A stretch of 64,000 nt of DNA, taken from contig CAXXKT010000003.1 in NCBI GenBank assembly GCA_963662405.2, positions 256,001 through 320,000 on the forward strand, in the 5' to 3' direction. Position 1 is the stretch's first letter. The number at the start of each line of letters is the position of its first letter. Positions 1-64,000 of this stretch are shown here, piece by piece. The notes under the pieces were generated by a model. That model did not search any database and was not told the origin of the DNA. It saw only the letters and a program-made list of their open reading frames with translations. The position numbers and the translations under genes are program-made. The stretch is from Syntrophales bacterium (lineage in GTDB: Bacteria > Desulfobacterota > Syntrophia > Syntrophales > UBA2210).

Positions 1-270
1 GTGAAGATGCTGATGCAGATGGATGATCCCTCCTCTATAGGACCGGCCATGGCGGTCGCCCTCCTCACCACCTTTTACGGGGTCATCCTGGCGAATCTGA
101 TTTTTCTCCCGGTGGCCGGGAAGCTGAAGACACGGAGCGCCGCCGAATTGACCGTCAAACAGCTGGTCATACACGGGATCTTGTCCGTTCAATCCGGCGA
201 CAATCCGCGGATACTGGAAGAAAAACTTCATTCATTCGTATCGCCTGATGAGAGGAAGAGCACATTCTAG
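1..270 (+). CDS. motA: Flagellar stator MotA/PomA, C-terminal part (5' end outside window)
   Basis: IGPAMAVALLTTFYG..ANL..P motif and GDNPR..EEKL tail; directly upstream of motB. Confidence 0.93.
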   Translation: MKMLMQMDDPSSIGPAMAVALLTTFYGVILANLIFLPVAGKLKTRSAAELTVKQLVIHGILSVQSGDNPRILEEKLHSFVSPDERKSTF

Positions 271-272
271 AA

Positions 273-962
273 ATGGAAGGGGAAACGTTTCAGAGAAGAC
301 GGGAGGAAGAACCTCCGGTCGCCGGGTGGCAGACGATATACTGTTCCCTTGCCCTGATCCTGGTGGCCTTCTTTGCCATGCTTGTTTCCTACTCAAGCAT
401 CGAGGAAAAAAAGCTGACAATCTTCAGGAAGGGACACGGTATCCTTGAAGATGGGAATCCTTTGTCAGCCTTCGATGCAAAAAAGGCGTTGCGAAAGGTC
501 GCGGAAGAACGTCAAGAACGCGTGGATGCGGCGATTGAAGTTCTCAATGGGTACTGCAAGGCAATGGGTTTGGGAGAGATGGTTCACACGGAGATCACCG
601 CCCGAGGATTTAGGACTACCTTTGCGAGCAGCATCTTTTTCCCGTCAGGGCTGGCCGTGATCAGGAAAGAGGCGTATCCCAATCTCGACAAGATAGCCGG
701 GATAGTGAAAGAAGGGGGATTCTCCCTCCGTGTCGAAGGGCACACGGATGATGTCCCGATCAATACCCGCCAATTTCCTTCGAACTGGGAACTGTCGACG
801 ACCCGGGCGGTCAATGTCCTGCGGTATCTGTCTGAGAGAGGAAAGATACCTGCCAAGCGTCTTTCCGCGGTCGGATTCGCACAGTATCAGCCGATTGTTT
901 CAAACAAAACCCCCGAAGGGAGACAGAAGAACAGGCGGGTCGTGTTTGACTTTGCATTATAG
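273..962 (+). CDS. motB: Flagellar stator MotB/OmpA-family protein
   Basis: N-terminal TM; EGHTD, NWELS..RA and NRRV OmpA-like motifs; TM lacks the usual Asp (WQTIYCSL). Confidence 0.85.
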   Translation: MEGETFQRRREEEPPVAGWQTIYCSLALILVAFFAMLVSYSSIEEKKLTIFRKGHGILEDGNPLSAFDAKKALRKVAEERQERVDAAIEVLNGYCKAMGLGEMVHTEITARGFRTTFASSIFFPSGLAVIRKEAYPNLDKIAGIVKEGGFSLRVEGHTDDVPINTRQFPSNWELSTTRAVNVLRYLSERGKIPAKRLSAVGFAQYQPIVSNKTPEGRQKNRRVVFDFAL

Positions 963-994
963 CAGAGCGAGTAGCGCCGGCAAAGAGGGAACAG

Positions 995-1792
995 ATGAAG
1001 CAGAGACAGACGGAATCCGAAAATCAGGGAGGAAAATGGCTTCTCACCTTTAACGACATGGTGACGCTGCTTCTGACCTTCTTTGTCCTGATCCTCTCGC
1101 TCTCAAAGCTTGATGCGCCGAAACTGGGGAAAGCGGCCTCTTCCATGCGGGCCATATTCAATCTGTCGGAACAGGGTGTGCAGGAGAAAGTCGAGGTCTT
1201 TACCCCCTTTGTTCTTCCCCTGGGGAGCGATATGCCCCGGAGAAACTCAATCGTTGCGTTCGAGAAAAAACAATTCAGCCTGGTGGAACGCATTAACGAG
1301 AAAGCACGGCACATAGCGGCATTGGGACGGGGGGGAAAATCTCCCGTTCCTGGTGAAGACCTTCTTTCTTGGGAAAGAGTGATGGAGGCCCGGGTGGCAG
1401 AGGAAGGGGTTGCCGTTTCTCTGGGTGAACAACTCCTGTTCGAGACGGGTTCCGCCAAGATCGCCGGAAAGCGGCAGCCGGCCCTCGACGCGCTCTGCTC
1501 CATCCTTCGGGAGATGGATTGCCGGATACGGGTCGAGGGGAATACGGATGAAGTCCCTATCAACACCGAGCAATTTCCCTCGAACTGGGAGCTTTCAGTG
1601 GCACGGGCCGTGAGTGTCGTCAGGTATTGTATCTCCAAAGGTGTCGTCCTGCCGGAGCGGCTATCGGCGGCGGGATATGCGGATTTTCGACCGCGTGTCC
1701 CGGCGCTCAACGAGCGGAACAGGGGGTTGAACCGGCGGGTAGAAATCCTTGTGATCTTGAGTGGGAATGAAGGAGGAAGAAAAAATGGCTGA
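995..1792 (+). CDS. motB: Flagellar stator MotB (second copy)
   Basis: WLLTFNDMVTLLLTFF with conserved Asp; NWELS..RA and NRRVEI. Confidence 0.9.
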   Translation: MKQRQTESENQGGKWLLTFNDMVTLLLTFFVLILSLSKLDAPKLGKAASSMRAIFNLSEQGVQEKVEVFTPFVLPLGSDMPRRNSIVAFEKKQFSLVERINEKARHIAALGRGGKSPVPGEDLLSWERVMEARVAEEGVAVSLGEQLLFETGSAKIAGKRQPALDALCSILREMDCRIRVEGNTDEVPINTEQFPSNWELSVARAVSVVRYCISKGVVLPERLSAAGYADFRPRVPALNERNRGLNRRVEILVILSGNEGGRKNG

Positions 1793-2279
1793 AGAAGAGA
1801 AGGAAGGGCAACAGGAGGAAACCACTTCCGGTAAAGGAAAGAAATCCGGCCTCAAGTGGGTCATTGCGCTCTTCGTGATCATAATCATCGGGGTCGGTGT
1901 GGGGGTTGTCGGGTGGAAGTACTATCAATTGCGTCTTTCCGGTCCGTCCGAAAGGGGGGAGACGGAAGCCGTTCAGGAACCCGGCATCTGGGCGATGGAC
2001 CCCATTGTCGTCAATCTGATGGATGATAACGGTGAGCGGTATCTCAAAACGACCCTCCAGATCGAGGTATCCAGCCAGGAATGTATGGCGGAGTTGGAGC
2101 GTCTGAAACCAAAGGTGACGGACAATATATTGGTCCTTCTTTCATCCAAGAGATACAAGGAGATCGCCGGTTTTGAGGGGAAACAGGATCTCAGGGACGA
2201 GATCGCCGTCCGTCTCAACCGGTATCTGGCCAAGGGGCAGGTCAGGAGGATCTATTTTACCGAGTTTCTTATACAGTAG
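1785..2279 (+). CDS. fliL: Flagellar basal body protein FliL
   Basis: TM helix, VVNL..RYLK, IYFTEFLIQ C-terminus; ATG after AGGAGG. Confidence 0.9.
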   Translation: MAEEEKEGQQEETTSGKGKKSGLKWVIALFVIIIIGVGVGVVGWKYYQLRLSGPSERGETEAVQEPGIWAMDPIVVNLMDDNGERYLKTTLQIEVSSQECMAELERLKPKVTDNILVLLSSKRYKEIAGFEGKQDLRDEIAVRLNRYLAKGQVRRIYFTEFLIQ

Positions 2280-2329
2280 GGGTGTGGGATGGTTCCCTGA
2301 AACGAATGAACGGATAAGAGAGGATACAG

Positions 2330-3313
2330 ATGTCCCAGATACTATCACAGGAAGAGGTCGATGCGCTCTTAAGAGGGGTTTCGGGCGGGGAAATTGAGAC
2401 GGAACAAGAAGAAGTGGTCGATCCGTCGGTAGTCAGATCGTACGATCTGACCGGGCAGGAAGGGGTCATCGATCAGCGTTTGCCCACCCTGGAGATGGCG
2501 ACGGAGAAATTCGCCCGGATATTCAGGTCGACCCTCTCATCCTTGTTGAAGAAGATAGTCAGTACGAGCGGCGTGACGGTGAGTGTGGTGAAATATGGAA
2601 GTTTCGTCAAAACCATCCCGGTTCCGGCGAGCCTCCATATCTTCCAATTGAAGCCGTTGGGGGGGAGCGCACTTATGGTCATCGAACCCCAGATCGCCTT
2701 TACCCTCATAGATCTCATCTTCGGGGGGTCCGGACGGGAAACCTACAAGGTTGAAGGCAGGGATTTTACCCTGATAGAAAACAATCTTATCAAGAGGATT
2801 GCACTGAACGCACTTGCCGATTTCGAAAAGGCGTGGGATGCGATCATCAAGCTCGATATCGTCTACCAGCGGTCGGAGACGAACCCTCAATTCGCTCAGA
2901 TCGTAATGCCTTCGGATGTGGTCGTTCTCATGCAGTTTGAGGTCGACATGGGTTTTTCTTCAGGCGATATGACGGTGTGTATTCCCTATTCAACAATAGA
3001 ACCGATCAGAGACAAGTTGCATGTAAGCTATCAGGCTGACAGTTTCGAATTCGACAAACAGTGGCCGGAGCGGTTTGTCGAGAGGCTCCGCTCTTCGCCG
3101 GTTAGTCTTTCCGTCGAGCTGGGGAGAACGGAACTCAGCGGCAGGGAAATCGTCAATCTCAAGAGGGGGGATGTCATTCCTCTGGAGCAGCATTACAGTG
3201 ACAATCTGAATGTTTATGTCGAGGATATCCTCAAATTTAAGGGACAGCCGGGGAGCTATAGAGGAAGTCAGGCCGTTGAGATCATGAGCATTGTCGACGG
3301 GAAGGGGGCATAG
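2330..3313 (+). CDS. fliM: Flagellar motor switch protein FliM
   Basis: N-terminal LSQEEVDALL CheY-binding peptide; C-terminal SpoA domain. Confidence 0.95.
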   Translation: MSQILSQEEVDALLRGVSGGEIETEQEEVVDPSVVRSYDLTGQEGVIDQRLPTLEMATEKFARIFRSTLSSLLKKIVSTSGVTVSVVKYGSFVKTIPVPASLHIFQLKPLGGSALMVIEPQIAFTLIDLIFGGSGRETYKVEGRDFTLIENNLIKRIALNALADFEKAWDAIIKLDIVYQRSETNPQFAQIVMPSDVVVLMQFEVDMGFSSGDMTVCIPYSTIEPIRDKLHVSYQADSFEFDKQWPERFVERLRSSPVSLSVELGRTELSGREIVNLKRGDVIPLEQHYSDNLNVYVEDILKFKGQPGSYRGSQAVEIMSIVDGKGA

Positions 3314-3317
3314 GAAA

Positions 3318-3878
3318 ATGGGGCAGGATGAACGGGAAGAACCGGATAGAGAGAGGGGAAAGGACGAAACGGTTCCGGAGGTGAACGCCTCGGTCGAACC
3401 GATGGAGAAAGGAAGTATGATGAACGGTGATGAGACGAACGGTGCGGGAGGTGTCCCGGCCGGGCCGGCGGCAGAAGAGGGAGATCAGGATATGGATGAA
3501 GAGATCGGTTGGGATGATGTTCAGGAAGAAATGGCGGCGGGGGCGAATCCATCGGGAGAACGGGAAGTCAGTAGTGTCAGCTTTCAGGAGATGAAACAGG
3601 GCGATGTCAATGAATCGCTCTTGGATATCGATTTCATTTTGGATATCCCCCTGACCGTCTCCGTTGAGCTCGGAAGGGGAAAGATGATGATAAGCGAATT
3701 GTTGAAACTGGGCAGGGGCTCTATCGTGGAGCTGTCGAAACTCGCCGGGGAACCTCTGGATGTCTTTGTCAACAACCGGTTGATAGCCATGGGTGAGGTG
3801 GTGGTGGCTAATGAAAAATTCGGTATCAGACTCACCGATGTTGTCTCCCATGCCGAGAGGATTGATAAACTGCGGTAG
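3318..3878 (+). CDS. fliN: Flagellar motor switch protein FliN with long acidic N-terminus (start uncertain)
   Basis: ILDIPLTVSVELG...GEVVV.NEKFGIRL. Confidence 0.9.
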   Translation: MGQDEREEPDRERGKDETVPEVNASVEPMEKGSMMNGDETNGAGGVPAGPAAEEGDQDMDEEIGWDDVQEEMAAGANPSGEREVSSVSFQEMKQGDVNESLLDIDFILDIPLTVSVELGRGKMMISELLKLGRGSIVELSKLAGEPLDVFVNNRLIAMGEVVVANEKFGIRLTDVVSHAERIDKLR

Positions 3879-3893
3879 AAAGCGAAAGAACCC

Positions 3894-4265
3894 ATGAATG
3901 AACCGGAACTGTTTTCCTCTCTTCTCAAGATCGCATCGGCCCTTGCCGTGACGGTGGGGATCATGTTTCTGCTCGTATTCCTGTTCAAGAAGGCCATGCA
4001 GAGGGGGGGAGGAGAAGGGAATACGGATGTGGTTCGGATTTTGTCCTCCCGTTACCTGGGACCCAAGAGCAGCATTATGCTGGTCGATGTCGTGGGACAT
4101 CTCCTGGTGATCGGTATTGCAAACGGTACCATGTCTCTCCTGACGGAGATCATGGATCCCGAGTCGATCCAACAACTGCACGGTCTGCGGAGTCCGAAAG
4201 AGAGAAGCTCCTCGTTCTCCGAATATCTCAAGGGATATCTGAAGAGGTCACGCTTTGATTCATAA
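3894..4265 (+). CDS. fliO: Flagellar biosynthesis protein FliO
   Basis: Single TM then LGPKSSIMLVDV; lies between fliN and fliP. Confidence 0.85.
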   Translation: MNEPELFSSLLKIASALAVTVGIMFLLVFLFKKAMQRGGGEGNTDVVRILSSRYLGPKSSIMLVDVVGHLLVIGIANGTMSLLTEIMDPESIQQLHGLRSPKERSSSFSEYLKGYLKRSRFDS

Positions 4266-5088
4266 CAGCCTTGGCAGAGATACCCGCAGTGGCTCCGTCT
4301 CCGTGACGGGGTCGGACGGTTCCCCCGGGAGGTGGAGATGTCTCGTCGGCGGTATCGTGCTCCTCTGTGCCATGTTCCTGATGGTCAGCCTATCATGGGG
4401 TGAACCCTTTTCGATTCCTTCGATACAGTTCAGCGTGGGCAGCGGAGATGACGAACCCGGCAAGGTGGCGGTCGTTCTCCAACTGCTCTTTCTCCTGACG
4501 GTCCTGTCTCTCGCGCCGGCCATACTGATCATGTTGACCTCATTCACCCGAATCGTCGTGGTCCTCTCACTCCTTCGTCATGCCCTGGGGACGCAGCAGA
4601 TGCCGGCAAATCAGATCATCATCGGGCTCGCGCTTTTTTTGACTTTTTTTATCATGACCCCTGTCTGGAATACGGTGAATTCCCAGGCACTGCAACCCTA
4701 TCTCCAAGAAGAGATATCGGCCGAAAAGGCATTTGACCGGGCGTCCGATCCCATCAAGGAATTCATGCTGAAGCAGACCAGGGAGAAGGATATCGCACTG
4801 TTCGTCAAGATATCGCGGGGAGAGCGGCCGCAGACTCCCGATGAGATCACGCTGCCCGTCCTGATCCCCGCCTTTGTAATCAGTGAGCTGAAGACGGCCT
4901 TTCAAATCGGGTTCATGATCTATCTCCCCTTCTTGATACTGGATATGGTCATCGCCAGTGTTCTTTTGTCGATGGGGATGATGATGCTCCCACCGATCAT
5001 GATCAGCCTTCCCTTCAAGCTCCTTCTCTTTGTCCTGGTTGATGGGTGGAATCTGATAGTCGGGTCGCTCGTTCAGAGCTTTCACTAG
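4255..5088 (+). CDS. fliP: Flagellar export protein FliP (start uncertain)
   Basis: TSFTRIVVVL, PAFVISELKTAFQIG, LPFKLLLFVLVDGW. Confidence 0.95.
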   Translation: MIHNSLGRDTRSGSVSVTGSDGSPGRWRCLVGGIVLLCAMFLMVSLSWGEPFSIPSIQFSVGSGDDEPGKVAVVLQLLFLLTVLSLAPAILIMLTSFTRIVVVLSLLRHALGTQQMPANQIIIGLALFLTFFIMTPVWNTVNSQALQPYLQEEISAEKAFDRASDPIKEFMLKQTREKDIALFVKISRGERPQTPDEITLPVLIPAFVISELKTAFQIGFMIYLPFLILDMVIASVLLSMGMMMLPPIMISLPFKLLLFVLVDGWNLIVGSLVQSFH

Positions 5089-5101
5089 GAGGGAAACACG
5101 G

Positions 5102-5371
5102 ATGTCTGTTGATCTGGTCATTGGACTCATGGCCGAAGCCGTAAAGGTTACGCTGTTCCTCGCAGCTCCCATGCTCATGGTGGGTCTGATTATCGGTCTG
5201 ACCGTCAGTATCTTTCAGGCCGTGACCCAGATCCAGGAGATGACGCTGACCTTTGTCCCCAAGATCGTCGGCGTGATGGTGGCGTTGATCGTAGCCCTTC
5301 CCTGGATGGTAAACCTCATCGTTACCTATACCCAGAAGCTCTTTCAGTCCATACCGATGTACATACGATAA
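5102..5371 (+). CDS. fliQ: Flagellar export protein FliQ
   Basis: FQAVTQIQEMTLTFVPK. Confidence 0.95.
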   Translation: MSVDLVIGLMAEAVKVTLFLAAPMLMVGLIIGLTVSIFQAVTQIQEMTLTFVPKIVGVMVALIVALPWMVNLIVTYTQKLFQSIPMYIR

Positions 5372-5380
5372 GGGATCAGT

Positions 5381-6151
5381 GTGGATATTCCGAACATAAC
5401 CACGGAACAGATAGAGATACTCGTCTTTGTTTTTCTGAGGGTGAGTGCAATCGTGGTGACCATGCCCATTTTCGGGACCGGTTCCGCCCCTGCCCGGGTA
5501 AAGGCGGGTCTTTCTCTGATGATCGCTCTTCTCGTCTTCCCCTTTGTCGAGATTACCCCTCCGCCGACCGAGGTCCTGACCCTGGTCCTGAGGATGATCG
5601 GCGAGGCGATGATCGGGATCATCATCGGTTTTGCCGGGAGATTGATCTTTGCGGGGGTGCAACTGGCGGGACAGCTCGCGGGTTTTATGATGGGGTTTGC
5701 CATCGTCAATGTATTCGATCCCCTGACCAGTGCCCAGGTATCGATTCTCGCTCAAGTCCAGTATCTCTTTGCTGTCCTCTTATTCCTCGCCGTTGACGGT
5801 CATCACATCTTTCTGGGTGCCATCACGGAGAGCTACCAGCTTGTGTATCCTCTGGGATTTCACTTCTCGGGCGAGCTGGTGCAGGTTATTGCCGGGCTCG
5901 CAGGTGACATCTTCACCATCGCGATCAAGATCGGTGCCCCGGCCGTCACCGCCCTTTTGATAGTCGATATCGGTTTCGGCCTGATTGCCCGGACCGTTCC
6001 CCAGATGAATATCCTGATTGTCGGATTCCCCGTGAAGATTGCGGTGGGTTTGCTCGGTTTCGGACTGGCACTTCCCCTGGTGGCCCGGATGTTGGGGGGA
6101 ATCTTTGTCGGTTTCGGGATCAGTCTGCAGAACCTCCTGCGTCTGATGTGA
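5381..6151 (+). CDS. fliR: Flagellar export protein FliR
   Basis: Polytopic membrane protein with ARTVPQMNI..G.P.K and DGHH. Confidence 0.93.
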   Translation: MDIPNITTEQIEILVFVFLRVSAIVVTMPIFGTGSAPARVKAGLSLMIALLVFPFVEITPPPTEVLTLVLRMIGEAMIGIIIGFAGRLIFAGVQLAGQLAGFMMGFAIVNVFDPLTSAQVSILAQVQYLFAVLLFLAVDGHHIFLGAITESYQLVYPLGFHFSGELVQVIAGLAGDIFTIAIKIGAPAVTALLIVDIGFGLIARTVPQMNILIVGFPVKIAVGLLGFGLALPLVARMLGGIFVGFGISLQNLLRLM

Positions 6152-6214
6152 TGTTTTTTTGACACAACCGTCAGCAATTGGACGGGGATCCCGACCTGAT
6201 GAGAAGATGTGACA

Positions 6215-7285
6215 ATGGCCGAGCAGAACAAAGATCAGGAAAAAACCGAACAAGCTACCCCTAAGAAGCGCGAAGATGCGCGGAAAAAGGGGCAGGTGGC
6301 AAAGAGTCGTGAGGCCTCGTCCGTGGCGGTGCTGCTGGCCGGGCTCCTTTTCTTCTGGTTTGGCTCCGCCGGTATGGGCGAAGAGATCATGGCCCTTACC
6401 CGGTGGTCGCTCACCCAGTCGTCCCGATTCGTCATCGATTGTACCAATATCCAGGTCCTCGTGATCGATGTGGTATACAGAAGCTTTCTGATCGTTTTCC
6501 CCCTCTTTCTGGCGGTATTTTCCATCGCGCTGCTGGTCAATTACCTGCAGGTCGGGTTCGCTATCTCCGTGGAGGCGATACAGCCGAAGTTTTCAAAGAT
6601 CGATCCGATAAAGGGCGCCGGCAAACTGCTGTCGCTCCGATCTCTTGTTGAACTGGCGAAAAATATCTTCAAGCTCCTGGTGGTCGGTTTCACGGTCTAT
6701 CTCATCTTGGAGGGGGAAAAAGAACACTTTGTCCTCCTGGTGGACCAGAGTGTGTCGGGGATCCTGCTGTACACCTGCAGGATCGCTTTCAAGATTATCC
6801 TCAGCGTTTGCCTTGTACTGATCATCCTGGCCGTATTCGATTATATCTACCAGCGGTGGGAATTCGAAAAAGACCTGAAGATGACGAAGCAGGAGGTCAA
6901 GGATGAATCGAAACAATCGGACGGGGATCCCCTCATCCGAGCGCGGATACGGCGCCTCCAGAGAGATGCGGCGAGAAAGAGGATGATGGCAAATGTCCCG
7001 AAGGCGGATGTGGTGATCACCAACCCCACCCATCTTGCCGTGGCGCTTCTCTACGACCAGGAACGGATGTCCGCGCCAAAGGTGGTCGCAAAGGGGGCTG
7101 ATCTTATCGCCGCGAATATCCGAGAGATCGCCAGAAAAAATAATATTCCCATCGTAAACAACAAGCCGCTGGCACAGGTATTGTATAAGAAGGTGGGTGT
7201 GGATGAAATGATACCCGCCGATTTGTACCGGGCGGTCGCCGAGGTCCTGGCTTTCGTGTACGGCATAAAAGTAAACCAGAGGTAA
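6215..7285 (+). CDS. flhB: Flagellar export switch protein FlhB
   Basis: EKTEQATPKK N-terminus; NPTH autocleavage site. Confidence 0.96.
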   Translation: MAEQNKDQEKTEQATPKKREDARKKGQVAKSREASSVAVLLAGLLFFWFGSAGMGEEIMALTRWSLTQSSRFVIDCTNIQVLVIDVVYRSFLIVFPLFLAVFSIALLVNYLQVGFAISVEAIQPKFSKIDPIKGAGKLLSLRSLVELAKNIFKLLVVGFTVYLILEGEKEHFVLLVDQSVSGILLYTCRIAFKIILSVCLVLIILAVFDYIYQRWEFEKDLKMTKQEVKDESKQSDGDPLIRARIRRLQRDAARKRMMANVPKADVVITNPTHLAVALLYDQERMSAPKVVAKGADLIAANIREIARKNNIPIVNNKPLAQVLYKKVGVDEMIPADLYRAVAEVLAFVYGIKVNQR

Positions 7286-7288
7286 AGG

Positions 7289-9373
7289 ATGACGCAATCA
7301 TACGCTGATGCGAGCAGTTTTGCCGGTCTCTTCCGGGGGAGCAATACGGTAATGGCCGCGGGGATAGCCGGTATCCTTCTCGTCATGATGATACCCTTAC
7401 CCCCCTTCGTCCTGGATATCCTCCTTTCTTTCAGCATCACCTTTGCCCTGATCATCCTCCTGGTTTCCGTGTACGTGCCGCGCCCTCTGGACTTTTCCGC
7501 CTTCCCGTCCGTGCTCCTGATTGCGACACTCCTTCGCCTCTCACTCAATGTGGCCTCCACGCGGCTCATTCTCCTCCACGGCGGAGAAGGGGCGGGGGCG
7601 GCCGGGCAGGTCATCCAGGCATTCGGCGCCTTCGTCGTGGGCGGCAATTACGTGGTTGGTCTTATCGTTTTCCTGGTTCTTGTCCTGATCAACTTTGTCG
7701 TCATCACCAAGGGGGCCACGAGGATCGCCGAGGTGGCGGCGCGCTTTACCCTGGATGCGATGCCCGGGAAACAGATGAGCATCGATGCCGATCTTAACGC
7801 GGGACTCATCTCCGATGCGGAGGCGCGGAAAAGACGACGCGAGATTGCCCTCGAGGCGGATTTTTACGGTTCCATGGACGGTGCGAGTAAATTTGTCAGG
7901 GGGGACGCGATTGCGGGAATCGTTATCACCATCACGAATATACTCGGCGGTCTGATTATCGGTGTGATGCAGCAGGGTATGGCGGTGGCGGATGCCGCCC
8001 ACACCTATAGCCTCCTCACCGTGGGGGATGGGTTGGTCACCCAGGTCCCGGCGCTGGTCGTTTCGACCGCTGCGGGGATGCTGATCTCCCGTTCGACTGC
8101 CTCGGGAGACCTGAGCAGGGAAGTGGCGGGTCAGCTCTTCGTCCAACCCAAGGTCGTGGCCTCGGCTTCGGCAATTCTCCTGATATTCGGATTAATCCCG
8201 GGCATGCCGAAGGTTTCTTTTCTTCTCCTCTCTCTTGGTTCCGGAATCGTTGCGTACCGGACATTTGTCTCCTCGCAGAAGGTCGTTGAGGTGGAGGAGA
8301 AACCGGCGGCGGAACCGGCGACCGAATCCATTGAGGATCTCCTGCCGCTCGATTCCCTCGAACTGGAGATGGGATACAGTCTGGTCCCCCTTGTCGATGC
8401 AGCACAAGGAGGAGAACTCTTGAAGAGGATCAAGGTCCTGAGAAAACAGATGGCCGTTGAATTGGGATTTATCATGCCCCCGATCCATATACGGGATAAC
8501 CTCCAGGTAAAGCCCGGTGAATATATCGTCAAGCTCAAGGGGGTCGAGGTGGCCCGGGGAGATATACAGATGGGTCGATACCTGGCGATCATCCCGGGCG
8601 ATGAGGGGGGCACGATCAAAGGGACACAGACAAAGGAGCCCTCTTTCGGTCTTCCCGCCGTCTGGATAGACGAGAGAGAGAAAGAATCTGTTCAGGCAAA
8701 GGGGTGCGTGGTCGTCGATCCGGCCACCGTAATCACGACCCATCTGACCGAGCTTGTCAAGGTGCATGCCGCTGAACTCCTGGGGAGGCAGGATGTCCAG
8801 TTTCTCTTGGACAGCCTGGGACACAGTCATCCGAAGGTGGTGGAGGAGATTGTTCCCAAAATCGTTTCGCTCGGTACGCTCCAAAAGGTACTCCAGAGAC
8901 TCCTGCGGGAGCGGGTCTCGATACGTGATTTTCTGACGATCCTGGAAACCGTGGCGGATTACGCGCCACTCACGAAGAACGTCGATGTCCTGACCGGGTA
9001 TGTGAGGCAGACCCTGGCCAGGCTGATCACGAGGGAGTATAGGGACGCCGACGGGAACATCACCGTCGTTCTGCTTTCGCCCGACATCGAGGAGCGTATC
9101 GGTAAATCGATCCAACATGCCGAATACGAATCGTTCGTTGTTGCCGATCCGGTACTGATCCAGAAAATGGTGGAAAAACTGCAGCGGTTCATCGAGGGCT
9201 TTACCGAGAAGGGGTTGCCGCCGGTCATCCTCTGCTCTCCCACGATCAGGATGTATGCCTGGAATATACTGGAAAAGTTTTTTCCCACGATCGTTGTCCT
9301 TTCTCACAACGAGATTGCCCGTGATGTAACAATCAAATCCCTGGGGATGCTGGTGTTGAGCGATGCAGATTAA
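7289..9373 (+). CDS. flhA: Flagellar export gate protein FlhA
   Basis: RIAEVAARFTLDAMPGKQMSIDADL and FYGSMDGASKFVRGD. Confidence 0.97.
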   Translation: MTQSYADASSFAGLFRGSNTVMAAGIAGILLVMMIPLPPFVLDILLSFSITFALIILLVSVYVPRPLDFSAFPSVLLIATLLRLSLNVASTRLILLHGGEGAGAAGQVIQAFGAFVVGGNYVVGLIVFLVLVLINFVVITKGATRIAEVAARFTLDAMPGKQMSIDADLNAGLISDAEARKRRREIALEADFYGSMDGASKFVRGDAIAGIVITITNILGGLIIGVMQQGMAVADAAHTYSLLTVGDGLVTQVPALVVSTAAGMLISRSTASGDLSREVAGQLFVQPKVVASASAILLIFGLIPGMPKVSFLLLSLGSGIVAYRTFVSSQKVVEVEEKPAAEPATESIEDLLPLDSLELEMGYSLVPLVDAAQGGELLKRIKVLRKQMAVELGFIMPPIHIRDNLQVKPGEYIVKLKGVEVARGDIQMGRYLAIIPGDEGGTIKGTQTKEPSFGLPAVWIDEREKESVQAKGCVVVDPATVITTHLTELVKVHAAELLGRQDVQFLLDSLGHSHPKVVEEIVPKIVSLGTLQKVLQRLLRERVSIRDFLTILETVADYAPLTKNVDVLTGYVRQTLARLITREYRDADGNITVVLLSPDIEERIGKSIQHAEYESFVVADPVLIQKMVEKLQRFIEGFTEKGLPPVILCSPTIRMYAWNILEKFFPTIVVLSHNEIARDVTIKSLGMLVLSDAD

Positions 9374-10481
9374 GAGATATGAGGCGAAAAGTTCCCGAGA
9401 GGCGATGGAAAAGATCAAGACGGATCTGGGGCCGGATGCCGTCGTGCTCTCCACGAGAAAGATGAAAGGGAAAATCGAGGTGATTGCCGCCCGGGATCAA
9501 TTCGGGCCGGGAGGAAGCGAAGGCGGACCGTCGGAAGGCGCTGATATGGTCGATTTCTTGAAGACGGAACTGGGTCAGGTAAAGACCCTCATCCGGGATG
9601 TCAGGAGAGAGGGGGAGATCCAGGCCGAGCTGACGGAATTAAAAGAGACCGTCGGCATGCTTATCGAAATACTGGGGATTCGGAAAAAGGGAGGCCTTCC
9701 ACCTTCCTTGTCGAAGGCATACTATCATCTCCTTTCGGTCGGGATATCGAAAAAACGAGCCTGCGCATTGATAGAAGAGACGCGGGGATCCTGTCCTCCG
9801 GATGTCCTGAGGGATGACTGCCGCACCATGGGTGTCGTCGAAGATGCGATACGGCGGTCACTGACCCCGACCTATCGGCCCCCGAAGAAGAAGCGGCTCT
9901 GCGCCTTCGTCGGTCCGGCCGGTGAAGGGAAAACAACGACCCTGGCAAAACTGGCCGTTCGTTCGCTCGCCGGAGAGAATCGCAGCCTGGGGGTGATAAC
10001 GATGGATACCTATCGGATCGGCGGGGCCGAGCAATTGAAAATATACACCGATATTATGAAGGTTCCTATGGAAGTCGCCTCCGGGAAAGAGGAGTTTGAT
10101 GAGGCCCTGAAGAAATTTGCCGGTAAGGATACCATCCTGATTGATACCCCCGGGAGGGGGCGCGATGATGAGAAGGATCTCCTGAAACTGCGGGAGTCCG
10201 ATACGATGGACCTCCCCTTGGAGGTGAATCTTGTCCTGAGCGCGACATCGAGTCGGGACAGCATGATGGATGCCGTGAGGGGCTTCGGCTGCGTTGGCTA
10301 CGACAATATCATATTTACCAAACTGGATGATGCGAGGAGATACGGATCGATATACGAGGTGATCGATACCGTCGGTAAACCGGTATGGTATGTCGCCAAC
10401 GGGCAGAGTGTCCCCCGAGACCTCAGGCGGATGGATCCTGCGGGCCTTGCGCGGTTGGTAGCCGAAAACCGCTTACATTAA
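9363..10481 (+). CDS. flhF: SRP-family GTPase FlhF
   Basis: GPAGEGKTTTLAKLA, DTYRIG, DTPG, TKLD; follows flhA. Confidence 0.92.
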   Translation: MQIKRYEAKSSREAMEKIKTDLGPDAVVLSTRKMKGKIEVIAARDQFGPGGSEGGPSEGADMVDFLKTELGQVKTLIRDVRREGEIQAELTELKETVGMLIEILGIRKKGGLPPSLSKAYYHLLSVGISKKRACALIEETRGSCPPDVLRDDCRTMGVVEDAIRRSLTPTYRPPKKKRLCAFVGPAGEGKTTTLAKLAVRSLAGENRSLGVITMDTYRIGGAEQLKIYTDIMKVPMEVASGKEEFDEALKKFAGKDTILIDTPGRGRDDEKDLLKLRESDTMDLPLEVNLVLSATSSRDSMMDAVRGFGCVGYDNIIFTKLDDARRYGSIYEVIDTVGKPVWYVANGQSVPRDLRRMDPAGLARLVAENRLH

Positions 10482-10509
10482 GACGATGAACACTGGGGAG
10501 GTAAGGTGC

Positions 10510-11391
10510 GTGGATCAGGCCGGAGTGATGAGGAAAATGGTGAAAGAGGGAGTAACACCGATGATCAGGAAAAAAAGATGTCATGATGCGACCCGCGTTA
10601 TTGCCATTACCAGCGGAAAGGGGGGGGTCGGGAAGACGAATATTACGGTGAACTTCGCGTATCTCCTTGCAAAACGAGGGAGGAAGACCCTCTTGCTCGA
10701 TGCGGATACCGGGCTTGCCAATATCGATGTAATCCTTGGGATTGCCCCGCATTATAATCTGTCGCATCTTCTTCATGGGGAGAGGAGCCTGTCGGAAGTC
10801 ATCGTCGAAGGGCCGGGGGGCATCAAGATCCTCCCGTCGGCATCCGGTATTGAAGATATGGCTGAACTGTCGAAAGGACATAAACTGACCCTCCTGGAAG
10901 AGCTTGACGGATTGGACGAGGATATCGATTTTATGCTGATCGACACCGCTGCGGGGATCAGCGGAAACGTCATGTATTTTAATATGGCGGCCAAAGAGGT
11001 GATCGTGGTGGCCTCGACGGAACCGACGTCACTGACCGATGCCTACGCCCTGATCAAGATGCTGTATCAGGGGTACCGCACCCGACGGTTTATGCTGTTG
11101 GTCAATATGGTGAGTGATTCGATTGAAGCCAAGGGGGTGTACGTCCGGCTGAATAATGCGACGAACCATTTTCTGGGTCTTCCGATTGAGTATCTGGGGT
11201 ACATCCCTCTGGACCCGAATATCCCGAAGGCGGTGAAGAAACAGAAGTTGCTGGCGGAGAGCTTTCCCGACTCGAAGGCGACCACCAGTATGATCGAAAT
11301 TATCGAAAAATTGTGCCGGAGGCAGCCCGAAGCGTATGAGAATGGAACCATTAAATTCTTTGACCGGTCCGTCATGGGGAACCGTGGCTGA
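10510..11391 (+). CDS. flhG: MinD-like ATPase FlhG/FleN
   Basis: MDQA N-terminus from GTG after GGAGG; SGKGGVGKT; DADTGLANID. Confidence 0.92.
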   Translation: MDQAGVMRKMVKEGVTPMIRKKRCHDATRVIAITSGKGGVGKTNITVNFAYLLAKRGRKTLLLDADTGLANIDVILGIAPHYNLSHLLHGERSLSEVIVEGPGGIKILPSASGIEDMAELSKGHKLTLLEELDGLDEDIDFMLIDTAAGISGNVMYFNMAAKEVIVVASTEPTSLTDAYALIKMLYQGYRTRRFMLLVNMVSDSIEAKGVYVRLNNATNHFLGLPIEYLGYIPLDPNIPKAVKKQKLLAESFPDSKATTSMIEIIEKLCRRQPEAYENGTIKFFDRSVMGNRG

Positions 11392-12106
11392 AGACAACGA
11401 ACGTGAACAACTGATCATACAGTATATCCCCCTCGTCAAGAATATCGTCGGGAGGATTGCCATGAGACTCCCCTCTCACGTGGGGAAAGACGATCTTGTC
11501 AATGCCGGGATTATCGGACTGATGTCGGCCTTGGAAAAGTATGACGAAACACGAAATGTCCTCTTTGAAACGTACGCGGGGTTCCGGATACGGGGGGCCA
11601 TCCTGGATGAGTTGCGGTCGAGGGATATCGTCTCCCGATCGGACAGAAACAAGGAGACGCGTATTGAGGAGGCCTTTGAGGTATTGCAGAAAGAACTCAG
11701 CCGCAATCCGACGGATGAAGAGGTCGCAAAGCACCTTGATCTATCTCTCGACGACTATTATAAGATGATCAATGATGCAAAAGGGGTCTCTATCCTGAGC
11801 AGCGATGATCTCCCTCCCGATTACTGTGAGAAGCACTCCCAGTCGGAGGTCCTGGAGAAGATCGACGAGAATAACCCCTTTGCTCTCCTGTCTCGGATCG
11901 AGCTGAAAGATACGTTGCGGGATGCCATCGAGGCCCTCCCCGAGAAAGAAGGACTGGTCCTGTCGCTTTATTACTATGAAGAGTTGACATTGAAAGAGAT
12001 CGGTTTAGTCTTGGAACTGTCGGAATCGAGGATCTCACAGCTCCATTCGCAGGCGGTCCTGAGGCTCCGGGGAAGCTTAAGGAAGGTGCACTATGAGGCT
12101 GATTAA
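11384..12106 (+). CDS. fliA: RNA polymerase sigma-28 factor FliA (start uncertain; ORF open from 11336)
   Basis: FETYA.FRIRGAILDELR; LTLKEIG.VL.LSESRISQ. Confidence 0.93.
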   Translation: MAEDNEREQLIIQYIPLVKNIVGRIAMRLPSHVGKDDLVNAGIIGLMSALEKYDETRNVLFETYAGFRIRGAILDELRSRDIVSRSDRNKETRIEEAFEVLQKELSRNPTDEEVAKHLDLSLDDYYKMINDAKGVSILSSDDLPPDYCEKHSQSEVLEKIDENNPFALLSRIELKDTLRDAIEALPEKEGLVLSLYYYEELTLKEIGLVLELSESRISQLHSQAVLRLRGSLRKVHYEAD

Positions 12107-12566
12107 TTTCCTTTCCCCCGCCCGGTGTTTCGGAGGGATACTCGTCACCGGATGCCTGCTTTTGATCCTTCTGCTCGCGGCAGACGGGAATGCATCCGGC
12201 GGTCATATCCGGGAAATCGCCCTCCCGGGATCTATCAGTGAGTCCTCCGCGGAAAGATTCGTCGGCGGGGAGGGCCCCGGCGGGGAGCATTTTGAACGGT
12301 TTGGCGATTTTACCATTCCCCTGAAAGACGCCGCGGGGGGAGACAGGATCCTGGTATGCACCATGATCGTGGCGTTGCATCGAGGGATGGATCTGCCGGA
12401 AGAAAGAACCGGGCTCCGCACGGTTATCTATCGGGTATTGCGGGAACGATCGGGTGCGGCTGAGATGGAAAAAGGACTCAGAAAAGATATCAAAGAACGA
12501 TTGAATATTGCCTTGCGGGGCGATAAGGTACAAGACATCTATTTCACGAGATTTGTCTTATTGTAA
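12093..12566 (+). CDS. FliL-like protein (second, divergent)
   Basis: N-terminal TM; C-terminal VQDIYFTRFVLL like FliL. Confidence 0.65.
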   Translation: MRLINFLSPARCFGGILVTGCLLLILLLAADGNASGGHIREIALPGSISESSAERFVGGEGPGGEHFERFGDFTIPLKDAAGGDRILVCTMIVALHRGMDLPEERTGLRTVIYRVLRERSGAAEMEKGLRKDIKERLNIALRGDKVQDIYFTRFVLL

Positions 12567-12613
12567 AATCGAACGAATGATGCCAAGATCACAAGGAACC
12601 GAGGAGGGGAGGG

Positions 12614-13450
12614 ATGGCGTTGCCACGACAGGAAAGAGGGGATGCTGATACGCTGCTCGCGGGACTGGAAAAAGAATTCGAATCGACCTTCGGAGAACTG
12701 ATCCCCGGTATCATCCATGATTTCGCCAGTCCTTTAAACGGGATTATGGGTCGCTGCGAACTTATGGAGCGGCGGGTGAAGAGGGCCCTCGAACGTATCG
12801 CGGCGGGTGAACATACGGCAGGGGCCGATCTTCTGGAGGATTGTCAAAAGATCTACGCGGATGCCGCCTTGCTTTCGAAGGAGGCCAACCGTCTCTTCGA
12901 CCTTTTCAACAAGGTGTCGGACAAATTTCGGACCATGAGAGACATCACCGCCTTGGGGATCAACCTGTCCGAGCTTGTCGAGGCTGAGGTCAGGTTTCTT
13001 CGCTTCTACCCGGAGATCAAGCACACAATTGATTATACCTTACATCTTGATCCGGAGGTCCCGGAGATCACGGGAATACGTGCCGATTATTCCATGGCCC
13101 TTTCAACCATTATCAGACATGCGATTGATTCGATGAGAGACAGCGAATTGAAAAAGCTGATCATCACCACCGGGTATGACGATTCATATGTCTTTATCAG
13201 GGTCGAGGATACCGGGGTGCCCGGTGATGCCATCCGGGAAGATGGGTCCGGGGGACGTTCCTCCGAATGTCCCGGTGAGAGTCAAGGACTGACAGCCGCC
13301 GTCTCTCTCTTGGAACAGTACGGCGTCCTCTTTGAACAGACCTACGAAGCCGGGATGCATATGACCTCGGTCCGAGTGCCGCATGAGAGGGCCAGCAGGC
13401 CGGGCGACGTGTCATTCGGTACCGGTCGCCCATCACCCCGTGTGGGCTGA
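12614..13450 (+). CDS. Histidine-kinase-like protein with degenerate ATPase domain and no sensor
   Basis: H-box IIHDFASPLNGI; altered N-box (IIRHAIDSM); EDTG; no clear F/G2 box. Confidence 0.7.
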   Translation: MALPRQERGDADTLLAGLEKEFESTFGELIPGIIHDFASPLNGIMGRCELMERRVKRALERIAAGEHTAGADLLEDCQKIYADAALLSKEANRLFDLFNKVSDKFRTMRDITALGINLSELVEAEVRFLRFYPEIKHTIDYTLHLDPEVPEITGIRADYSMALSTIIRHAIDSMRDSELKKLIITTGYDDSYVFIRVEDTGVPGDAIREDGSGGRSSECPGESQGLTAAVSLLEQYGVLFEQTYEAGMHMTSVRVPHERASRPGDVSFGTGRPSPRVG

Positions 13451-13464
13451 GGGACAATTATCGT

Positions 13465-13492
13465 TAAAGAGTGTGACGGATTGTGACGATAG
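13465..13492 (+). promoter_or_regulatory. Possible sigma28 promoter
   Basis: TAAA-N16-GACGATAG upstream of ORF 13558. Confidence 0.4.
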
Positions 13493-13557
13493 GAGGGTAA
13501 AGGTTACGGTGCGATGCGACCTTTTTGATACGGTGTATGAAAAGGGGTGCAACAGAT

Positions 13558-13863
13558 ATGGTCAGGTCCCTTGATATCCAACAGGTGCTTATGCAATCCA
13601 ACGCGGTAGAGCGTGTTCAACAGGTCCAACAGCAGCAAGGAGACGCTCAGCAGAGATATTGTCATGCCCGGTTGGTCGAGGAAGAGCGGGAACAAAGGGA
13701 GAAGGTCAAGGATCCTCGGGAAGCGGATCGGCTCATGATCAAAGCGGAAGATGAACGGGAAAAGGGAGAGGGAAATCGGGGGAGAGGCGGTACTCAGAGG
13801 GAGCGGAAAGAGGATGCCGCCGATGATGGTGAACCGGAAGGAAGGATTGATATAAGGGTTTAG
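13558..13863 (+). CDS. Hypothetical charged protein in flagellar cluster
   Basis: Co-oriented ORF tightly coupled to the next gene; ends GRIDIRV. Confidence 0.65.
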   Translation: MVRSLDIQQVLMQSNAVERVQQVQQQQGDAQQRYCHARLVEEEREQREKVKDPREADRLMIKAEDEREKGEGNRGRGGTQRERKEDAADDGEPEGRIDIRV

Positions 13864-13864
13864 A

Positions 13865-14332
13865 ATGACAGCAGAACTTTTGGTGGGGCTTCAGATCGTT
13901 GCCGATATCGCACTCCTTGTCGCCATCCTGTTCCTTGTCTGGGCGGTGAACCGCGAGAGGAAAAAGAATCCTCCCGGTGTCGATGCGAAGACGTTTGCCG
14001 AATTCAAGCAATTGATAGAAGAATCCCGATCTTCGTCGGAAGAACTGTTTCGGGCATTGCATGAGATGAGAGAACTGGCAGCTGTCCTCGACGCGAAGGA
14101 GAAGCGATTGATGGCCCGTGCCCACGAACCGGATACCGTGGAGGAGAGACGAAAATCGAAAAACCCGGGGCGCGAGGAGAAATACGAAAATGCCGTAGAA
14201 ATGGCGAGGCATGGCGCGACCGCCAAGGAGATAGCCGATGTGCTGAACGTAACCGAAGGAGAGATCGCCCTTATCCTGGATCTCCATCGAAAAGAGAATG
14301 AAAATCATCCCAACCACGTCGGTATCCTCTAA
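13865..14332 (+). CDS. Membrane-anchored coiled-coil protein with C-terminal HTH-like motif (DUF2802-like)
   Basis: TM, coiled coil, YENAVEMARHGATAKEIADVL..TEGEIALI. Confidence 0.65.
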   Translation: MTAELLVGLQIVADIALLVAILFLVWAVNRERKKNPPGVDAKTFAEFKQLIEESRSSSEELFRALHEMRELAAVLDAKEKRLMARAHEPDTVEERRKSKNPGREEKYENAVEMARHGATAKEIADVLNVTEGEIALILDLHRKENENHPNHVGIL

Positions 14333-15443
14333 ACCAAACACCCTGTTACAGATCCCCCGGACGGCTGCATCGTTGCCTCCCCTTTCCGTCGGTGAGGTCG
14401 CGGAGGCACGTATCATGGAAGGCTCTCGACAGGGAAAGACGACGATCCTGCTGAAAGGGATGACGGTCACGGTGGATTCCGAAGTGCCGCTTCTGAAGGG
14501 GGAACGAGTGACGGTCCGGGTTGCCCGGCTTCATCCCGGGGTCATCCTCCGGATTATCCAAGGCGGCATCATAGAGAAGGCCGGATTGCTCGATTACCTC
14601 AGACTGTTCCGTTCAAACCCCGAGGCCCTCTCCGATCTTCTGGTAGAGGGAAACAGACAGTTTAGCCCCGATACATTAGGCGAACTTGCGGCACATATCG
14701 GGATCGACGACGCAAAGAGGCTGTATCATATGGTACGGTCCCTGCTCTTCTCAGGGGAAAGTCTGAAAAATCCTCTTTTCCTGAGGGAGTATCTCCACAC
14801 ACTCGGGTATCTGATGGAGCATGCACGAGGGGAGACGCTCAAGGGAAAGACCGGAAGAGGACAGTCCCCCACGGATTCTTCTCCGAACCTCAAGGGAATC
14901 CTGATGAAGGTGGCCGACCGGCTCCAGCCCTTACTGAGAACCGGGGATTTCCCTGCGGCGGAAAAACTTGCCGGATTTGTCCGCTCATCACTGCAGGCAA
15001 TCCATTCACACCAGGTCATCAACTATCTCTTTCAGGAACATGAGGACAAGTATCTGTTTCAGATCCCCCTTCTCTTCCCCGAGAACAATGGACGGGCGGA
15101 GATATTTGTCAAGTTCGGAGACCGAGATTCACCGGGGGATACACGCGGCGGGGGGAAGAAGATCTTGTTTCTTCTCAATATGGACGCCCTGGGGGAGATC
15201 ATCGCCGAGGCGGGAATCTCCGGCAATAAGATAAACTGTGTATTGAAGTGCGCCGACGGAGACATCGGCGATTTTATCAAACCCTTTCTTCAGGAGTTGG
15301 GAGGGGGGCTGGCGGCCCTGGGGTACGAGGTCGAATCCCTGCAGTGTGTGGTCAGTCATCGTGACACGTCGGAGATACGAGAGACGGTCTCCCGTGAATT
15401 TCAGGACCTCTTTACTCTGGATGAGATTGATCTCCTGGCGTGA
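14298..15443 (+). CDS. FliK-like hook-length control protein
   Basis: C-terminal FLLNMDALGEI...L..LGY fold; precedes an FlhB-C-like gene. Confidence 0.6.
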   Translation: MKIIPTTSVSSKPNTLLQIPRTAASLPPLSVGEVAEARIMEGSRQGKTTILLKGMTVTVDSEVPLLKGERVTVRVARLHPGVILRIIQGGIIEKAGLLDYLRLFRSNPEALSDLLVEGNRQFSPDTLGELAAHIGIDDAKRLYHMVRSLLFSGESLKNPLFLREYLHTLGYLMEHARGETLKGKTGRGQSPTDSSPNLKGILMKVADRLQPLLRTGDFPAAEKLAGFVRSSLQAIHSHQVINYLFQEHEDKYLFQIPLLFPENNGRAEIFVKFGDRDSPGDTRGGGKKILFLLNMDALGEIIAEAGISGNKINCVLKCADGDIGDFIKPFLQELGGGLAALGYEVESLQCVVSHRDTSEIRETVSREFQDLFTLDEIDLLA

Positions 15444-15499
15444 GCGGGACCCATCACCGGGTATCGGAGGGCCGACATCAACTGATACAAGAGATACCC

Positions 15500-15799
15500 A
15501 TGAAAAGACCGACGGATACAGACAAGAACAGCACCGCCGTTGCCGCCGCTTTGGAATACGATCGGTCGAGCGATGCCGCTCCGCGCGTGACCGCCCGAGG
15601 GAGGGGGGGCACGGCTGAAAGGATTATCGCGCTTGCGCGGGAGCATGGCGTACCGATCAAGGAAGATCCTGCGCTGGCACAGGTCTTGAGCCGGCTTGAT
15701 ATCGATGAGCAGATTCCCGCTGAGCTGTATCGGGCCGTTGCAGAAATACTATCCTTTGTCTATCGTCTGAATGATCGATACCGGGACACCCCGAAATGA
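15500..15799 (+). CDS. Stand-alone FlhB C-terminal-like protein (EscU/YscU/HrcU family)
   Basis: AALEY..APRVTARG.G..AERII; IPAELYRAVAEILSFVY. Confidence 0.88.
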   Translation: MKRPTDTDKNSTAVAAALEYDRSSDAAPRVTARGRGGTAERIIALAREHGVPIKEDPALAQVLSRLDIDEQIPAELYRAVAEILSFVYRLNDRYRDTPK

Positions 15800-15987
15800 T
15801 GAGTCCGATGGGAGCGGGGTGATCGATGACGGTGGAAGAGGGGAAATTCTTTCCTCCTGTTGACATACTGCCCGTCACACTATTGACGCACGGCCGTGCG
15901 GGATACGACACGTCCCCGGACGCGTCCCTTTCGTGTTGCCCCGGCGCCGGGATGCCCCGCCGGGGGGCGGCACGATAAACCCATATA

Positions 15988-16000
15988 AATCAATAAATTA
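15988..16000 (+). promoter_or_regulatory. IHF binding site
   Basis: AATCAATAAATTA matches WATCAANNNNTTR, about 90 nt upstream of a sigma54 promoter. Confidence 0.6.
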
Positions 16001-16091
16001 TAAAAATAATCTTGCCTCTGCCTGACGCCCTGATCGGACGATGCCGTTTTCGGGGATCCGTTTTTGATCGGCAGTGTCCTCTTTGTCTTTG

Positions 16092-16107
16092 TGGCATACA
16101 ACTTGCG
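16092..16107 (+). promoter_or_regulatory. sigma54 (-24/-12) promoter of the flgF operon
   Basis: TGGCATACAACTTGCG with GG-N10-GC. Confidence 0.8.
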
Positions 16108-16140
16108 ATAGCTTCCATACCGGAAAGGCAGGGACGAAGG

Positions 16141-16833
16141 ATGATCAGTGGAAGCGGAATCAGTGCAATGGTTGATGGGGCCATCAGACAGACACGGCGG
16201 CTTGACAATACCGTACGCAATCTTTCCAATACCGGTACAACGAGTTTCAAGGCGGAACGGATCGATTTCCTGAGGGGAGACGCCGATCAGGGGGCGGTGA
16301 CGACGATTGATTATTCTCAGGGGGCGATGGAGCGGACCGGCAATGTCCTGGACCTGGCATTACAGGGGGAGGGATTCTTGACCCTGCAGACAAAGGATGG
16401 GATTGCCTATACGAGGGACGGAAGGATGACGATCAGCGAAGACGGAAAATTAGTTTCCCTCTCCGGTGAGGATGTCCTTGGTGAGGGCGGTACGATTACC
16501 CTCTCGGGAAATGATATCCGGATCCTTGAAGACGGTACCATCCGTGTCGATGGTGCCGATGTCGATACCTTGAAGATCGTCACTTTTCAGAACCCCTCCG
16601 CCCTGATCAGGCTCAACAGTCGTCTCTATCAGGATCTCGGTGATGGGGCGGATGCCGGGGACGGAGATGATGTGCAGGTCAAGGCGGGATATCTGGAATT
16701 GTCCAATGTCCAGGCCATCCGGGAGATGGTTGAGATGATCAATATCCAACGAACCTTCGAGTCATACCAGAAGGCGATTCAGACCATGGACGAGCAGAAC
16801 GAACTGTCCACTAATCGCATCGGAAAACTGTAA
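16141..16833 (+). CDS. flgF: Flagellar basal-body rod protein FlgF
   Basis: NLSN..T..FK, TGN.LDLALQGEGF, YTRDG, GYLELSNV; start placed after the sigma54 promoter. Confidence 0.88.
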   Translation: MISGSGISAMVDGAIRQTRRLDNTVRNLSNTGTTSFKAERIDFLRGDADQGAVTTIDYSQGAMERTGNVLDLALQGEGFLTLQTKDGIAYTRDGRMTISEDGKLVSLSGEDVLGEGGTITLSGNDIRILEDGTIRVDGADVDTLKIVTFQNPSALIRLNSRLYQDLGDGADAGDGDDVQVKAGYLELSNVQAIREMVEMINIQRTFESYQKAIQTMDEQNELSTNRIGKL

Positions 16834-16851
16834 CAAAAGGGGAGCAAAACA

Positions 16852-17634
16852 ATGATACGAGCATTATGGACCGCTGCAAACGGTATGGAGGCGCAACAGA
16901 TCACCCAGGATGTCATCGCAAACAACCTGGCCAACATCAATACCGTGGGTTTTAAAAAGGCGCGGGCCGATTTCCAGGATCTCATGTATCAGGTGCAGAC
17001 CAAGTCGGGTGCGGAGACATCGGGGGGGAGTCAGTTGCCGGTCGGGATAGAGATCGGTATGGGGGTAAAACCGGTTGCCGTCCAGAAGATGTTTACCCAG
17101 GGTGATTACGAACAGACCGACAGCTCGTTCGACTTAGCTATCGAGGGGGATGGCTTCTTCCAGCTCGATGATAATGGAACCACCGTGTACACCCGCGCGG
17201 GCAGCTTCAAGACCGACAAGGATGGCGCCCTGTGCAATTCAGAAGGGATCAAGCTGATACCCGAGGTCACCATTCCCGGCGAGATGGTGAATTTTACCGT
17301 CGACAGCGGTGGGACCTGGACGGCGACGGATGAAACCGGCGTTTCGCTGGCGACCGGCAGGATAGAGCTTGCCCGGTTTATCAATCCCGCCGGCCTGACC
17401 AGCCTGGGGAGGAATCTCTATGATAAGACGGAGGCCTCCGGCGAAGCGATGACCGGGAATCCCGGCGAGTCGGGACTGGGGACCCTTTCTCAGAATTTTC
17501 TGGAGATGTCGAACGTGAATGTCGTGGATGAGATGGTCAAGATGATCGTCGGTCAACGGGCGTATGAAATCAATTCCAAAGCGATCCAGACGGCGGATTC
17601 CATGATGCAGATGGTGAATAATCTCAAGAGGTAA
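16852..17634 (+). CDS. flgG: Flagellar distal rod protein FlgG
   Basis: ANNLANINTVGFKK.RA.FQDL; LEMSNVNVVDEMV.MI..QRAYEINSK. Confidence 0.95.
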   Translation: MIRALWTAANGMEAQQITQDVIANNLANINTVGFKKARADFQDLMYQVQTKSGAETSGGSQLPVGIEIGMGVKPVAVQKMFTQGDYEQTDSSFDLAIEGDGFFQLDDNGTTVYTRAGSFKTDKDGALCNSEGIKLIPEVTIPGEMVNFTVDSGGTWTATDETGVSLATGRIELARFINPAGLTSLGRNLYDKTEASGEAMTGNPGESGLGTLSQNFLEMSNVNVVDEMVKMIVGQRAYEINSKAIQTADSMMQMVNNLKR

Positions 17635-17641
17635 TGGAGGA

Positions 17642-18382
17642 ATGTCGGTGAAGGCGTTTGGCGAGATGATCAAGCGAAGCCACCTCGTTATCGGTGTTGC
17701 GTGTATTATCCTCTTCAGCTTGTGCCCTGGTACGGCCCCGGGGGCGATCATCCGAAGTGAGGATATCGCCGAGGCCGTCAAGACCTACGTCGAGGAACAG
17801 TCATTCTGGCCCGGTGACGCGGTACGGATGGAATTTCGCGGTTCGATCCCCGATGTGGACCTGGGAACGGATGCCGTCACGTGGCGGGTACAGTGCAGGA
17901 GAAACGAGGACTTTATCGGAAATACCGTCTTCTCGATCAGTTTTTATGAGGATGGCGCCTTCCTCGGGAGGCGGACCGTCAGGGTGCGGTTGGAAGTCCT
18001 GATGGATGTAGTGGTCAGCTCTCGGTCCCTGAGGAGGGATGAGGTGATTGGTCGCGGTGATATCAGGGTGGTCGAACGGTGGTTTGCGCGACCACCGCAT
18101 AATATTATTTCGGATTCCGATGAGATTGTGGGTAAGAAGCTGCGACGGAGCGTCAAGCCGAATACCGAGATCACCAAAAACATAGTGCGGGATGTCCCGG
18201 TCGTCAAGAAGGGGAAGCCGGTAAAGATTATAGTTGAAAACGGTCTCCTGGGCATGACGACGTTCGGTATATCGGAACAGGACGGGATGTGCGGTGAACT
18301 GATCAAGGTCAGGAACGTCACGTCCAAAAAGATGATCTATGCCCGGGTGATGGCTGATTCCCTGGTGAAGGTGGAGTTTTAG
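17642..18382 (+). CDS. flgA: P-ring chaperone FlgA
   Basis: Signal peptide, SAF-like domain, G..GELIKVRN..SKK; lies between flgG and flgH. Confidence 0.88.
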   Translation: MSVKAFGEMIKRSHLVIGVACIILFSLCPGTAPGAIIRSEDIAEAVKTYVEEQSFWPGDAVRMEFRGSIPDVDLGTDAVTWRVQCRRNEDFIGNTVFSISFYEDGAFLGRRTVRVRLEVLMDVVVSSRSLRRDEVIGRGDIRVVERWFARPPHNIISDSDEIVGKKLRRSVKPNTEITKNIVRDVPVVKKGKPVKIIVENGLLGMTTFGISEQDGMCGELIKVRNVTSKKMIYARVMADSLVKVEF

Positions 18383-18384
18383 GT

Positions 18385-19122
18385 ATGAAGCGGCGATTGT
18401 CTGCAGGTGCCATGGTATGGGGGATCATATCTCTGCTCATTGCCACCGGATGTTCCCCGAGTCGCGACATGGTGAAGAAAGATGAATTCACACCTGTTCG
18501 GGTGCCCGAGGTAGTCTCCTCCCAACCGGTGGGGACAATATGGCCGGGTGAAAACGCGAAGAATTCACTCTTTACCGACAACAAGGCCCGGCATGTCGGT
18601 GATATCGTGACCATCCTCATTAATGAATCGTCCTCAGGGAGCAATACCGCCAATACGTCGACCTCCCGTGATACCGAGACGCTTGCGGGGATATCATCCC
18701 TCCTGGGATACGAAAAAAAACTTGCCCGAATGAATAAGGACCTGACGGACGGAGAGGATGTCTATAGCGCGGGGCTGCTCCCCTCGATCCAGGTTGGTGG
18801 TTCCTCCTCGAACAACCTGACGGGGAAGGGAAGCACGACCCGTGCCGGTAAACTCCAGGCGAGGATAACGGCCAAGGTGATGGAGGTGCTTCCCAACGGG
18901 AACCTGGAAATAGAGGGAAGGCGGTGGTTGGCCGTCAATGCTGAAGATCAGTATATCATTATCTCGGGTACCGTGAGACCCGACGATATTACCTCGGACA
19001 ACATGGTGTCTTCGGAGTACATCGCAGACGCCAGGATTGCCTACAGCGGCAAAGGTGTGGTGAATGACAAGATGAGACCGGGCTGGCTGACGCGCATCGT
19101 CGACTGGGCCTGGCCGTTCTGA
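18385..19122 (+). CDS. flgH: L-ring protein FlgH
   Basis: Lipobox ATGC; LFTD.KAR.VGDIVTI; VLPNGNL.IEG; PGWLTR. Confidence 0.95.
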   Translation: MKRRLSAGAMVWGIISLLIATGCSPSRDMVKKDEFTPVRVPEVVSSQPVGTIWPGENAKNSLFTDNKARHVGDIVTILINESSSGSNTANTSTSRDTETLAGISSLLGYEKKLARMNKDLTDGEDVYSAGLLPSIQVGGSSSNNLTGKGSTTRAGKLQARITAKVMEVLPNGNLEIEGRRWLAVNAEDQYIIISGTVRPDDITSDNMVSSEYIADARIAYSGKGVVNDKMRPGWLTRIVDWAWPF

Positions 19123-19144
19123 TCGACATGGGATACGGAATCGC

Positions 19145-20317
19145 ATGAAAACAAAAACGATAACACAAATCATCTCCGTGATGACGATCCTGTTTTTTGC
19201 ATCACAGGCATCCGCCGCTCGCATTAAGGATGTCGCCGATATCGGGGGGGTCAGAGACAACCAGTTGATCGGTTACGGTCTGGTAGTCGGGCTGGCGGGA
19301 ACGGGCGATGATATCGAAAACGGGTTTACCAAGGAGACCCTGGCCAACATGCTGAGCAGGCAGGGGTTGGGGATGAAAGAGGAATCCCGAGAGGCACTGG
19401 ATTCGGATAATGTGGCGTCGGTAATGGTCAGCGCCGCACTTCCCCCCTTTGCCAAGGTGGGAACGAGGATAGACGTGACGGTCTCTTCCATCGGTGATGC
19501 GGAGAGTCTGCGGGGAGGAACCCTGCTGATGACCCCGCTGAAGGGGGCGGACGGGAAGGTGTACGCCGTGGCGCAGGGAGCACTTTCCGTCGGAGGGTTT
19601 GCAGCCGGTGGAAGCAGCGCGGGTATTTCCAAGAATCACCCCACCGCCGGCCGGATCACCAATGGTGCCTTTGTCGAGAGGGAGTTGGTATACGATTTTG
19701 AAACACGGCGTTCACTTACCATCAATCTCCATCGACCCGATTTCACCACGGCGAGAGGGGTGGCGGCGGCCATTGATGCCATGGGAGAGGGGGTGGCGGC
19801 GAAGCTGGTTGATTCATCGACGGTTGCCGTCGATCTGGGAGTATCCTTTCAAGGGAACATTGTCGAATTTATCTCCAAGATCGAGAATATCAACGTTGAG
19901 GTCGATTCACCGGCGGTGGTGGTTATCGACGAGAAGACCGGGACCATCGTCATGGGGGAGAACGTAAGAATATCAACGGTTGCCGTTGCCCATGGGAACC
20001 TGTACATCCAGATAAAAGAAAAAAAGGATGTGTCGCAACCGGCCCCTTTTGCCCCCGCACCTCCTGCCGGTAGCAGGCCGGTCGACGCGGGAGGAGGGAC
20101 GGTTGTTGCTCCCGGCGGCCAGACGGTGATCACGACCGACACGGAGATCGGTGTTGAGGAGGAAAAAAACCGTCTCATGGTGGTGCCGCGAGGGGTCACG
20201 ATCCAGGAGGTCGTCAAGGCGCTCAACGCGATTGGCGTGACACCAGGGGATCTGATCACCATACTTCAGACGATCAAGTCCGCGGGCGCGCTCCAGGCGG
20301 ACCTGAAATTGATCTAG
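19145..20317 (+). CDS. flgI: P-ring protein FlgI
   Basis: RIKD....GVRDNQLIGYGLVVGLAGTGD. Confidence 0.96.
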   Translation: MKTKTITQIISVMTILFFASQASAARIKDVADIGGVRDNQLIGYGLVVGLAGTGDDIENGFTKETLANMLSRQGLGMKEESREALDSDNVASVMVSAALPPFAKVGTRIDVTVSSIGDAESLRGGTLLMTPLKGADGKVYAVAQGALSVGGFAAGGSSAGISKNHPTAGRITNGAFVERELVYDFETRRSLTINLHRPDFTTARGVAAAIDAMGEGVAAKLVDSSTVAVDLGVSFQGNIVEFISKIENINVEVDSPAVVVIDEKTGTIVMGENVRISTVAVAHGNLYIQIKEKKDVSQPAPFAPAPPAGSRPVDAGGGTVVAPGGQTVITTDTEIGVEEEKNRLMVVPRGVTIQEVVKALNAIGVTPGDLITILQTIKSAGALQADLKLI

Positions 20318-20327
20318 AGGAGGACGA

Positions 20328-20663
20328 ATGGAAGGGATTATCGTATCGGAATCGGCAGCGAAGATGACCCCGGCGGGGAACGGGACGAGCCGGCCCGGCG
20401 AAAAACGGGGAGAGATCACCGACGCGCGGCTCAGAAAGGCGTGTGCCGATTTCGAATCCATCTTCATCAGCTACCTGTTCAAGACCATGCGGAGTACGAT
20501 TCCGGAGAGCGGCTTGAACAGTTTTCCCGGCAAGGATATGTATACCATGCTCCTTGATCAGAAGGTAGCTGAAGACCTTGCCGAGAGGAACGGCGGTATG
20601 GGCATGCAGGAGATGCTCTTCCGCCAGCTTGGCGGAGTGCGCCAATCGGATGGAGAGGAGTAA
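20328..20663 (+). CDS. flgJ: FlgJ, rod-binding domain only
   Basis: LRKAC.DFES.F...L.K.MR; no muramidase domain. Confidence 0.85.
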   Translation: MEGIIVSESAAKMTPAGNGTSRPGEKRGEITDARLRKACADFESIFISYLFKTMRSTIPESGLNSFPGKDMYTMLLDQKVAEDLAERNGGMGMQEMLFRQLGGVRQSDGEE

Positions 20664-20748
20664 CAGCAGGAATCGGAGGGAGGAACTGATAGTCGTACCC
20701 CTTCAATAATTTAAAGATCAATGATAATAGATGTATAGCATGGCCGGC

Positions 20749-20776
20749 TAAAGTTTTACGCCAAAAAATCCGATAA
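20749..20776 (+). promoter_or_regulatory. sigma28 promoter of flgMNKL
   Basis: TAAAGTTT-N12-TCCGATAA upstream of flgM. Confidence 0.7.
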
Positions 20777-20816
20777 CCTGTTGGATGGGAGAAAAAATGA
20801 CAAGGAGATACCATAC

Positions 20817-21125
20817 ATGAAGATTCCTGAAACAAGAAATGCCACCGTCGGACTCGTTTCACAGTATACGGTGAATCAAAACAAGGGGGGTGCCGAAGCC
20901 GGGAAAGAGGCGGCGGGGGGTATCGTTCCGGAAGAAACGGTGAGTCTCTCCTCGGCGGCTCGGGATTTTCAGAAGATTGAAAAGGCGATCGATGAGCTTC
21001 CCGAAGTGCGGGAAGAGAAGGTACGGGAACTGAGGGAACAGATACAGGCGGGAACGTACGAGATTGACGGGGAACGGGTTGCGGAAAAGATGTTAGGCGA
21101 ATCACTCGTGGATATCATGGCATAA
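20817..21125 (+). CDS. flgM: Anti-sigma28 factor FlgM
   Basis: VSLS..A; PEVREEKV.EL...I..GTY.ID...VAEKM. Confidence 0.9.
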   Translation: MKIPETRNATVGLVSQYTVNQNKGGAEAGKEAAGGIVPEETVSLSSAARDFQKIEKAIDELPEVREEKVRELREQIQAGTYEIDGERVAEKMLGESLVDIMA

Positions 21126-21129
21126 GACG

Positions 21130-21642
21130 ATGAATACCGAAATGCATGCACTGTATGATTCTCTCATCTCGATGCTGAGGGAGGAAATAAAGGTCTTCGG
21201 GGTGCTTCACGACTCCCTGATGCACGAGAGAGAAGTCCTGACGAAGGCTTCCCTTGATGATCTGTATGCAAGTAATGCCGCGAAGGAGAACTGTATCCTG
21301 AAGGCCGGGATGCTGGAAGAAGGCAGGAGCCGGCTGATGGGAAGGATTGCGGCTGCAATCGGTCTCAGCCGTCGGAAGATGACCCTTTCCGCGCTGGTGC
21401 CGTATGGTGATAAGCGCCAGCAGCAGGAGCTGAATGAATGCCGGTCGACCCTGCGGTTTCTCTTGTCGGAGATTCAGGAAAAGAACGAAGACAATAAGAT
21501 CTTCCTCGATGACTCGCTCTCCTCTGTCCAAAAATCCGTCAACTTTCTGGGACAGCTTGTCTACCCCGGCGCAACGTATCTCAAGAGCGGGAGATTAACG
21601 GGAAGCGCCTTCAATGGAAGGCTCGTAAGCAGAGAAGGATAG
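21130..21642 (+). CDS. flgN: Export chaperone FlgN
   Basis: Helical protein between flgM and flgK, with N..N and TY...G tail. Confidence 0.8.
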   Translation: MNTEMHALYDSLISMLREEIKVFGVLHDSLMHEREVLTKASLDDLYASNAAKENCILKAGMLEEGRSRLMGRIAAAIGLSRRKMTLSALVPYGDKRQQQELNECRSTLRFLLSEIQEKNEDNKIFLDDSLSSVQKSVNFLGQLVYPGATYLKSGRLTGSAFNGRLVSREG

Positions 21643-21646
21643 GCAT

Positions 21647-23020
21647 ATGTCGGGCATCAGCGTACTGACTATCGCAAAAGACGGTCTGCTCAGTCATCAG
21701 ACGGCAATTAATCTGACGGGGACCAATGTTACCAATGCAAGTACTGAGAATTATTCACGTCAGCGCGCAATATTCAGCACCACGCTCGAGAGTGTTCAGA
21801 TAACGGGGATTGAGAGGATATACGATCAGTTTCTCGGGGTCCAGATCAATGAACAGACGAACAACCTGGGATACAGTCAAGCGAGGGAAGATGCACTGAA
21901 AGAGATCGAGATGATCTTTAACGAGACGAACGGCGGCGGTATCAACCAATTGCTGAGCGAATTCTGGAATGCCTGGGGAGACTTGTCGGCGAATCCCTCC
22001 GGAGAGGCCGAACGCCTGACGCTGGTTTCTACCGCCGAGAGCCTGACCTCTCTCTTCCGTTCATATGGTGACGATCTCCTCTCCGCTCAGAATGACGCAA
22101 ATGACCGGGTAGCCCGCCTCGTTGATGATGCCAACGATATTGTTGCGGATATCGTCGATACCAACGAGAAGATTATGCAGTACGGGACGGGTGCGACGGA
22201 TGACACAAGCCTCAATGCCCTGAGGGACACGCAGGACTCGCTCCTGTCGTCTCTGGCCGAGATCGTCGATTTTCATTATACCCGGAATGAGGATGGATCC
22301 GTGAGTGTCTTTCTTTCCAACGGTCTGCCGCTGGTCGATGGCACCCAGAGCTGGGAACTGGATGTCGTGGCGGACAGCGAAACGTCGTTCTATAATATTG
22401 CCTTTACCGATGATCCCACACAGGAACTCAACTCAGTCCTGACGGGGGGGAGCCTTGCCGCCTATCTGGAGATCCGTGATACCACGGTTGTGGGATATAT
22501 GGACAGTCTGGACACACTGGCCGCCACACTTGCCTCCGAGGTCAACACCCAGCACGGCCTGGGGTACGATCTGAATCAGGACGCCGGAGGGCCCTTTTTC
22601 TACTTCGATGCCGATCCGGGGGTCGAGGAGGCACGGTATCTGAGGGTCAGTGATGAGATTGTTTCAGACACCGACAAGATAGCCGCATCGTCGACCGTCA
22701 ACGGCGACGGAGAAAATGCGACAACCATCAGTATGCTCCAGGATGAACTGACTATGAGCGGCGGTACATCGACCTTCGGTTCCTATTACTCCGCTCTTGT
22801 CGGTCAGGTCGGGCAGGATACGGCGTATGCGAGCAGCAGCTCCACGCGGAACTCCGACCTGCTGACCCAGTTGACCGACAAGCGGGATGAGGTCTCCGGG
22901 GTGTCGATTGACGAAGAGATGATCAATCTTATCAAGTTCCAGACCGGATATAACGCATCGGCGAGACTGGTCGCCGCCGCTGAAGAGCTCTCGGATACCC
23001 TGATGAGCCTGGTCGGGTAG
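21647..23020 (+). CDS. flgK: Hook-associated protein FlgK
   Basis: NVTNAST.NYSRQR; SGVSIDEEMINL..FQ..Y.ASAR. Confidence 0.93.
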   Translation: MSGISVLTIAKDGLLSHQTAINLTGTNVTNASTENYSRQRAIFSTTLESVQITGIERIYDQFLGVQINEQTNNLGYSQAREDALKEIEMIFNETNGGGINQLLSEFWNAWGDLSANPSGEAERLTLVSTAESLTSLFRSYGDDLLSAQNDANDRVARLVDDANDIVADIVDTNEKIMQYGTGATDDTSLNALRDTQDSLLSSLAEIVDFHYTRNEDGSVSVFLSNGLPLVDGTQSWELDVVADSETSFYNIAFTDDPTQELNSVLTGGSLAAYLEIRDTTVVGYMDSLDTLAATLASEVNTQHGLGYDLNQDAGGPFFYFDADPGVEEARYLRVSDEIVSDTDKIAASSTVNGDGENATTISMLQDELTMSGGTSTFGSYYSALVGQVGQDTAYASSSSTRNSDLLTQLTDKRDEVSGVSIDEEMINLIKFQTGYNASARLVAAAEELSDTLMSLVG

Positions 23021-23050
23021 AGGATAGGACAGGAAGAGGGGTGCAGTCTC

Positions 23051-24277
23051 ATGGTCATGCGGGTATCGGAAAACACCAAGTACAGCTCGATCGTCAATAA
23101 TCTCTTCAAGACCCAGGACAGCTATGCCGATTTGATGAAAAAGGTGTCCTCGCTCAAGGAGGTCAATTGTCCGTCCGATGATCCCGTCGGGATGACCAAG
23201 ATACTGAATCTCAGGGAATCTCAAGCCTCCGTTGAACAGTACAAACATAACATCGAAAGCTGTGAATCATGGCTCACGATTACGGAATCCAAGCTATCGT
23301 CCGTGGGTGACCTGTTGGTCAATGCCCGGGAGGTGGCGGTCAGACAGGCCACGGGGACGGCGACCGCCGAGACGCGCAGCATGGAGGCAAAGACCGTAAA
23401 ACAGCTCATCGACGAGATGCTCACCCTGGCCAATGCCAAATATAATGGATCCTATCTCTTCTCGGGCTCAACGTCGGGTACGGCCCCCTTCTCATCGACA
23501 GGGAGGGATTCAGCGGAGATAGCATCTGCCGCGGCTTCCGGAGGGAATGCCTTCGACGGAGTCGTTACCTCCGGCGGCACCTATACCGGGTCGGAGAACA
23601 AGACGTATGTCGTCAAGATCACCGATTGGAACGAAGGGACCCGGACGGCGACGTACGATGTATCGGCCGACGGCGGGGAAAGCTGGTCAACAACGGGGTC
23701 AACCGTTGTCCTCCCGGACGGTGGTTCGGTGACGACGGGCGATCTGGGTGACGGGATCACCCTCACCTTCGATGATGCCGGTACTGTCGAACCGACAGCG
23801 GGTGACATCTTTTCCATTGATGCCTTTACTGCAGGATATTACAACGGTAACGGCGAAGAACTGTCAGTGAATATCGGCGAGGATACATCATTCACGTACT
23901 CCATTTCCGGCCAATCGGCCTTTACGGACGAGGGGGACGGGGACGTGGATATTTTCGGTGTCCTCAACTCGTTGAAAGAGGCACTGGAGAATAACGATCA
24001 GGAGGGTATCTCCCACGTGCTGGGTGATCTCAAAACGGCATCCGATCAGGTGTCGACCGCTATCTCAACGTGCGGAACGAGGACGATCCGGCTGGAAATT
24101 GCCACCACCAATCTGTCCGATATGGAGCTGAATCTGGCGGAGTTGATCTCCGAAACGGAAGCTGTCGATATTTCCGAGATCATCACGAAGCTGTCCATGA
24201 AAGAGATCGCCCTGCAGGCCTCGTACGGCTTGGCGGCGAAGATAGGGAATATGACGATACTCGATTGGCTCGGATAA
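23051..24277 (+). CDS. flgL: Hook-associated protein FlgL
   Basis: MRVS start, PSDDP, YLFSG; flagellin-like C-terminus. Confidence 0.92.
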   Translation: MVMRVSENTKYSSIVNNLFKTQDSYADLMKKVSSLKEVNCPSDDPVGMTKILNLRESQASVEQYKHNIESCESWLTITESKLSSVGDLLVNAREVAVRQATGTATAETRSMEAKTVKQLIDEMLTLANAKYNGSYLFSGSTSGTAPFSSTGRDSAEIASAAASGGNAFDGVVTSGGTYTGSENKTYVVKITDWNEGTRTATYDVSADGGESWSTTGSTVVLPDGGSVTTGDLGDGITLTFDDAGTVEPTAGDIFSIDAFTAGYYNGNGEELSVNIGEDTSFTYSISGQSAFTDEGDGDVDIFGVLNSLKEALENNDQEGISHVLGDLKTASDQVSTAISTCGTRTIRLEIATTNLSDMELNLAELISETEAVDISEIITKLSMKEIALQASYGLAAKIGNMTILDWLG

Positions 24278-24412
24278 AAACAGGCACGAAGGGGAGAGAC
24301 GATCACGGGATCGGTCGTGTTGTTTCCAGAGAGGCGGGAACGGTAATCGCTCAGAAGGTACGAACCGTTCTCACCAATTCCATACATTACTTTTTTGCGA
24401 GAGACCATTGCC

Positions 24413-24670
24413 ATGCTGATCCTGACACGGAAGTTGGGTGAGACGATACGAATCGGAAATGAGATCACGGTAACGATTCTGGAGGCCAAGGGGAGGCAGA
24501 TACGGATCGGCATTGAGGCCCCATCGGATATCTCCGTTCACCGTGAAGAAGTATATCAGGTGATCAAAGAACAGAATGCCCGGGCGGCAAGAACGGGACA
24601 CGATGACGCAATGGGCGCAGGCCTGTCTCAGATATGGGAGAAGTTGAAGATTCAGGAGGAGAGGGCGTGA
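24413..24670 (+). CDS. csrA: Carbon storage regulator CsrA
   Basis: [15 protein letters not shown]...IGIEAP...VHREEVY. Confidence 0.95.
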
Positions 24671-25161
24671 AGATTTCTACCACCCGTTTTGGCAGCGTGA
24701 ATGTCGATGAGACGAGGATCATCCATATGACGGAGGGGATGCTGGGATTTGAGCCCCTGAGGCGCTATATCCTCATTACGAGGGATGAAAAAACTCCCTT
24801 TATGTGGTTTCAGGCGGTTGATGATGGCTCGCTCGCCTTTGTCGTTATTCATTCATTTGTCGTAAAGGCGGATTACGAACCCGTCCTCTCCGATGAAGAC
24901 GCACGGTTATTGGCGTTATCGGCCCCGGATCCGGATGATATCGTCGTGCTGTCAGTGGTGACGATTTATTCCGATCCCTTCAATGTGACGGCGAATTTAC
25001 GTGCTCCCGTTGTGGTCAATGTAAAAGAGATGCTGGCAAAACAGGTGGTTCTTGCTGATGATGGATATCCTGTTCAGTATCCCCTGATAGGATCCCTCAC
25101 CGGTCTCACAAAAAACGAGTCTGAAAGGCATCCCGCAATTTCCACGATGTCCGTTCCCTAA
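24667..25161 (+). CDS. fliW: Flagellar assembly factor FliW
   Basis: [20 protein letters not shown]; overlaps csrA. Confidence 0.92.
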
Positions 25162-25320
25162 AGGTGTCTCTCCCGCAACCGGGATTGTCCCCAACCTTCC
25201 CAACATTCCCCTCTCTTGCATCCGGTCAATCATCCATCGTGACACGACGGCGTGGCGTTTTTTGAGAAAGGCACGACCGGCATGTGGCCCCTCCTTGTTT
25301 CAACCCGTTATCGTGGGTTA

Positions 25321-25336
25321 TGGCATGAGTCTTGCT
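25321..25336 (+). promoter_or_regulatory. sigma54 promoter of the diguanylate cyclase gene
   Basis: TGGCATGAGTCTTGCT with GG-N10-GC. Confidence 0.75.
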
Positions 25337-25373
25337 TTTAGAATGGGCAAATCTTGAGGAAGAAGGTCCCCAC

Positions 25374-26111
25374 ATGAATTCTCTTGCAGAATCGAAATCG
25401 CCACGAAGCTTGTTTTCAAAGGAATCATATCTGGTCAACTGGTTGCTCAAGATCAATCAGCATATCGCCGAGAAGAACAAACAATTAATCCTTGAAAATG
25501 ATCGCCTTCAATCCACTATAGGGCGGTTGGAGGATGTTAACTTTATAGACGATACGACGGGGATCCGCAACAAACGATATCTCCAGATACGCTTGAGAGA
25601 AGAATACGCTCGGGCATGTCGACACGGTTTTTCTCTTTCGGCCGTCTTTATCGATCTGGATGATTTCAAATCCGTTAATGACCGGTACGGTCACGTTAAC
25701 GGCGATCGGTTGTTGAAGGAGGTTGCGTCTATCCTCGACAGTCTCTGCCGCAGTGAAGATGCGGTGGTACGTTTCGGAGGGGAGGAATTCGTTGTCCTGA
25801 TGTCGGACACGGATGGTGATAAGGCCGTTGTCTTGGCTGAAAGGATCAGGAAAGCGATCGGAGATCACCCCTTTCGCTGCGGCGATGCAACCGTTTCCCT
25901 GTCGGCGAGTATTGGTGTCAGTACCTTTGCCGTCGGTGATTATGCATATGTTTCTGATCCGGAATCGTTGATAGAGATGGCCGACAGGGCGATGTATATG
26001 GTTAAGCGTAACGGTAAAAACAATACATTTTATCTCCCCTTTCCCTCTGAAGAACATATTCCGTTTCCGTCAGGGGTCGCCGTCAGGCACCATCAGGAGC
26101 TGTCTTTATAG
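25374..26111 (+). CDS. Diguanylate cyclase (coiled coil + GGEEF)
   Basis: DLDDFK.VND.YGH..GD; RSED I-site followed by RFGGEEF. Confidence 0.93.
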   Translation: MNSLAESKSPRSLFSKESYLVNWLLKINQHIAEKNKQLILENDRLQSTIGRLEDVNFIDDTTGIRNKRYLQIRLREEYARACRHGFSLSAVFIDLDDFKSVNDRYGHVNGDRLLKEVASILDSLCRSEDAVVRFGGEEFVVLMSDTDGDKAVVLAERIRKAIGDHPFRCGDATVSLSASIGVSTFAVGDYAYVSDPESLIEMADRAMYMVKRNGKNNTFYLPFPSEEHIPFPSGVAVRHHQELSL

Positions 26112-26240
26112 CGGAGGTCGCCTTGCCCCGGTTTTCCCTCGGTCGGCATAATTTGCCGGTCCTGAGGAGTTCTGTTCCATGATCTCGAATGACGCGATAC
26201 CATTTCTTCGAGAATATCTCCCGCTTTCCCAAATAATCTG

Positions 26241-26267
26241 TAAAGTTTTTTCGACTCCTGCCGATTA
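26241..26267 (+). promoter_or_regulatory. sigma28 promoter
   Basis: TAAAGTTT-N11-GCCGATTA, near consensus. Confidence 0.8.
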
Positions 26268-26335
26268 AGACAACAGTTGCGTTCGATAAACTTGTTGCGA
26301 ACGGCATGGAATTCTAACTGCTACAGGGTGTTTCG

Positions 26336-26554
26336 ATGTCAAAAATGTTTTACTCGACTTCAGAAGTAGCCGGCCTGTTCGGTGTCAACCGTGTCACTAT
26401 TTATCGGTGGGTGAAAGAAGGGAAGGTCGGGGCGTACCAGATAGGGAAGCGCCACAAGATACCCGAATCCGAGGTAGTAAGATTGTTCAAAGAGTTCGGT
26501 TTTTCAGGGGCTCGAATTCGTGATCTGTGTGGCGATAAAGAGGAGATACGCTAG
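26336..26554 (+). CDS. Excisionase-like HTH (HTH_17) DNA-binding protein
   Basis: YSTSEVA..FGV.R.TIYRWVKEG....G..HKIP. Confidence 0.85.
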   Translation: MSKMFYSTSEVAGLFGVNRVTIYRWVKEGKVGAYQIGKRHKIPESEVVRLFKEFGFSGARIRDLCGDKEEIR

Positions 26555-26694
26555 GGCTGTCGTGTCGGACGACAACACAACCGTGTAGAGGGGGGGGTGT
26601 ATGTTAGGGGTGCCCTGTGTGGCTTTTCGCGGGGGGGATTGCCATGGGGGGTAGGGGTTGTAGCGGGAACAAGATGAAAGATGAGGTGGATTCG

Positions 26695-28587
26695 ATGTTT
26701 CGGAATGCGACACTGGGGAGGAAAATTGGATTTGGTTTTGCGATACTGTCTGTTCTTACGATTGCGGTTGGGGTGACAGGATACTGGGGGCTCTCCCGTG
26801 TTCTGGGAGTGACGGAGTTTTATAAGAACACGAGTACGATCAATGCGGGAGTTCAGGACACGCGAGCGGATGTGACGGAGTATTTTCTTTATAATTATAA
26901 CGAGGGTCGGGTGAGTCAAAAGGCCGCTCAGGGAAGCGCCTTCGCTCGCATCGATGAAGTGCGGGAATTGGTGCGTAATATCACGGAAACGGAGTCTCTC
27001 GACCAGAACGAGACGGATCAGATCAGTGCTATCGGGAAAGGAATCGAGGGATATCGGGATTCCCTGAATAAGTATATTGAGGCCGAGTCACATAAGATCG
27101 ATATAGCCCGGGAGATGAGCAGACTCAATCCCGAACTGCTGAGTCTGATGACAAAAGCCAAATTGTGGGTCGAAGAATTGCGCACAGCACATGGCATTGT
27201 TGTGGCACAGGCGGGCACCTATTTAGACCGATCGCTGGAGTCGAACTGGCAGGCGTTGGATGGCAGCATGAAGAAGCTGGGAACATATTTGGACGATTGG
27301 TGCTACAAGATTGAAAACAGCGATGACCTGCGGGAGATCGGCGACAAGATGAAGGTGATAGTGGCAGGGATCGGTGAACGGTTGGGCCAATATCGTCAGG
27401 AGGTGGCAGACCAGGCAACCTATCATGCGAGTCTGATTGAACATCGAGAAAAGATTGAGCAGATCTGTACGCAACTCGGCGAGCAGAGCGAGGCAAAGCT
27501 GCAGCGTCAAGCACATTTCTCATTGATTCTGATCTGTGGTGTTATCGGTGCCGCGCTGTTGATCGCCGTCCTCTATTCCTTCATGACGATACGGAACATT
27601 GTCGGCAAGATGCGGAAAGTCGCTGATGGCGTGAGTGACGGTACCAATCAGATTGCGGCCGCTTCCGACCAGGTCTCCTCGGCCAGTCAGTCGCTTGCCG
27701 AGGCGGCCGGCGAGCAGGCGTCGTCGTTGGAGGAGACGTCCTCTTCCCTTGAGGAATTGGCTTCGATGACAAAGCAGAACGCCGACAACGCACAACAGGC
27801 CGATAGCTTGACCCAAGATGCGAAACAGATAGTCGGTGATGTTACCGAGAAACTCGGGCGGATGACGAACGCGGTGGCCGATATCGGAAAGAACTCTGAA
27901 GAGACATCGAAGATCATCAAGACGATCGATGAGATTGCCTTTCAGACAAATCTTCTTGCGCTCAATGCGGCGGTTGAGGCGGCCCGGGCCGGAGAAGCGG
28001 GAGCGGGTTTTGCCGTGGTGGCGGATGAGGTGAGGGCTCTTGCACTGCGATCGGCCGAGGCGGCGAAAAACACGAGCGACCTGATAGGAAACACGGTCAA
28101 TTCCGTGCGGGAAGGCGCCCGTCTGAATGACGATGTGAATGAGTCGTTCAAGAAGAATGCGGAGATCGTGAAAAAGACGAGTAATCTGGTAAGTGAAATC
28201 GCGGCGGCTTCCCAGGAACAGGCGCAGGGGATCGAGCAGATCAACCGGGCGATGGCGGAGATGGACAAGGTGACTCAGCAGAACGCCGCCAACGCGGAGG
28301 AGAGCGCATCCGCCTCCGAAGAGATGAACGCGCAGGCACAGCAGATGGAGGACATTATTGCAGAACTGCTTGCCGTAGTCGGCGGTGGAAACGGGCATGG
28401 AAAACGAAGGGACGCGGGCACAAACGGAAACGGGAAAAGCGCCGGAGGCGTGGCCTATTCGAAAGCCCGGACGGCTCTTCCGTTTCCCGCGGGGAAGAGT
28501 GGGAACGAGGGGGGAGGCTATGGAATGCCGGAGATCAGTCCCGAAGAGATTCTCCCGATGAAGGAAGAGAATTTTACAGATTTCTGA
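26695..28587 (+). CDS. Methyl-accepting chemotaxis protein
   Basis: Two TMs; [30 protein letters not shown]-terminal NFTDF pentapeptide. Confidence 0.95.
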
Positions 28588-28652
28588 TGCTCTGTACTGA
28601 AGACAGGGATCGGTAGTACGGTAAACCAGATACTATGAGGAGGTTGCAAAAT

Positions 28653-29168
28653 ATGAACGCCGGATCAATGGAGATGACGAGAGAAACCGTATCGGAGATA
28701 AGCAAGGAAGGAAAGTATCTGACCTTTGAGCTTGATGAGGAAGAATATGGTCTGGAGATCCTCAAGGTAAAGGAAATCATCGGGATCATGAAGATAACGT
28801 CAGTTCCCCAGACACCGAGATATGTGAAAGGGGTGATCAACCTTCGGGGAAAGGTCATTCCCGTAATCGATCTGCGCCTGAAATTCGACATGGATCCGAT
28901 CGAATACAGCGAGCGGACCTGCATTATCGTTGTCGACATAGCCGACAACTTGCGGAACGGGCTCATGATGGGGATCGTGGTTGATTCCGTCTCCGAGGTC
29001 CTGAATATCGGGACCGATGAGATAGAGGAGACCCCGACATTTGGCACGAAGCTTGATACGGAATATATCCTGGGGATGGCCAAGGTCAAGGGTGGGGTCA
29101 AGATCCTGCTGGATATCGGCAAGGTCTTGTCCGTCCAGGAAATCACATCCCTTTTCAAGGAAGAATGA
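28653..29168 (+). CDS. cheW: Chemotaxis coupling protein CheW
   Basis: VKGVINLRGKVIPVIDLR; GIVVDSVSEV. Confidence 0.95.
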   Translation: MNAGSMEMTRETVSEISKEGKYLTFELDEEEYGLEILKVKEIIGIMKITSVPQTPRYVKGVINLRGKVIPVIDLRLKFDMDPIEYSERTCIIVVDIADNLRNGLMMGIVVDSVSEVLNIGTDEIEETPTFGTKLDTEYILGMAKVKGGVKILLDIGKVLSVQEITSLFKEE

Positions 29169-29447
29169 GAGTTCAGTCCTCGGAAGCAACGAACGGGTTG
29201 GATCCGGATGAACGCGCGTGTCCAAGAGACAGGTGACCGGTCTCTGTGGAGGGAACGGAGAGCGGATATTTTTTAAAAGCACGGAAAGTTGACGAAAAGC
29301 CAAGTTATTGAATGCTGGCCCGCTGAACGCATGACAGGGAGTGCATGCGCGCTCTCTGTGCCGTGAAGCACCGATTACGAGGTCTTGTGATCGGGGGATG
29401 AGCGGTTGCGGGTGAATATACAGGGGAAGAAAGGGAGAAAAGATAAG

Positions 29448-31535
29448 ATGAAGAAGATAACCCTGAGCAATAAACTGATCCTGGGATCTCTGGGGATGGT
29501 GATTTTCGTCATGGTGGTCTCGACACTGGCAATTTCCTATTTGATCAACAGGCAGAACGGAAACGCCTCATTCGAACTGGTTGAAAGGGCTCTCAATATC
29601 GTTTCCAGTGATCTTTCGGAAAGGCAAGCCAAACTGTTTTCTGTTGCAAGACAAACGGCGAATATGGATGAAATGGGTTCATCGGTTAATTTCATTCAGG
29701 AGTTTGCGAATAATGATGATGGTGTATCCCTTACGATGATGAAAAGCACATATGAGAAACTTGCCATGAGTGCATGTCAGATGGGGATTGCAAGTAATAT
29801 CTGGAAAATCGCTATCTATGACGCCAAGGGAGGGCTACAAGCCTTTGCCGACCAGAAAGAGGAAAATACCTTCCTCCTGGGGTACTGTGTCAAAATGCCT
29901 CAACCCACTTTCTTTACAGAAACAATGCAGGGGGGTGTGGAAAAGGAAGAATACATCTGGAAGCAGTCGACCCGTGTTGAGGGTCTGGGGCTCGGTGTTA
30001 CCTTCGGTCAGGCTGTTCCGTCGGAAGAACTGGTGACCTACAAAGAGACGGAAGGGATTATGACAGTGACCTCCTATGTGCCTATTATGACTATGGTTTA
30101 CAACAAGACAACCGAGAAGCTGGAAACAAAACAGTGTGGCTTTGTCGTTGCGATCCAGAAACTGGATAGGGGCTTTGTGGCCAAGATGGCCGGTCTTGCC
30201 GGAATGGAGATGAACATCTTTACCTCGGGCGGATTGAGTGTCGGAACGCTGGATGAATACCGGTCGCTCATATCGGAAGGAAAGGCCGTGAGAGAGACGA
30301 TTGAAAAGGCGGGAGAACACGCGATAGCGTTGAGTGAAATACGCCTGAAGAGTGGCGGGTATTACCAGGGGATCCTCCCTCTCTATGACGGATCGTCGGC
30401 AGTCGGTTCGATCACGGCGATTTATTCAAAGGCGGTGGCATGGGCCAATACCTGGCAGGTGATCAAGATCCTGGGACTCGTCTGCATCATTTGTGTCCTG
30501 CTGGTTATGCCTTTTGCGATTATTGTTGCCAATTCTCTCACGAAACCGATTACGAGAGTGATCGATTCGCTGAAAGGCACGGCCAAGGAGGTTTTTGACG
30601 CCTCCGACCAGATTTCGCATTCGAGCCAGCGGCTTGCCGAGGGGTCCGGGGAGCAGGCGGCATCGCTGGAGGAGACCTCTTCTTCCCTTGAGGAACTGGC
30701 CTCGATGACAAAACAGAATGCCGACAATGCCCACCAGGCGGATGTACTGACAAAGGATGCGAAACAGATGGCGGCTGATGTCAGCGAAAAACTCGCACAG
30801 ATGACCAAGGCCGTGAGCGACATTGGTAAGAATTCCGAAGAGACCTCGAAGATCATCAAGACGATCGATGAGATCGCCTTTCAGACGAATCTTCTTGCGC
30901 TGAATGCGGCGGTTGAGGCGGCCCGGGCCGGAGAAGCGGGAGCGGGTTTTGCCGTGGTGGCTGACGAGGTCCGGGCACTCGCGATGCGATCGGCCGAGGC
31001 GGCCAAAAATACAAGCGATCTGATCGGGAATACCGTCACTTCCGTCAAGGAGGGTGAGCGGCTCAATCAGGATGTCAATCAAACCTTCGAAAAGAATGCG
31101 GAGACGGTCGGGAAGACGAGTGCCCTGGTAAGCGAAATCGCGGCGGCTTCCCAGGAACAGGCACAGGGGATCGAGCAGATCAACAGGGCCATAGCGGAAA
31201 TGGACAAAGTGACTCAGCAAACTGCGGCCAACGCAGAGGAAAGTGCTTCCGCATCGGAAGAGATGAGTTCTCAGGCGGAGGGACTCCAGGATATCGTCGG
31301 TGCCCTCGTAAACCTTGTTGGCGGGGATGCGGATGAGATGAACGAAAGGGTTCACACGAAAACTGAAGGCAGGAAAAGTGCCGGTGAGAAGCAAGAGGCG
31401 GGGTTTCGAAAGATCCTTGATTTTCCGGCAAAGGGCAGGGGCACGAGTGTGAAGGCACTCTCCTCACGGGATACACGGGAAACCAATCCTGAAGAAGCGA
31501 TTCCCATGAAAGCGGATGATTTCAAGGATTTTTAG
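29448..31535 (+). CDS. Methyl-accepting chemotaxis protein with large periplasmic domain
   Basis: Two TMs; MCP signalling hairpin; C-terminal DFKDF. Confidence 0.95.
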
Positions 31536-31538
31536 CCG

Positions 31539-32366
31539 ATGACAACCTACGAACTACGCGATATCGACTTCGAAAAGATCAGTCGCCTTGTGTACGAGCA
31601 GTGCGGGATTAATCTCCACGCCGGAAAGAAAGAGCTGGTCAAGGCACGGTTGAGCAAGCGTCTGAGGGAAGGTAAAATCAAATCGTTCGCTGATTATTAC
31701 CGACACGTGACAACCAAAGAGGGAATGGACGAACTGGTGACGATGCTCGATTCCATATCGACCAATCTGACCAGTTTTTTCCGTGAACAAAGTCACTTCA
31801 GAAAGCTCCAGGAGATAGTCCCCGTCATGGTGGGAATGTCCAACGGGGGGCCCCCGGTGTCGAAGCTCAAGGTATGGAGCGCCGGGTGCTCTACCGGAGA
31901 GGAGCCCTATTCGTTGGCGATGACGATCAAGGAGATCACCGATGGTCGGGCGATCGATCTTAAGATACTCGCCACCGATATCTCCACCCGCGTGCTGAAA
32001 ACCGCCGCCGATGGTGTATATTCGCGGGATAAGATCAAGAATATCCCTCCCCTTCTTTTGAGGAAATATTTTCAGGTCGGCCAGAATCAATGGAAGGGAT
32101 ACTATCGGGTGAAACGGGAGCTCCGTGATACGATCCAGTTCAGACGATTCAATCTCATGGAGACCTTATCCGCGGAAGGTCTCTTCGACATTATTTTCTG
32201 CAGGAACGTAATGATATATTTCGATAAAGAGACACAGGGAGCCCTCATCGACCGATTCTACGGATGCCTGAAAAAGGGAGGATATTTCTTTGTCGGGCAC
32301 TCTGAAAGTCTGACGGGGCTGAGACAACAGTTTCAATACATCGAGCCCAGCGTGTATCGCAAATAA
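31539..32366 (+). CDS. cheR: Chemotaxis methyltransferase CheR
   Basis: TNLTSFFRE, WSAGCSTGEEPYS, FCRNVMIYF, GHSE. Confidence 0.96.
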   Translation: MTTYELRDIDFEKISRLVYEQCGINLHAGKKELVKARLSKRLREGKIKSFADYYRHVTTKEGMDELVTMLDSISTNLTSFFREQSHFRKLQEIVPVMVGMSNGGPPVSKLKVWSAGCSTGEEPYSLAMTIKEITDGRAIDLKILATDISTRVLKTAADGVYSRDKIKNIPPLLLRKYFQVGQNQWKGYYRVKRELRDTIQFRRFNLMETLSAEGLFDIIFCRNVMIYFDKETQGALIDRFYGCLKKGGYFFVGHSESLTGLRQQFQYIEPSVYRK

Positions 32367-32382
32367 GGTCGGGTGGAGTAGT

Positions 32383-32865
32383 ATGGGGAAGATAGTGGTT
32401 GGAATTTCGGACCTGAAGGTGAGCGCAGGCGTCGATGATGTGCTGATTACGTATGCCCTTGGATCATGCCTCGGCGTCGTCGTGTATGATCCGTCGGTGA
32501 AGGTGGGGGGGCTTTTGCACTTTATGCTCCCGGATTCATCGCTCGATCCGAACAAGGCTAAGGGAAGCCCGGCCATGTTTGCCGATACCGGGATACCGCT
32601 CCTCTTTAAATCATGCTACCGCCTGGGAGCCGAGAAGAAACGTATGATCGTGAAGGTCGCCGGCGGGGCCAATATCCTGGACAGTGCGAATCGTTTCCGG
32701 ATCGGCCAGAAGAATATCACCGCATTGAGAAAGATATTTTGGAAAAATAATGTTCTGATCGACGGTGAAGATGTCGGTGAAGGGAATCACCGTACCATTC
32801 AAATAGGTATTGCAAACGGCGCGGTGATGGTGAAAAGCGCTGATGGAATTTTCAAGGAATTGTGA
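32383..32865 (+). CDS. cheD: Chemoreceptor deamidase CheD
   Basis: LGSC, GLLHFMLP, K.AGGA, IG.KN, EDVG. Confidence 0.93.
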   Translation: MGKIVVGISDLKVSAGVDDVLITYALGSCLGVVVYDPSVKVGGLLHFMLPDSSLDPNKAKGSPAMFADTGIPLLFKSCYRLGAEKKRMIVKVAGGANILDSANRFRIGQKNITALRKIFWKNNVLIDGEDVGEGNHRTIQIGIANGAVMVKSADGIFKEL

Positions 32866-32874
32866 GGGGTAATC

Positions 32875-33306
32875 ATGTCTTTCAATGTACTGATCGTGGA
32901 TGATTCCAATTCGATGCGTGCCGTCGTAAAAAAAATTATTACCATCTCAGGATTCAAGATGGATCAATGCATCGAGGCGGGGAACGGGAAAGAGGCATTG
33001 GAGGCACTGTCGGATCGGTGGGTAGACGTCATATTATCCGATATCAATATGCCCGAGATGAACGGTTTCGAACTGCTGAAGCGGCTCAAGGGGGATGAGT
33101 TCCTGAGAGATATTCCCGTTGTTTTTATCAGCACGGAAGGGAGCGAACAACATATCCGGAGCGCCTTTGAGATGGGGGTGAGGGGGTTTATCAAGAAACC
33201 GTTTCTTCCCGAAGAGGTCAGGAAGATGCTTTATGAAGTCATAGGGGTGAGCGATGAAGGAGAATATGAAGAAGATACCGGAGACGATGACGATTTCGAT
33301 TTCTGA
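32875..33306 (+). CDS. cheY: CheY-like response regulator with acidic tail
   Basis: LIVDDS, DINMPEMNG, KPF. Confidence 0.85.
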   Translation: MSFNVLIVDDSNSMRAVVKKIITISGFKMDQCIEAGNGKEALEALSDRWVDVILSDINMPEMNGFELLKRLKGDEFLRDIPVVFISTEGSEQHIRSAFEMGVRGFIKKPFLPEEVRKMLYEVIGVSDEGEYEEDTGDDDDFDF

Positions 33307-33697
33307 GGTTTTTGAGAGGATGTTTTTTATCTTTCTCGAACCCCCGGATGAGGAATCTCAGAGACATGATATCGAGGCCGCGATCCGCTTTGAGGGTCCT
33401 CTCAGCGGTGAGGTACGGATTTTGCTATCACGGGATATGGCACGGGACATGATTTGTAATATGTTGGGGATGGGCGAAGCGGACATTACGGATCAGACGG
33501 TTGAAGATTGTTCAAAAGAGGCGGTCAATATGGTCTGCGGAGACTTCCTCAGTAAATTGGACAGTACCCAGGTCTTTTCCTTGTCGGTCCCCACGTTCGA
33601 ACCGTCGCCGCAGGATATTCCCCTCGGGGGGGGTGCCTGCAGGATGGATTTCGTGTCCGATGGAAAGGGCGTAGGCGTAATCGTTGCCGTTGAATGA
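33254..33697 (+). CDS. cheX: CheX-like phosphatase
   Basis: EVF..MFF; E..N motif (KEAVNMVCG). Confidence 0.75.
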   Translation: MKENMKKIPETMTISISEVFERMFFIFLEPPDEESQRHDIEAAIRFEGPLSGEVRILLSRDMARDMICNMLGMGEADITDQTVEDCSKEAVNMVCGDFLSKLDSTQVFSLSVPTFEPSPQDIPLGGGACRMDFVSDGKGVGVIVAVE

Positions 33698-33771
33698 ATC
33701 GGTTAGACTGAGGAAATGAACTGGTTGCTTCTGTGCGTGCAGGGGCCCCCTGCAGTGGTAGTACGGTTTTG

Positions 33772-34284
33772 ATGAACGAGGAAGAGCTCAAATTATACGA
33801 ATACTATCTGAAGCCCGGATACATATACCTGAACCGAGAACCTTCCGTCATATCAACGGTCGTCGGGTCCTGTGTCATGGTGTCACTCTGGGACTGCAGT
33901 CAAAAATATGGCGGGGCGGTTCATTATCAATATCCTTTCATCGGCGACAAACAAGAGGCAACCGCCCGGTATGGAAATGTGGCGATTACCCATCTCGTCA
34001 GAATGCTTTTAGACGAAGAGGCGGACAGAGAGAATATGAGGGCCCAGATATTCGGAGGAGCGGCGTTGCCGGGATTGGCTCAGTGTAGGGAAGTGGCACG
34101 GGAGAATATCAGGATCGCCAGAGGCGTGCTGCGGAGATTCAACATCAGGATTGTGTCCGAAGATGTGGGAGGAGATGTAGGCCGAAAGCTGGTTTACAAC
34201 ACCTTCAGTAACGAGGTGATCGTCTTTAAAGCGACACAACTTCGCCGGGAGGACTGGTATCCGTATAGGAACGGTAGGGGATAG
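33772..34284 (+). CDS. cheD: CheD (second copy)
   Basis: TVVGSCV, ARYG, FGGA, EDVGG..GRK. Confidence 0.88.
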   Translation: MNEEELKLYEYYLKPGYIYLNREPSVISTVVGSCVMVSLWDCSQKYGGAVHYQYPFIGDKQEATARYGNVAITHLVRMLLDEEADRENMRAQIFGGAALPGLAQCREVARENIRIARGVLRRFNIRIVSEDVGGDVGRKLVYNTFSNEVIVFKATQLRREDWYPYRNGRG

Positions 34285-34323
34285 ATGAAATCACGAGCGA
34301 TGGGTGGAAAGTGATCGAATTGA

Positions 34324-35406
<1,083 letters not shown>

Positions 35407-35409
35407 CGT

Positions 35410-37605
35410 ATGAAAGGATATGATTCTTTAACAGATTTGATTAACAACTTGGCGTCCGATTTCTTGATGATAGACGGAAGAGAGATTGATGTGCCCGCCG
35501 CAGGAAAATTCCTGAATATCTTGGATGGGTTGATAAAAAAAGCGGACCATCACAAGGCCATTCCCCTGAAGTCCGTCGCCGGGTGCCTGTCTTCCCTTTT
35601 GGAGAAGATTGTCCTGAACGGCGTCGAGGACAAGGAGGCGGGTTTCGACGCCCTGGAAAAGGGGATTACCCTGATGCAGGAGATTGGGGAGAGCTTCAAA
35701 AATACCGGAGCGTATGACGGTGACATTGAGCCCTTTACGGATCTGGTCGTTACCCTGACGGGCGAGCATGTCCCGGAGGAGGTGCCCGCGGAGCCGACCG
35801 CGGAAAACCAGGTCCCCAAAGTGGCGGAGATGGGTGACGAGTCACTGCTCAGGGACTTCATTGTCGAGGGCCTCGAATATATCGATGAGATCGAAGTAAA
35901 TATCCTGAACCTGGAACAGGATCCCGAAAACAAAGAGTATATCAATGTCATCTTCCGACCGTTTCACTCCATGAAGGGGGTGGCAAGTTTCCTGAACCTG
36001 GACGAGATTCGTGAGCTTGCCCACAGCCTGGAAACCATTCTGGACAAAGCACGGAATGATCAATTGTCGGTGACACCCGGTCTGATCGATGTGATCCTTG
36101 ACGGGGCTGACGTCCTCAAAGAGATGATAATTCAATTGCGTGCTTCCCTCGAGGACCCTCCCCCGAAACCCCTGGAGGTTGACCTGCCCGCTTTGAAGGC
36201 GCGCATAACGGATATCGAGGAAGGGAAGGCCGAGACCGTCGATGCCGACCGGGAAAGAAAAAAGGTGGGGGAGATCCTCCTCGAAGACGGATCGGTTACG
36301 GATGAGGTCCTGGAAGAAGGTCTGAAGATTGCCGAACAGGGAACCCCGCCGAAAAAGATCGGTGAGACCCTGATAGCCGAAGGGAAGGTGACCCCCCGGC
36401 AGGTATCACAGGCCCTGAGAAAGCAGGCAACCCAGAACGTTGATGCCGGTGCCATTCGGGTCGACATCAGGAAACTGGACGATCTGATCGATATGGTCGG
36501 CGAACTGGTGATCGCACAGTCTATCATCCGGCAGCACCAGATCGTTCAGTCGAACGGAGACAGCAAGCTGGCCAAGAACATCGTTCAACTGTCCAGTATT
36601 ACCTCGGAAATACAGAAGACATCAACCAGCCTGAGGATGATTCCGATCAAACAGACCTTCCAGAGGATGGCCCGCCTGGTGAGGGATCTATCTAAAAATG
36701 CCGGAAAATCCATTGGTGTGGTGATGGAGGGGGAAGACACGGAGATCGATCGGAACATGGTGGATGAGATATATAATCCCCTCGTTCACATGATACGCAA
36801 CGCCGTCGACCACGGCATCGGGCTTCCCCAGGAACGAATCAAGCAGGGAAAACCCGAAAGGGGGATGATCCGGCTCCGGGCCTATCATCGGGGTGGAAAC
36901 ATCGTCATTGAGATCGCCGACGACGGCAAGGGCCTCGATAAGGATCGGATCCTGAAAAAGGCCATCGAAAACGGGGTAGTCGACAAATCACACACCCTTT
37001 CAGACGCGGATATATATCGACTCATCTTTCATCCCGGTCTCTCAACCGCCAAGGAAGTGACGGATGTTTCTGGCAGGGGGGTCGGCATGGATGTGGTCAA
37101 ACAGTCCGTGGAAAAACTGCGGGGAAAGATAGAGATCGACAGTACCCCCGACGAGGGCTCCACCTTCATTACCCGCTTTCCTCTGACCATGGCCATTATT
37201 AACGGGATGATCGTGCGGGTGGGGAGCGAGAAGTACATCGTTCCCACGGTGGCGATCAGGCAGCTCTTGCGTCCCGAGCAAAAGACGTGCAACAAGATCG
37301 CCGGGAAGGGAGAGACGATCAATGTGATGGGAAACCTGATGCCGCTGGTGAGGCTCTATGAACTCTTACAGATAGAGCCTGAGCATGTCAACCCCTGGGA
37401 GGCGGTCACCGTGGTGATTGAAGGCGAGAATGGGGCAAAGTGCGTTCTTGTTGATGAGATTATCGGTGAAGAAGAAGTCGTGATCAAAAGCCTGGGCGAA
37501 GGACTCAAAGGTGTCCGCGGATTGTCGGGCGGTGCTATCATGGGAGACGGTACCGTCGGATTGATCCTGGATCCCGAGGGTTTGTTTGAGTTGAGTGAGG
37601 CATAG
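35410..37605 (+). CDS. cheA: Chemotaxis histidine kinase CheA
   Basis: Hpt FRPFHSMKG; RNAVDHG; DDGKG; SGRGVGMDVV; CheW domain. Confidence 0.96.
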   Translation: MKGYDSLTDLINNLASDFLMIDGREIDVPAAGKFLNILDGLIKKADHHKAIPLKSVAGCLSSLLEKIVLNGVEDKEAGFDALEKGITLMQEIGESFKNTGAYDGDIEPFTDLVVTLTGEHVPEEVPAEPTAENQVPKVAEMGDESLLRDFIVEGLEYIDEIEVNILNLEQDPENKEYINVIFRPFHSMKGVASFLNLDEIRELAHSLETILDKARNDQLSVTPGLIDVILDGADVLKEMIIQLRASLEDPPPKPLEVDLPALKARITDIEEGKAETVDADRERKKVGEILLEDGSVTDEVLEEGLKIAEQGTPPKKIGETLIAEGKVTPRQVSQALRKQATQNVDAGAIRVDIRKLDDLIDMVGELVIAQSIIRQHQIVQSNGDSKLAKNIVQLSSITSEIQKTSTSLRMIPIKQTFQRMARLVRDLSKNAGKSIGVVMEGEDTEIDRNMVDEIYNPLVHMIRNAVDHGIGLPQERIKQGKPERGMIRLRAYHRGGNIVIEIADDGKGLDKDRILKKAIENGVVDKSHTLSDADIYRLIFHPGLSTAKEVTDVSGRGVGMDVVKQSVEKLRGKIEIDSTPDEGSTFITRFPLTMAIINGMIVRVGSEKYIVPTVAIRQLLRPEQKTCNKIAGKGETINVMGNLMPLVRLYELLQIEPEHVNPWEAVTVVIEGENGAKCVLVDEIIGEEEVVIKSLGEGLKGVRGLSGGAIMGDGTVGLILDPEGLFELSEA

Positions 37606-37633
37606 AGAGAGATAGAAAGAACGTATAAGGAGT

Positions 37634-38020
37634 ATGGGAATGAGTCTTGATAAGAACATGAAGATACTAGTGGTCGATGATTTTGCCACGATGCGGAAAG
37701 TCATCAAAAATCTCTTAAAGCAAGCGGGATACAATAATATCGTCGAGGCCGAAGATGGCGCGGAAGCATTAAAAACCCTGAAATCGGTGAATGTGGATTT
37801 TGTCATTTCCGACTGGAATATGCCCAACATGAACGGACTCGAATTCCTGAAGGCCGTCAGAGCGGATGGTGAAATCTCCGGTAAACCGTTCTTGATGGTA
37901 ACGGCGGAAGCCCTCCAGGAAAATGTTGTCCTTGCGGTGAAGGCCGGTGTGAACGATTATATCGTAAAACCATTTACAGCCGAGGTCTTGAACGAAAAGA
38001 TCGAAAAGATTTTAAAATAG
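37634..38020 (+). CDS. cheY: Chemotaxis response regulator CheY
   Basis: ILVVDDFATMRK, DWNMPNMNG, MVTAEA, KPFT. Confidence 0.95.
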   Translation: MGMSLDKNMKILVVDDFATMRKVIKNLLKQAGYNNIVEAEDGAEALKTLKSVNVDFVISDWNMPNMNGLEFLKAVRADGEISGKPFLMVTAEALQENVVLAVKAGVNDYIVKPFTAEVLNEKIEKILK

Positions 38021-38036
38021 TCCCTAGGAGGAAGAC

Positions 38037-38510
38037 ATGGATGTCAGGTATATCAACCCCTTTTTAATGGGGACAGTGAGTGTACTGAAAATGATGGCCT
38101 CTGTCGAACCGAAGCCGGGCAAGCCCTATCTCAAGAAGAACAGTTTGGCAGTCGGCGATGTCTCGGGAATTATCGGTTTGACCGGATCGGTTGCGGGATC
38201 GATGGCCCTGAGCTTTTCCGAGAAGGCGATATTGAAGATTGTGTCAAATATGCTGGGAGAAAACCTGACAGAACTCAATGACGATATTTCGGATGCCGTC
38301 GGGGAGATCACCAATATGGTTTCGGGGGCATCCCGGAAAGAACTCGAGGCGATCGGTCTGACGATCACGGCCGCAATCCCGACGGTCATTGCGGGGAAGA
38401 ACCATTCGATCAAACATATCCTGGGGGGGCCCAGTCTGATTATCCCCTTTGAGACGGAAAACGGACCTTTTGTCGTCGATGTGTGTGTCAGTGATAATCA
38501 GAGCTCGTGA
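38037..38510 (+). CDS. cheX: Chemotaxis phosphatase CheX
   Basis: YINPF, DVSGIIG.TG, DAVGEITNM. Confidence 0.92.
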   Translation: MDVRYINPFLMGTVSVLKMMASVEPKPGKPYLKKNSLAVGDVSGIIGLTGSVAGSMALSFSEKAILKIVSNMLGENLTELNDDISDAVGEITNMVSGASRKELEAIGLTITAAIPTVIAGKNHSIKHILGGPSLIIPFETENGPFVVDVCVSDNQSS

Positions 38511-38603
38511 CGGAAATATGTCCGAATATCCAATCGGTGGATAGTCGAGCATGCCGCGGAAAACCAAGGTAAGCCACCTTGTTGGAGGGGGAACGGGGAA
38601 ACG

Positions 38604-40145
38604 GTGGAACGGAGACTCCAGGCTACAAGCTACTTGAACGATGTGTTCCGGCACATTCCCATTCCCATTATTGGGTGGGACAAGGACCGGAGGGTCACGA
38701 TCATCAATGAGGCCTTCACCGGAATGAACGGCTATGCCGAAGCGGATATCGCCGGCCAGTCCCTGGAGATCCTGTTCCCCGATGAAATCCGCTTCGATTC
38801 TCTTCGAAAGATGGAGCAGGCAGCGTCGGACGGCAACCGATTGGTGGAGATTCCGATTCTTCACAAGGGTGGCGGGATCCGGGTGGGGTTGTGGAGCGCT
38901 TCGACCGTGTACGGGACGGACGGTGGAGCGCCTGTCGTTACGATCGCTTCCGGGCAGGATATTACCGAACACAAACGGCTTGATACGCAATTCATCCATG
39001 AGCAGAAGATGGAGGCAATCGGTACACTGACGGGAGGGATAGCCCATGATTTCAATAATGTCCTTCAGGGCATTTCCGGGTATACCCAACTCCTCCTGAT
39101 GAAGAAACCGGCGAATGACCCCGATCGCGATTACCTCGGCCATGTTGAGGAATTGATCCAGGTAGCGAGCAGACTGATCAGACAACTCTTGATCTTCAGC
39201 AGAAAAGGGGAGAAAAAGATCGGGCCCCTTGACCTGAATCGGGAAGTCACCCGGGTCATGAGGCCCCTGGTCAGGATGATTCCCCGGATGATATCCGTCG
39301 AGACGCATCTCTCCGACGATCTCCACCAGATCAGGGCGGATCGGAGACAGCTTGAATCGGTTATCATGAACCTCGTGTCCAATGCGAGAGACGCCATGCC
39401 GGACGGCGGCAGGCTGGTGATCGAGACAAAGAATACGACCCTCGACGAGTGGTTCTGCCGTGATCATATCGGTTCCGTCCCCGGGGACTATGTCATGCTG
39501 GCCGTTTCAGACAACGGTTGCGGCATGGATCGAAAGACGGTGTCGCATATCTTTGAACCCTTTTACACAACAAGAGAGATCGGCAGGGGAACAGGCCTCG
39601 GTCTTGCCACCGTATACGGTATTGTCAAAGACTCTGACGGGTATATCACCTGTTCCAGCGACCCGGGTCAGGGGACCCTTTTCAGCGTCTATTTTCCGGC
39701 GCTGGGGGTGGTGGGAGACGAAAAGGACCTCCCGGTGGTCGAAGAACCGGAAATCATCGTTCCGGTCCGGAAACAGACGGGGACCATCCTGGTTGTTGAT
39801 GACGAATCCCCCATTCTTGATATAGCCTGCGATATCCTGGGCCAATACGGGTATACGACCATGACGGCGGAAAACGGGGAGAGAGCGATTGAAATCTACG
39901 AGAAGGAGCAAGACCGGATTGCCCTTGTCCTCTTGGATATCGGGATGCCCGGCATGGGGGGATACCGGTGTTTCCAGGAACTGGTGCGGATGAATCCTGC
40001 CGTGAAAGTTATAATCACCACGGGGTATGCCGCCAGCGACAAGGTAGAGGCGATGCTTCAGGCCGGCGCCACCGGTTTCATCGGGAAACCGTATCGGTTG
40101 GTTGATATGATCAAGAAGGTAGAAGAGGTCCTGAATAAACAGTAG
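38604..40145 (+). CDS. Hybrid sensor histidine kinase (PAS-HK-REC)
   Basis: GGIAHDFNN, NARDAM, DNGCG, FEPFYTT, GTGLGL; C-terminal REC. Confidence 0.93.
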   Translation: MERRLQATSYLNDVFRHIPIPIIGWDKDRRVTIINEAFTGMNGYAEADIAGQSLEILFPDEIRFDSLRKMEQAASDGNRLVEIPILHKGGGIRVGLWSASTVYGTDGGAPVVTIASGQDITEHKRLDTQFIHEQKMEAIGTLTGGIAHDFNNVLQGISGYTQLLLMKKPANDPDRDYLGHVEELIQVASRLIRQLLIFSRKGEKKIGPLDLNREVTRVMRPLVRMIPRMISVETHLSDDLHQIRADRRQLESVIMNLVSNARDAMPDGGRLVIETKNTTLDEWFCRDHIGSVPGDYVMLAVSDNGCGMDRKTVSHIFEPFYTTREIGRGTGLGLATVYGIVKDSDGYITCSSDPGQGTLFSVYFPALGVVGDEKDLPVVEEPEIIVPVRKQTGTILVVDDESPILDIACDILGQYGYTTMTAENGERAIEIYEKEQDRIALVLLDIGMPGMGGYRCFQELVRMNPAVKVIITTGYAASDKVEAMLQAGATGFIGKPYRLVDMIKKVEEVLNKQ

Positions 40146-40149
40146 GGTC

Positions 40150-41532
40150 TTATCCGAGCTGGTATCGCTTTAATTTCTCTACGAGCGTTGTCCTGTTCAG
40201 CTTCAACAACTTCGCCGCCCTGTTTTTGACCCCGCCTGATTCATCCAGGGCCTTGCGGAGGAGATCTTTCTCGAATTGGCAAATGGTCTCATTCAGATCG
40301 AGGCCGCTTTCAGGGATCTCTATCTCATGGGAAGCACCCACGGTGTCCCCGACATTGTGCCGCATTTTATCGGGCAGGTCCGCCATCTCGATCGTTCCGT
40401 ACTCCTTCATAACGACGAGCATCTCCATCAGATTCTGGAGCTCCCGGACATTGCCCGGCCACTGATACTTCATCAGGCAATCCATGGCCTCGGGCATCAG
40501 CTTCTCGACATTTTTCTTTTTCAGCCTATTGAATTCCCGCAGGAAATGGTTTGTCAGGACCGGGATATCCACCTTGCGTTCCCTGAGGGAAGGGAGGTGG
40601 ATCGGGATCACGTTGATACGGTAGAAGAGATCCTCCCTGAATGTCTTTTCCATGACGGCCTTTTCCAGGTCCTGGTTCGTTGCGGTGATGATCCTGACAT
40701 CCACGTCGATGGTCTTCATTCCGCCGATACGTTCGAACTGTTTCTCCTGTATCACCCGCAGCACCTTGACCTGCAGCGTGGGACTCATGTCGCCGATTTC
40801 GTCGAGAAAAATGGTTCCGCCGTGGGCCAATTCGAAACGACCCATCCTGCTCCGCACCGCACCGGTAAAGGCCCCCTTTTCGTGGCCGAACAGTTCGCTT
40901 TCAAGGAGTTCCTCGGGGATTGCCCCGCAGTTGACGGTGACAAGGGGGCCGTTCTTGCGATCGCTGTTGAAATGCAGGGCCTGAGCGACTAATTCCTTGC
41001 CGGTCCCGCTTTCACCGTATATTGCAACCGTACTGTCGGACGAGGCCACCTTCTTGACCCTCTCGACGACGGCCTTCATCCTCTCGCTGTACGACACGAT
41101 CTTTCCGAAGTTATATCTCTTCTCGAGGTGGCTCCTGAGCGCGATGTTTTCATCCCGCAACCGTGCATGTGACAGTGCGCGTTTCACCGTCAGGACGACC
41201 AGGTCATGCTTGACGGGCTTGGTGATATAATCAAAGGCCCCCATCCTCATGGCATTGACGGCATTATCCACCGTCGCATGACCGGTGATCATGATAACGA
41301 TATTTTCGGGATTAATCTCTTTTATGAATTTGAGGAGTTGCAGTCCATCGACATGCGGCATCTTCAGATCGGTGATGACCAGATCATACTTGGCGCAGGG
41401 AAAGGCGTCCATTGCCTCCCTGCCGTCCTTGACCGCCGTGACCTCATACCCCTCTTCGGTCAGGAGTTCCGCCAGATTTTCTCTGCTGAGATCGTTATCT
41501 TCCGCGAGCAGTATCTTATAGGCCTTTTTCAT
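40150..41532 (-). CDS. sigma54-dependent NtrC-family activator (candidate flagellar regulator)
   Basis: REC, GESGTGKE, GAFTGA, WPGNVREL, Fis HTH. Confidence 0.93.
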   Translation of the reverse strand: MKKAYKILLAEDNDLSRENLAELLTEEGYEVTAVKDGREAMDAFPCAKYDLVITDLKMPHVDGLQLLKFIKEINPENIVIMITGHATVDNAVNAMRMGAFDYITKPVKHDLVVLTVKRALSHARLRDENIALRSHLEKRYNFGKIVSYSERMKAVVERVKKVASSDSTVAIYGESGTGKELVAQALHFNSDRKNGPLVTVNCGAIPEELLESELFGHEKGAFTGAVRSRMGRFELAHGGTIFLDEIGDMSPTLQVKVLRVIQEKQFERIGGMKTIDVDVRIITATNQDLEKAVMEKTFREDLFYRINVIPIHLPSLRERKVDIPVLTNHFLREFNRLKKKNVEKLMPEAMDCLMKYQWPGNVRELQNLMEMLVVMKEYGTIEMADLPDKMRHNVGDTVGASHEIEIPESGLDLNETICQFEKDLLRKALDESGGVKNRAAKLLKLNRTTLVEKLKRYQLG

Positions 41533-41700
41533 TATAACCTTCAGACAGTGGAACAGGAACGAATTATTTCCACCTGAGCAGCGACAGTTTTTTGACGCGC
41601 CCGATTCTATGAAATGAAATGTATTATAGCAAGGATTTTTTCATTTCGGCACGGAATCTTTCCTGCCGTGCTCAAAACCCGCGGTGATGAAGGATCTGTT

Positions 41701-41994
41701 TCACCGCTCCGTTTTGAAAAGCGACTCCAGTTTCTGTCGCGGGTCTTCCCCCGGTTTTGTCCCGGTCCCGGCCGATGGCGAATCGGCGAATTGGAAATAG
41801 TCGCAGAAGTTGCTCCGATCTTTCTCCACGACCCTTTCCGCCTGGGGCTCACGACAGTCGTTATACGATCCGTGATCATAAAACCGGCAGTTGCGGCAGA
41901 CGTGCAGATCGTTTCCGCAGAAGGGACAGCTATCCCTCCTTCCCACCGTCGTATCGCTCTCTATCTCTTTTTGACAGGCATGACACACGCGCAT
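41701..41994 (-). CDS. Small Cys-rich (zinc-finger-like) hypothetical protein
   Basis: CHAC, CPFC, CRNC plus two further Cys. Confidence 0.7.
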   Translation of the reverse strand: MRVCHACQKEIESDTTVGRRDSCPFCGNDLHVCRNCRFYDHGSYNDCREPQAERVVEKDRSNFCDYFQFADSPSAGTGTKPGEDPRQKLESLFKTER

Positions 41995-42210
41995 AATAGG
42001 GTCCTTTCGGGGAGAAACGCCGGCGTGAGAATTCCCCATGGGAAACAATATGAAAGAAAAACGTTTCCTGACGCCGTTTTTCTTAAAGCCTTTGGCATCG
42101 CCTCCGAAATATAAGACAATACATGCCCCCTGCATTTTGTCAATTCATTTTGTGGGTAGCGTTATGCAAGGGGGGAAGACCCTAATTATGTAAATTATGA
42201 AGTTATTCCA

Positions 42211-42239
42211 TTGACACAATACCATGCCCGTCGTATGGT
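42211..42239 (+). promoter_or_regulatory. Possible sigma70 promoter
   Basis: TTGACA-N17-TATGGT upstream of the lipoprotein gene. Confidence 0.55.
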
Positions 42240-42282
42240 TTTCTGCACGGGTATGGGGTGTCTACTACATACAGAGGAGTGG

Positions 42283-43392
42283 ATGATGAAGAGACGGAGC
42301 TTTTTTTCTTTCGTTAGGCTGTTTTTCATAGTGGCGACCCTTTTCCTGCTTCTGGTCCTGGCAGGAGGGTGCTCGGATGATGGGGGGTCTTCTTCCAACA
42401 CAAGACATTCGTCACAACGAGCCGCTCCGCCCGCCCCCGTGCTTACCCTGGAACAGTACAACGGAGGATTCTTCTCGATCGAAAAGCCGCGCGGGTGGGA
42501 GATCATCCCGGCGGGTCAGTGCAGCTCCTTTGCCTTCCTGATCCGCGATCCGCAGGAACACCGGCGCCAGATCTTTCACTTCGGCGAAGTCGGTCCCGTC
42601 TATATGGACCACCGGCAGAAACAGCTCGACATGCAGTACACGCAGATGGGCGGGTACCCTATCCAGTGGATCGAGATGCCCGTTGTCAATCCCTTGACGC
42701 CGGCCAACTTCCTTGCCCGATTCCACCTCATCGCGCGGACCCGGATCGCCCAGTCCTTCATGCCCCAGTGCCCGCGGCTGGAAGGTTTCTCGGTCATATC
42801 CACCACTCCGCAGCAGTGTCCGATCAACGGCGGAAGGACCGAACTGATCCGCGCGCTCTTTACCCGGAACGGGAAGGTGGCCGAAGGGCTCTTTATCGCC
42901 ACGGTGGCCCCCGTGATGCCCATGACCGGAAGCCCCGGCGGGGGAACCGCCTACGGTTTCCTCGTGTCCGGGATCACTGCTCCGCGCGGGGAATTCCCCC
43001 ATCTTCAGGAGGCGCTCACCCGGTCGATCGGCAGCTACACAATCAGCCAGGACTACGCCAACCGCTGTCTCCAGCAACAACGGTCGGCGTACCAGGCGAT
43101 CGCGCGCGCGGGCCAGACCCTGCGGGAGACCTCGGACATCATCACCAAGGGGTGGGAGAACCGCAACAAGACCCATGATATCCTCGCCGAGAGACGGAGC
43201 GATACGATACTCGGCAAGGAACGCCTCTACGACCCGGAAACGGACGAGGTCTATGAATTCGAAAACGGTTTCTACGACACCTACGACCTGAACCGGCAGC
43301 AGTACGAGATGAACAACCTCCAGCAACTGCCGAACGACAGCCATAATCTATGGATGCAGGCGCCCCTGGACGGTCCCCGGAACCTGCGGTAG
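42283..43392 (+). CDS. Hypothetical lipoprotein
   Basis: GAGGA RBS; signal peptide MKRRSFF...LAGG-C; long ORF. Confidence 0.8.
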   Translation: MMKRRSFFSFVRLFFIVATLFLLLVLAGGCSDDGGSSSNTRHSSQRAAPPAPVLTLEQYNGGFFSIEKPRGWEIIPAGQCSSFAFLIRDPQEHRRQIFHFGEVGPVYMDHRQKQLDMQYTQMGGYPIQWIEMPVVNPLTPANFLARFHLIARTRIAQSFMPQCPRLEGFSVISTTPQQCPINGGRTELIRALFTRNGKVAEGLFIATVAPVMPMTGSPGGGTAYGFLVSGITAPRGEFPHLQEALTRSIGSYTISQDYANRCLQQQRSAYQAIARAGQTLRETSDIITKGWENRNKTHDILAERRSDTILGKERLYDPETDEVYEFENGFYDTYDLNRQQYEMNNLQQLPNDSHNLWMQAPLDGPRNLR

Positions 43393-43501
43393 TCAGACCC
43401 ATTTGGTGTGATCGTATTGTGTGGCCCGTCGCCCTTATCATGCGCGGAAGTAATCTGATAGGGGAGGGTCGTGATATGTTCAGATGCGTCGAGAAAATAA
43501 T

Positions 43502-44029
43502 ATGTTCAGAGTACCCCGCCATATCGCCGTCGATATCGAAACAACCGGTCTCTCCCCGCGCCGGGGCCACCGGATCATCGAGATCGGGGCGGTTGCCATA
43601 GAGGACGGATGCCCTGCGGAATCATTCTGCAGTCTTATCAGGATCGACCGGGAGATCCCCCGCGAGGTCCAGCGGATCCATGGGATCACCGACGAGATGC
43701 TTGTAGGCCAGCCGAGGGCCGATGAGGTCCTGCCGCAACTGCTCGATTTCCTAGGGGACGGCGTTATCGTTGCCCACAACGCCCGCTTCGATATGGGATT
43801 CCTCCGGCACGAATTCGAGCGTCTGTCCCTCCCCCTGCGAAACAGGTCCGCCTGTACCCTCCAGATGAGCAGGCGGCTCTATCCCCACCTCCCCAACCAC
43901 CGGCTCGATACCGTCTACCGCCACCTCTTTGGAGAAATCAGGGAAGATATCCAAAGGCACCGCGCCCTCGACGACGCCCGGATGGCGGCACGGATCTGGA
44001 TTGCGATGCGGCAACACAGCAGTCGATGA
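43502..44029 (+). CDS. DEDDh 3'-5' exonuclease (DnaQ/epsilon-like)
   Basis: DIETTG, AHNARFD, HRALDDA. Confidence 0.92.
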   Translation: MFRVPRHIAVDIETTGLSPRRGHRIIEIGAVAIEDGCPAESFCSLIRIDREIPREVQRIHGITDEMLVGQPRADEVLPQLLDFLGDGVIVAHNARFDMGFLRHEFERLSLPLRNRSACTLQMSRRLYPHLPNHRLDTVYRHLFGEIREDIQRHRALDDARMAARIWIAMRQHSSR

Positions 44030-44523
44030 ATCCATCCAACGGTCAAGCCCCTGGCTCAGGTGACAAGCGTTCGTCTCCGAACACGCCGGTGTGCCGTTGC
44101 AGGAAGAAAAAAACCACAATGGAGAAATCAATCATTGTCTTTTTGATACGTCTATGTTACGGAAAATGCCAGATTTCAAGGGGATGCACAGGTGCAATCT
44201 GCACGGCATGAAGGGCCGTTTCTGAGTCGCCGAGAGCGTCAACCCGAGATTCTTATCGCCTTGCTCAAATGCGCTTCATTTGAGCATCGCAGCCGCACCC
44301 TCCCCATCAACATCGTCGCCTGACGCGGCAACAGCCATATCCACGATTCAAGACAGTTTGTTGTAAGTAATTAACAATCAAAACAATAAGAGCTGAGAAG
44401 TGCAGAGTGAGAAATATTTTTCTCCGCATGTTTTTTGATGCCGGGCCGGGGAAAAAATGCTTTTCCTGTTCGATCGATCGTTAATTTACCACATCACACT
44501 GCAAAAGGATTTATCTGAAGACA

Positions 44524-46707
44524 ATGACCAAGAAATATTACGCACACAGCCTGGATGGAAGGCCCCTCGACGAATGGCAAACCCTTGAGGATCACCTAAG
44601 AAATGTTGCAGAGATGGCAGCGGATTTTGCCAGCTATTTTGGTTCACAAGCGTGGGGTGACATATTAGGGGCAAACCATGACCTTGGTAAAGGGATTCTT
44701 CCGTGGCAGGCATATTTAAGACAAGCAAATGGCATTATTGATGAGTTCTCTTCGTTTTATGAAGGTCATCCAACTCATGCTTTTAGTGGTGCCCAGTGGC
44801 TCGCTCGGAATTCAAAAGAATCTGGGAAATTGATGGCCTACTGTATCGCCGGACACCATGGAGGATTGCCGAACTGGAGCGACGTATCTGATGCAGCATT
44901 GGAAACAAGACTTGAGAAAGACTATCCTAAAGTCGAGATACCTTGCCCTGTTCCTGATTATCCTCGAGAACTACCTTTTTCATTTGATCCTGAACGGTTT
45001 GGGTTCCAATTGCAATTTTTTATCCGAATGCTATTTTCTTGCCTAGTAGATGCAGATTTCCTTGATACAGAAAACTCTCTGGATAGAACAAGAGCGGAAT
45101 GGCGTTCTTGCTATCCAAGGATTGATGAGCTCCATGAGAAATTCTGGATAAACTTTACAGCACTTCGTGGCGGATCTGACCAAACGACAAAAGTCAATCA
45201 ACAACGTGAGCATGTTCTCGAAGCGTGTTTACAGGCAGCTGAATCAGATCCAGGGGTGTTTTCGTTAACCGTTCCAACCGGTGGGGGTAAGACTTTGGCA
45301 TCGTTGGCCTTTGCGCTCAACCATGCGAAAAAGCATGAAATGAAGAGAAGAGTTATCTATGTCATTCCTTTTACCAGTATTATCGAGCAAAGTGCCAAAG
45401 TCTTTCGAGATATGCTTGGGGACGACGCTGTTTTGGAACATCACTGTAATTTTCTTCCTCATGACGCGGATTGGAAAACCAAGCTGGCTTCGGAAAATTG
45501 GGATGCCCCGGTCGTTGTTACAACAAATGTTCAGTTTTTCAATTCATTCCACTCGAACAGGCCAGCGAAGTGCCGTAAGCTTCACAATGTAACTAACAGT
45601 ATAATTATCTTCGATGAAGTTCAGGCTATTCCTGTTGAAAAACTGCAACCCTGCCTTGAGGTTATCAAAGAACTGTCGCTGAATTATGGTGTCACATCGG
45701 TCTTGTGTACGGCAACACAACCTGCAATTAAGTTTTCGGAAAATTTCAAATCAGGACTTAAAGATGTCCGAGAGATAATTCATGATGTTCCTGCGCTCTT
45801 TTCAGCATTGAAACGAACTGAAGAAAAATTTGTCGGAACGCTCAGCGTGCAGGAGGTCGCAGACAGACTTTTGGCACATGAACAAGTGTTATGTATTGTA
45901 AATACCCGTCAGCAAGCCATTGACATATTTAATGCTTTACCTGAGTCTGACTCGAACATTCATCTAAGTGCTTTGATGCACCCGGCGCACCGGACTGAAA
46001 AACTAGCTGAAATAAGAGCCAGATTGTCATGCCCGCAAAAGATGTCATGTCGAGTTGTCAGTACACAATTGATAGAAGCCGGAGTAGATGTCGATTTTCC
46101 CTGTGTCTTTCGTGCGGTAGCTGGAATTGACAGTATTGCTCAGGCTGCAGGTCGATGTAATCGCAATGGATTGAGCAAAACCCCGTGCGAGGTGTATGTC
46201 TTTAAACTTCCGGAGGAGTCTGCATGTTCCTTTTTTCGTCATGCTGCCGAGTCGGCTGCTAAGCTATTTGAGCCATTTACGGGAAGACTTACATCGCCTG
46301 AGTGCGTCCGGGAATATTTTAGTGATTTCTTCTGGAAGAATGAAGGTCGAATGGATGCGGATGGCATTATCGAAAATATGTGTCGCTCAGCTCAGTCGGG
46401 TGAGATTCAGTTCAAAGATATCGCACGCTTTCAGATGATTGTATCTGCAACGATTCCCATCATAGTGGCCTTACAAGAAGATGCCCTTGAATTGGTAAGA
46501 GCATTGGAATTTACGGAACACAAAGGGGGCATTTTAAGAAAACTACAAAAGTTTACGGTTCAGATATACCCCTATCAGTTTGAAGAGATAAAGGACTGGC
46601 TGGAGGACCCTGTGCCGGGAATTTGGGTGTTACGCTCGGAAGAACTTTATTCAAAGGCAACGGGTCTTAAATGTAAGCCGCCGGAAGGATATGCGTTTTT
46701 TGGATAA
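44524..46707 (+). CDS. cas3: CRISPR-associated HD nuclease/helicase Cas3 (type I-C)
   Basis: YYAHS, HDLGK, HHGGL, LVDAD; PTGGGKT, DEVQ, TATQP, QAAGRCNR. Confidence 0.96.
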   Translation: MTKKYYAHSLDGRPLDEWQTLEDHLRNVAEMAADFASYFGSQAWGDILGANHDLGKGILPWQAYLRQANGIIDEFSSFYEGHPTHAFSGAQWLARNSKESGKLMAYCIAGHHGGLPNWSDVSDAALETRLEKDYPKVEIPCPVPDYPRELPFSFDPERFGFQLQFFIRMLFSCLVDADFLDTENSLDRTRAEWRSCYPRIDELHEKFWINFTALRGGSDQTTKVNQQREHVLEACLQAAESDPGVFSLTVPTGGGKTLASLAFALNHAKKHEMKRRVIYVIPFTSIIEQSAKVFRDMLGDDAVLEHHCNFLPHDADWKTKLASENWDAPVVVTTNVQFFNSFHSNRPAKCRKLHNVTNSIIIFDEVQAIPVEKLQPCLEVIKELSLNYGVTSVLCTATQPAIKFSENFKSGLKDVREIIHDVPALFSALKRTEEKFVGTLSVQEVADRLLAHEQVLCIVNTRQQAIDIFNALPESDSNIHLSALMHPAHRTEKLAEIRARLSCPQKMSCRVVSTQLIEAGVDVDFPCVFRAVAGIDSIAQAAGRCNRNGLSKTPCEVYVFKLPEESACSFFRHAAESAAKLFEPFTGRLTSPECVREYFSDFFWKNEGRMDADGIIENMCRSAQSGEIQFKDIARFQMIVSATIPIIVALQEDALELVRALEFTEHKGGILRKLQKFTVQIYPYQFEEIKDWLEDPVPGIWVLRSEELYSKATGLKCKPPEGYAFFG

Positions 46708-49084
<2,377 letters not shown>

Positions 49085-49085
<1 letters not shown>

Positions 49086-49951
49086 TGAACGAGCCTATCA
49101 AAAACCGCTATGAGTTTGTTCTGCTCTTTGATGTGAAAAATGGAAACCCCAATGGTGATCCGGACGGTGGAAATATGCCCCGTATTGACCCGGAAACCGG
49201 GCATGGGATTACGACCGATGTCTGTTTAAAACGCAAGGTTCGAAACTATGTTGACTTGGTCCGGAACGGTGAAAAAGAATACAATATTTATATCAAGGAA
49301 AAAGCTGTTCTAACTGAAGCCAGAAAACCTGCCTACGAAGCGGTGGCAGATGAAAAAGAAAAATCGGCTAAAATCAGTAAGGCACGTGTGTGGATGTGTG
49401 AAAATTTCTTTGATGTTCGAACATTTGGAGCGGTTATGTCTACCAAAGAAAACAACTGTGGCCAGGTTCGGGGACCTGTGCAGTTCTCTTTTGCGCAGAG
49501 TATTGACCCTATTGTTCCTTTGGAGGCGAGTATTACCCGTATGGCAGTAGAAACTAGGAAAGAGGCCGACTCTCAGGATGGCGATAATAGAACAATGGGG
49601 CGTAAAGCATATATCCCTTATGGCCTGTATCGTGTTCACGGTTTCATTTCCGCTCCGTTGGCACGGCAGACTGGATTTTCCGAAGATGACCTTGAGGTTT
49701 TTTGGGATGCTCTCCGTAACATGTTTGACCATGATCGTTCTGCGGCTCGGGGGGAGATGGCTGCTCAGAAGCTTATTGTATTCAAACACGAAAGAGATCT
49801 TGGAAACGCTCCGGCCCACAAATTGTTTGATCTCGTTTCAATCAGACGTTCAACCGATGCCGATATCCCGGCCCGTGGATTTTCTGACTACGTTGTCGAG
49901 ATCGACAGAAACAGTGTTCCTCACGGTGTAACTATCGAAGAAAAGATTTAG
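49085..49951 (+). CDS. cas7c: Cas7c/Csd2
   Basis: NGNPNGDPD.GNMPR.D; TDVCLKRKVR; FDVRTFGAV; DHDRSAARG. Confidence 0.96.
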
Positions 49952-50010
49952 AGGAGCCCATAATAGTAGAACAAGGAATAACTTCCGTTTGAGGTTTTGG
50001 CGGTTCTCTC

Positions 50011-50661
50011 ATGAAGCGCTCCGGTCGATATGACATCTCAGGTCTTGCCGAAGCCCAGTTTGAGCCGGGTTCGCGAGGCCGTGTTCTGCGAAACCTTATC
50101 GGAGTAAAGAGCATCAGGGAAATGGATCGCATAGAAGGAGAGGCGCTTGTACGGACCTTTGGTGATCTTGTAACTATCTACGATGAGTCATACAGCTTCA
50201 GCGCCTCCGATCTATGTAAGATGCACAGGAGATGGCTCTCCGGAATCTACGAGTGGGCCGGTCAATACCGGCAGGTAAATCTCTCAAAGGGGGATTTTAC
50301 CTTCGCAGGCGCTCATTTGATCCCCGGACTGATGGCCGATTTTGAAAGCCGTTATCTTGCAGTTTATACGCCCTGTCGGTTTTCGAAAAGAAAAGACCTG
50401 GCGCAGGCCCTTGCCGTAGTACATGTGGAATTGCTTCTGGTTCACCCTTTCAGGGAAGGCAACGGTCGAATTGCACGCACTCTGGCATCACTCATGGCGC
50501 TTCAGGCAAAATTGCCTCCGCTGGATTTTGGTACACTGAGAGGCAAAAATAAACAGAGGTATTTTGAAGCCGTTCAACTTGGACTGGATAGGGATTATGT
50601 ACCGATGGAGAAGATTTTTGACGAGATAATAGATAATACTCTGCAGTTACCGGGCGGCTGA
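50011..50661 (+). CDS. fic: Fic-domain protein (AMPylating toxin-like)
   Basis: Canonical HPFREGNGRIAR active-site motif; YEWAGQYR.VNLSKG. Confidence 0.93.
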   Translation: MKRSGRYDISGLAEAQFEPGSRGRVLRNLIGVKSIREMDRIEGEALVRTFGDLVTIYDESYSFSASDLCKMHRRWLSGIYEWAGQYRQVNLSKGDFTFAGAHLIPGLMADFESRYLAVYTPCRFSKRKDLAQALAVVHVELLLVHPFREGNGRIARTLASLMALQAKLPPLDFGTLRGKNKQRYFEAVQLGLDRDYVPMEKIFDEIIDNTLQLPGG

Positions 50662-50823
50662 TTTTTTCCTTGTCTCTTTGTTCGTCTGGAGCAGATCACT
50701 AAAGGCAGAGAGGGGCACACCTTCGATTGCTGACGAAGACGCCACGTTCATGACGATTGCGGCTTTTCGCTCAGCGGGGTTTTTAAGATAGGGATTTGTC
50801 TGCGTGAGGTTTTTCTTTTTCAT
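50647..50823 (-). CDS. Putative Fic antitoxin, 58 aa (FicA/VbhA-like inhibitory helix)
   Basis: MKKKNL...VASSSAIEGVP carries the (S/T)xxxE(G/N) motif; own promoter; overlaps the fic 3' end by 15 nt. Confidence 0.75.
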   Translation of the reverse strand: MKKKNLTQTNPYLKNPAERKAAIVMNVASSSAIEGVPLSAFSDLLQTNKETRKKSAAR

Positions 50824-50829
50824 GATGCT

Positions 50830-50858
50830 ACTGTACCAGAACACGGCTGTTTTATCAA
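50830..50858 (-). promoter_or_regulatory. sigma70 promoter for the leaderless antitoxin mRNA
   Basis: Minus strand TTGATA-N17-(TGG)TACAGT, 6 nt before the ATG. Confidence 0.65.
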
Positions 50859-50910
50859 AGGGAAATAATTGGATTAACATTTTGAAATAACTATCTAAAA
50901 TGGTAAGAAT

Positions 50911-51543
50911 ATGTATACTGAAGACGATCTTCTCCCCCTGTCCGCCCTGCAGCACCTTATCTTCTGCGAGCGGCAGTGCGCCCTGATTCACATCGAGCAG
51001 GCGTGGGCCGAGAATCTCTTCACCGCCGAAGGGAGGGTCATGCACGAGCGTGTCCACGAAGAGGGGAGGGAATCGAGAGGCGATATCCGCGTTGAACATG
51101 GGCTCTCTCTCCGATCACTGCGGCTGGGGCTGATCGGGAAAGCGGACGTCGTAGAATTCCACCGATGGAAAGGTGGCTCCTGGTTGCCGTTTCCCGTGGA
51201 ATACAAACGAGGCAAGCCGAAGAAGGACAACGGCGACCGGGTGCAGCTCTGTGCACAGGCGCTCTGTCTTGAAGAGATGCTGAACATCGCGGTGCCCGAG
51301 GGTGCTCTTTTTTATGGGAAAAACCGACGCCGTGCGGAGGTTGTTTTTGACATCCCATTGCGGAAAGAAACGGAAGATGCCGCGATACGGCTGCACGAAC
51401 TGATTGCATCCGGGCGGACGCCGAAACCGGTCTATACGAAGAGGTGTGATGCCTGCTCGCTGGCGGCTCTATGCCTGCCGAAGACGGTGGGAAAGAGAAG
51501 GACCGTGCAGCGTTATTTGTCGGGGGTGATGCGAGAGCTATGA
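50911..51543 (+). CDS. cas4: Cas4
   Basis: LQHLIFCERQC, G.ADVVEF, PVEYKRG, QLCAQA, CDAC...C. Confidence 0.95.
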   Translation: MYTEDDLLPLSALQHLIFCERQCALIHIEQAWAENLFTAEGRVMHERVHEEGRESRGDIRVEHGLSLRSLRLGLIGKADVVEFHRWKGGSWLPFPVEYKRGKPKKDNGDRVQLCAQALCLEEMLNIAVPEGALFYGKNRRRAEVVFDIPLRKETEDAAIRLHELIASGRTPKPVYTKRCDACSLAALCLPKTVGKRRTVQRYLSGVMREL

Positions 51544-52571
51544 AGCGACACCTCAATACCCTTTTTGTCACGACGCAGGGGGCCTATCTCGCCAAGGAGG
51601 GGGAGACGGCCGTGGTGAAGGTGGAAAAAGAGATTCGCCTTCGCGTTCCGATCCACACGATCGGTGGAATTGTCTGTTTCGGTCAGGTATCCATCAGCCC
51701 GTTCCTCATGGGTTTCTGCGCGGAGCGTGATGTTGCGATCAGTTTCCTGTCGGAGCATGGACGATTCCTGGCGCGGGTACAGGGGCCGGTTTCGGGAAAT
51801 GTCCTGCTCCGCAGAGAGCAGTATCGACGTGCCGATGATCCTGCTTCATCCGCTGAAATAGCGAAGGCCGTCGTGACCGGCAAGATCGCCAACTGCCGAA
51901 CGGTTCTCCAGCGGGCGTTGCGGGACCACGGCGACAAGCCGGGAACGGATGAGATCGAACAGGCCTCGCGGAGGCTTGCCGCGTCCTTGAAATCCCTTGC
52001 CCGTGAGGGATCTTTGGACGCGGTGCGCGGGATCGAAGGGGATGCGGCGAACAGGTACTTCGGTGTCTTCGATCATCTCATCACCTCACAGAAAAAGGAT
52101 TTCTCTTTTCATGAGAGAAGCCGCCGTCCGCCCCTGGACAAGGTGAACTGCCTCCTGTCCTTTTTGTACACCCTCGTCATGCATGATGTCCGCTCCGCCC
52201 TCGAATCGGTAGGCCTGGACCCGGCGGTCGGATTCCTGCACCGGGACCGCCCGGGGAGACCGAGTCTCGCTCTTGACATGATGGAGGAGTTCAGACCGTT
52301 CATGGCCGATCGGATGGCACTCTCTTTGATCAATCTGTCACAGGTCCGAAAGAAGGGGTTTGATACAACCGAATCGGGCGCTGTCCTCATGGACGACGAG
52401 ACACGGAAGTCCCTCCTGATTGCCTATCAGAAACGGAAGCAGGACGAGATCGTACACCCCTTTCTCAATGAAAAGGTGACAGTCGGGCTCCTCTTTCACA
52501 CGCAGGTCCTGCTGCTGGCCCGGTATCTGAGGGGCGATCTGGACGGATATCCGCCCTTTATCTGGAAATAG
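51540..52571 (+). CDS. cas1: Cas1 (type I-C)
   Basis: LNTLFVTTQG.YL; RGIEG.AA..YF; R.RRPPLD.VN; GFLH.DRPGRPSLALD. Confidence 0.97.
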   Translation: MKRHLNTLFVTTQGAYLAKEGETAVVKVEKEIRLRVPIHTIGGIVCFGQVSISPFLMGFCAERDVAISFLSEHGRFLARVQGPVSGNVLLRREQYRRADDPASSAEIAKAVVTGKIANCRTVLQRALRDHGDKPGTDEIEQASRRLAASLKSLAREGSLDAVRGIEGDAANRYFGVFDHLITSQKKDFSFHERSRRPPLDKVNCLLSFLYTLVMHDVRSALESVGLDPAVGFLHRDRPGRPSLALDMMEEFRPFMADRMALSLINLSQVRKKGFDTTESGAVLMDDETRKSLLIAYQKRKQDEIVHPFLNEKVTVGLLFHTQVLLLARYLRGDLDGYPPFIWK

Positions 52572-52582
52572 GAGCGAAGGGT

Positions 52583-52873
52583 ATGTTTGTGCTTGTCAGT
52601 TATGATGTGGCGACAGTCGAAAAAGGGGGGCAGCGTCGCCTGCGCCGGGTGGCGAAGGCGTGTCAGGATTATGGCCAGCGTGTCCAGTACTCCGTTTTTG
52701 AGTGTATCGTCGATCCGGCGCAATGGACGATGCTCCGGCAGCGGCTGATCAGCGAGATCAATCTCGAATCGGACAGTCTGCGGTTCTATTACCTGGGGTC
52801 GAATTGGAAGCGCCGTGTCGAGCATGTGGGCGCCAAAGAAGGCCTTGATCAGGAAGGGCCGCTCATTGCCTGA
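52583..52873 (+). CDS. cas2: Cas2
   Basis: VLVSYDV; YGQRVQYSVFEC; DSLRFYYL. Confidence 0.97.
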   Translation: MFVLVSYDVATVEKGGQRRLRRVAKACQDYGQRVQYSVFECIVDPAQWTMLRQRLISEINLESDSLRFYYLGSNWKRRVEHVGAKEGLDQEGPLIA

Positions 52874-53057
52874 TAGGTGTCCGCGAACCCGAAGCTTGCA
52901 GCAAATCCCTGGGGGATTCGCGGAGCGTATAATGCATTGGAAATAAAGATAAATTTTGAAACGTTCATTGACAATTGAATACGGGATACGTTGAAAAGAT
53001 ACGGTTCGCAGAAAATGGGTATTAACCGTTGTAAGATTGATAAGTTATAATGTTATA
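52874..53057 (+). promoter_or_regulatory. CRISPR leader
   Basis: AT-rich region between cas2 and the first repeat; CCGCGAACCC...GGGATTCGCGG inverted motif and GGTTCGC. Confidence 0.8.
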
Positions 53058-53817
53058 GTCGCCCCCCTCGCGGGGGCGTGGATTGAAACATGTCTTCAAG
53101 GGCTTGCCGTAACCCATCCAACCGTCGCCCCCCTCGCGGGGGCGTGGATTGAAACATGATGTTCATGTCAGATTTGCCTTTGACCATAGTCGCCCCCCTC
53201 GCGGGGGCGTGGATTGAAACCTCGACCGATGGCGAAAGGATGGGGACCGACCGATGGTCGCCCCCCTCGCGGGGGCGTGGATTGAAACGACAACTGCGAC
53301 TACTGGCCCGTCCCGAAGGGCAAGTCGCCCCCCTCGCGGGGGCGTGGATTGAAACATGACGGGGTTTCTTACGAACTGCGCGAGACCGAAGTCGCCCCCC
53401 TCGCGGGGGCGTGGATTGAAACACGCCATCGAAGTCGCTTGCGACCTCGAATTCTGTCGCCCCCCTCGCGGGGGCGTGGATTGAAACTCAACCCCTCGTA
53501 CTTGCATTTCGGACACCCAACGTCGCCCCCCTCGCGGGGGCGTGGATTGAAACATCAGTCACCAGTCCCCGTGCCGTTCCGTTGCTGTCGCCCCCCTCGC
53601 GGGGGCGTGGATTGAAACGTACATCAAGCCCTGTGTATGATGGTGGCTTGAGTCGCCCCCCTCGCGGGGGCGTGGATTGAAACCGGGATATCCTGGTCGA
53701 CGGAATGAAGGGCGACTGGGTCGCCCCCCTCGCGGGGGCGTGGATTGAAACCTAAATCAAGGCTTTTTTATGCTCGATAAATCGGGTCGCCCCCCTTGCG
53801 GGGGTGTGGATTGAAAG
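53058..53817 (+). CRISPR. Type I-C CRISPR array: 12 repeats, 11 spacers (33-36 nt)
   Basis: 32-nt repeat GTCGCCCCCCTCGCGGGGGCGTGGATTGAAAC at 53058, 53124, 53189, 53257, 53324, 53391, 53456, 53522, 53587, 53652, 53720; degenerate terminal copy at 53786 (3 mismatches). Confidence 0.99.
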
Positions 53818-54032
53818 CAATCTGATTCATTTGCTGGGCGATAAGGATTGGTTACTTCCCGTACGGAGGTGAACGGTACGGTTGACAAGTAGTGCGAATG
53901 GTTTTTCAGGGATGACGAATTTTGGACGAGGGATCGCGTCTACTTGAATGAAGACAAGCGACCTGTGGAAATGACCGATGCGGTGGATGTACCCAAAGAA
54001 TCATTGACAAATGAAGCAGTGTCACCCTATGT

Positions 54033-54419
54033 ATGGAGAAGTTGCTTATCCGGAAAGGGCCTATGGCTACCATGCAGGGGAATGACGCGACGTTATTGTA
54101 TGTGATAGTCGGAACGGTTATTTTTGTTCCCCCGGCGGTGATTGCCTTTCGAAACACGCGGTTTTGCCCGGTGCTGAGGATACTCTTTTCAGTCACGGTG
54201 GTCCCGCTGTTTGCGGCGCTCATGGCGGCGAATTATTTCTTTGTTGCCGATTACCTCCCCGCTCTTATTGATCGGTTTCACTCTCTCACCGAAGGGAACG
54301 AATCGACTACCTCTGAAGTGATCTTTGCCTTTGCGCTGACGTGTCCCCTTGCCGTGGCAGGGTGCTTTTTGTGGTATTATCTTTTCAAGTATGTCGACAG
54401 GTATTGCGCCGGGGACTGA
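54033..54419 (+). CDS. Hypothetical membrane protein, 3 TM (start uncertain)
   Basis: Three hydrophobic segments. Confidence 0.6.
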   Translation: MEKLLIRKGPMATMQGNDATLLYVIVGTVIFVPPAVIAFRNTRFCPVLRILFSVTVVPLFAALMAANYFFVADYLPALIDRFHSLTEGNESTTSEVIFAFALTCPLAVAGCFLWYYLFKYVDRYCAGD

Positions 54420-54522
54420 GGAAAGATGGGGTGCCGGGATACCCTGTTTGTGCCGCCTGTTGACCGGTGGTGTTCGATATATGCTTTGAGTTGTCCCGTA
54501 ACCACCAGAAAGGAAAACGATT

Positions 54523-55353
54523 ATGACCGAACTTTCCGAATACCGAGCCGCCGGGCGACGGCTGATCGATGCGCTCCGGCTCTACACCGATCCGGTGGCC
54601 GTCAAGTACATCAAGGATGCAAATGAGATCCCCCCTCAGGCGGTCCGTCCCTCGGCGCGCGGCCAGAAGTGGTCCCTTTGTCAGGCCTTTACGTATAGCC
54701 GGAGGTGGCGGATGCATGTGGCGATGACCGCGGAGGATAATTTCTGTGTCCCCGCGACGGTCGCCCATCGATGGGAGTATGTCCCCGAGGAAGAACTGAT
54801 CGAAAGCCAGGTGCGCCAGGGGTGGCACAGCGACAGGGAGGCGGAGGAAAAACGCTTCCGGTTCTTCCGCGAGTTTGTGGGAGAAAAACAGTATGAGAGA
54901 ATGGCCGCGTTCAAGGGGTTCGTCTGCTCGCCTCTCCCGGAGACAATCGTTCCCCCTGATTCGGTCTTGCTGTACGGCGACGGTGTTCAGATCACCCATA
55001 TCATCCAGGCGCTCAGCTACGATTTCAAGCATCCGGTCACCTCTTCATTCGAGGGTTTCGGAGAGTCATGCCAGAAGGGTACCCTGGTCCCGTTTCTGAC
55101 GGGGAAGCCGCAGGTCGTCATCCCGGGGATGGGGGATCGGGCCTTTTCGGGGACCACCGAGAGTGAGATCGCCATCGGCATCCCCGGTACGCTCCTCCCA
55201 TACGTGGTGGAGAATCTCTTCAAGTCCGGCGGAAAGCTCAATATGGGTCAGCCGGTCCGGACGATCCTTCCCAACAATATCACGGAACGAATCACCCCGG
55301 GATTTGCCTTCATGCACGACAAGGTTCAGGAATATAAGAATACAAAGGGATGA
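54523..55353 (+). CDS. DUF169 family protein
   Basis: L.L.TDPVAVK, CQ...SR, C, PD.V...G, C, PG.GDR. Confidence 0.8.
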   Translation: MTELSEYRAAGRRLIDALRLYTDPVAVKYIKDANEIPPQAVRPSARGQKWSLCQAFTYSRRWRMHVAMTAEDNFCVPATVAHRWEYVPEEELIESQVRQGWHSDREAEEKRFRFFREFVGEKQYERMAAFKGFVCSPLPETIVPPDSVLLYGDGVQITHIIQALSYDFKHPVTSSFEGFGESCQKGTLVPFLTGKPQVVIPGMGDRAFSGTTESEIAIGIPGTLLPYVVENLFKSGGKLNMGQPVRTILPNNITERITPGFAFMHDKVQEYKNTKG

Positions 55354-55441
55354 CAGGGACTATAAGAGGATTGGTCCTCCCCGAGCGGCAACGTACCGTT
55401 GGTAAATGGTTCCACTCTTCAGTGGAAAATCGAATACCACA

Positions 55442-56608
55442 TTACTCGCTCATGATCAGGAGCAGCAATATGGCGGGGAGTGCAGAGCGGAGGGCCTCAT
55501 AGGCTCCCATGGCCCGCAGACCCCCTGATGCCCTGGCAAGACTCCGCTGGTCCGTGTCCGGGGCGTTGTTCCACGCTTCGGTTCCCGCATCCTTGGGGAT
55601 GGCGTAGGCAGGGCTGTTGACCGGAATGGCGCAGGTCCGGGTCGCGCCGCCGTTGTCGGCCAGGGTTTCGAGGAGGGGGTCTTCATCGATGTTTCCGTCC
55701 CCCGGCCATCCCCCTTCAATGAGGCTGTAGGAGACGTTCGCGGCCGCACCCTCCGCATCGTACAGATTTCCCGCTGCGTTGCCGTAAATGATGCAATTCC
55801 GGATAACCGGCCCCAGGTATGCGTTGTATATCCCCCCACCAGAGGTGGCTGCGGAGTTCTGGAAAAAGGTACAGTTGACGATGGTTGCCTGACTGTAGGC
55901 GTTTCGCATCCCGGCGCCGTCGACGGCGGCATTGTCATGAAAGGTGCAGTTCACGACATCAGGGCTGCCCTCTTCGTTGTAGATTCCACCGCCCATTTCC
56001 TCGGCGCTGTTTCCCGAAAAGGTGCAATTACGGACGGTGGGATGGCAGTTGCCATTAAACATGCCACCACCCCTGCGATGCTGCCAGCCCACATCTTTGT
56101 CGGCGTCGCCGCCGGAGATGGTGCATCCGTCAATCACCGCCGTTTCGTCCAAACCGGTGCCGTCGGGATGGTAAAAGACGTGATATATTTTATACGGTGG
56201 GGTAAGGGGCGGATTACCCGGATACAATCCTGAGAGGATTGTATCGTTATTCGCGAAATCGCGGTCGGCCAGGTCGAAGGTGGCCGGGTCCTCGGTACCG
56301 CTGAATCCTCCGTATATGGCCACGTTGTTTTTCAGGGAAAAATGTCTTTCCAGGGGCTCCGTACCGCCGTTGGGATGGCCGGTGGGCAGGTAGGTTCCCC
56401 GGGCCACCCATATGACGTTTCCTGCCGTGGTCTGATTGATAGCCTCGCTTAAATCGGTGTAGGCATCATTCCAACTGGTGCCTGTCGATGAGCCGGCAGC
56501 GTCGTGCTTGACATAGATCACCGCGGCATCGACGTGCGGAGTGGCAAAACCCAGGAAGAAAAACAGCAAAACGAGTGTTTTGATCGGAAAGAAAAAAGGA
56601 CGGAACAT
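55442..56608 (-). CDS. Secreted right-handed beta-helix repeat protein (choice-of-anchor Q-like C-terminus)
   Basis: Signal peptide; GTSW.DAY; GGG..N...NCTF..N repeats; LADNGG.T.T, DQR...MGAYE. Confidence 0.85.
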   Translation of the reverse strand: MFRPFFFPIKTLVLLFFFLGFATPHVDAAVIYVKHDAAGSSTGTSWNDAYTDLSEAINQTTAGNVIWVARGTYLPTGHPNGGTEPLERHFSLKNNVAIYGGFSGTEDPATFDLADRDFANNDTILSGLYPGNPPLTPPYKIYHVFYHPDGTGLDETAVIDGCTISGGDADKDVGWQHRRGGGMFNGNCHPTVRNCTFSGNSAEEMGGGIYNEEGSPDVVNCTFHDNAAVDGAGMRNAYSQATIVNCTFFQNSAATSGGGIYNAYLGPVIRNCIIYGNAAGNLYDAEGAAANVSYSLIEGGWPGDGNIDEDPLLETLADNGGATRTCAIPVNSPAYAIPKDAGTEAWNNAPDTDQRSLARASGGLRAMGAYEALRSALPAILLLLIMSE

Positions 56609-56733
56609 GAGATTACCCTCCTTTTTGTTATTTGTTTATAGCTTTAGGACAGAAAACATCTGGTGTCAAGGACATAGAAAAAGGGACGACATAAAAAGCA
56701 TGGTGCACGTCCAAGGAGAATGCACCCCTTTTC

Positions 56734-57696
56734 TCAGTCCCCGGTGAGAAGGTGGATGATCGGGGGGAGGGAGACGGGCCCGTTCCACCCGGCGATCCGG
56801 GCCCACAGCCACCAGGCGGCGAAGGCCTTCTGGTTCGCGTTGAGTGGCTCACTGTGTGCTGATCCGCACGAATACCAGTCGACGCCCACCGTATGAGACC
56901 CCTGCCACGCGGTGGCCCAGTTGCCCAGAGGGGTCGTGCTTTCCGCCGAGGCGTAGTAATCGCAGTTGTCATGGGGGAACTCGTAGAACGTCCCGTTCGG
57001 ATCATAGCACTCTATGTCGGCGAAATCGTACAGGACCTTTCCGTTGGCCCGGCAGTAGTCTCTGACCATCTGATTCGCCGCCTTGTTGGCGGCGTCGTCG
57101 AAGTGATCCACGTGGCCGGTCATGTAGACGAAGGTGACGCCGAAATAGTCGGACTCAAGCTGGTTCATCGGATCCAGATACTCGGATTGGAGGGTGCCCG
57201 CTTTGTATTTGTCGTCGACCTGGCCGCACCAGGACCAGATGATGACGTTGCAGTCGGGGTGGGTTTTCCCCCGGCCGGTTGTCTGGTTCGGGTCGCCGAG
57301 ATAGGCAATAGTCTCGTTGCGCCACCCGGGCCAGTACCCGCAATCATGGTCCAGATCGCCGCTTCCATACTCGTCGCCTTCGTACAGATGCAGTTTGTCG
57401 GGTGTTTGGTCATTATGACTCCAGGCAAAGATGTTCTCCGGCAGAGACAGTCCTTTCCCCCCGCCGTTGGCGAACGCCACCAGACCGGTCATGCCGTCGG
57501 TCACCTGGCTGCCGTGTGAGGTGTGGCCGTAGGCGATATGGAGGGTGGACTTTGCCCGTGTGATGGCCGATTCGGGTATTCGGGTGATGTCGACGCAGCG
57601 GTGGTCGACGATAATCGCCCCCGCCCGGAGAGAGGCCGGGCAGATCAGAAGCGCGATGAAAACGGTCATAACGGACAGAACACGATACCTGCTCAT
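56734..57696 (-). CDS. Secreted hypothetical protein (possibly SGNH-like fold)
   Basis: Signal peptide; YGHTSHGSQ, WSWCGQ, LYDFADIE, AHS. Confidence 0.75.
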   Translation of the reverse strand: MSRYRVLSVMTVFIALLICPASLRAGAIIVDHRCVDITRIPESAITRAKSTLHIAYGHTSHGSQVTDGMTGLVAFANGGGKGLSLPENIFAWSHNDQTPDKLHLYEGDEYGSGDLDHDCGYWPGWRNETIAYLGDPNQTTGRGKTHPDCNVIIWSWCGQVDDKYKAGTLQSEYLDPMNQLESDYFGVTFVYMTGHVDHFDDAANKAANQMVRDYCRANGKVLYDFADIECYDPNGTFYEFPHDNCDYYASAESTTPLGNWATAWQGSHTVGVDWYSCGSAHSEPLNANQKAFAAWWLWARIAGWNGPVSLPPIIHLLTGD

Positions 57697-58388
57697 TATT
57701 CTTCCCTTTCAGAAATGGGTGCATTGTATCGATCTGATATCACCGGCTCGATGCAGCGCGGGTCGTTGTTTCGGGGGGAATCGACAAACTTTGAAACGAG
57801 GGAGGTCCTGACCTTTGTCACCCTGCCGTCCGTTATAATGCCGTTCAATTTTTCATAGTCCTTCGTCGCCGGATCGAGCCACTCCTCTGTTGCCTCGGGT
57901 GTGAGGATCACCGGCATGCGGTCGTGGATTGCCCGCATCGATTCGCTCGCCGCTGTGGTGACGATCGTGCAGGAGTGATAGGGGGCTCCATCGGTTCCTT
58001 TCCACGTCTCCCAGAGCCCCGCGAAGCCGAAGAGGGTGTCGGTGTCCGGGGTGCAGTACCACGGCTGCCGGTCCTTCCATTCGTAGAAGCCGTCAGCCGG
58101 TATGATACAGCGCCTCTCCCTGAAGGCCCTCCTGAAACTCGGTTTCTCTCCCAGAGTCTCCGCGCGGGCGTTGATCATCTTTGAGGCCCCTGAGAGGTCC
58201 TGCGCCCAAGGGGGCACCAGTCCCCAGTGCAGTTTCCCCAGACGCGTGTCTTCCCCCCGGATGATCGCGTATACCTCATCACCGGGGGCGATATTGTATC
58301 CGGGCTTCAGCTCGCCGGTGACCGTCCCGATCCCGAAGACCTTTTTGATGTTCCTCAGTGAACTGTAGAGGGTGAACCGTCCGCACAT
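57696..58388 (-). CDS. SOS response-associated peptidase (SRAP/YedK/HMCES family)
   Basis: N-terminal MCGRF; YNIAP; WGLVP; INARAET; GFYEW; HDRMPVIL. Confidence 0.95.
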   Translation of the reverse strand: MCGRFTLYSSLRNIKKVFGIGTVTGELKPGYNIAPGDEVYAIIRGEDTRLGKLHWGLVPPWAQDLSGASKMINARAETLGEKPSFRRAFRERRCIIPADGFYEWKDRQPWYCTPDTDTLFGFAGLWETWKGTDGAPYHSCTIVTTAASESMRAIHDRMPVILTPEATEEWLDPATKDYEKLNGIITDGRVTKVRTSLVSKFVDSPRNNDPRCIEPVISDRYNAPISEREE

Positions 58389-58392
58389 GGCT

Positions 58393-59661
58393 TTATGACA
58401 CCGTGGGCAATTGATGCCACCTGGTTGTATAGGAAGGTGAGCGCCACGCGGCCACCGTTTTCCATTTTTGATTTGGAGTGGAACCCGTGGCTGCATACCT
58501 GACTGTATTCGGCCCGAATCGCTGGTTGATGCTGTCGAATGCCCGCATGATCTCGCCGGAGTGTTTCTCTCGATCTCCAGCGAAGAGGGTCATCTGGGTA
58601 TGGCTGTCGGGGGTCAGATCTCTGAAGGTGACTCCCGCCTTTTTGTAGCGGTATCCCTCTCGGTAGATCCTGTCGAGGGCCTCGTGCGCATATCGGATCA
58701 GCTCCGCGGTGTCGCTGGTGGCGGCGCGGAGGCGTATGGTCTCCATCTTGAAGTACCGGGACTCCCGGTGGTAGGGATTGGTCATGACGAATACCACGAG
58801 GATATTCGCATTGAGTTGTGCCGCCCGCAGCTTCTCCGCCCCCCGGGATGTGAAGGCGGCGACCGCTTCTCCCATATCGGCCCGGTCCTCCAGGGGGGCT
58901 TTGAACGATCTCGAAACGGTGATCTCTTTCCTGGACGGCGGGGATTCTTCCAGGGGATAGCAGGAAACACCCGCGAGTTCCCGGAGGATACGCAGGCCGT
59001 TTACCCCCATCTTCTTTTGTATGATCGTTTCCGGGGCATCACGGAGGTCGAGGGCGTTGGTGATCCCGATGCTTCTTAAAAATGCGGCATACCTTCTTCC
59101 GATGCCCCATATGTCTCCGACCTCTGTCATGGCCAGGGCGGTTGATAGATAGGGCGAATCGGTCAGATCCAGGACCCCGCCCGCCTTTTTGGATTTCTTG
59201 GCGATACGGTTGGCGATCTTGGCGAGGGTCTTTGTCTCCGCGATGCCCACGGAAACGGGAATGCCGGTCCACCTGCGGACCATGGATCGCATCGACCGGC
59301 CGCAGGCGGTCAGGTCCCGCCTGAATCCGGACAGGTCCAGAAAGGCCTCATCAATAGAGTAGATTTCGATGTCGGGAGTAAACTGGGACAGGGTATCCAT
59401 TACCCGCTGTGACATATCGCCGTACAGGGCGTAGTTGGAGGAATAGACGTGCACCCCGTGCGTCTCGATCAGGCCCCGGACCTTGAACAGGGGGACGCCC
59501 ATCCGGATGCCGAGGGCCTTGGCCTCGTTCGATCGGGCGATAACACACCCGTCGTTGTTGGAAAGGACCACGACGGGTTCTCCGGTGAGCCGGGGGTTGA
59601 ATACCCGCTCGCAGGAGACATAGAAATTGTTGCAATCGACCAGCGCAAAGGTGGGGGGCAT
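58393..59661 (-). CDS. umuC: Y-family DNA polymerase V subunit UmuC
   Basis: [29 protein letters not shown]. Confidence 0.95.
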
Positions 59662-59678
59662 TGCTTGTACCTCTGGAT

Positions 59679-60104
59679 CTACAGGGGGTGGATCACGGTG
59701 GTGACCACGCCCCATACCTCGAAGTCCATATCCTCCTCGACCGGGAGGGGTTGGTAATCCTTGTTCTCTGAAATGAGGATCACGTTCCCTCCGCTGACCC
59801 TGATCCTCCTCACGGTCAACTCACCGTTCACGACCGCGATGACGACCTTCCGGTTGGCGGGTTTGAGGGAACGGTCGACGATCAGGATGTCACCGTCGTG
59901 TATCCCCGCATCGATCATGGAGTTACCACTCACCTTCACGAAGAAGGTCGCGGCGGGATGCTTGATGAGATACCGGTTCAGGTCGAGGTTGCCCTCGATG
60001 TAGTCCTCCGCGGGGGAGGGGAAGCCCGCCGAGACCGGCACCAGAAAGAGGGGACGCGTACATTTCGTCGACGGGTCCGGTTGGTATATGGCCGTTACCT
60101 TCAT
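59679..60104 (-). CDS. umuD: Pol V autoproteolytic subunit UmuD
   Basis: [15 protein letters not shown] catalytic Ser; the usual Lys position reads TVRR. Confidence 0.92.
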
Positions 60105-60112
60105 GGTTGCCT

Positions 60113-60141
60113 ATCATATGAAATGCGTCGCCATTTCTCAA
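60113..60141 (-). promoter_or_regulatory. sigma70 promoter of umuDC with overlapping palindrome
   Basis: Minus strand TTGAGA-N17-TATGAT, 8 nt before the ATG; GAAATG-N6-CATTTC across the spacer. Confidence 0.65.
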
Positions 60142-60435
60142 TCGGATAATCCGGCGGAATCGGTATGCGATGGACTTGATGTGCAAATACACTGGCCCGA
60201 TTGTCTCATATGTGTATCGAATGCGGGGAGAAACATGCCGTTGATAACCAGCAATAAGGGCCACACGTACGCCTGACCTCTTGCCCCACCGCTGTGTGGG
60301 GCGGTTGAGCGGCGCGGAAGGCCATCTATCCCCTCATATCCGGATCAAACAAGTATGGGTGCTTCCCCTCAGATGTACCGCTGTGAAGCGTTCCGTACCG
60401 GATCGCTCCACGCCCGATCAACGTGACCGAGATTA

Positions 60436-61314
60436 TTACTCCGGCGTGTGGTTATCACGGATTGTACAGGACGCGGGAGCATTCATGTTCCCCCCGGCAT
60501 TGCTGGTCGCCGTGTTGCGGTCAACAAAGTTGTTCCCGCACAGATATATCCCGTGATCTGTATTACTCCGGCAGGTGTTATCGGTCACCGTTGAACCGGC
60601 GCCGGCCAAAATGCCGTGGTCTCTGTTATCATAACAGGTGTTACCGGTCACCGTTGAACCGGCGCCGGCAAAAATGCCGATCCTATCGTTATTATAGCAA
60701 GTGTTGCCGGTCACCGTTGCGCTCCCGTTGGTAGTAATGCCGACATTATCATTATTATAGCAGGTATTGCCGGTCACCGTTGAGCCAGAGCCGGCATAAA
60801 TGCCGTGATCACCGTTCTCCATCGCTGTGCAGTCTTTAACAAGATGGCTTTTACCGAGAAGATAGATTCCCGGGTCACCATTGTTACGTACCCGGATATT
60901 GATGATCCGGTGACTTGTCCCAAGAGAACTACAATCCCCAATGCCATAGTGTTGAAATTGCCGTACCGTTCCGTTCCTGATCTCGACATTGGTCCTTCCC
61001 CACATGTAAATCCCGTCAAAATATCCGGTACCGCCCGGGCCGACCAGGCTGAACCCCATGAGGTCGACCGTAACGTTGTCGGCGGTAATGGTGATACCGT
61101 GTACGCCTGCCGCACACGACAGATCTTTCGTGATGTAGTAAAACCCGGGTGACGATATGGTGTAGGGCAGGGATTTGATCTCGGTCCCCACTCCTCTGCT
61201 TCCCGCAATGACGTAGAACTCCGCAGACACCTCCGGGACAGCGAAAACGAAAAATGATAATAAGGCGCTGAAAATAAAAAGGATCTTCACTGACTGATTT
61301 TTCCCATGATTCAT
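60436..61314 (-). CDS. Secreted right-handed parallel beta-helix repeat protein
   Basis: GGAGG RBS; signal peptide; LPYTI..PG.Y; GI.I.ADNVT.DL.GF; PbH1-like repeats. Confidence 0.88.
   Translation of the reverse strand: MNHGKNQSVKILFIFSALLSFFVFAVPEVSAEFYVIAGSRGVGTEIKSLPYTISSPGFYYITKDLSCAAGVHGITITADNVTVDLMGFSLVGPGGTGYFDGIYMWGRTNVEIRNGTVRQFQHYGIGDCSSLGTSHRIINIRVRNNGDPGIYLLGKSHLVKDCTAMENGDHGIYAGSGSTVTGNTCYNNDNVGITTNGSATVTGNTCYNNDRIGIFAGAGSTVTGNTCYDNRDHGILAGAGSTVTDNTCRSNTDHGIYLCGNNFVDRNTATSNAGGNMNAPASCTIRDNHTPE
60550..60803 (-). repeat. Four tandem 63-nt (21-aa) intragenic repeats
   Basis: GI.AG.GSTVT(G/D)NTC..N unit repeated; CCGGTCACCGTTG recurs on the + strand. Confidence 0.85.
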
Positions 61315-61369
61315 GTATCCACCTCCTGGTATGTGTTGGAAAAAACATGATAGGCTGAGGGGTGACCAC

Positions 61370-61407
61370 AAAAAAGCCCCGTTTCTCATTTCGAGAAACA
61401 GGGCTTT
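61370..61407 (-). terminator. Intrinsic terminator, 55 nt upstream of the beta-helix gene
   Basis: AAAGCCCTGTTTCTC-GAAAT-GAGAAACGGGGCTTT followed by further T residues; 15-bp stem with one G-U pair. Confidence 0.8.
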
Positions 61408-61588
61408 GACAGTAAGACCACTATTCCCCTTTGGGTACAGCATTCAAAAACATAACAAACCATCAAAATCAAAGTCTTTGCCCCTTTAAATCTATAATGA
61501 TGTCATGTCAAGATATTTTACGTCGAAATTTTCAAATGGTAATAAGTGATTTTCCTCTGCGATTGTTTTGAGTGTTTGCCGGAATCAT

Positions 61589-62737
61589 TCATTCCTGTTG
61601 CAGGAGCGGGTGGAGGCGGTCGATCCTGAAATGCATGAGCAGGTTGATGAAATCGGGAGAATGGAGAGGGTCCGATTCCATCCCGAAGAAGTGGGTAGGA
61701 CAAGAGCAGTCGCTGGAACCGAAGCCGGGGATCGTCCAGTCCGCAATGACAGACATGGCCTCGGCCATCGGGCATTCCAGGGGGACCGAGGAACGGACCG
61801 GGAGTGCCGTTTCGAACTGGGCCGCCTGCCTCAGATAATCGATGTGCCAGTGGAGGTTTTTCCGGAGCCGCCGGTGCCGTTCCACACGGGCTGTCAGGTT
61901 GGCCATGGCCGACCCCACATAGATATAATAACCGGGCGGAAAAAATATGTTCCCCATCTTTCCGACGGTGATCTGTCTCCCCTCGCTCAATCGCAGTATC
62001 ACGAGGTAGCTTCCGCGGTCTTCGGTCTCCCGCTCGATGAATTCCCAGGGGATGTTCACTATCCCGGTCTTTTCGTCCAGCGTCAGGTCTTCGTTCCATC
62101 GCACCGAGACGGGGAAAAACCGGATCCGGTCCCGGCAGGCCAGCATGGTCCGGGCGAAATGGAGGTCCGTATGGTAATCGGGGAGAAACCATGCCGTCAG
62201 GGGCCAGTGGACCACGAAGAGGACGGCCGTTTCCCGTCCCTTTTCGGACAACGCGGCCAGTTCGCTCAGATGACGGGCCCCCCGCGCGGTGACGGCGTCG
62301 GGAAACATGGCGGTCCGGTTTTCCACGAGTGTGCAGGATTTCACTTCCACCAGCAGTTCCCGCCCCTCATGCTCGATGAGCAGATCGAAACGGGACCGGC
62401 CAACCGGGACCTCTTTCCCGATCACCCGCGCCCCTTCCAGCCCCGGCACCATGCCCTCATCGATCAGATACCGGGCCACGTTGTTGGTCCGGTGGGTGTG
62501 GAGCATGATCGGTATCCCCTCCCGTTCCACGGCCACCACGGTATGGGGATATTTTCGATGGTCGGATGCCCCGTCCCGTGTCAGATACAGGGTTCGCCCC
62601 GGGAGCAGCAGTTCATGCAGCCTGCCCGGGTTGGGAAGGAAGGCCGACATCTCCTCGTCTCCCTTCCGGCACCGCACCACAAACCGGTTCGGCCGGTCTA
62701 TGAATGCAGCCTTTTTGATATCGTGAAAAAATCGCAT
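61589..62737 (-). CDS. sfsA: SfsA nuclease fused to a DUF123/GIY-YIG-like domain
   Basis: RPNRF, NPGR, EVKS.TL, FPDAVT.RG..HL; C-terminal GSY, GYYIYVGSA, HWHIDYL, GFGSSDC.C..H. Confidence 0.88.
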   Translation of the reverse strand: MRFFHDIKKAAFIDRPNRFVVRCRKGDEEMSAFLPNPGRLHELLLPGRTLYLTRDGASDHRKYPHTVVAVEREGIPIMLHTHRTNNVARYLIDEGMVPGLEGARVIGKEVPVGRSRFDLLIEHEGRELLVEVKSCTLVENRTAMFPDAVTARGARHLSELAALSEKGRETAVLFVVHWPLTAWFLPDYHTDLHFARTMLACRDRIRFFPVSVRWNEDLTLDEKTGIVNIPWEFIERETEDRGSYLVILRLSEGRQITVGKMGNIFFPPGYYIYVGSAMANLTARVERHRRLRKNLHWHIDYLRQAAQFETALPVRSSVPLECPMAEAMSVIADWTIPGFGSSDCSCPTHFFGMESDPLHSPDFINLLMHFRIDRLHPLLQQE

Positions 62738-62830
62738 GGGGTACTATCCTGCTCCAACCGTCTCGCCGCCGCGCCGGGGAATGCTCATGGCGTCAATAGA
62801 GGTACATGGAGGTCAATGTATTGAACCCTT

Positions 62831-64000
62831 TTATCCTTTCGGTGTTTCCCGCGTCTTACGGAGATCGCATGTTCCCCTGGCGAAGGAGGCGAAGATGCCG
62901 CCCGTACAGAGGATGCCGAATACGGCAAAGGCGATCCTGAAGCTGGTCAGGAAAAGACCGGGGTCCGTGTGACGGAGTTCCGTATCACCGACAAAGAGGG
63001 CAATCAGCAGGGTCACGATGGTCATGCTCGTGGCCATGCCGAGCATGCGCATGGTGGAAACCGCTGACGCGGCAACCCCATAGGATCTTCTGTCGACCGA
63101 TCCCATAATCGCGTTGGTGTTGGGTGAGGAAAACAGGGCGAACCCGAAACCGATGAGCGCCAGGTTCACTATGATCATCCAGACGGGTGTCGCCGTGCCG
63201 AGAAGCGTCAGGAGGAAAAGGCCCAGCGCGTTGAGCCCCATTCCGCATGAAGCAACAATACGGGGCTCGATTCTGTCTGAAAGCGAACCGGCGAATGACG
63301 AGAATAGGGCCATGATAACGGGTTGCGCGAGAAGAATGAAACCGGCCGCCTGGGGACTGTATCCCCGGATGACCTGGAGATACAGAGAGAGGAGGAACCC
63401 GATGGCGAATGTCGCGCTGTAGTTGATCATCGCGGCCAGGTTGGAGAAGGCGAAGACGATGTTGTGGGAGAAGAGCCGCATGTCTATGAGAGGGAAGGGG
63501 ACCCTTGATTCGAGGAGGATGAAACCCGTCAAGAGGATGACGCCGGCGATCAGGATGTACTTGGCCCCCGGCGTGCTGTAGATCGATGACATGCCGTATA
63601 AAAGGGCGGCAAGACCGAACATGTACAGCACGCTGCCGGCGATATCGAACCGTTCCCCCCGCGCTCCGGCCGCTGTGTCCCGCACCTGGAACAGAATGAA
63701 CACGACAGAGGCCGATCCGATACAAGCGGTCAAGAAAAAGATGCTCCTCCATCCCAGATGTTGGCATATGAACCCGCCGAGGACAGGCCCGAGCGAAAGG
63801 CCGGTATAGGTAGCCGTTACGGCCAGCCCCATTGCCTTCCCTCTCTGGCCGGGGGGATAGGCGGCCGAGATTATCGCCATCCCCGTGGCGTATATCATGG
63901 AGGCCGTGATTCCCTGCAGTACCCGGAAGAGAATGAGCGAGGCATTGGACCACGAAACCGCGCACAGAAACGTAAAGAGGGTAAAACCCGCCGTTCCCAG
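62831..64000 (-). CDS. MFS transporter (DHA2-like); 5' end outside window
   Basis: RG.AMG, GP.LGG....GWR.IF, PLID.RLF, G.LSDR, FSSPNTNAIM. Confidence 0.9.
   Translation of the reverse strand: MGTAGFTLFTFLCAVSWSNASLILFRVLQGITASMIYATGMAIISAAYPPGQRGKAMGLAVTATYTGLSLGPVLGGFICQHLGWRSIFFLTACIGSASVVFILFQVRDTAAGARGERFDIAGSVLYMFGLAALLYGMSSIYSTPGAKYILIAGVILLTGFILLESRVPFPLIDMRLFSHNIVFAFSNLAAMINYSATFAIGFLLSLYLQVIRGYSPQAAGFILLAQPVIMALFSSFAGSLSDRIEPRIVASCGMGLNALGLFLLTLLGTATPVWMIIVNLALIGFGFALFSSPNTNAIMGSVDRRSYGVAASAVSTMRMLGMATSMTIVTLLIALFVGDTELRHTDPGLFLTSFRIAFAVFGILCTGGIFASFARGTCDLRKTRETPKG

Follow-up and report, generated by a model that had tools for sequence, protein, structure and literature searches.

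What is a gene encoding a Fic protein doing in the middle of a CRISPR-Cas operon, and does it serve that operon? In a 64,000-nt stretch of DNA from a Syntrophales bacterium, referred to below as the window, a fic gene is flanked by cas7 and cas4 within a type I-C locus, and an earlier note had proposed that it forms, together with a hidden small gene on the opposite strand, a toxin-antitoxin pair dedicated to safeguarding CRISPR-Cas. Here, we consider separately whether the small open reading frame (ORF) is a gene, whether the two genes make up a toxin-antitoxin module and whether such a module is tied to CRISPR-Cas.

The Fic gene within the type I-C locus

The type I-C set in the window is complete, comprising cas3, cas5, cas8c, cas7, cas4, cas1 and cas2 together with a CRISPR array (Table 1). 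The fic gene shares its strand with all of the cas genes and, given that the interference and adaptation genes differ in G+C content, the Fic module is located at a compositional junction.

Table 1. Features of the type I-C locus and of the embedded Fic module, with positions in the window
Feature	Position	Strand	Basis or description
cas3	44524-46707	+	Pfam and NCBIfam
cas5	46720-47358	+	Pfam and NCBIfam
cas8c	47334-49085	+	Pfam and NCBIfam
cas7	49085-49951	+	Pfam and NCBIfam
Interference block (cas3, cas5, cas8c, cas7)	44524-49951	+	G+C 0.42-0.47
Spacer from cas7 stop to fic start, 59 nt	49952-50010	+	Scanned for promoters and terminators
fic, 216 aa, class-I-type Fic, predicted AMP-transferase toxin	50011-50661	+	PF02661, E 2.9e-18
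Fic active-site motif HPFREGNGRIAR, His145 to Arg156	50443-50478	+	Read from the sequence
58-aa gene, predicted Fic antitoxin (free-standing inhibitory helix), unnamed family	50647-50823	-	Relatives, alignment, complex model
SSAIEG, Ser30 to Gly35, fitting (S/T)xxxE(G/N)	50719-50736	-	Read from the sequence
Promoter of the small gene, TTGATA-17-TACAGT with TG before the -10 (TG-n)	50830-50858	-	6 nt before the ATG
Promoter-like site upstream of cas4	50874-50901	+	TTAACA-16-TAAAAT; cas4 starts 9 nt further on
cas4	50911-51543	+	Pfam and NCBIfam
cas1	51471-52571	+	Pfam and NCBIfam
cas2	52583-52873	+	Pfam and NCBIfam
Adaptation block (cas4, cas1, cas2)	50911-52873	+	G+C 0.52-0.60
CRISPR array	53058-53817	+	32-nt repeat in 12 copies, of which 11 are identical and the last matches at 29/32

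The full Fic motif HxFx(D/E)GNGRxxR, intact in the window, is kept in 42 of the 43 aligned relatives. The nearest relatives with solved structures are class I toxins, namely VbhT (E 4.8e-12) and Fic-1 (8wt0; E 1e-11), the alignment with the latter covering residues 16-212, that is, nearly the whole length. An internal inhibitory motif of the form (S/T)xxxE(G/N) was not found in the window's Fic, nor does the Fic alignment (A2) contain a conserved column of this kind, the commonest position being common to 9 of 43 proteins.

A simple scan of the spacer between cas7 and fic detected neither a promoter-like nor a terminator-like site, and the three terminator-like matches that such a scan returns for the region 49000-51600 stand at chance level (2.7 expected). 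From this lack of intervening signals we infer that co-transcription of fic with the Cascade genes is plausible. Among the 31 loci with an ORF within 300 nt upstream of Fic, this ORF is co-oriented in 24, and Fic, with no recognisable promoter of its own, would probably depend on transcripts reading through from the host operon. The promoter-like site in front of cas4, which lies in a divergent spacer, is partly conserved in relatives; since the final T of the -10 is lost there, it is an uncertain candidate.

A conserved small gene convergent with fic

The small convergent ORF is concealed as the tail of a longer listed ORF of 150 aa (50647-51099), and its 3' end overlaps that of fic by 15 nt (50647-50661). 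Gene callers often miss or extend this gene, and many database entries of the protein carry 20-60 extra N-terminal residues. What the earlier note had read at this locus, that is, an intact Fic motif in a gene co-oriented with the cas genes, a 59-nt gap with no evident terminator, a hidden 58-aa frame with SSAIEG at 50823-50647 and a TTGATA-N17-TACAGT promoter 6 nt before its ATG, was confirmed throughout. Taking one genome per species, 134 relatives of the small gene were confirmed, and the best 80 of these were retained and examined along with the window's copy; none of the 81 loci has an interrupted frame. The first 37 codons lie outside fic, and for these the pooled pN/pS is 0.20. Met1, Leu13, Ser30 and Glu34 are invariant in the family alignment (A3), and the (S/T)xxxE(G/N) motif is present in 79 of the 81 members. 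More broadly, relatives of the protein make up 1,072 clusters of predicted proteins at E<=0.001.

No relevant match to the 58-aa protein was found in Pfam (E<=10), NCBIfam or the PDB sequences, whether a single sequence or a six-row profile was used, and the gene has no matching PADLOC model. The absence of database matches, including PADLOC, and the frequency with which gene callers miss or extend the ORF might suggest a chance frame, with the conserved signal being non-coding, for example, a promoter or an antisense RNA. We consider this hardly credible, given a frame open in 81 of 81 loci, conservation at the amino-acid level, invariant residues that coincide with a known functional motif and a confident complex model (see below) for which the controls score zero. 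The comparative evidence as a whole marks the 58-aa ORF as a genuine gene.

The affiliation of the family to known antitoxins is a different matter. Among the 81 members, there was no match at E<=10 to the family models of VbhA (PF18495) and YhfG (PF10832), although a YhfG cluster ranks 16th for the small protein in the protein atlas (score 0.85), a hint of kinship that we treat as a lead only. Sub-threshold matches to Fic_N (10 of 81 members; best E 0.0014) and DUF4172 (8 of 81) were recorded as well. Homology to the N-termini of class II Fic proteins was considered and dropped, with hhalign, comparing the 81-row profile with two such proteins, aligning the motif alone at a probability of 2-4%. 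A tblastn search of plasmids and phages gave no match at E<=0.001 but has little power for so short a query in a database as large as this.

The small gene is closely associated with Fic. A full convergent Fic ORF accompanies it in 44 of the 81 loci; in all 44, the small gene is downstream and convergent, and in 42 of them the two genes share 4-119 nt at their 3' ends. Two further loci contain a full-length Fic match that does not form a single ORF; Fic is reduced to fragments in 12 and missing altogether from 23. The small gene can thus persist alone, so that another role is possible. In the reverse test, starting from Fic-seeded metagenome loci, the small ORF was present in 35 of 39 loci at >=45% Fic identity, in 2 of 9 at 38-45% and in 3 of 14 below 38%.

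Promoter-like signals recur in front of the small gene across the family. A TAnnnT element, corresponding to the -10 of the window's promoter, is found 5-7 nt before the start codon of the small gene in 64 of the 81 loci (at exactly 6 nt in 52) and is accompanied by TGn in 35 of the 64. An SD-like core precedes the gene in 4 of 81 loci, and the control on Fic start codons gave TAnnnT at 5-7 nt in 1 of 42. A promoter that ends 6 nt before the ATG and a -10 element so regularly placed imply that the mRNA of the small gene is probably leaderless. The split in expression which the earlier note had envisaged holds for the small gene, convergent and equipped with its own promoter, and, as far as the joint transcription of fic and Cascade is concerned, stays at the level of a plausible arrangement.

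A predicted class I Fic toxin and its antitoxin

Modelling of the complex between Fic and the 58-aa protein yielded, against 0.00 for the best control, an ipSAE of 0.93 in three runs. Among solved complexes, 116 of 157 attain that mark, as do 2 of 215 mismatched pairs; because solved Fic-antitoxin complexes exist (3shg, 8wt0, 5jfz), the score may partly reflect likeness to known complexes. The runs share at least 95% of contacts, with a pLDDT of 82-83 for the partner. In the model, Fic residues 150, 152-153 and 156-157 face residues 22-34 of the small protein; Ser30 and Ser31 contact Arg153 and Arg156 of Fic, and Glu34 is among the interface residues, with no contact partner named.

In the known pairs VbhT/VbhA and EcFicT/YhfG, the antitoxin gene lies upstream of the toxin gene in the same operon. 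The same holds for Fic-1/AntF, where the antitoxin gene immediately precedes the toxin gene (PMC13327609), and we follow the classification of class I Fic toxin-antitoxin systems given in that source. As in these three pairs, the window's Fic has the full HxFx(D/E)GNGRxxR motif but lacks a built-in inhibitory helix, the (S/T)xxxE(G/N) motif is borne by a separate protein of ~60 aa, and the helix of the latter is predicted to rest on the arginines of the Fic motif. By contrast, the window's antitoxin gene follows the toxin gene in convergent orientation with overlapping 3' ends, has a promoter of its own and is predicted to yield a leaderless mRNA, and its product has no detectable sequence match to either VbhA or YhfG. 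Neither this antitoxin nor the convergent layout turned up in searches of the full-text literature, in which subscription journals are thinly covered; as far as our searches show, a Fic pair with a convergent, 3'-overlapping, probably leaderless antitoxin gene and a toxin gene apparently devoid of its own promoter is undescribed.

Taken together, the comparative data and the complex model favour the toxin-antitoxin pair that the earlier note had recognised. We assign a probability of roughly 0.72 to the reading that fic and the small gene form a class I Fic-type two-gene toxin-antitoxin module of unusual layout, which would be generic and mobile, a CRISPR-specific role being less likely. The toxin would be Fic, devoid of its own inhibitory helix, and, by analogy with VbhT, EcFicT and Fic-1, it may AMPylate GyrB and ParE and thereby halt DNA replication. 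The 58-aa protein would act as a free-standing inhibitory helix, with Ser30-x-x-x-Glu34-Gly35 sitting, according to the model, on the Fic-motif arginines and blocking productive ATP binding. Whereas fic would be transcribed by read-through from its host operon, the antitoxin would have a separate promoter of the extended -10 type, giving rise to a leaderless mRNA that converges on the toxin.

A regulatory variant of this scheme deserves mention, in which the pair is an AMPylase/deAMPylase switch, the small protein turning Fic into a deAMPylase that reversibly tunes, for example, gyrase. The precedent is the Fic-1-AntF complex, which strips AMP from GyrB in a manner dependent on Glu28 of the antitoxin (PMC13327609), and both the nearly full-length alignment with Fic-1 and the invariance of the inhibitory Glu across the small family fit such a function. 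A switch can, however, be reconciled with the toxin-antitoxin reading and is no substitute for it, and the decay of Fic alongside a retained small gene (fragmentary in 12 and absent in 23 of 81 loci) is the pattern expected of a costly toxin; we regard a purely regulatory pair as improbable.

A probably mobile module and its proposed link to CRISPR-Cas

Under the toxin-antitoxin reading, the module would be mobile and would lodge co-directionally inside multi-gene defence operons. It is widespread across phyla, mostly outside cas loci. HsdM, HsdS or HsdR was detected by tblastn in 25 of the 81 small-gene loci, and the other neighbours include DUF3800, zeta, AbiEii, RhuM, GmrSD and integrases. 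The operons that host the module belong for the most part to type I and type III restriction-modification systems, with type I-C cas operons serving as hosts in one Syntrophales clade.

The window's Fic also matches PADLOC model PDLC04839 of the phage defence candidate PDC-S04 over its full length (E 7.2e-70), residues 6-208 aligning with positions 3-203 of the 205 in the model. PDC candidates are defined by embedding, for example, inside restriction-modification operons (Payne et al., bioRxiv 10.1101/2024.01.29.577857; the words CRISPR and Fic were not found in its main text), and relatives of the window's Fic sit inside such operons too. We read the S label as denoting a single-gene candidate. 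Unlike a single-gene system, close Fic relatives are in 35 of 39 cases accompanied by the convergent small gene, and because the latter pairs with Fic but has no PADLOC model, PDC-S04 appears from these comparisons to be a two-gene toxin-antitoxin module. One native-host test of PDC-S04 reported no defence phenotype (10.1101/2024.12.20.629700).

Could the copy in the window nevertheless be a dedicated guard or addiction module of CRISPR-Cas, as the earlier note had put it? The Fic dose would then follow cas transcription, with antitoxin supply being independent, and cas induction, an anti-CRISPR or antitoxin shortage would free Fic, such that infection is aborted or loss of the locus penalised. 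The orientation of fic along the cas operon, with no promoter or terminator signal in front, agrees with this scenario, as does the recurrence of cas-linked copies in seven genomes from four families of the order, at three insertion positions which all adjoin adaptation genes (between cas7 and cas4, between cas4 and cas1, and after the array), and their persistence down to ~64% Fic identity. However, all five cas-linked Fic proteins that are intact fall into one clade (support 100/99), so a single capture suffices to explain the cas-linked copies. Moreover, 29 of the 36 copies in the window's order lie outside I-C loci and 7 inside; by hand count, only 7 of the ~88 places in the order with an I-C-type cas1 (>=60% identity) have the module; and none of the 80 Fic-seeded metagenome loci has a cas match.

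Coupling of the module to Cascade is not apparent either. In CreTA, Cascade keeps a toxic RNA repressed under the guidance of CreA RNAs, which are repeat-like. The window's module resembles CreTA in being a toxin-antitoxin pair inside a type I cas locus but differs in consisting of two proteins rather than an RNA pair, in the lack of a repeat-like element in the cas operon (best match in 44000-52900, 17/32; mean for shuffles, 18) and in a neutralisation that would work without Cascade. None of the array spacers matches the module. With antitoxin action independent of Cascade, point mutations in cas genes would go unpunished. In two cas-embedded relatives, Fic is internally deleted (locus L007) or absent (L008), while the cas genes found there persist and align over most of their length, and elsewhere the same junction is filled with unrelated cargo, namely RhuM, Bro-N or a SoFic-like Fic.

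Embedded toxins of other defence systems offer a further comparison. PrrC is kept inactive by the restriction enzyme itself; the window's module instead has a dedicated small antitoxin, and no interaction with a Cas protein is indicated, although, as with PrrC and RloC, its toxin gene is nested co-directionally in a multi-gene defence operon. PrrC, in its type I restriction-modification operon, sets an example of such a nested second-line toxin, and Fic/Doc-like and RhuM-like toxin genes have been noted in operons of this type (PMC3710099); protection of cas genes has also been put forward as a possible role of toxin-antitoxin modules located close to CRISPR loci (PMC10910872). On balance, a dedicated guard is unlikely for a module that is generic, with 7 of 36 copies in the order in I-C loci and neither repeat nor spacer coupling. 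We are equally doubtful of a broader proposal, under which type I-C cas operons would have a cargo slot at the interference/adaptation junction for interchangeable second-line toxins, Fic being a protein-based back-up to CRISPR-Cas. The toxin dose would then be set by cas transcription and the threshold by the leaderless convergent antitoxin; strong cas induction, transcriptional collision or shut-off of host transcription by a phage would release AMPylation and arrest the infected cell. Within the favoured toxin-antitoxin reading, the module is most likely a selfish stabilising element or an abortive-infection accessory, a CRISPR-specific device being less likely.

A widespread Fic family, catalogued so far only as the single-gene candidate PDC-S04, hereby gains a putative partner. 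As judged from gene association and the complex model, the unnamed family of ~60-aa proteins, with its 1,072 clusters, is very likely the antitoxin of PDC-S04-type Fic proteins, and screens that express Fic alone may therefore mislead. With its convergent layout, the pair lends itself as an uncomplicated natural model in which to study how the toxin-to-antitoxin ratio is set by convergent transcription. Finally, the cas7/cas4/cas1 junctions in the window's order often contain embedded defence-candidate genes, and our results suggest that the practice of deducing a defence function from embedding, applied so far to restriction-modification, BREX, DISARM and Hma, extends to CRISPR-Cas operons.

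The small gene and its pairing with Fic

The elements described in the earlier note, namely fic and its catalytic motif, a small convergent ORF encoding SSAIEG, its 15-nt overlap with the end of fic and its promoter, are all present in the sequence (table), and the observation is confirmed. The small ORF had no match in Pfam, NCBIfam, PADLOC or the PDB, and a word-indexed protein search returned 5 relatives only. Scanning one genome per species for the pattern yielded 134 confirmed relatives, of which the best 80 were fetched; in all 80, as in the window copy, the frame is open over 54-83 aa. The 81 copies have the N-terminal block M-KK-L--TNPYLK-P--R------V-SSAIEG in common and continue with a variable Lys/Arg/Ser-rich tail; in their alignment, M1, L13, S30 and E34 are invariant and 79 of the 81 rows carry [ST]xxxE[GN]. 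Searched against 1.84 billion representatives, the small-protein profile matched 1,072 clusters at E ≤ 0.001, of which 403 reach E ≤ 1e-10. The best 150 clusters listed range in length from 47 to 153 aa and many entries have 20-60 additional N-terminal residues, the outcome expected of gene callers when a start codon lacks a ribosome-binding site; the names attached to ten clusters that were looked up are 'hypothetical protein' and, once, 'Fic family protein', with no others. For the first 37 codons, the part that does not overlap fic, pooled pN/pS is 0.20 in eight Syntrophales copies. As judged from these comparisons, the small ORF, present as a single copy in the window's own genome, is a real gene. 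Weak matches of its family members to Fic_N (10 of 81) and DUF4172 (8 of 81) hint at a derivation from the N-terminal helix of class II Fic proteins; homology to these N-termini is not established, the profile alignment spanning the motif alone.

The claim of a leaderless antitoxin mRNA is strongly supported by comparative evidence. A TAnnnT hexamer lies 5-7 nt upstream of the small-gene start codon in 64 of the 81 loci (exactly 6 nt in 52) and at any other single offset from 0 to 39 in at most 8; in 35 of these 64 loci it is preceded by TGn. An SD-like core was seen at 4 of the 81 starts, and the same TAnnnT test applied to Fic start codons as a control was positive in 1 of 42. For fic itself, we infer that expression would rely on read-through from the host operon, a reading that fits the co-orientation of the upstream gene in 24 of the 31 loci where an ORF ≥110 aa long is found within 300 nt. 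The scan revealed no promoter-like or terminator-like site in the 59 nt between the cas7 stop and the fic start.

A full-length Fic ORF lies immediately downstream on the opposite strand in 44 of the 81 loci seeded with the small ORF, and the 3' ends overlap by 4-119 nt in 42 of these 44. In two further loci the Fic hit is full-length but does not form a single ORF, 12 loci contain Fic fragments only and 23 lack Fic, three of the latter with less than 500 nt of downstream contig. In the reverse test, 80 metagenome loci were seeded by Fic alignment and counted if the Fic 3' end was matched and at least 250 nt followed; the small ORF was present in 35 of 39 loci at ≥45% Fic identity, 2 of 9 at 38-45% and 3 of 14 below 38%. 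Counts from both directions thus indicate that this Fic subfamily is the partner of the small gene, and the arrangement is convergent throughout. The window's Fic lacks an internal inhibitory motif, its closest solved relatives are the class I toxins VbhT (E 4.8e-12) and Fic-1 (8wt0, aligned residues 16-212), and the full catalytic motif is kept in 42 of 43 aligned Fic relatives. That the toxin decays at loci where the small gene is kept is what one would expect if the latter encodes an antitoxin. The Fic-less orphans (the fetched loci L005 and L008 and ~20 others) remain open and conserved (pN/pS 0.09 between L004 and L008, for instance), and several reside in R-M operons, adjoining zeta-toxin, DUF3800, Schlafen or AbiEii genes; such copies could be anti-addiction remnants, or they may act with a different partner.

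Complex structure prediction, as proposed in the earlier note, placed the small protein on the GNGRxxR arginines, with an ipSAE of 0.93 in three runs using both alignments and 0.00 for the best control; of the solved complexes, 116 of 157 attained this value, as did 2 of 215 mismatched pairs. At least 95% of the contacts agree between runs, and the partner pLDDT is 82-83. In the model, Fic residues 150, 152-153 and 156-157, within the GNGRxxR part of the motif, face small-protein residues 22-34, and Ser30 contacts Arg153 and Arg156, a geometry expected of an inhibitory helix. The model supports binding of the small protein to Fic; solved Fic-antitoxin complexes exist, and the score may partly reflect likeness to them.

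Features in and around the type I-C locus of the window and in related loci
Feature	Position	Strand	Remark
DEDDh-type 3'-5' exonuclease gene	43484-44029	+	RNase_T family, E 1.1e-37; stops ~500 nt upstream of cas3
cas3	44524-46707	+	type I-C gene
cas5	46720-47358	+	type I-C gene
cas8c	47334-49085	+	type I-C gene
cas7	49085-49951	+	type I-C gene
fic, 216 aa	50011-50661	+	between cas7 and cas4; PF02661, E 2.9e-18
Fic catalytic motif HPFREGNGRIAR	50443-50478	+	read in fic
Small ORF, 58 aa	50823-50647	-	ATG to stop; last 58 codons of a listed 150-aa ORF
Small-gene promoter TTGATA-17-TACAGT	50858-50830	-	scan; TG before -10; ATG starts 6 nt later
cas4	50911-51543	+	type I-C gene
cas1	51471-52571	+	type I-C gene
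cas2	52583-52873	+	type I-C gene
CRISPR array, 12 repeats	53058-53817		downstream of cas2
Second Fic-domain gene, own genome (L003)	G000:C3:378853-379098		PF02661, E 1.7e-14; ~59 kb past window end
RhuM-family gene	L007 7166-8206		between cas7 and cas4; PF13310, E 5e-116; PADLOC PDC-S05
Bro-N protein	L164 5871-6707; L166 2001-2846; L167 1938-2783; L168 1952-2797		relatives' I-C loci; between cas7 and cas4 in L164
cas7/cas4 slot of G252	L165, G252:C48 1334-2515		small-gene fragment and 348-aa class II Fic

Cargo at the cas7/cas4/cas1 junction

The type I-C CRISPR-Cas locus on the plus strand of the window is complete. G+C content is 0.42-0.47 from cas3 to cas7, 0.49-0.51 in fic and 0.52-0.60 from cas4 to cas2, and identity across relatives is 70-87% for Cas1 versus 29-43% for Cas8c; the module, that is, fic and the convergent small gene, thus lies at the junction of two gene blocks with different histories. 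The sharp G+C step within the cas operon (window 44000-53000) suggests that recombination brought the interference and adaptation blocks together.

Other cargo occupies the same junction in relatives. In G252, a genome of the same genus with an 88% identical Cas1, what remains of the small gene in the slot is a fragment (residues 30-53, E 4e-4), next to which lies a 348-aa class II Fic (PADLOC SoFic match, 3.5e-31); it looks as if one Fic type has been replaced by another at this site. L007 carries both a RhuM gene at cas7/cas4 and an internally deleted Fic at cas4/cas1. A 281-aa Bro-N protein (PDC-S13, 5.8e-114) is found at the junction in three genomes of the window's family. More broadly, Bro-N proteins of ~280 aa occur inside type I-C cas operons, mostly immediately upstream of cas1 or at cas7/cas4, and hand comparison of coordinates located them within 3 kb of I-C cas1 at 24 loci in 23 of 339 genomes, making them far commoner at I-C loci than the Fic module. 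By a rough order-wide hand count, the cas7-cas1 distance is at least 1.2 kb in 39 of the 60 I-C loci with both genes on one contig; the 21 compact loci have ~0.6-1.0 kb, room for cas4 alone. Judging from this spacing, with contents checked only in the named loci, this junction seems to carry embedded cargo as a rule in the order.

Genomic context and the proposed link to CRISPR-Cas

The module is found in many phyla. HsdM, HsdS or HsdR is present in 25 of the 81 loci by tblastn, and neighbours recognized by Pfam include type I/III R-M genes, DUF3800, zeta toxin, AbiEii, RhuM, GmrSD, Schlafen and integrases, as well as housekeeping genes; no cas genes were found in the 80 Fic-seeded metagenome loci. 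Among the 339 genomes of the window's order, 35 carry the small gene (36 copies) and 70 have an I-C cas7 above the family cut-off; by comparison of coordinates, 7 of the 36 copies share a contig with an I-C cas7 and lie no more than 8.2 kb from it. The module occupies the cas7/cas4 site in the window, G248 and G258, with the small gene alone left there in G229 (L008), and the cas4/cas1 site in G014 (L007, Fic internally deleted) and G270 (L164, Fic intact); in G261 (L009) it follows the array at a distance of ~680 nt. In a 44-row tree from which broken copies were left out, the five intact cas-linked Fic proteins group together with support 100/99, and a single capture followed by rearrangement within the locus would be enough to explain these five.

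We found nothing that ties the module mechanistically to Cascade. No CRISPR repeat-like element was detected in the cas operon (best match 17 of 32, versus 18 on average and 20 at most in 30 shuffles), nor did any spacer match the module (best 20 of 34-36). Furthermore, the antitoxin would act regardless of the integrity of the cas genes, so that the module could penalise deletions only and not point mutations. The well-supported part of the earlier reading is the convergent, leaderless Fic toxin-antitoxin pair; the proposed role as a CRISPR safeguard has little specific support, the module being generic, with its copies in I-C loci confined to one clade and no repeat or spacer link.

Relation to known Fic systems

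The window's Fic matches PDLC04839 (PADLOC candidate PDC-S04) over its full length (E 7.2e-70). The PDC candidates are by definition genes that lie within BREX, DISARM and type I R-M systems (10.1101/2024.01.29.577857), and the words 'CRISPR' and 'Fic' are both absent from the main text of that study. One study that tested PDC-S04 in a native host reports no defence (10.1101/2024.12.20.629700), and a 2013 paper pointed to R-M operons that contain toxin genes resembling Fic/Doc and RhuM (PMC3710099). In class I Fic pairs, a well-characterized type, the antitoxin gene directly precedes the toxin gene (PMC13327609); here it is convergent and downstream. Full-text literature searches returned no account of this family of antitoxins, nor of any Fic antitoxin that is convergent and leaderless. 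Collectively, the toxin-antitoxin reading with its leaderless, convergent design is well supported and appears to be new for Fic systems.
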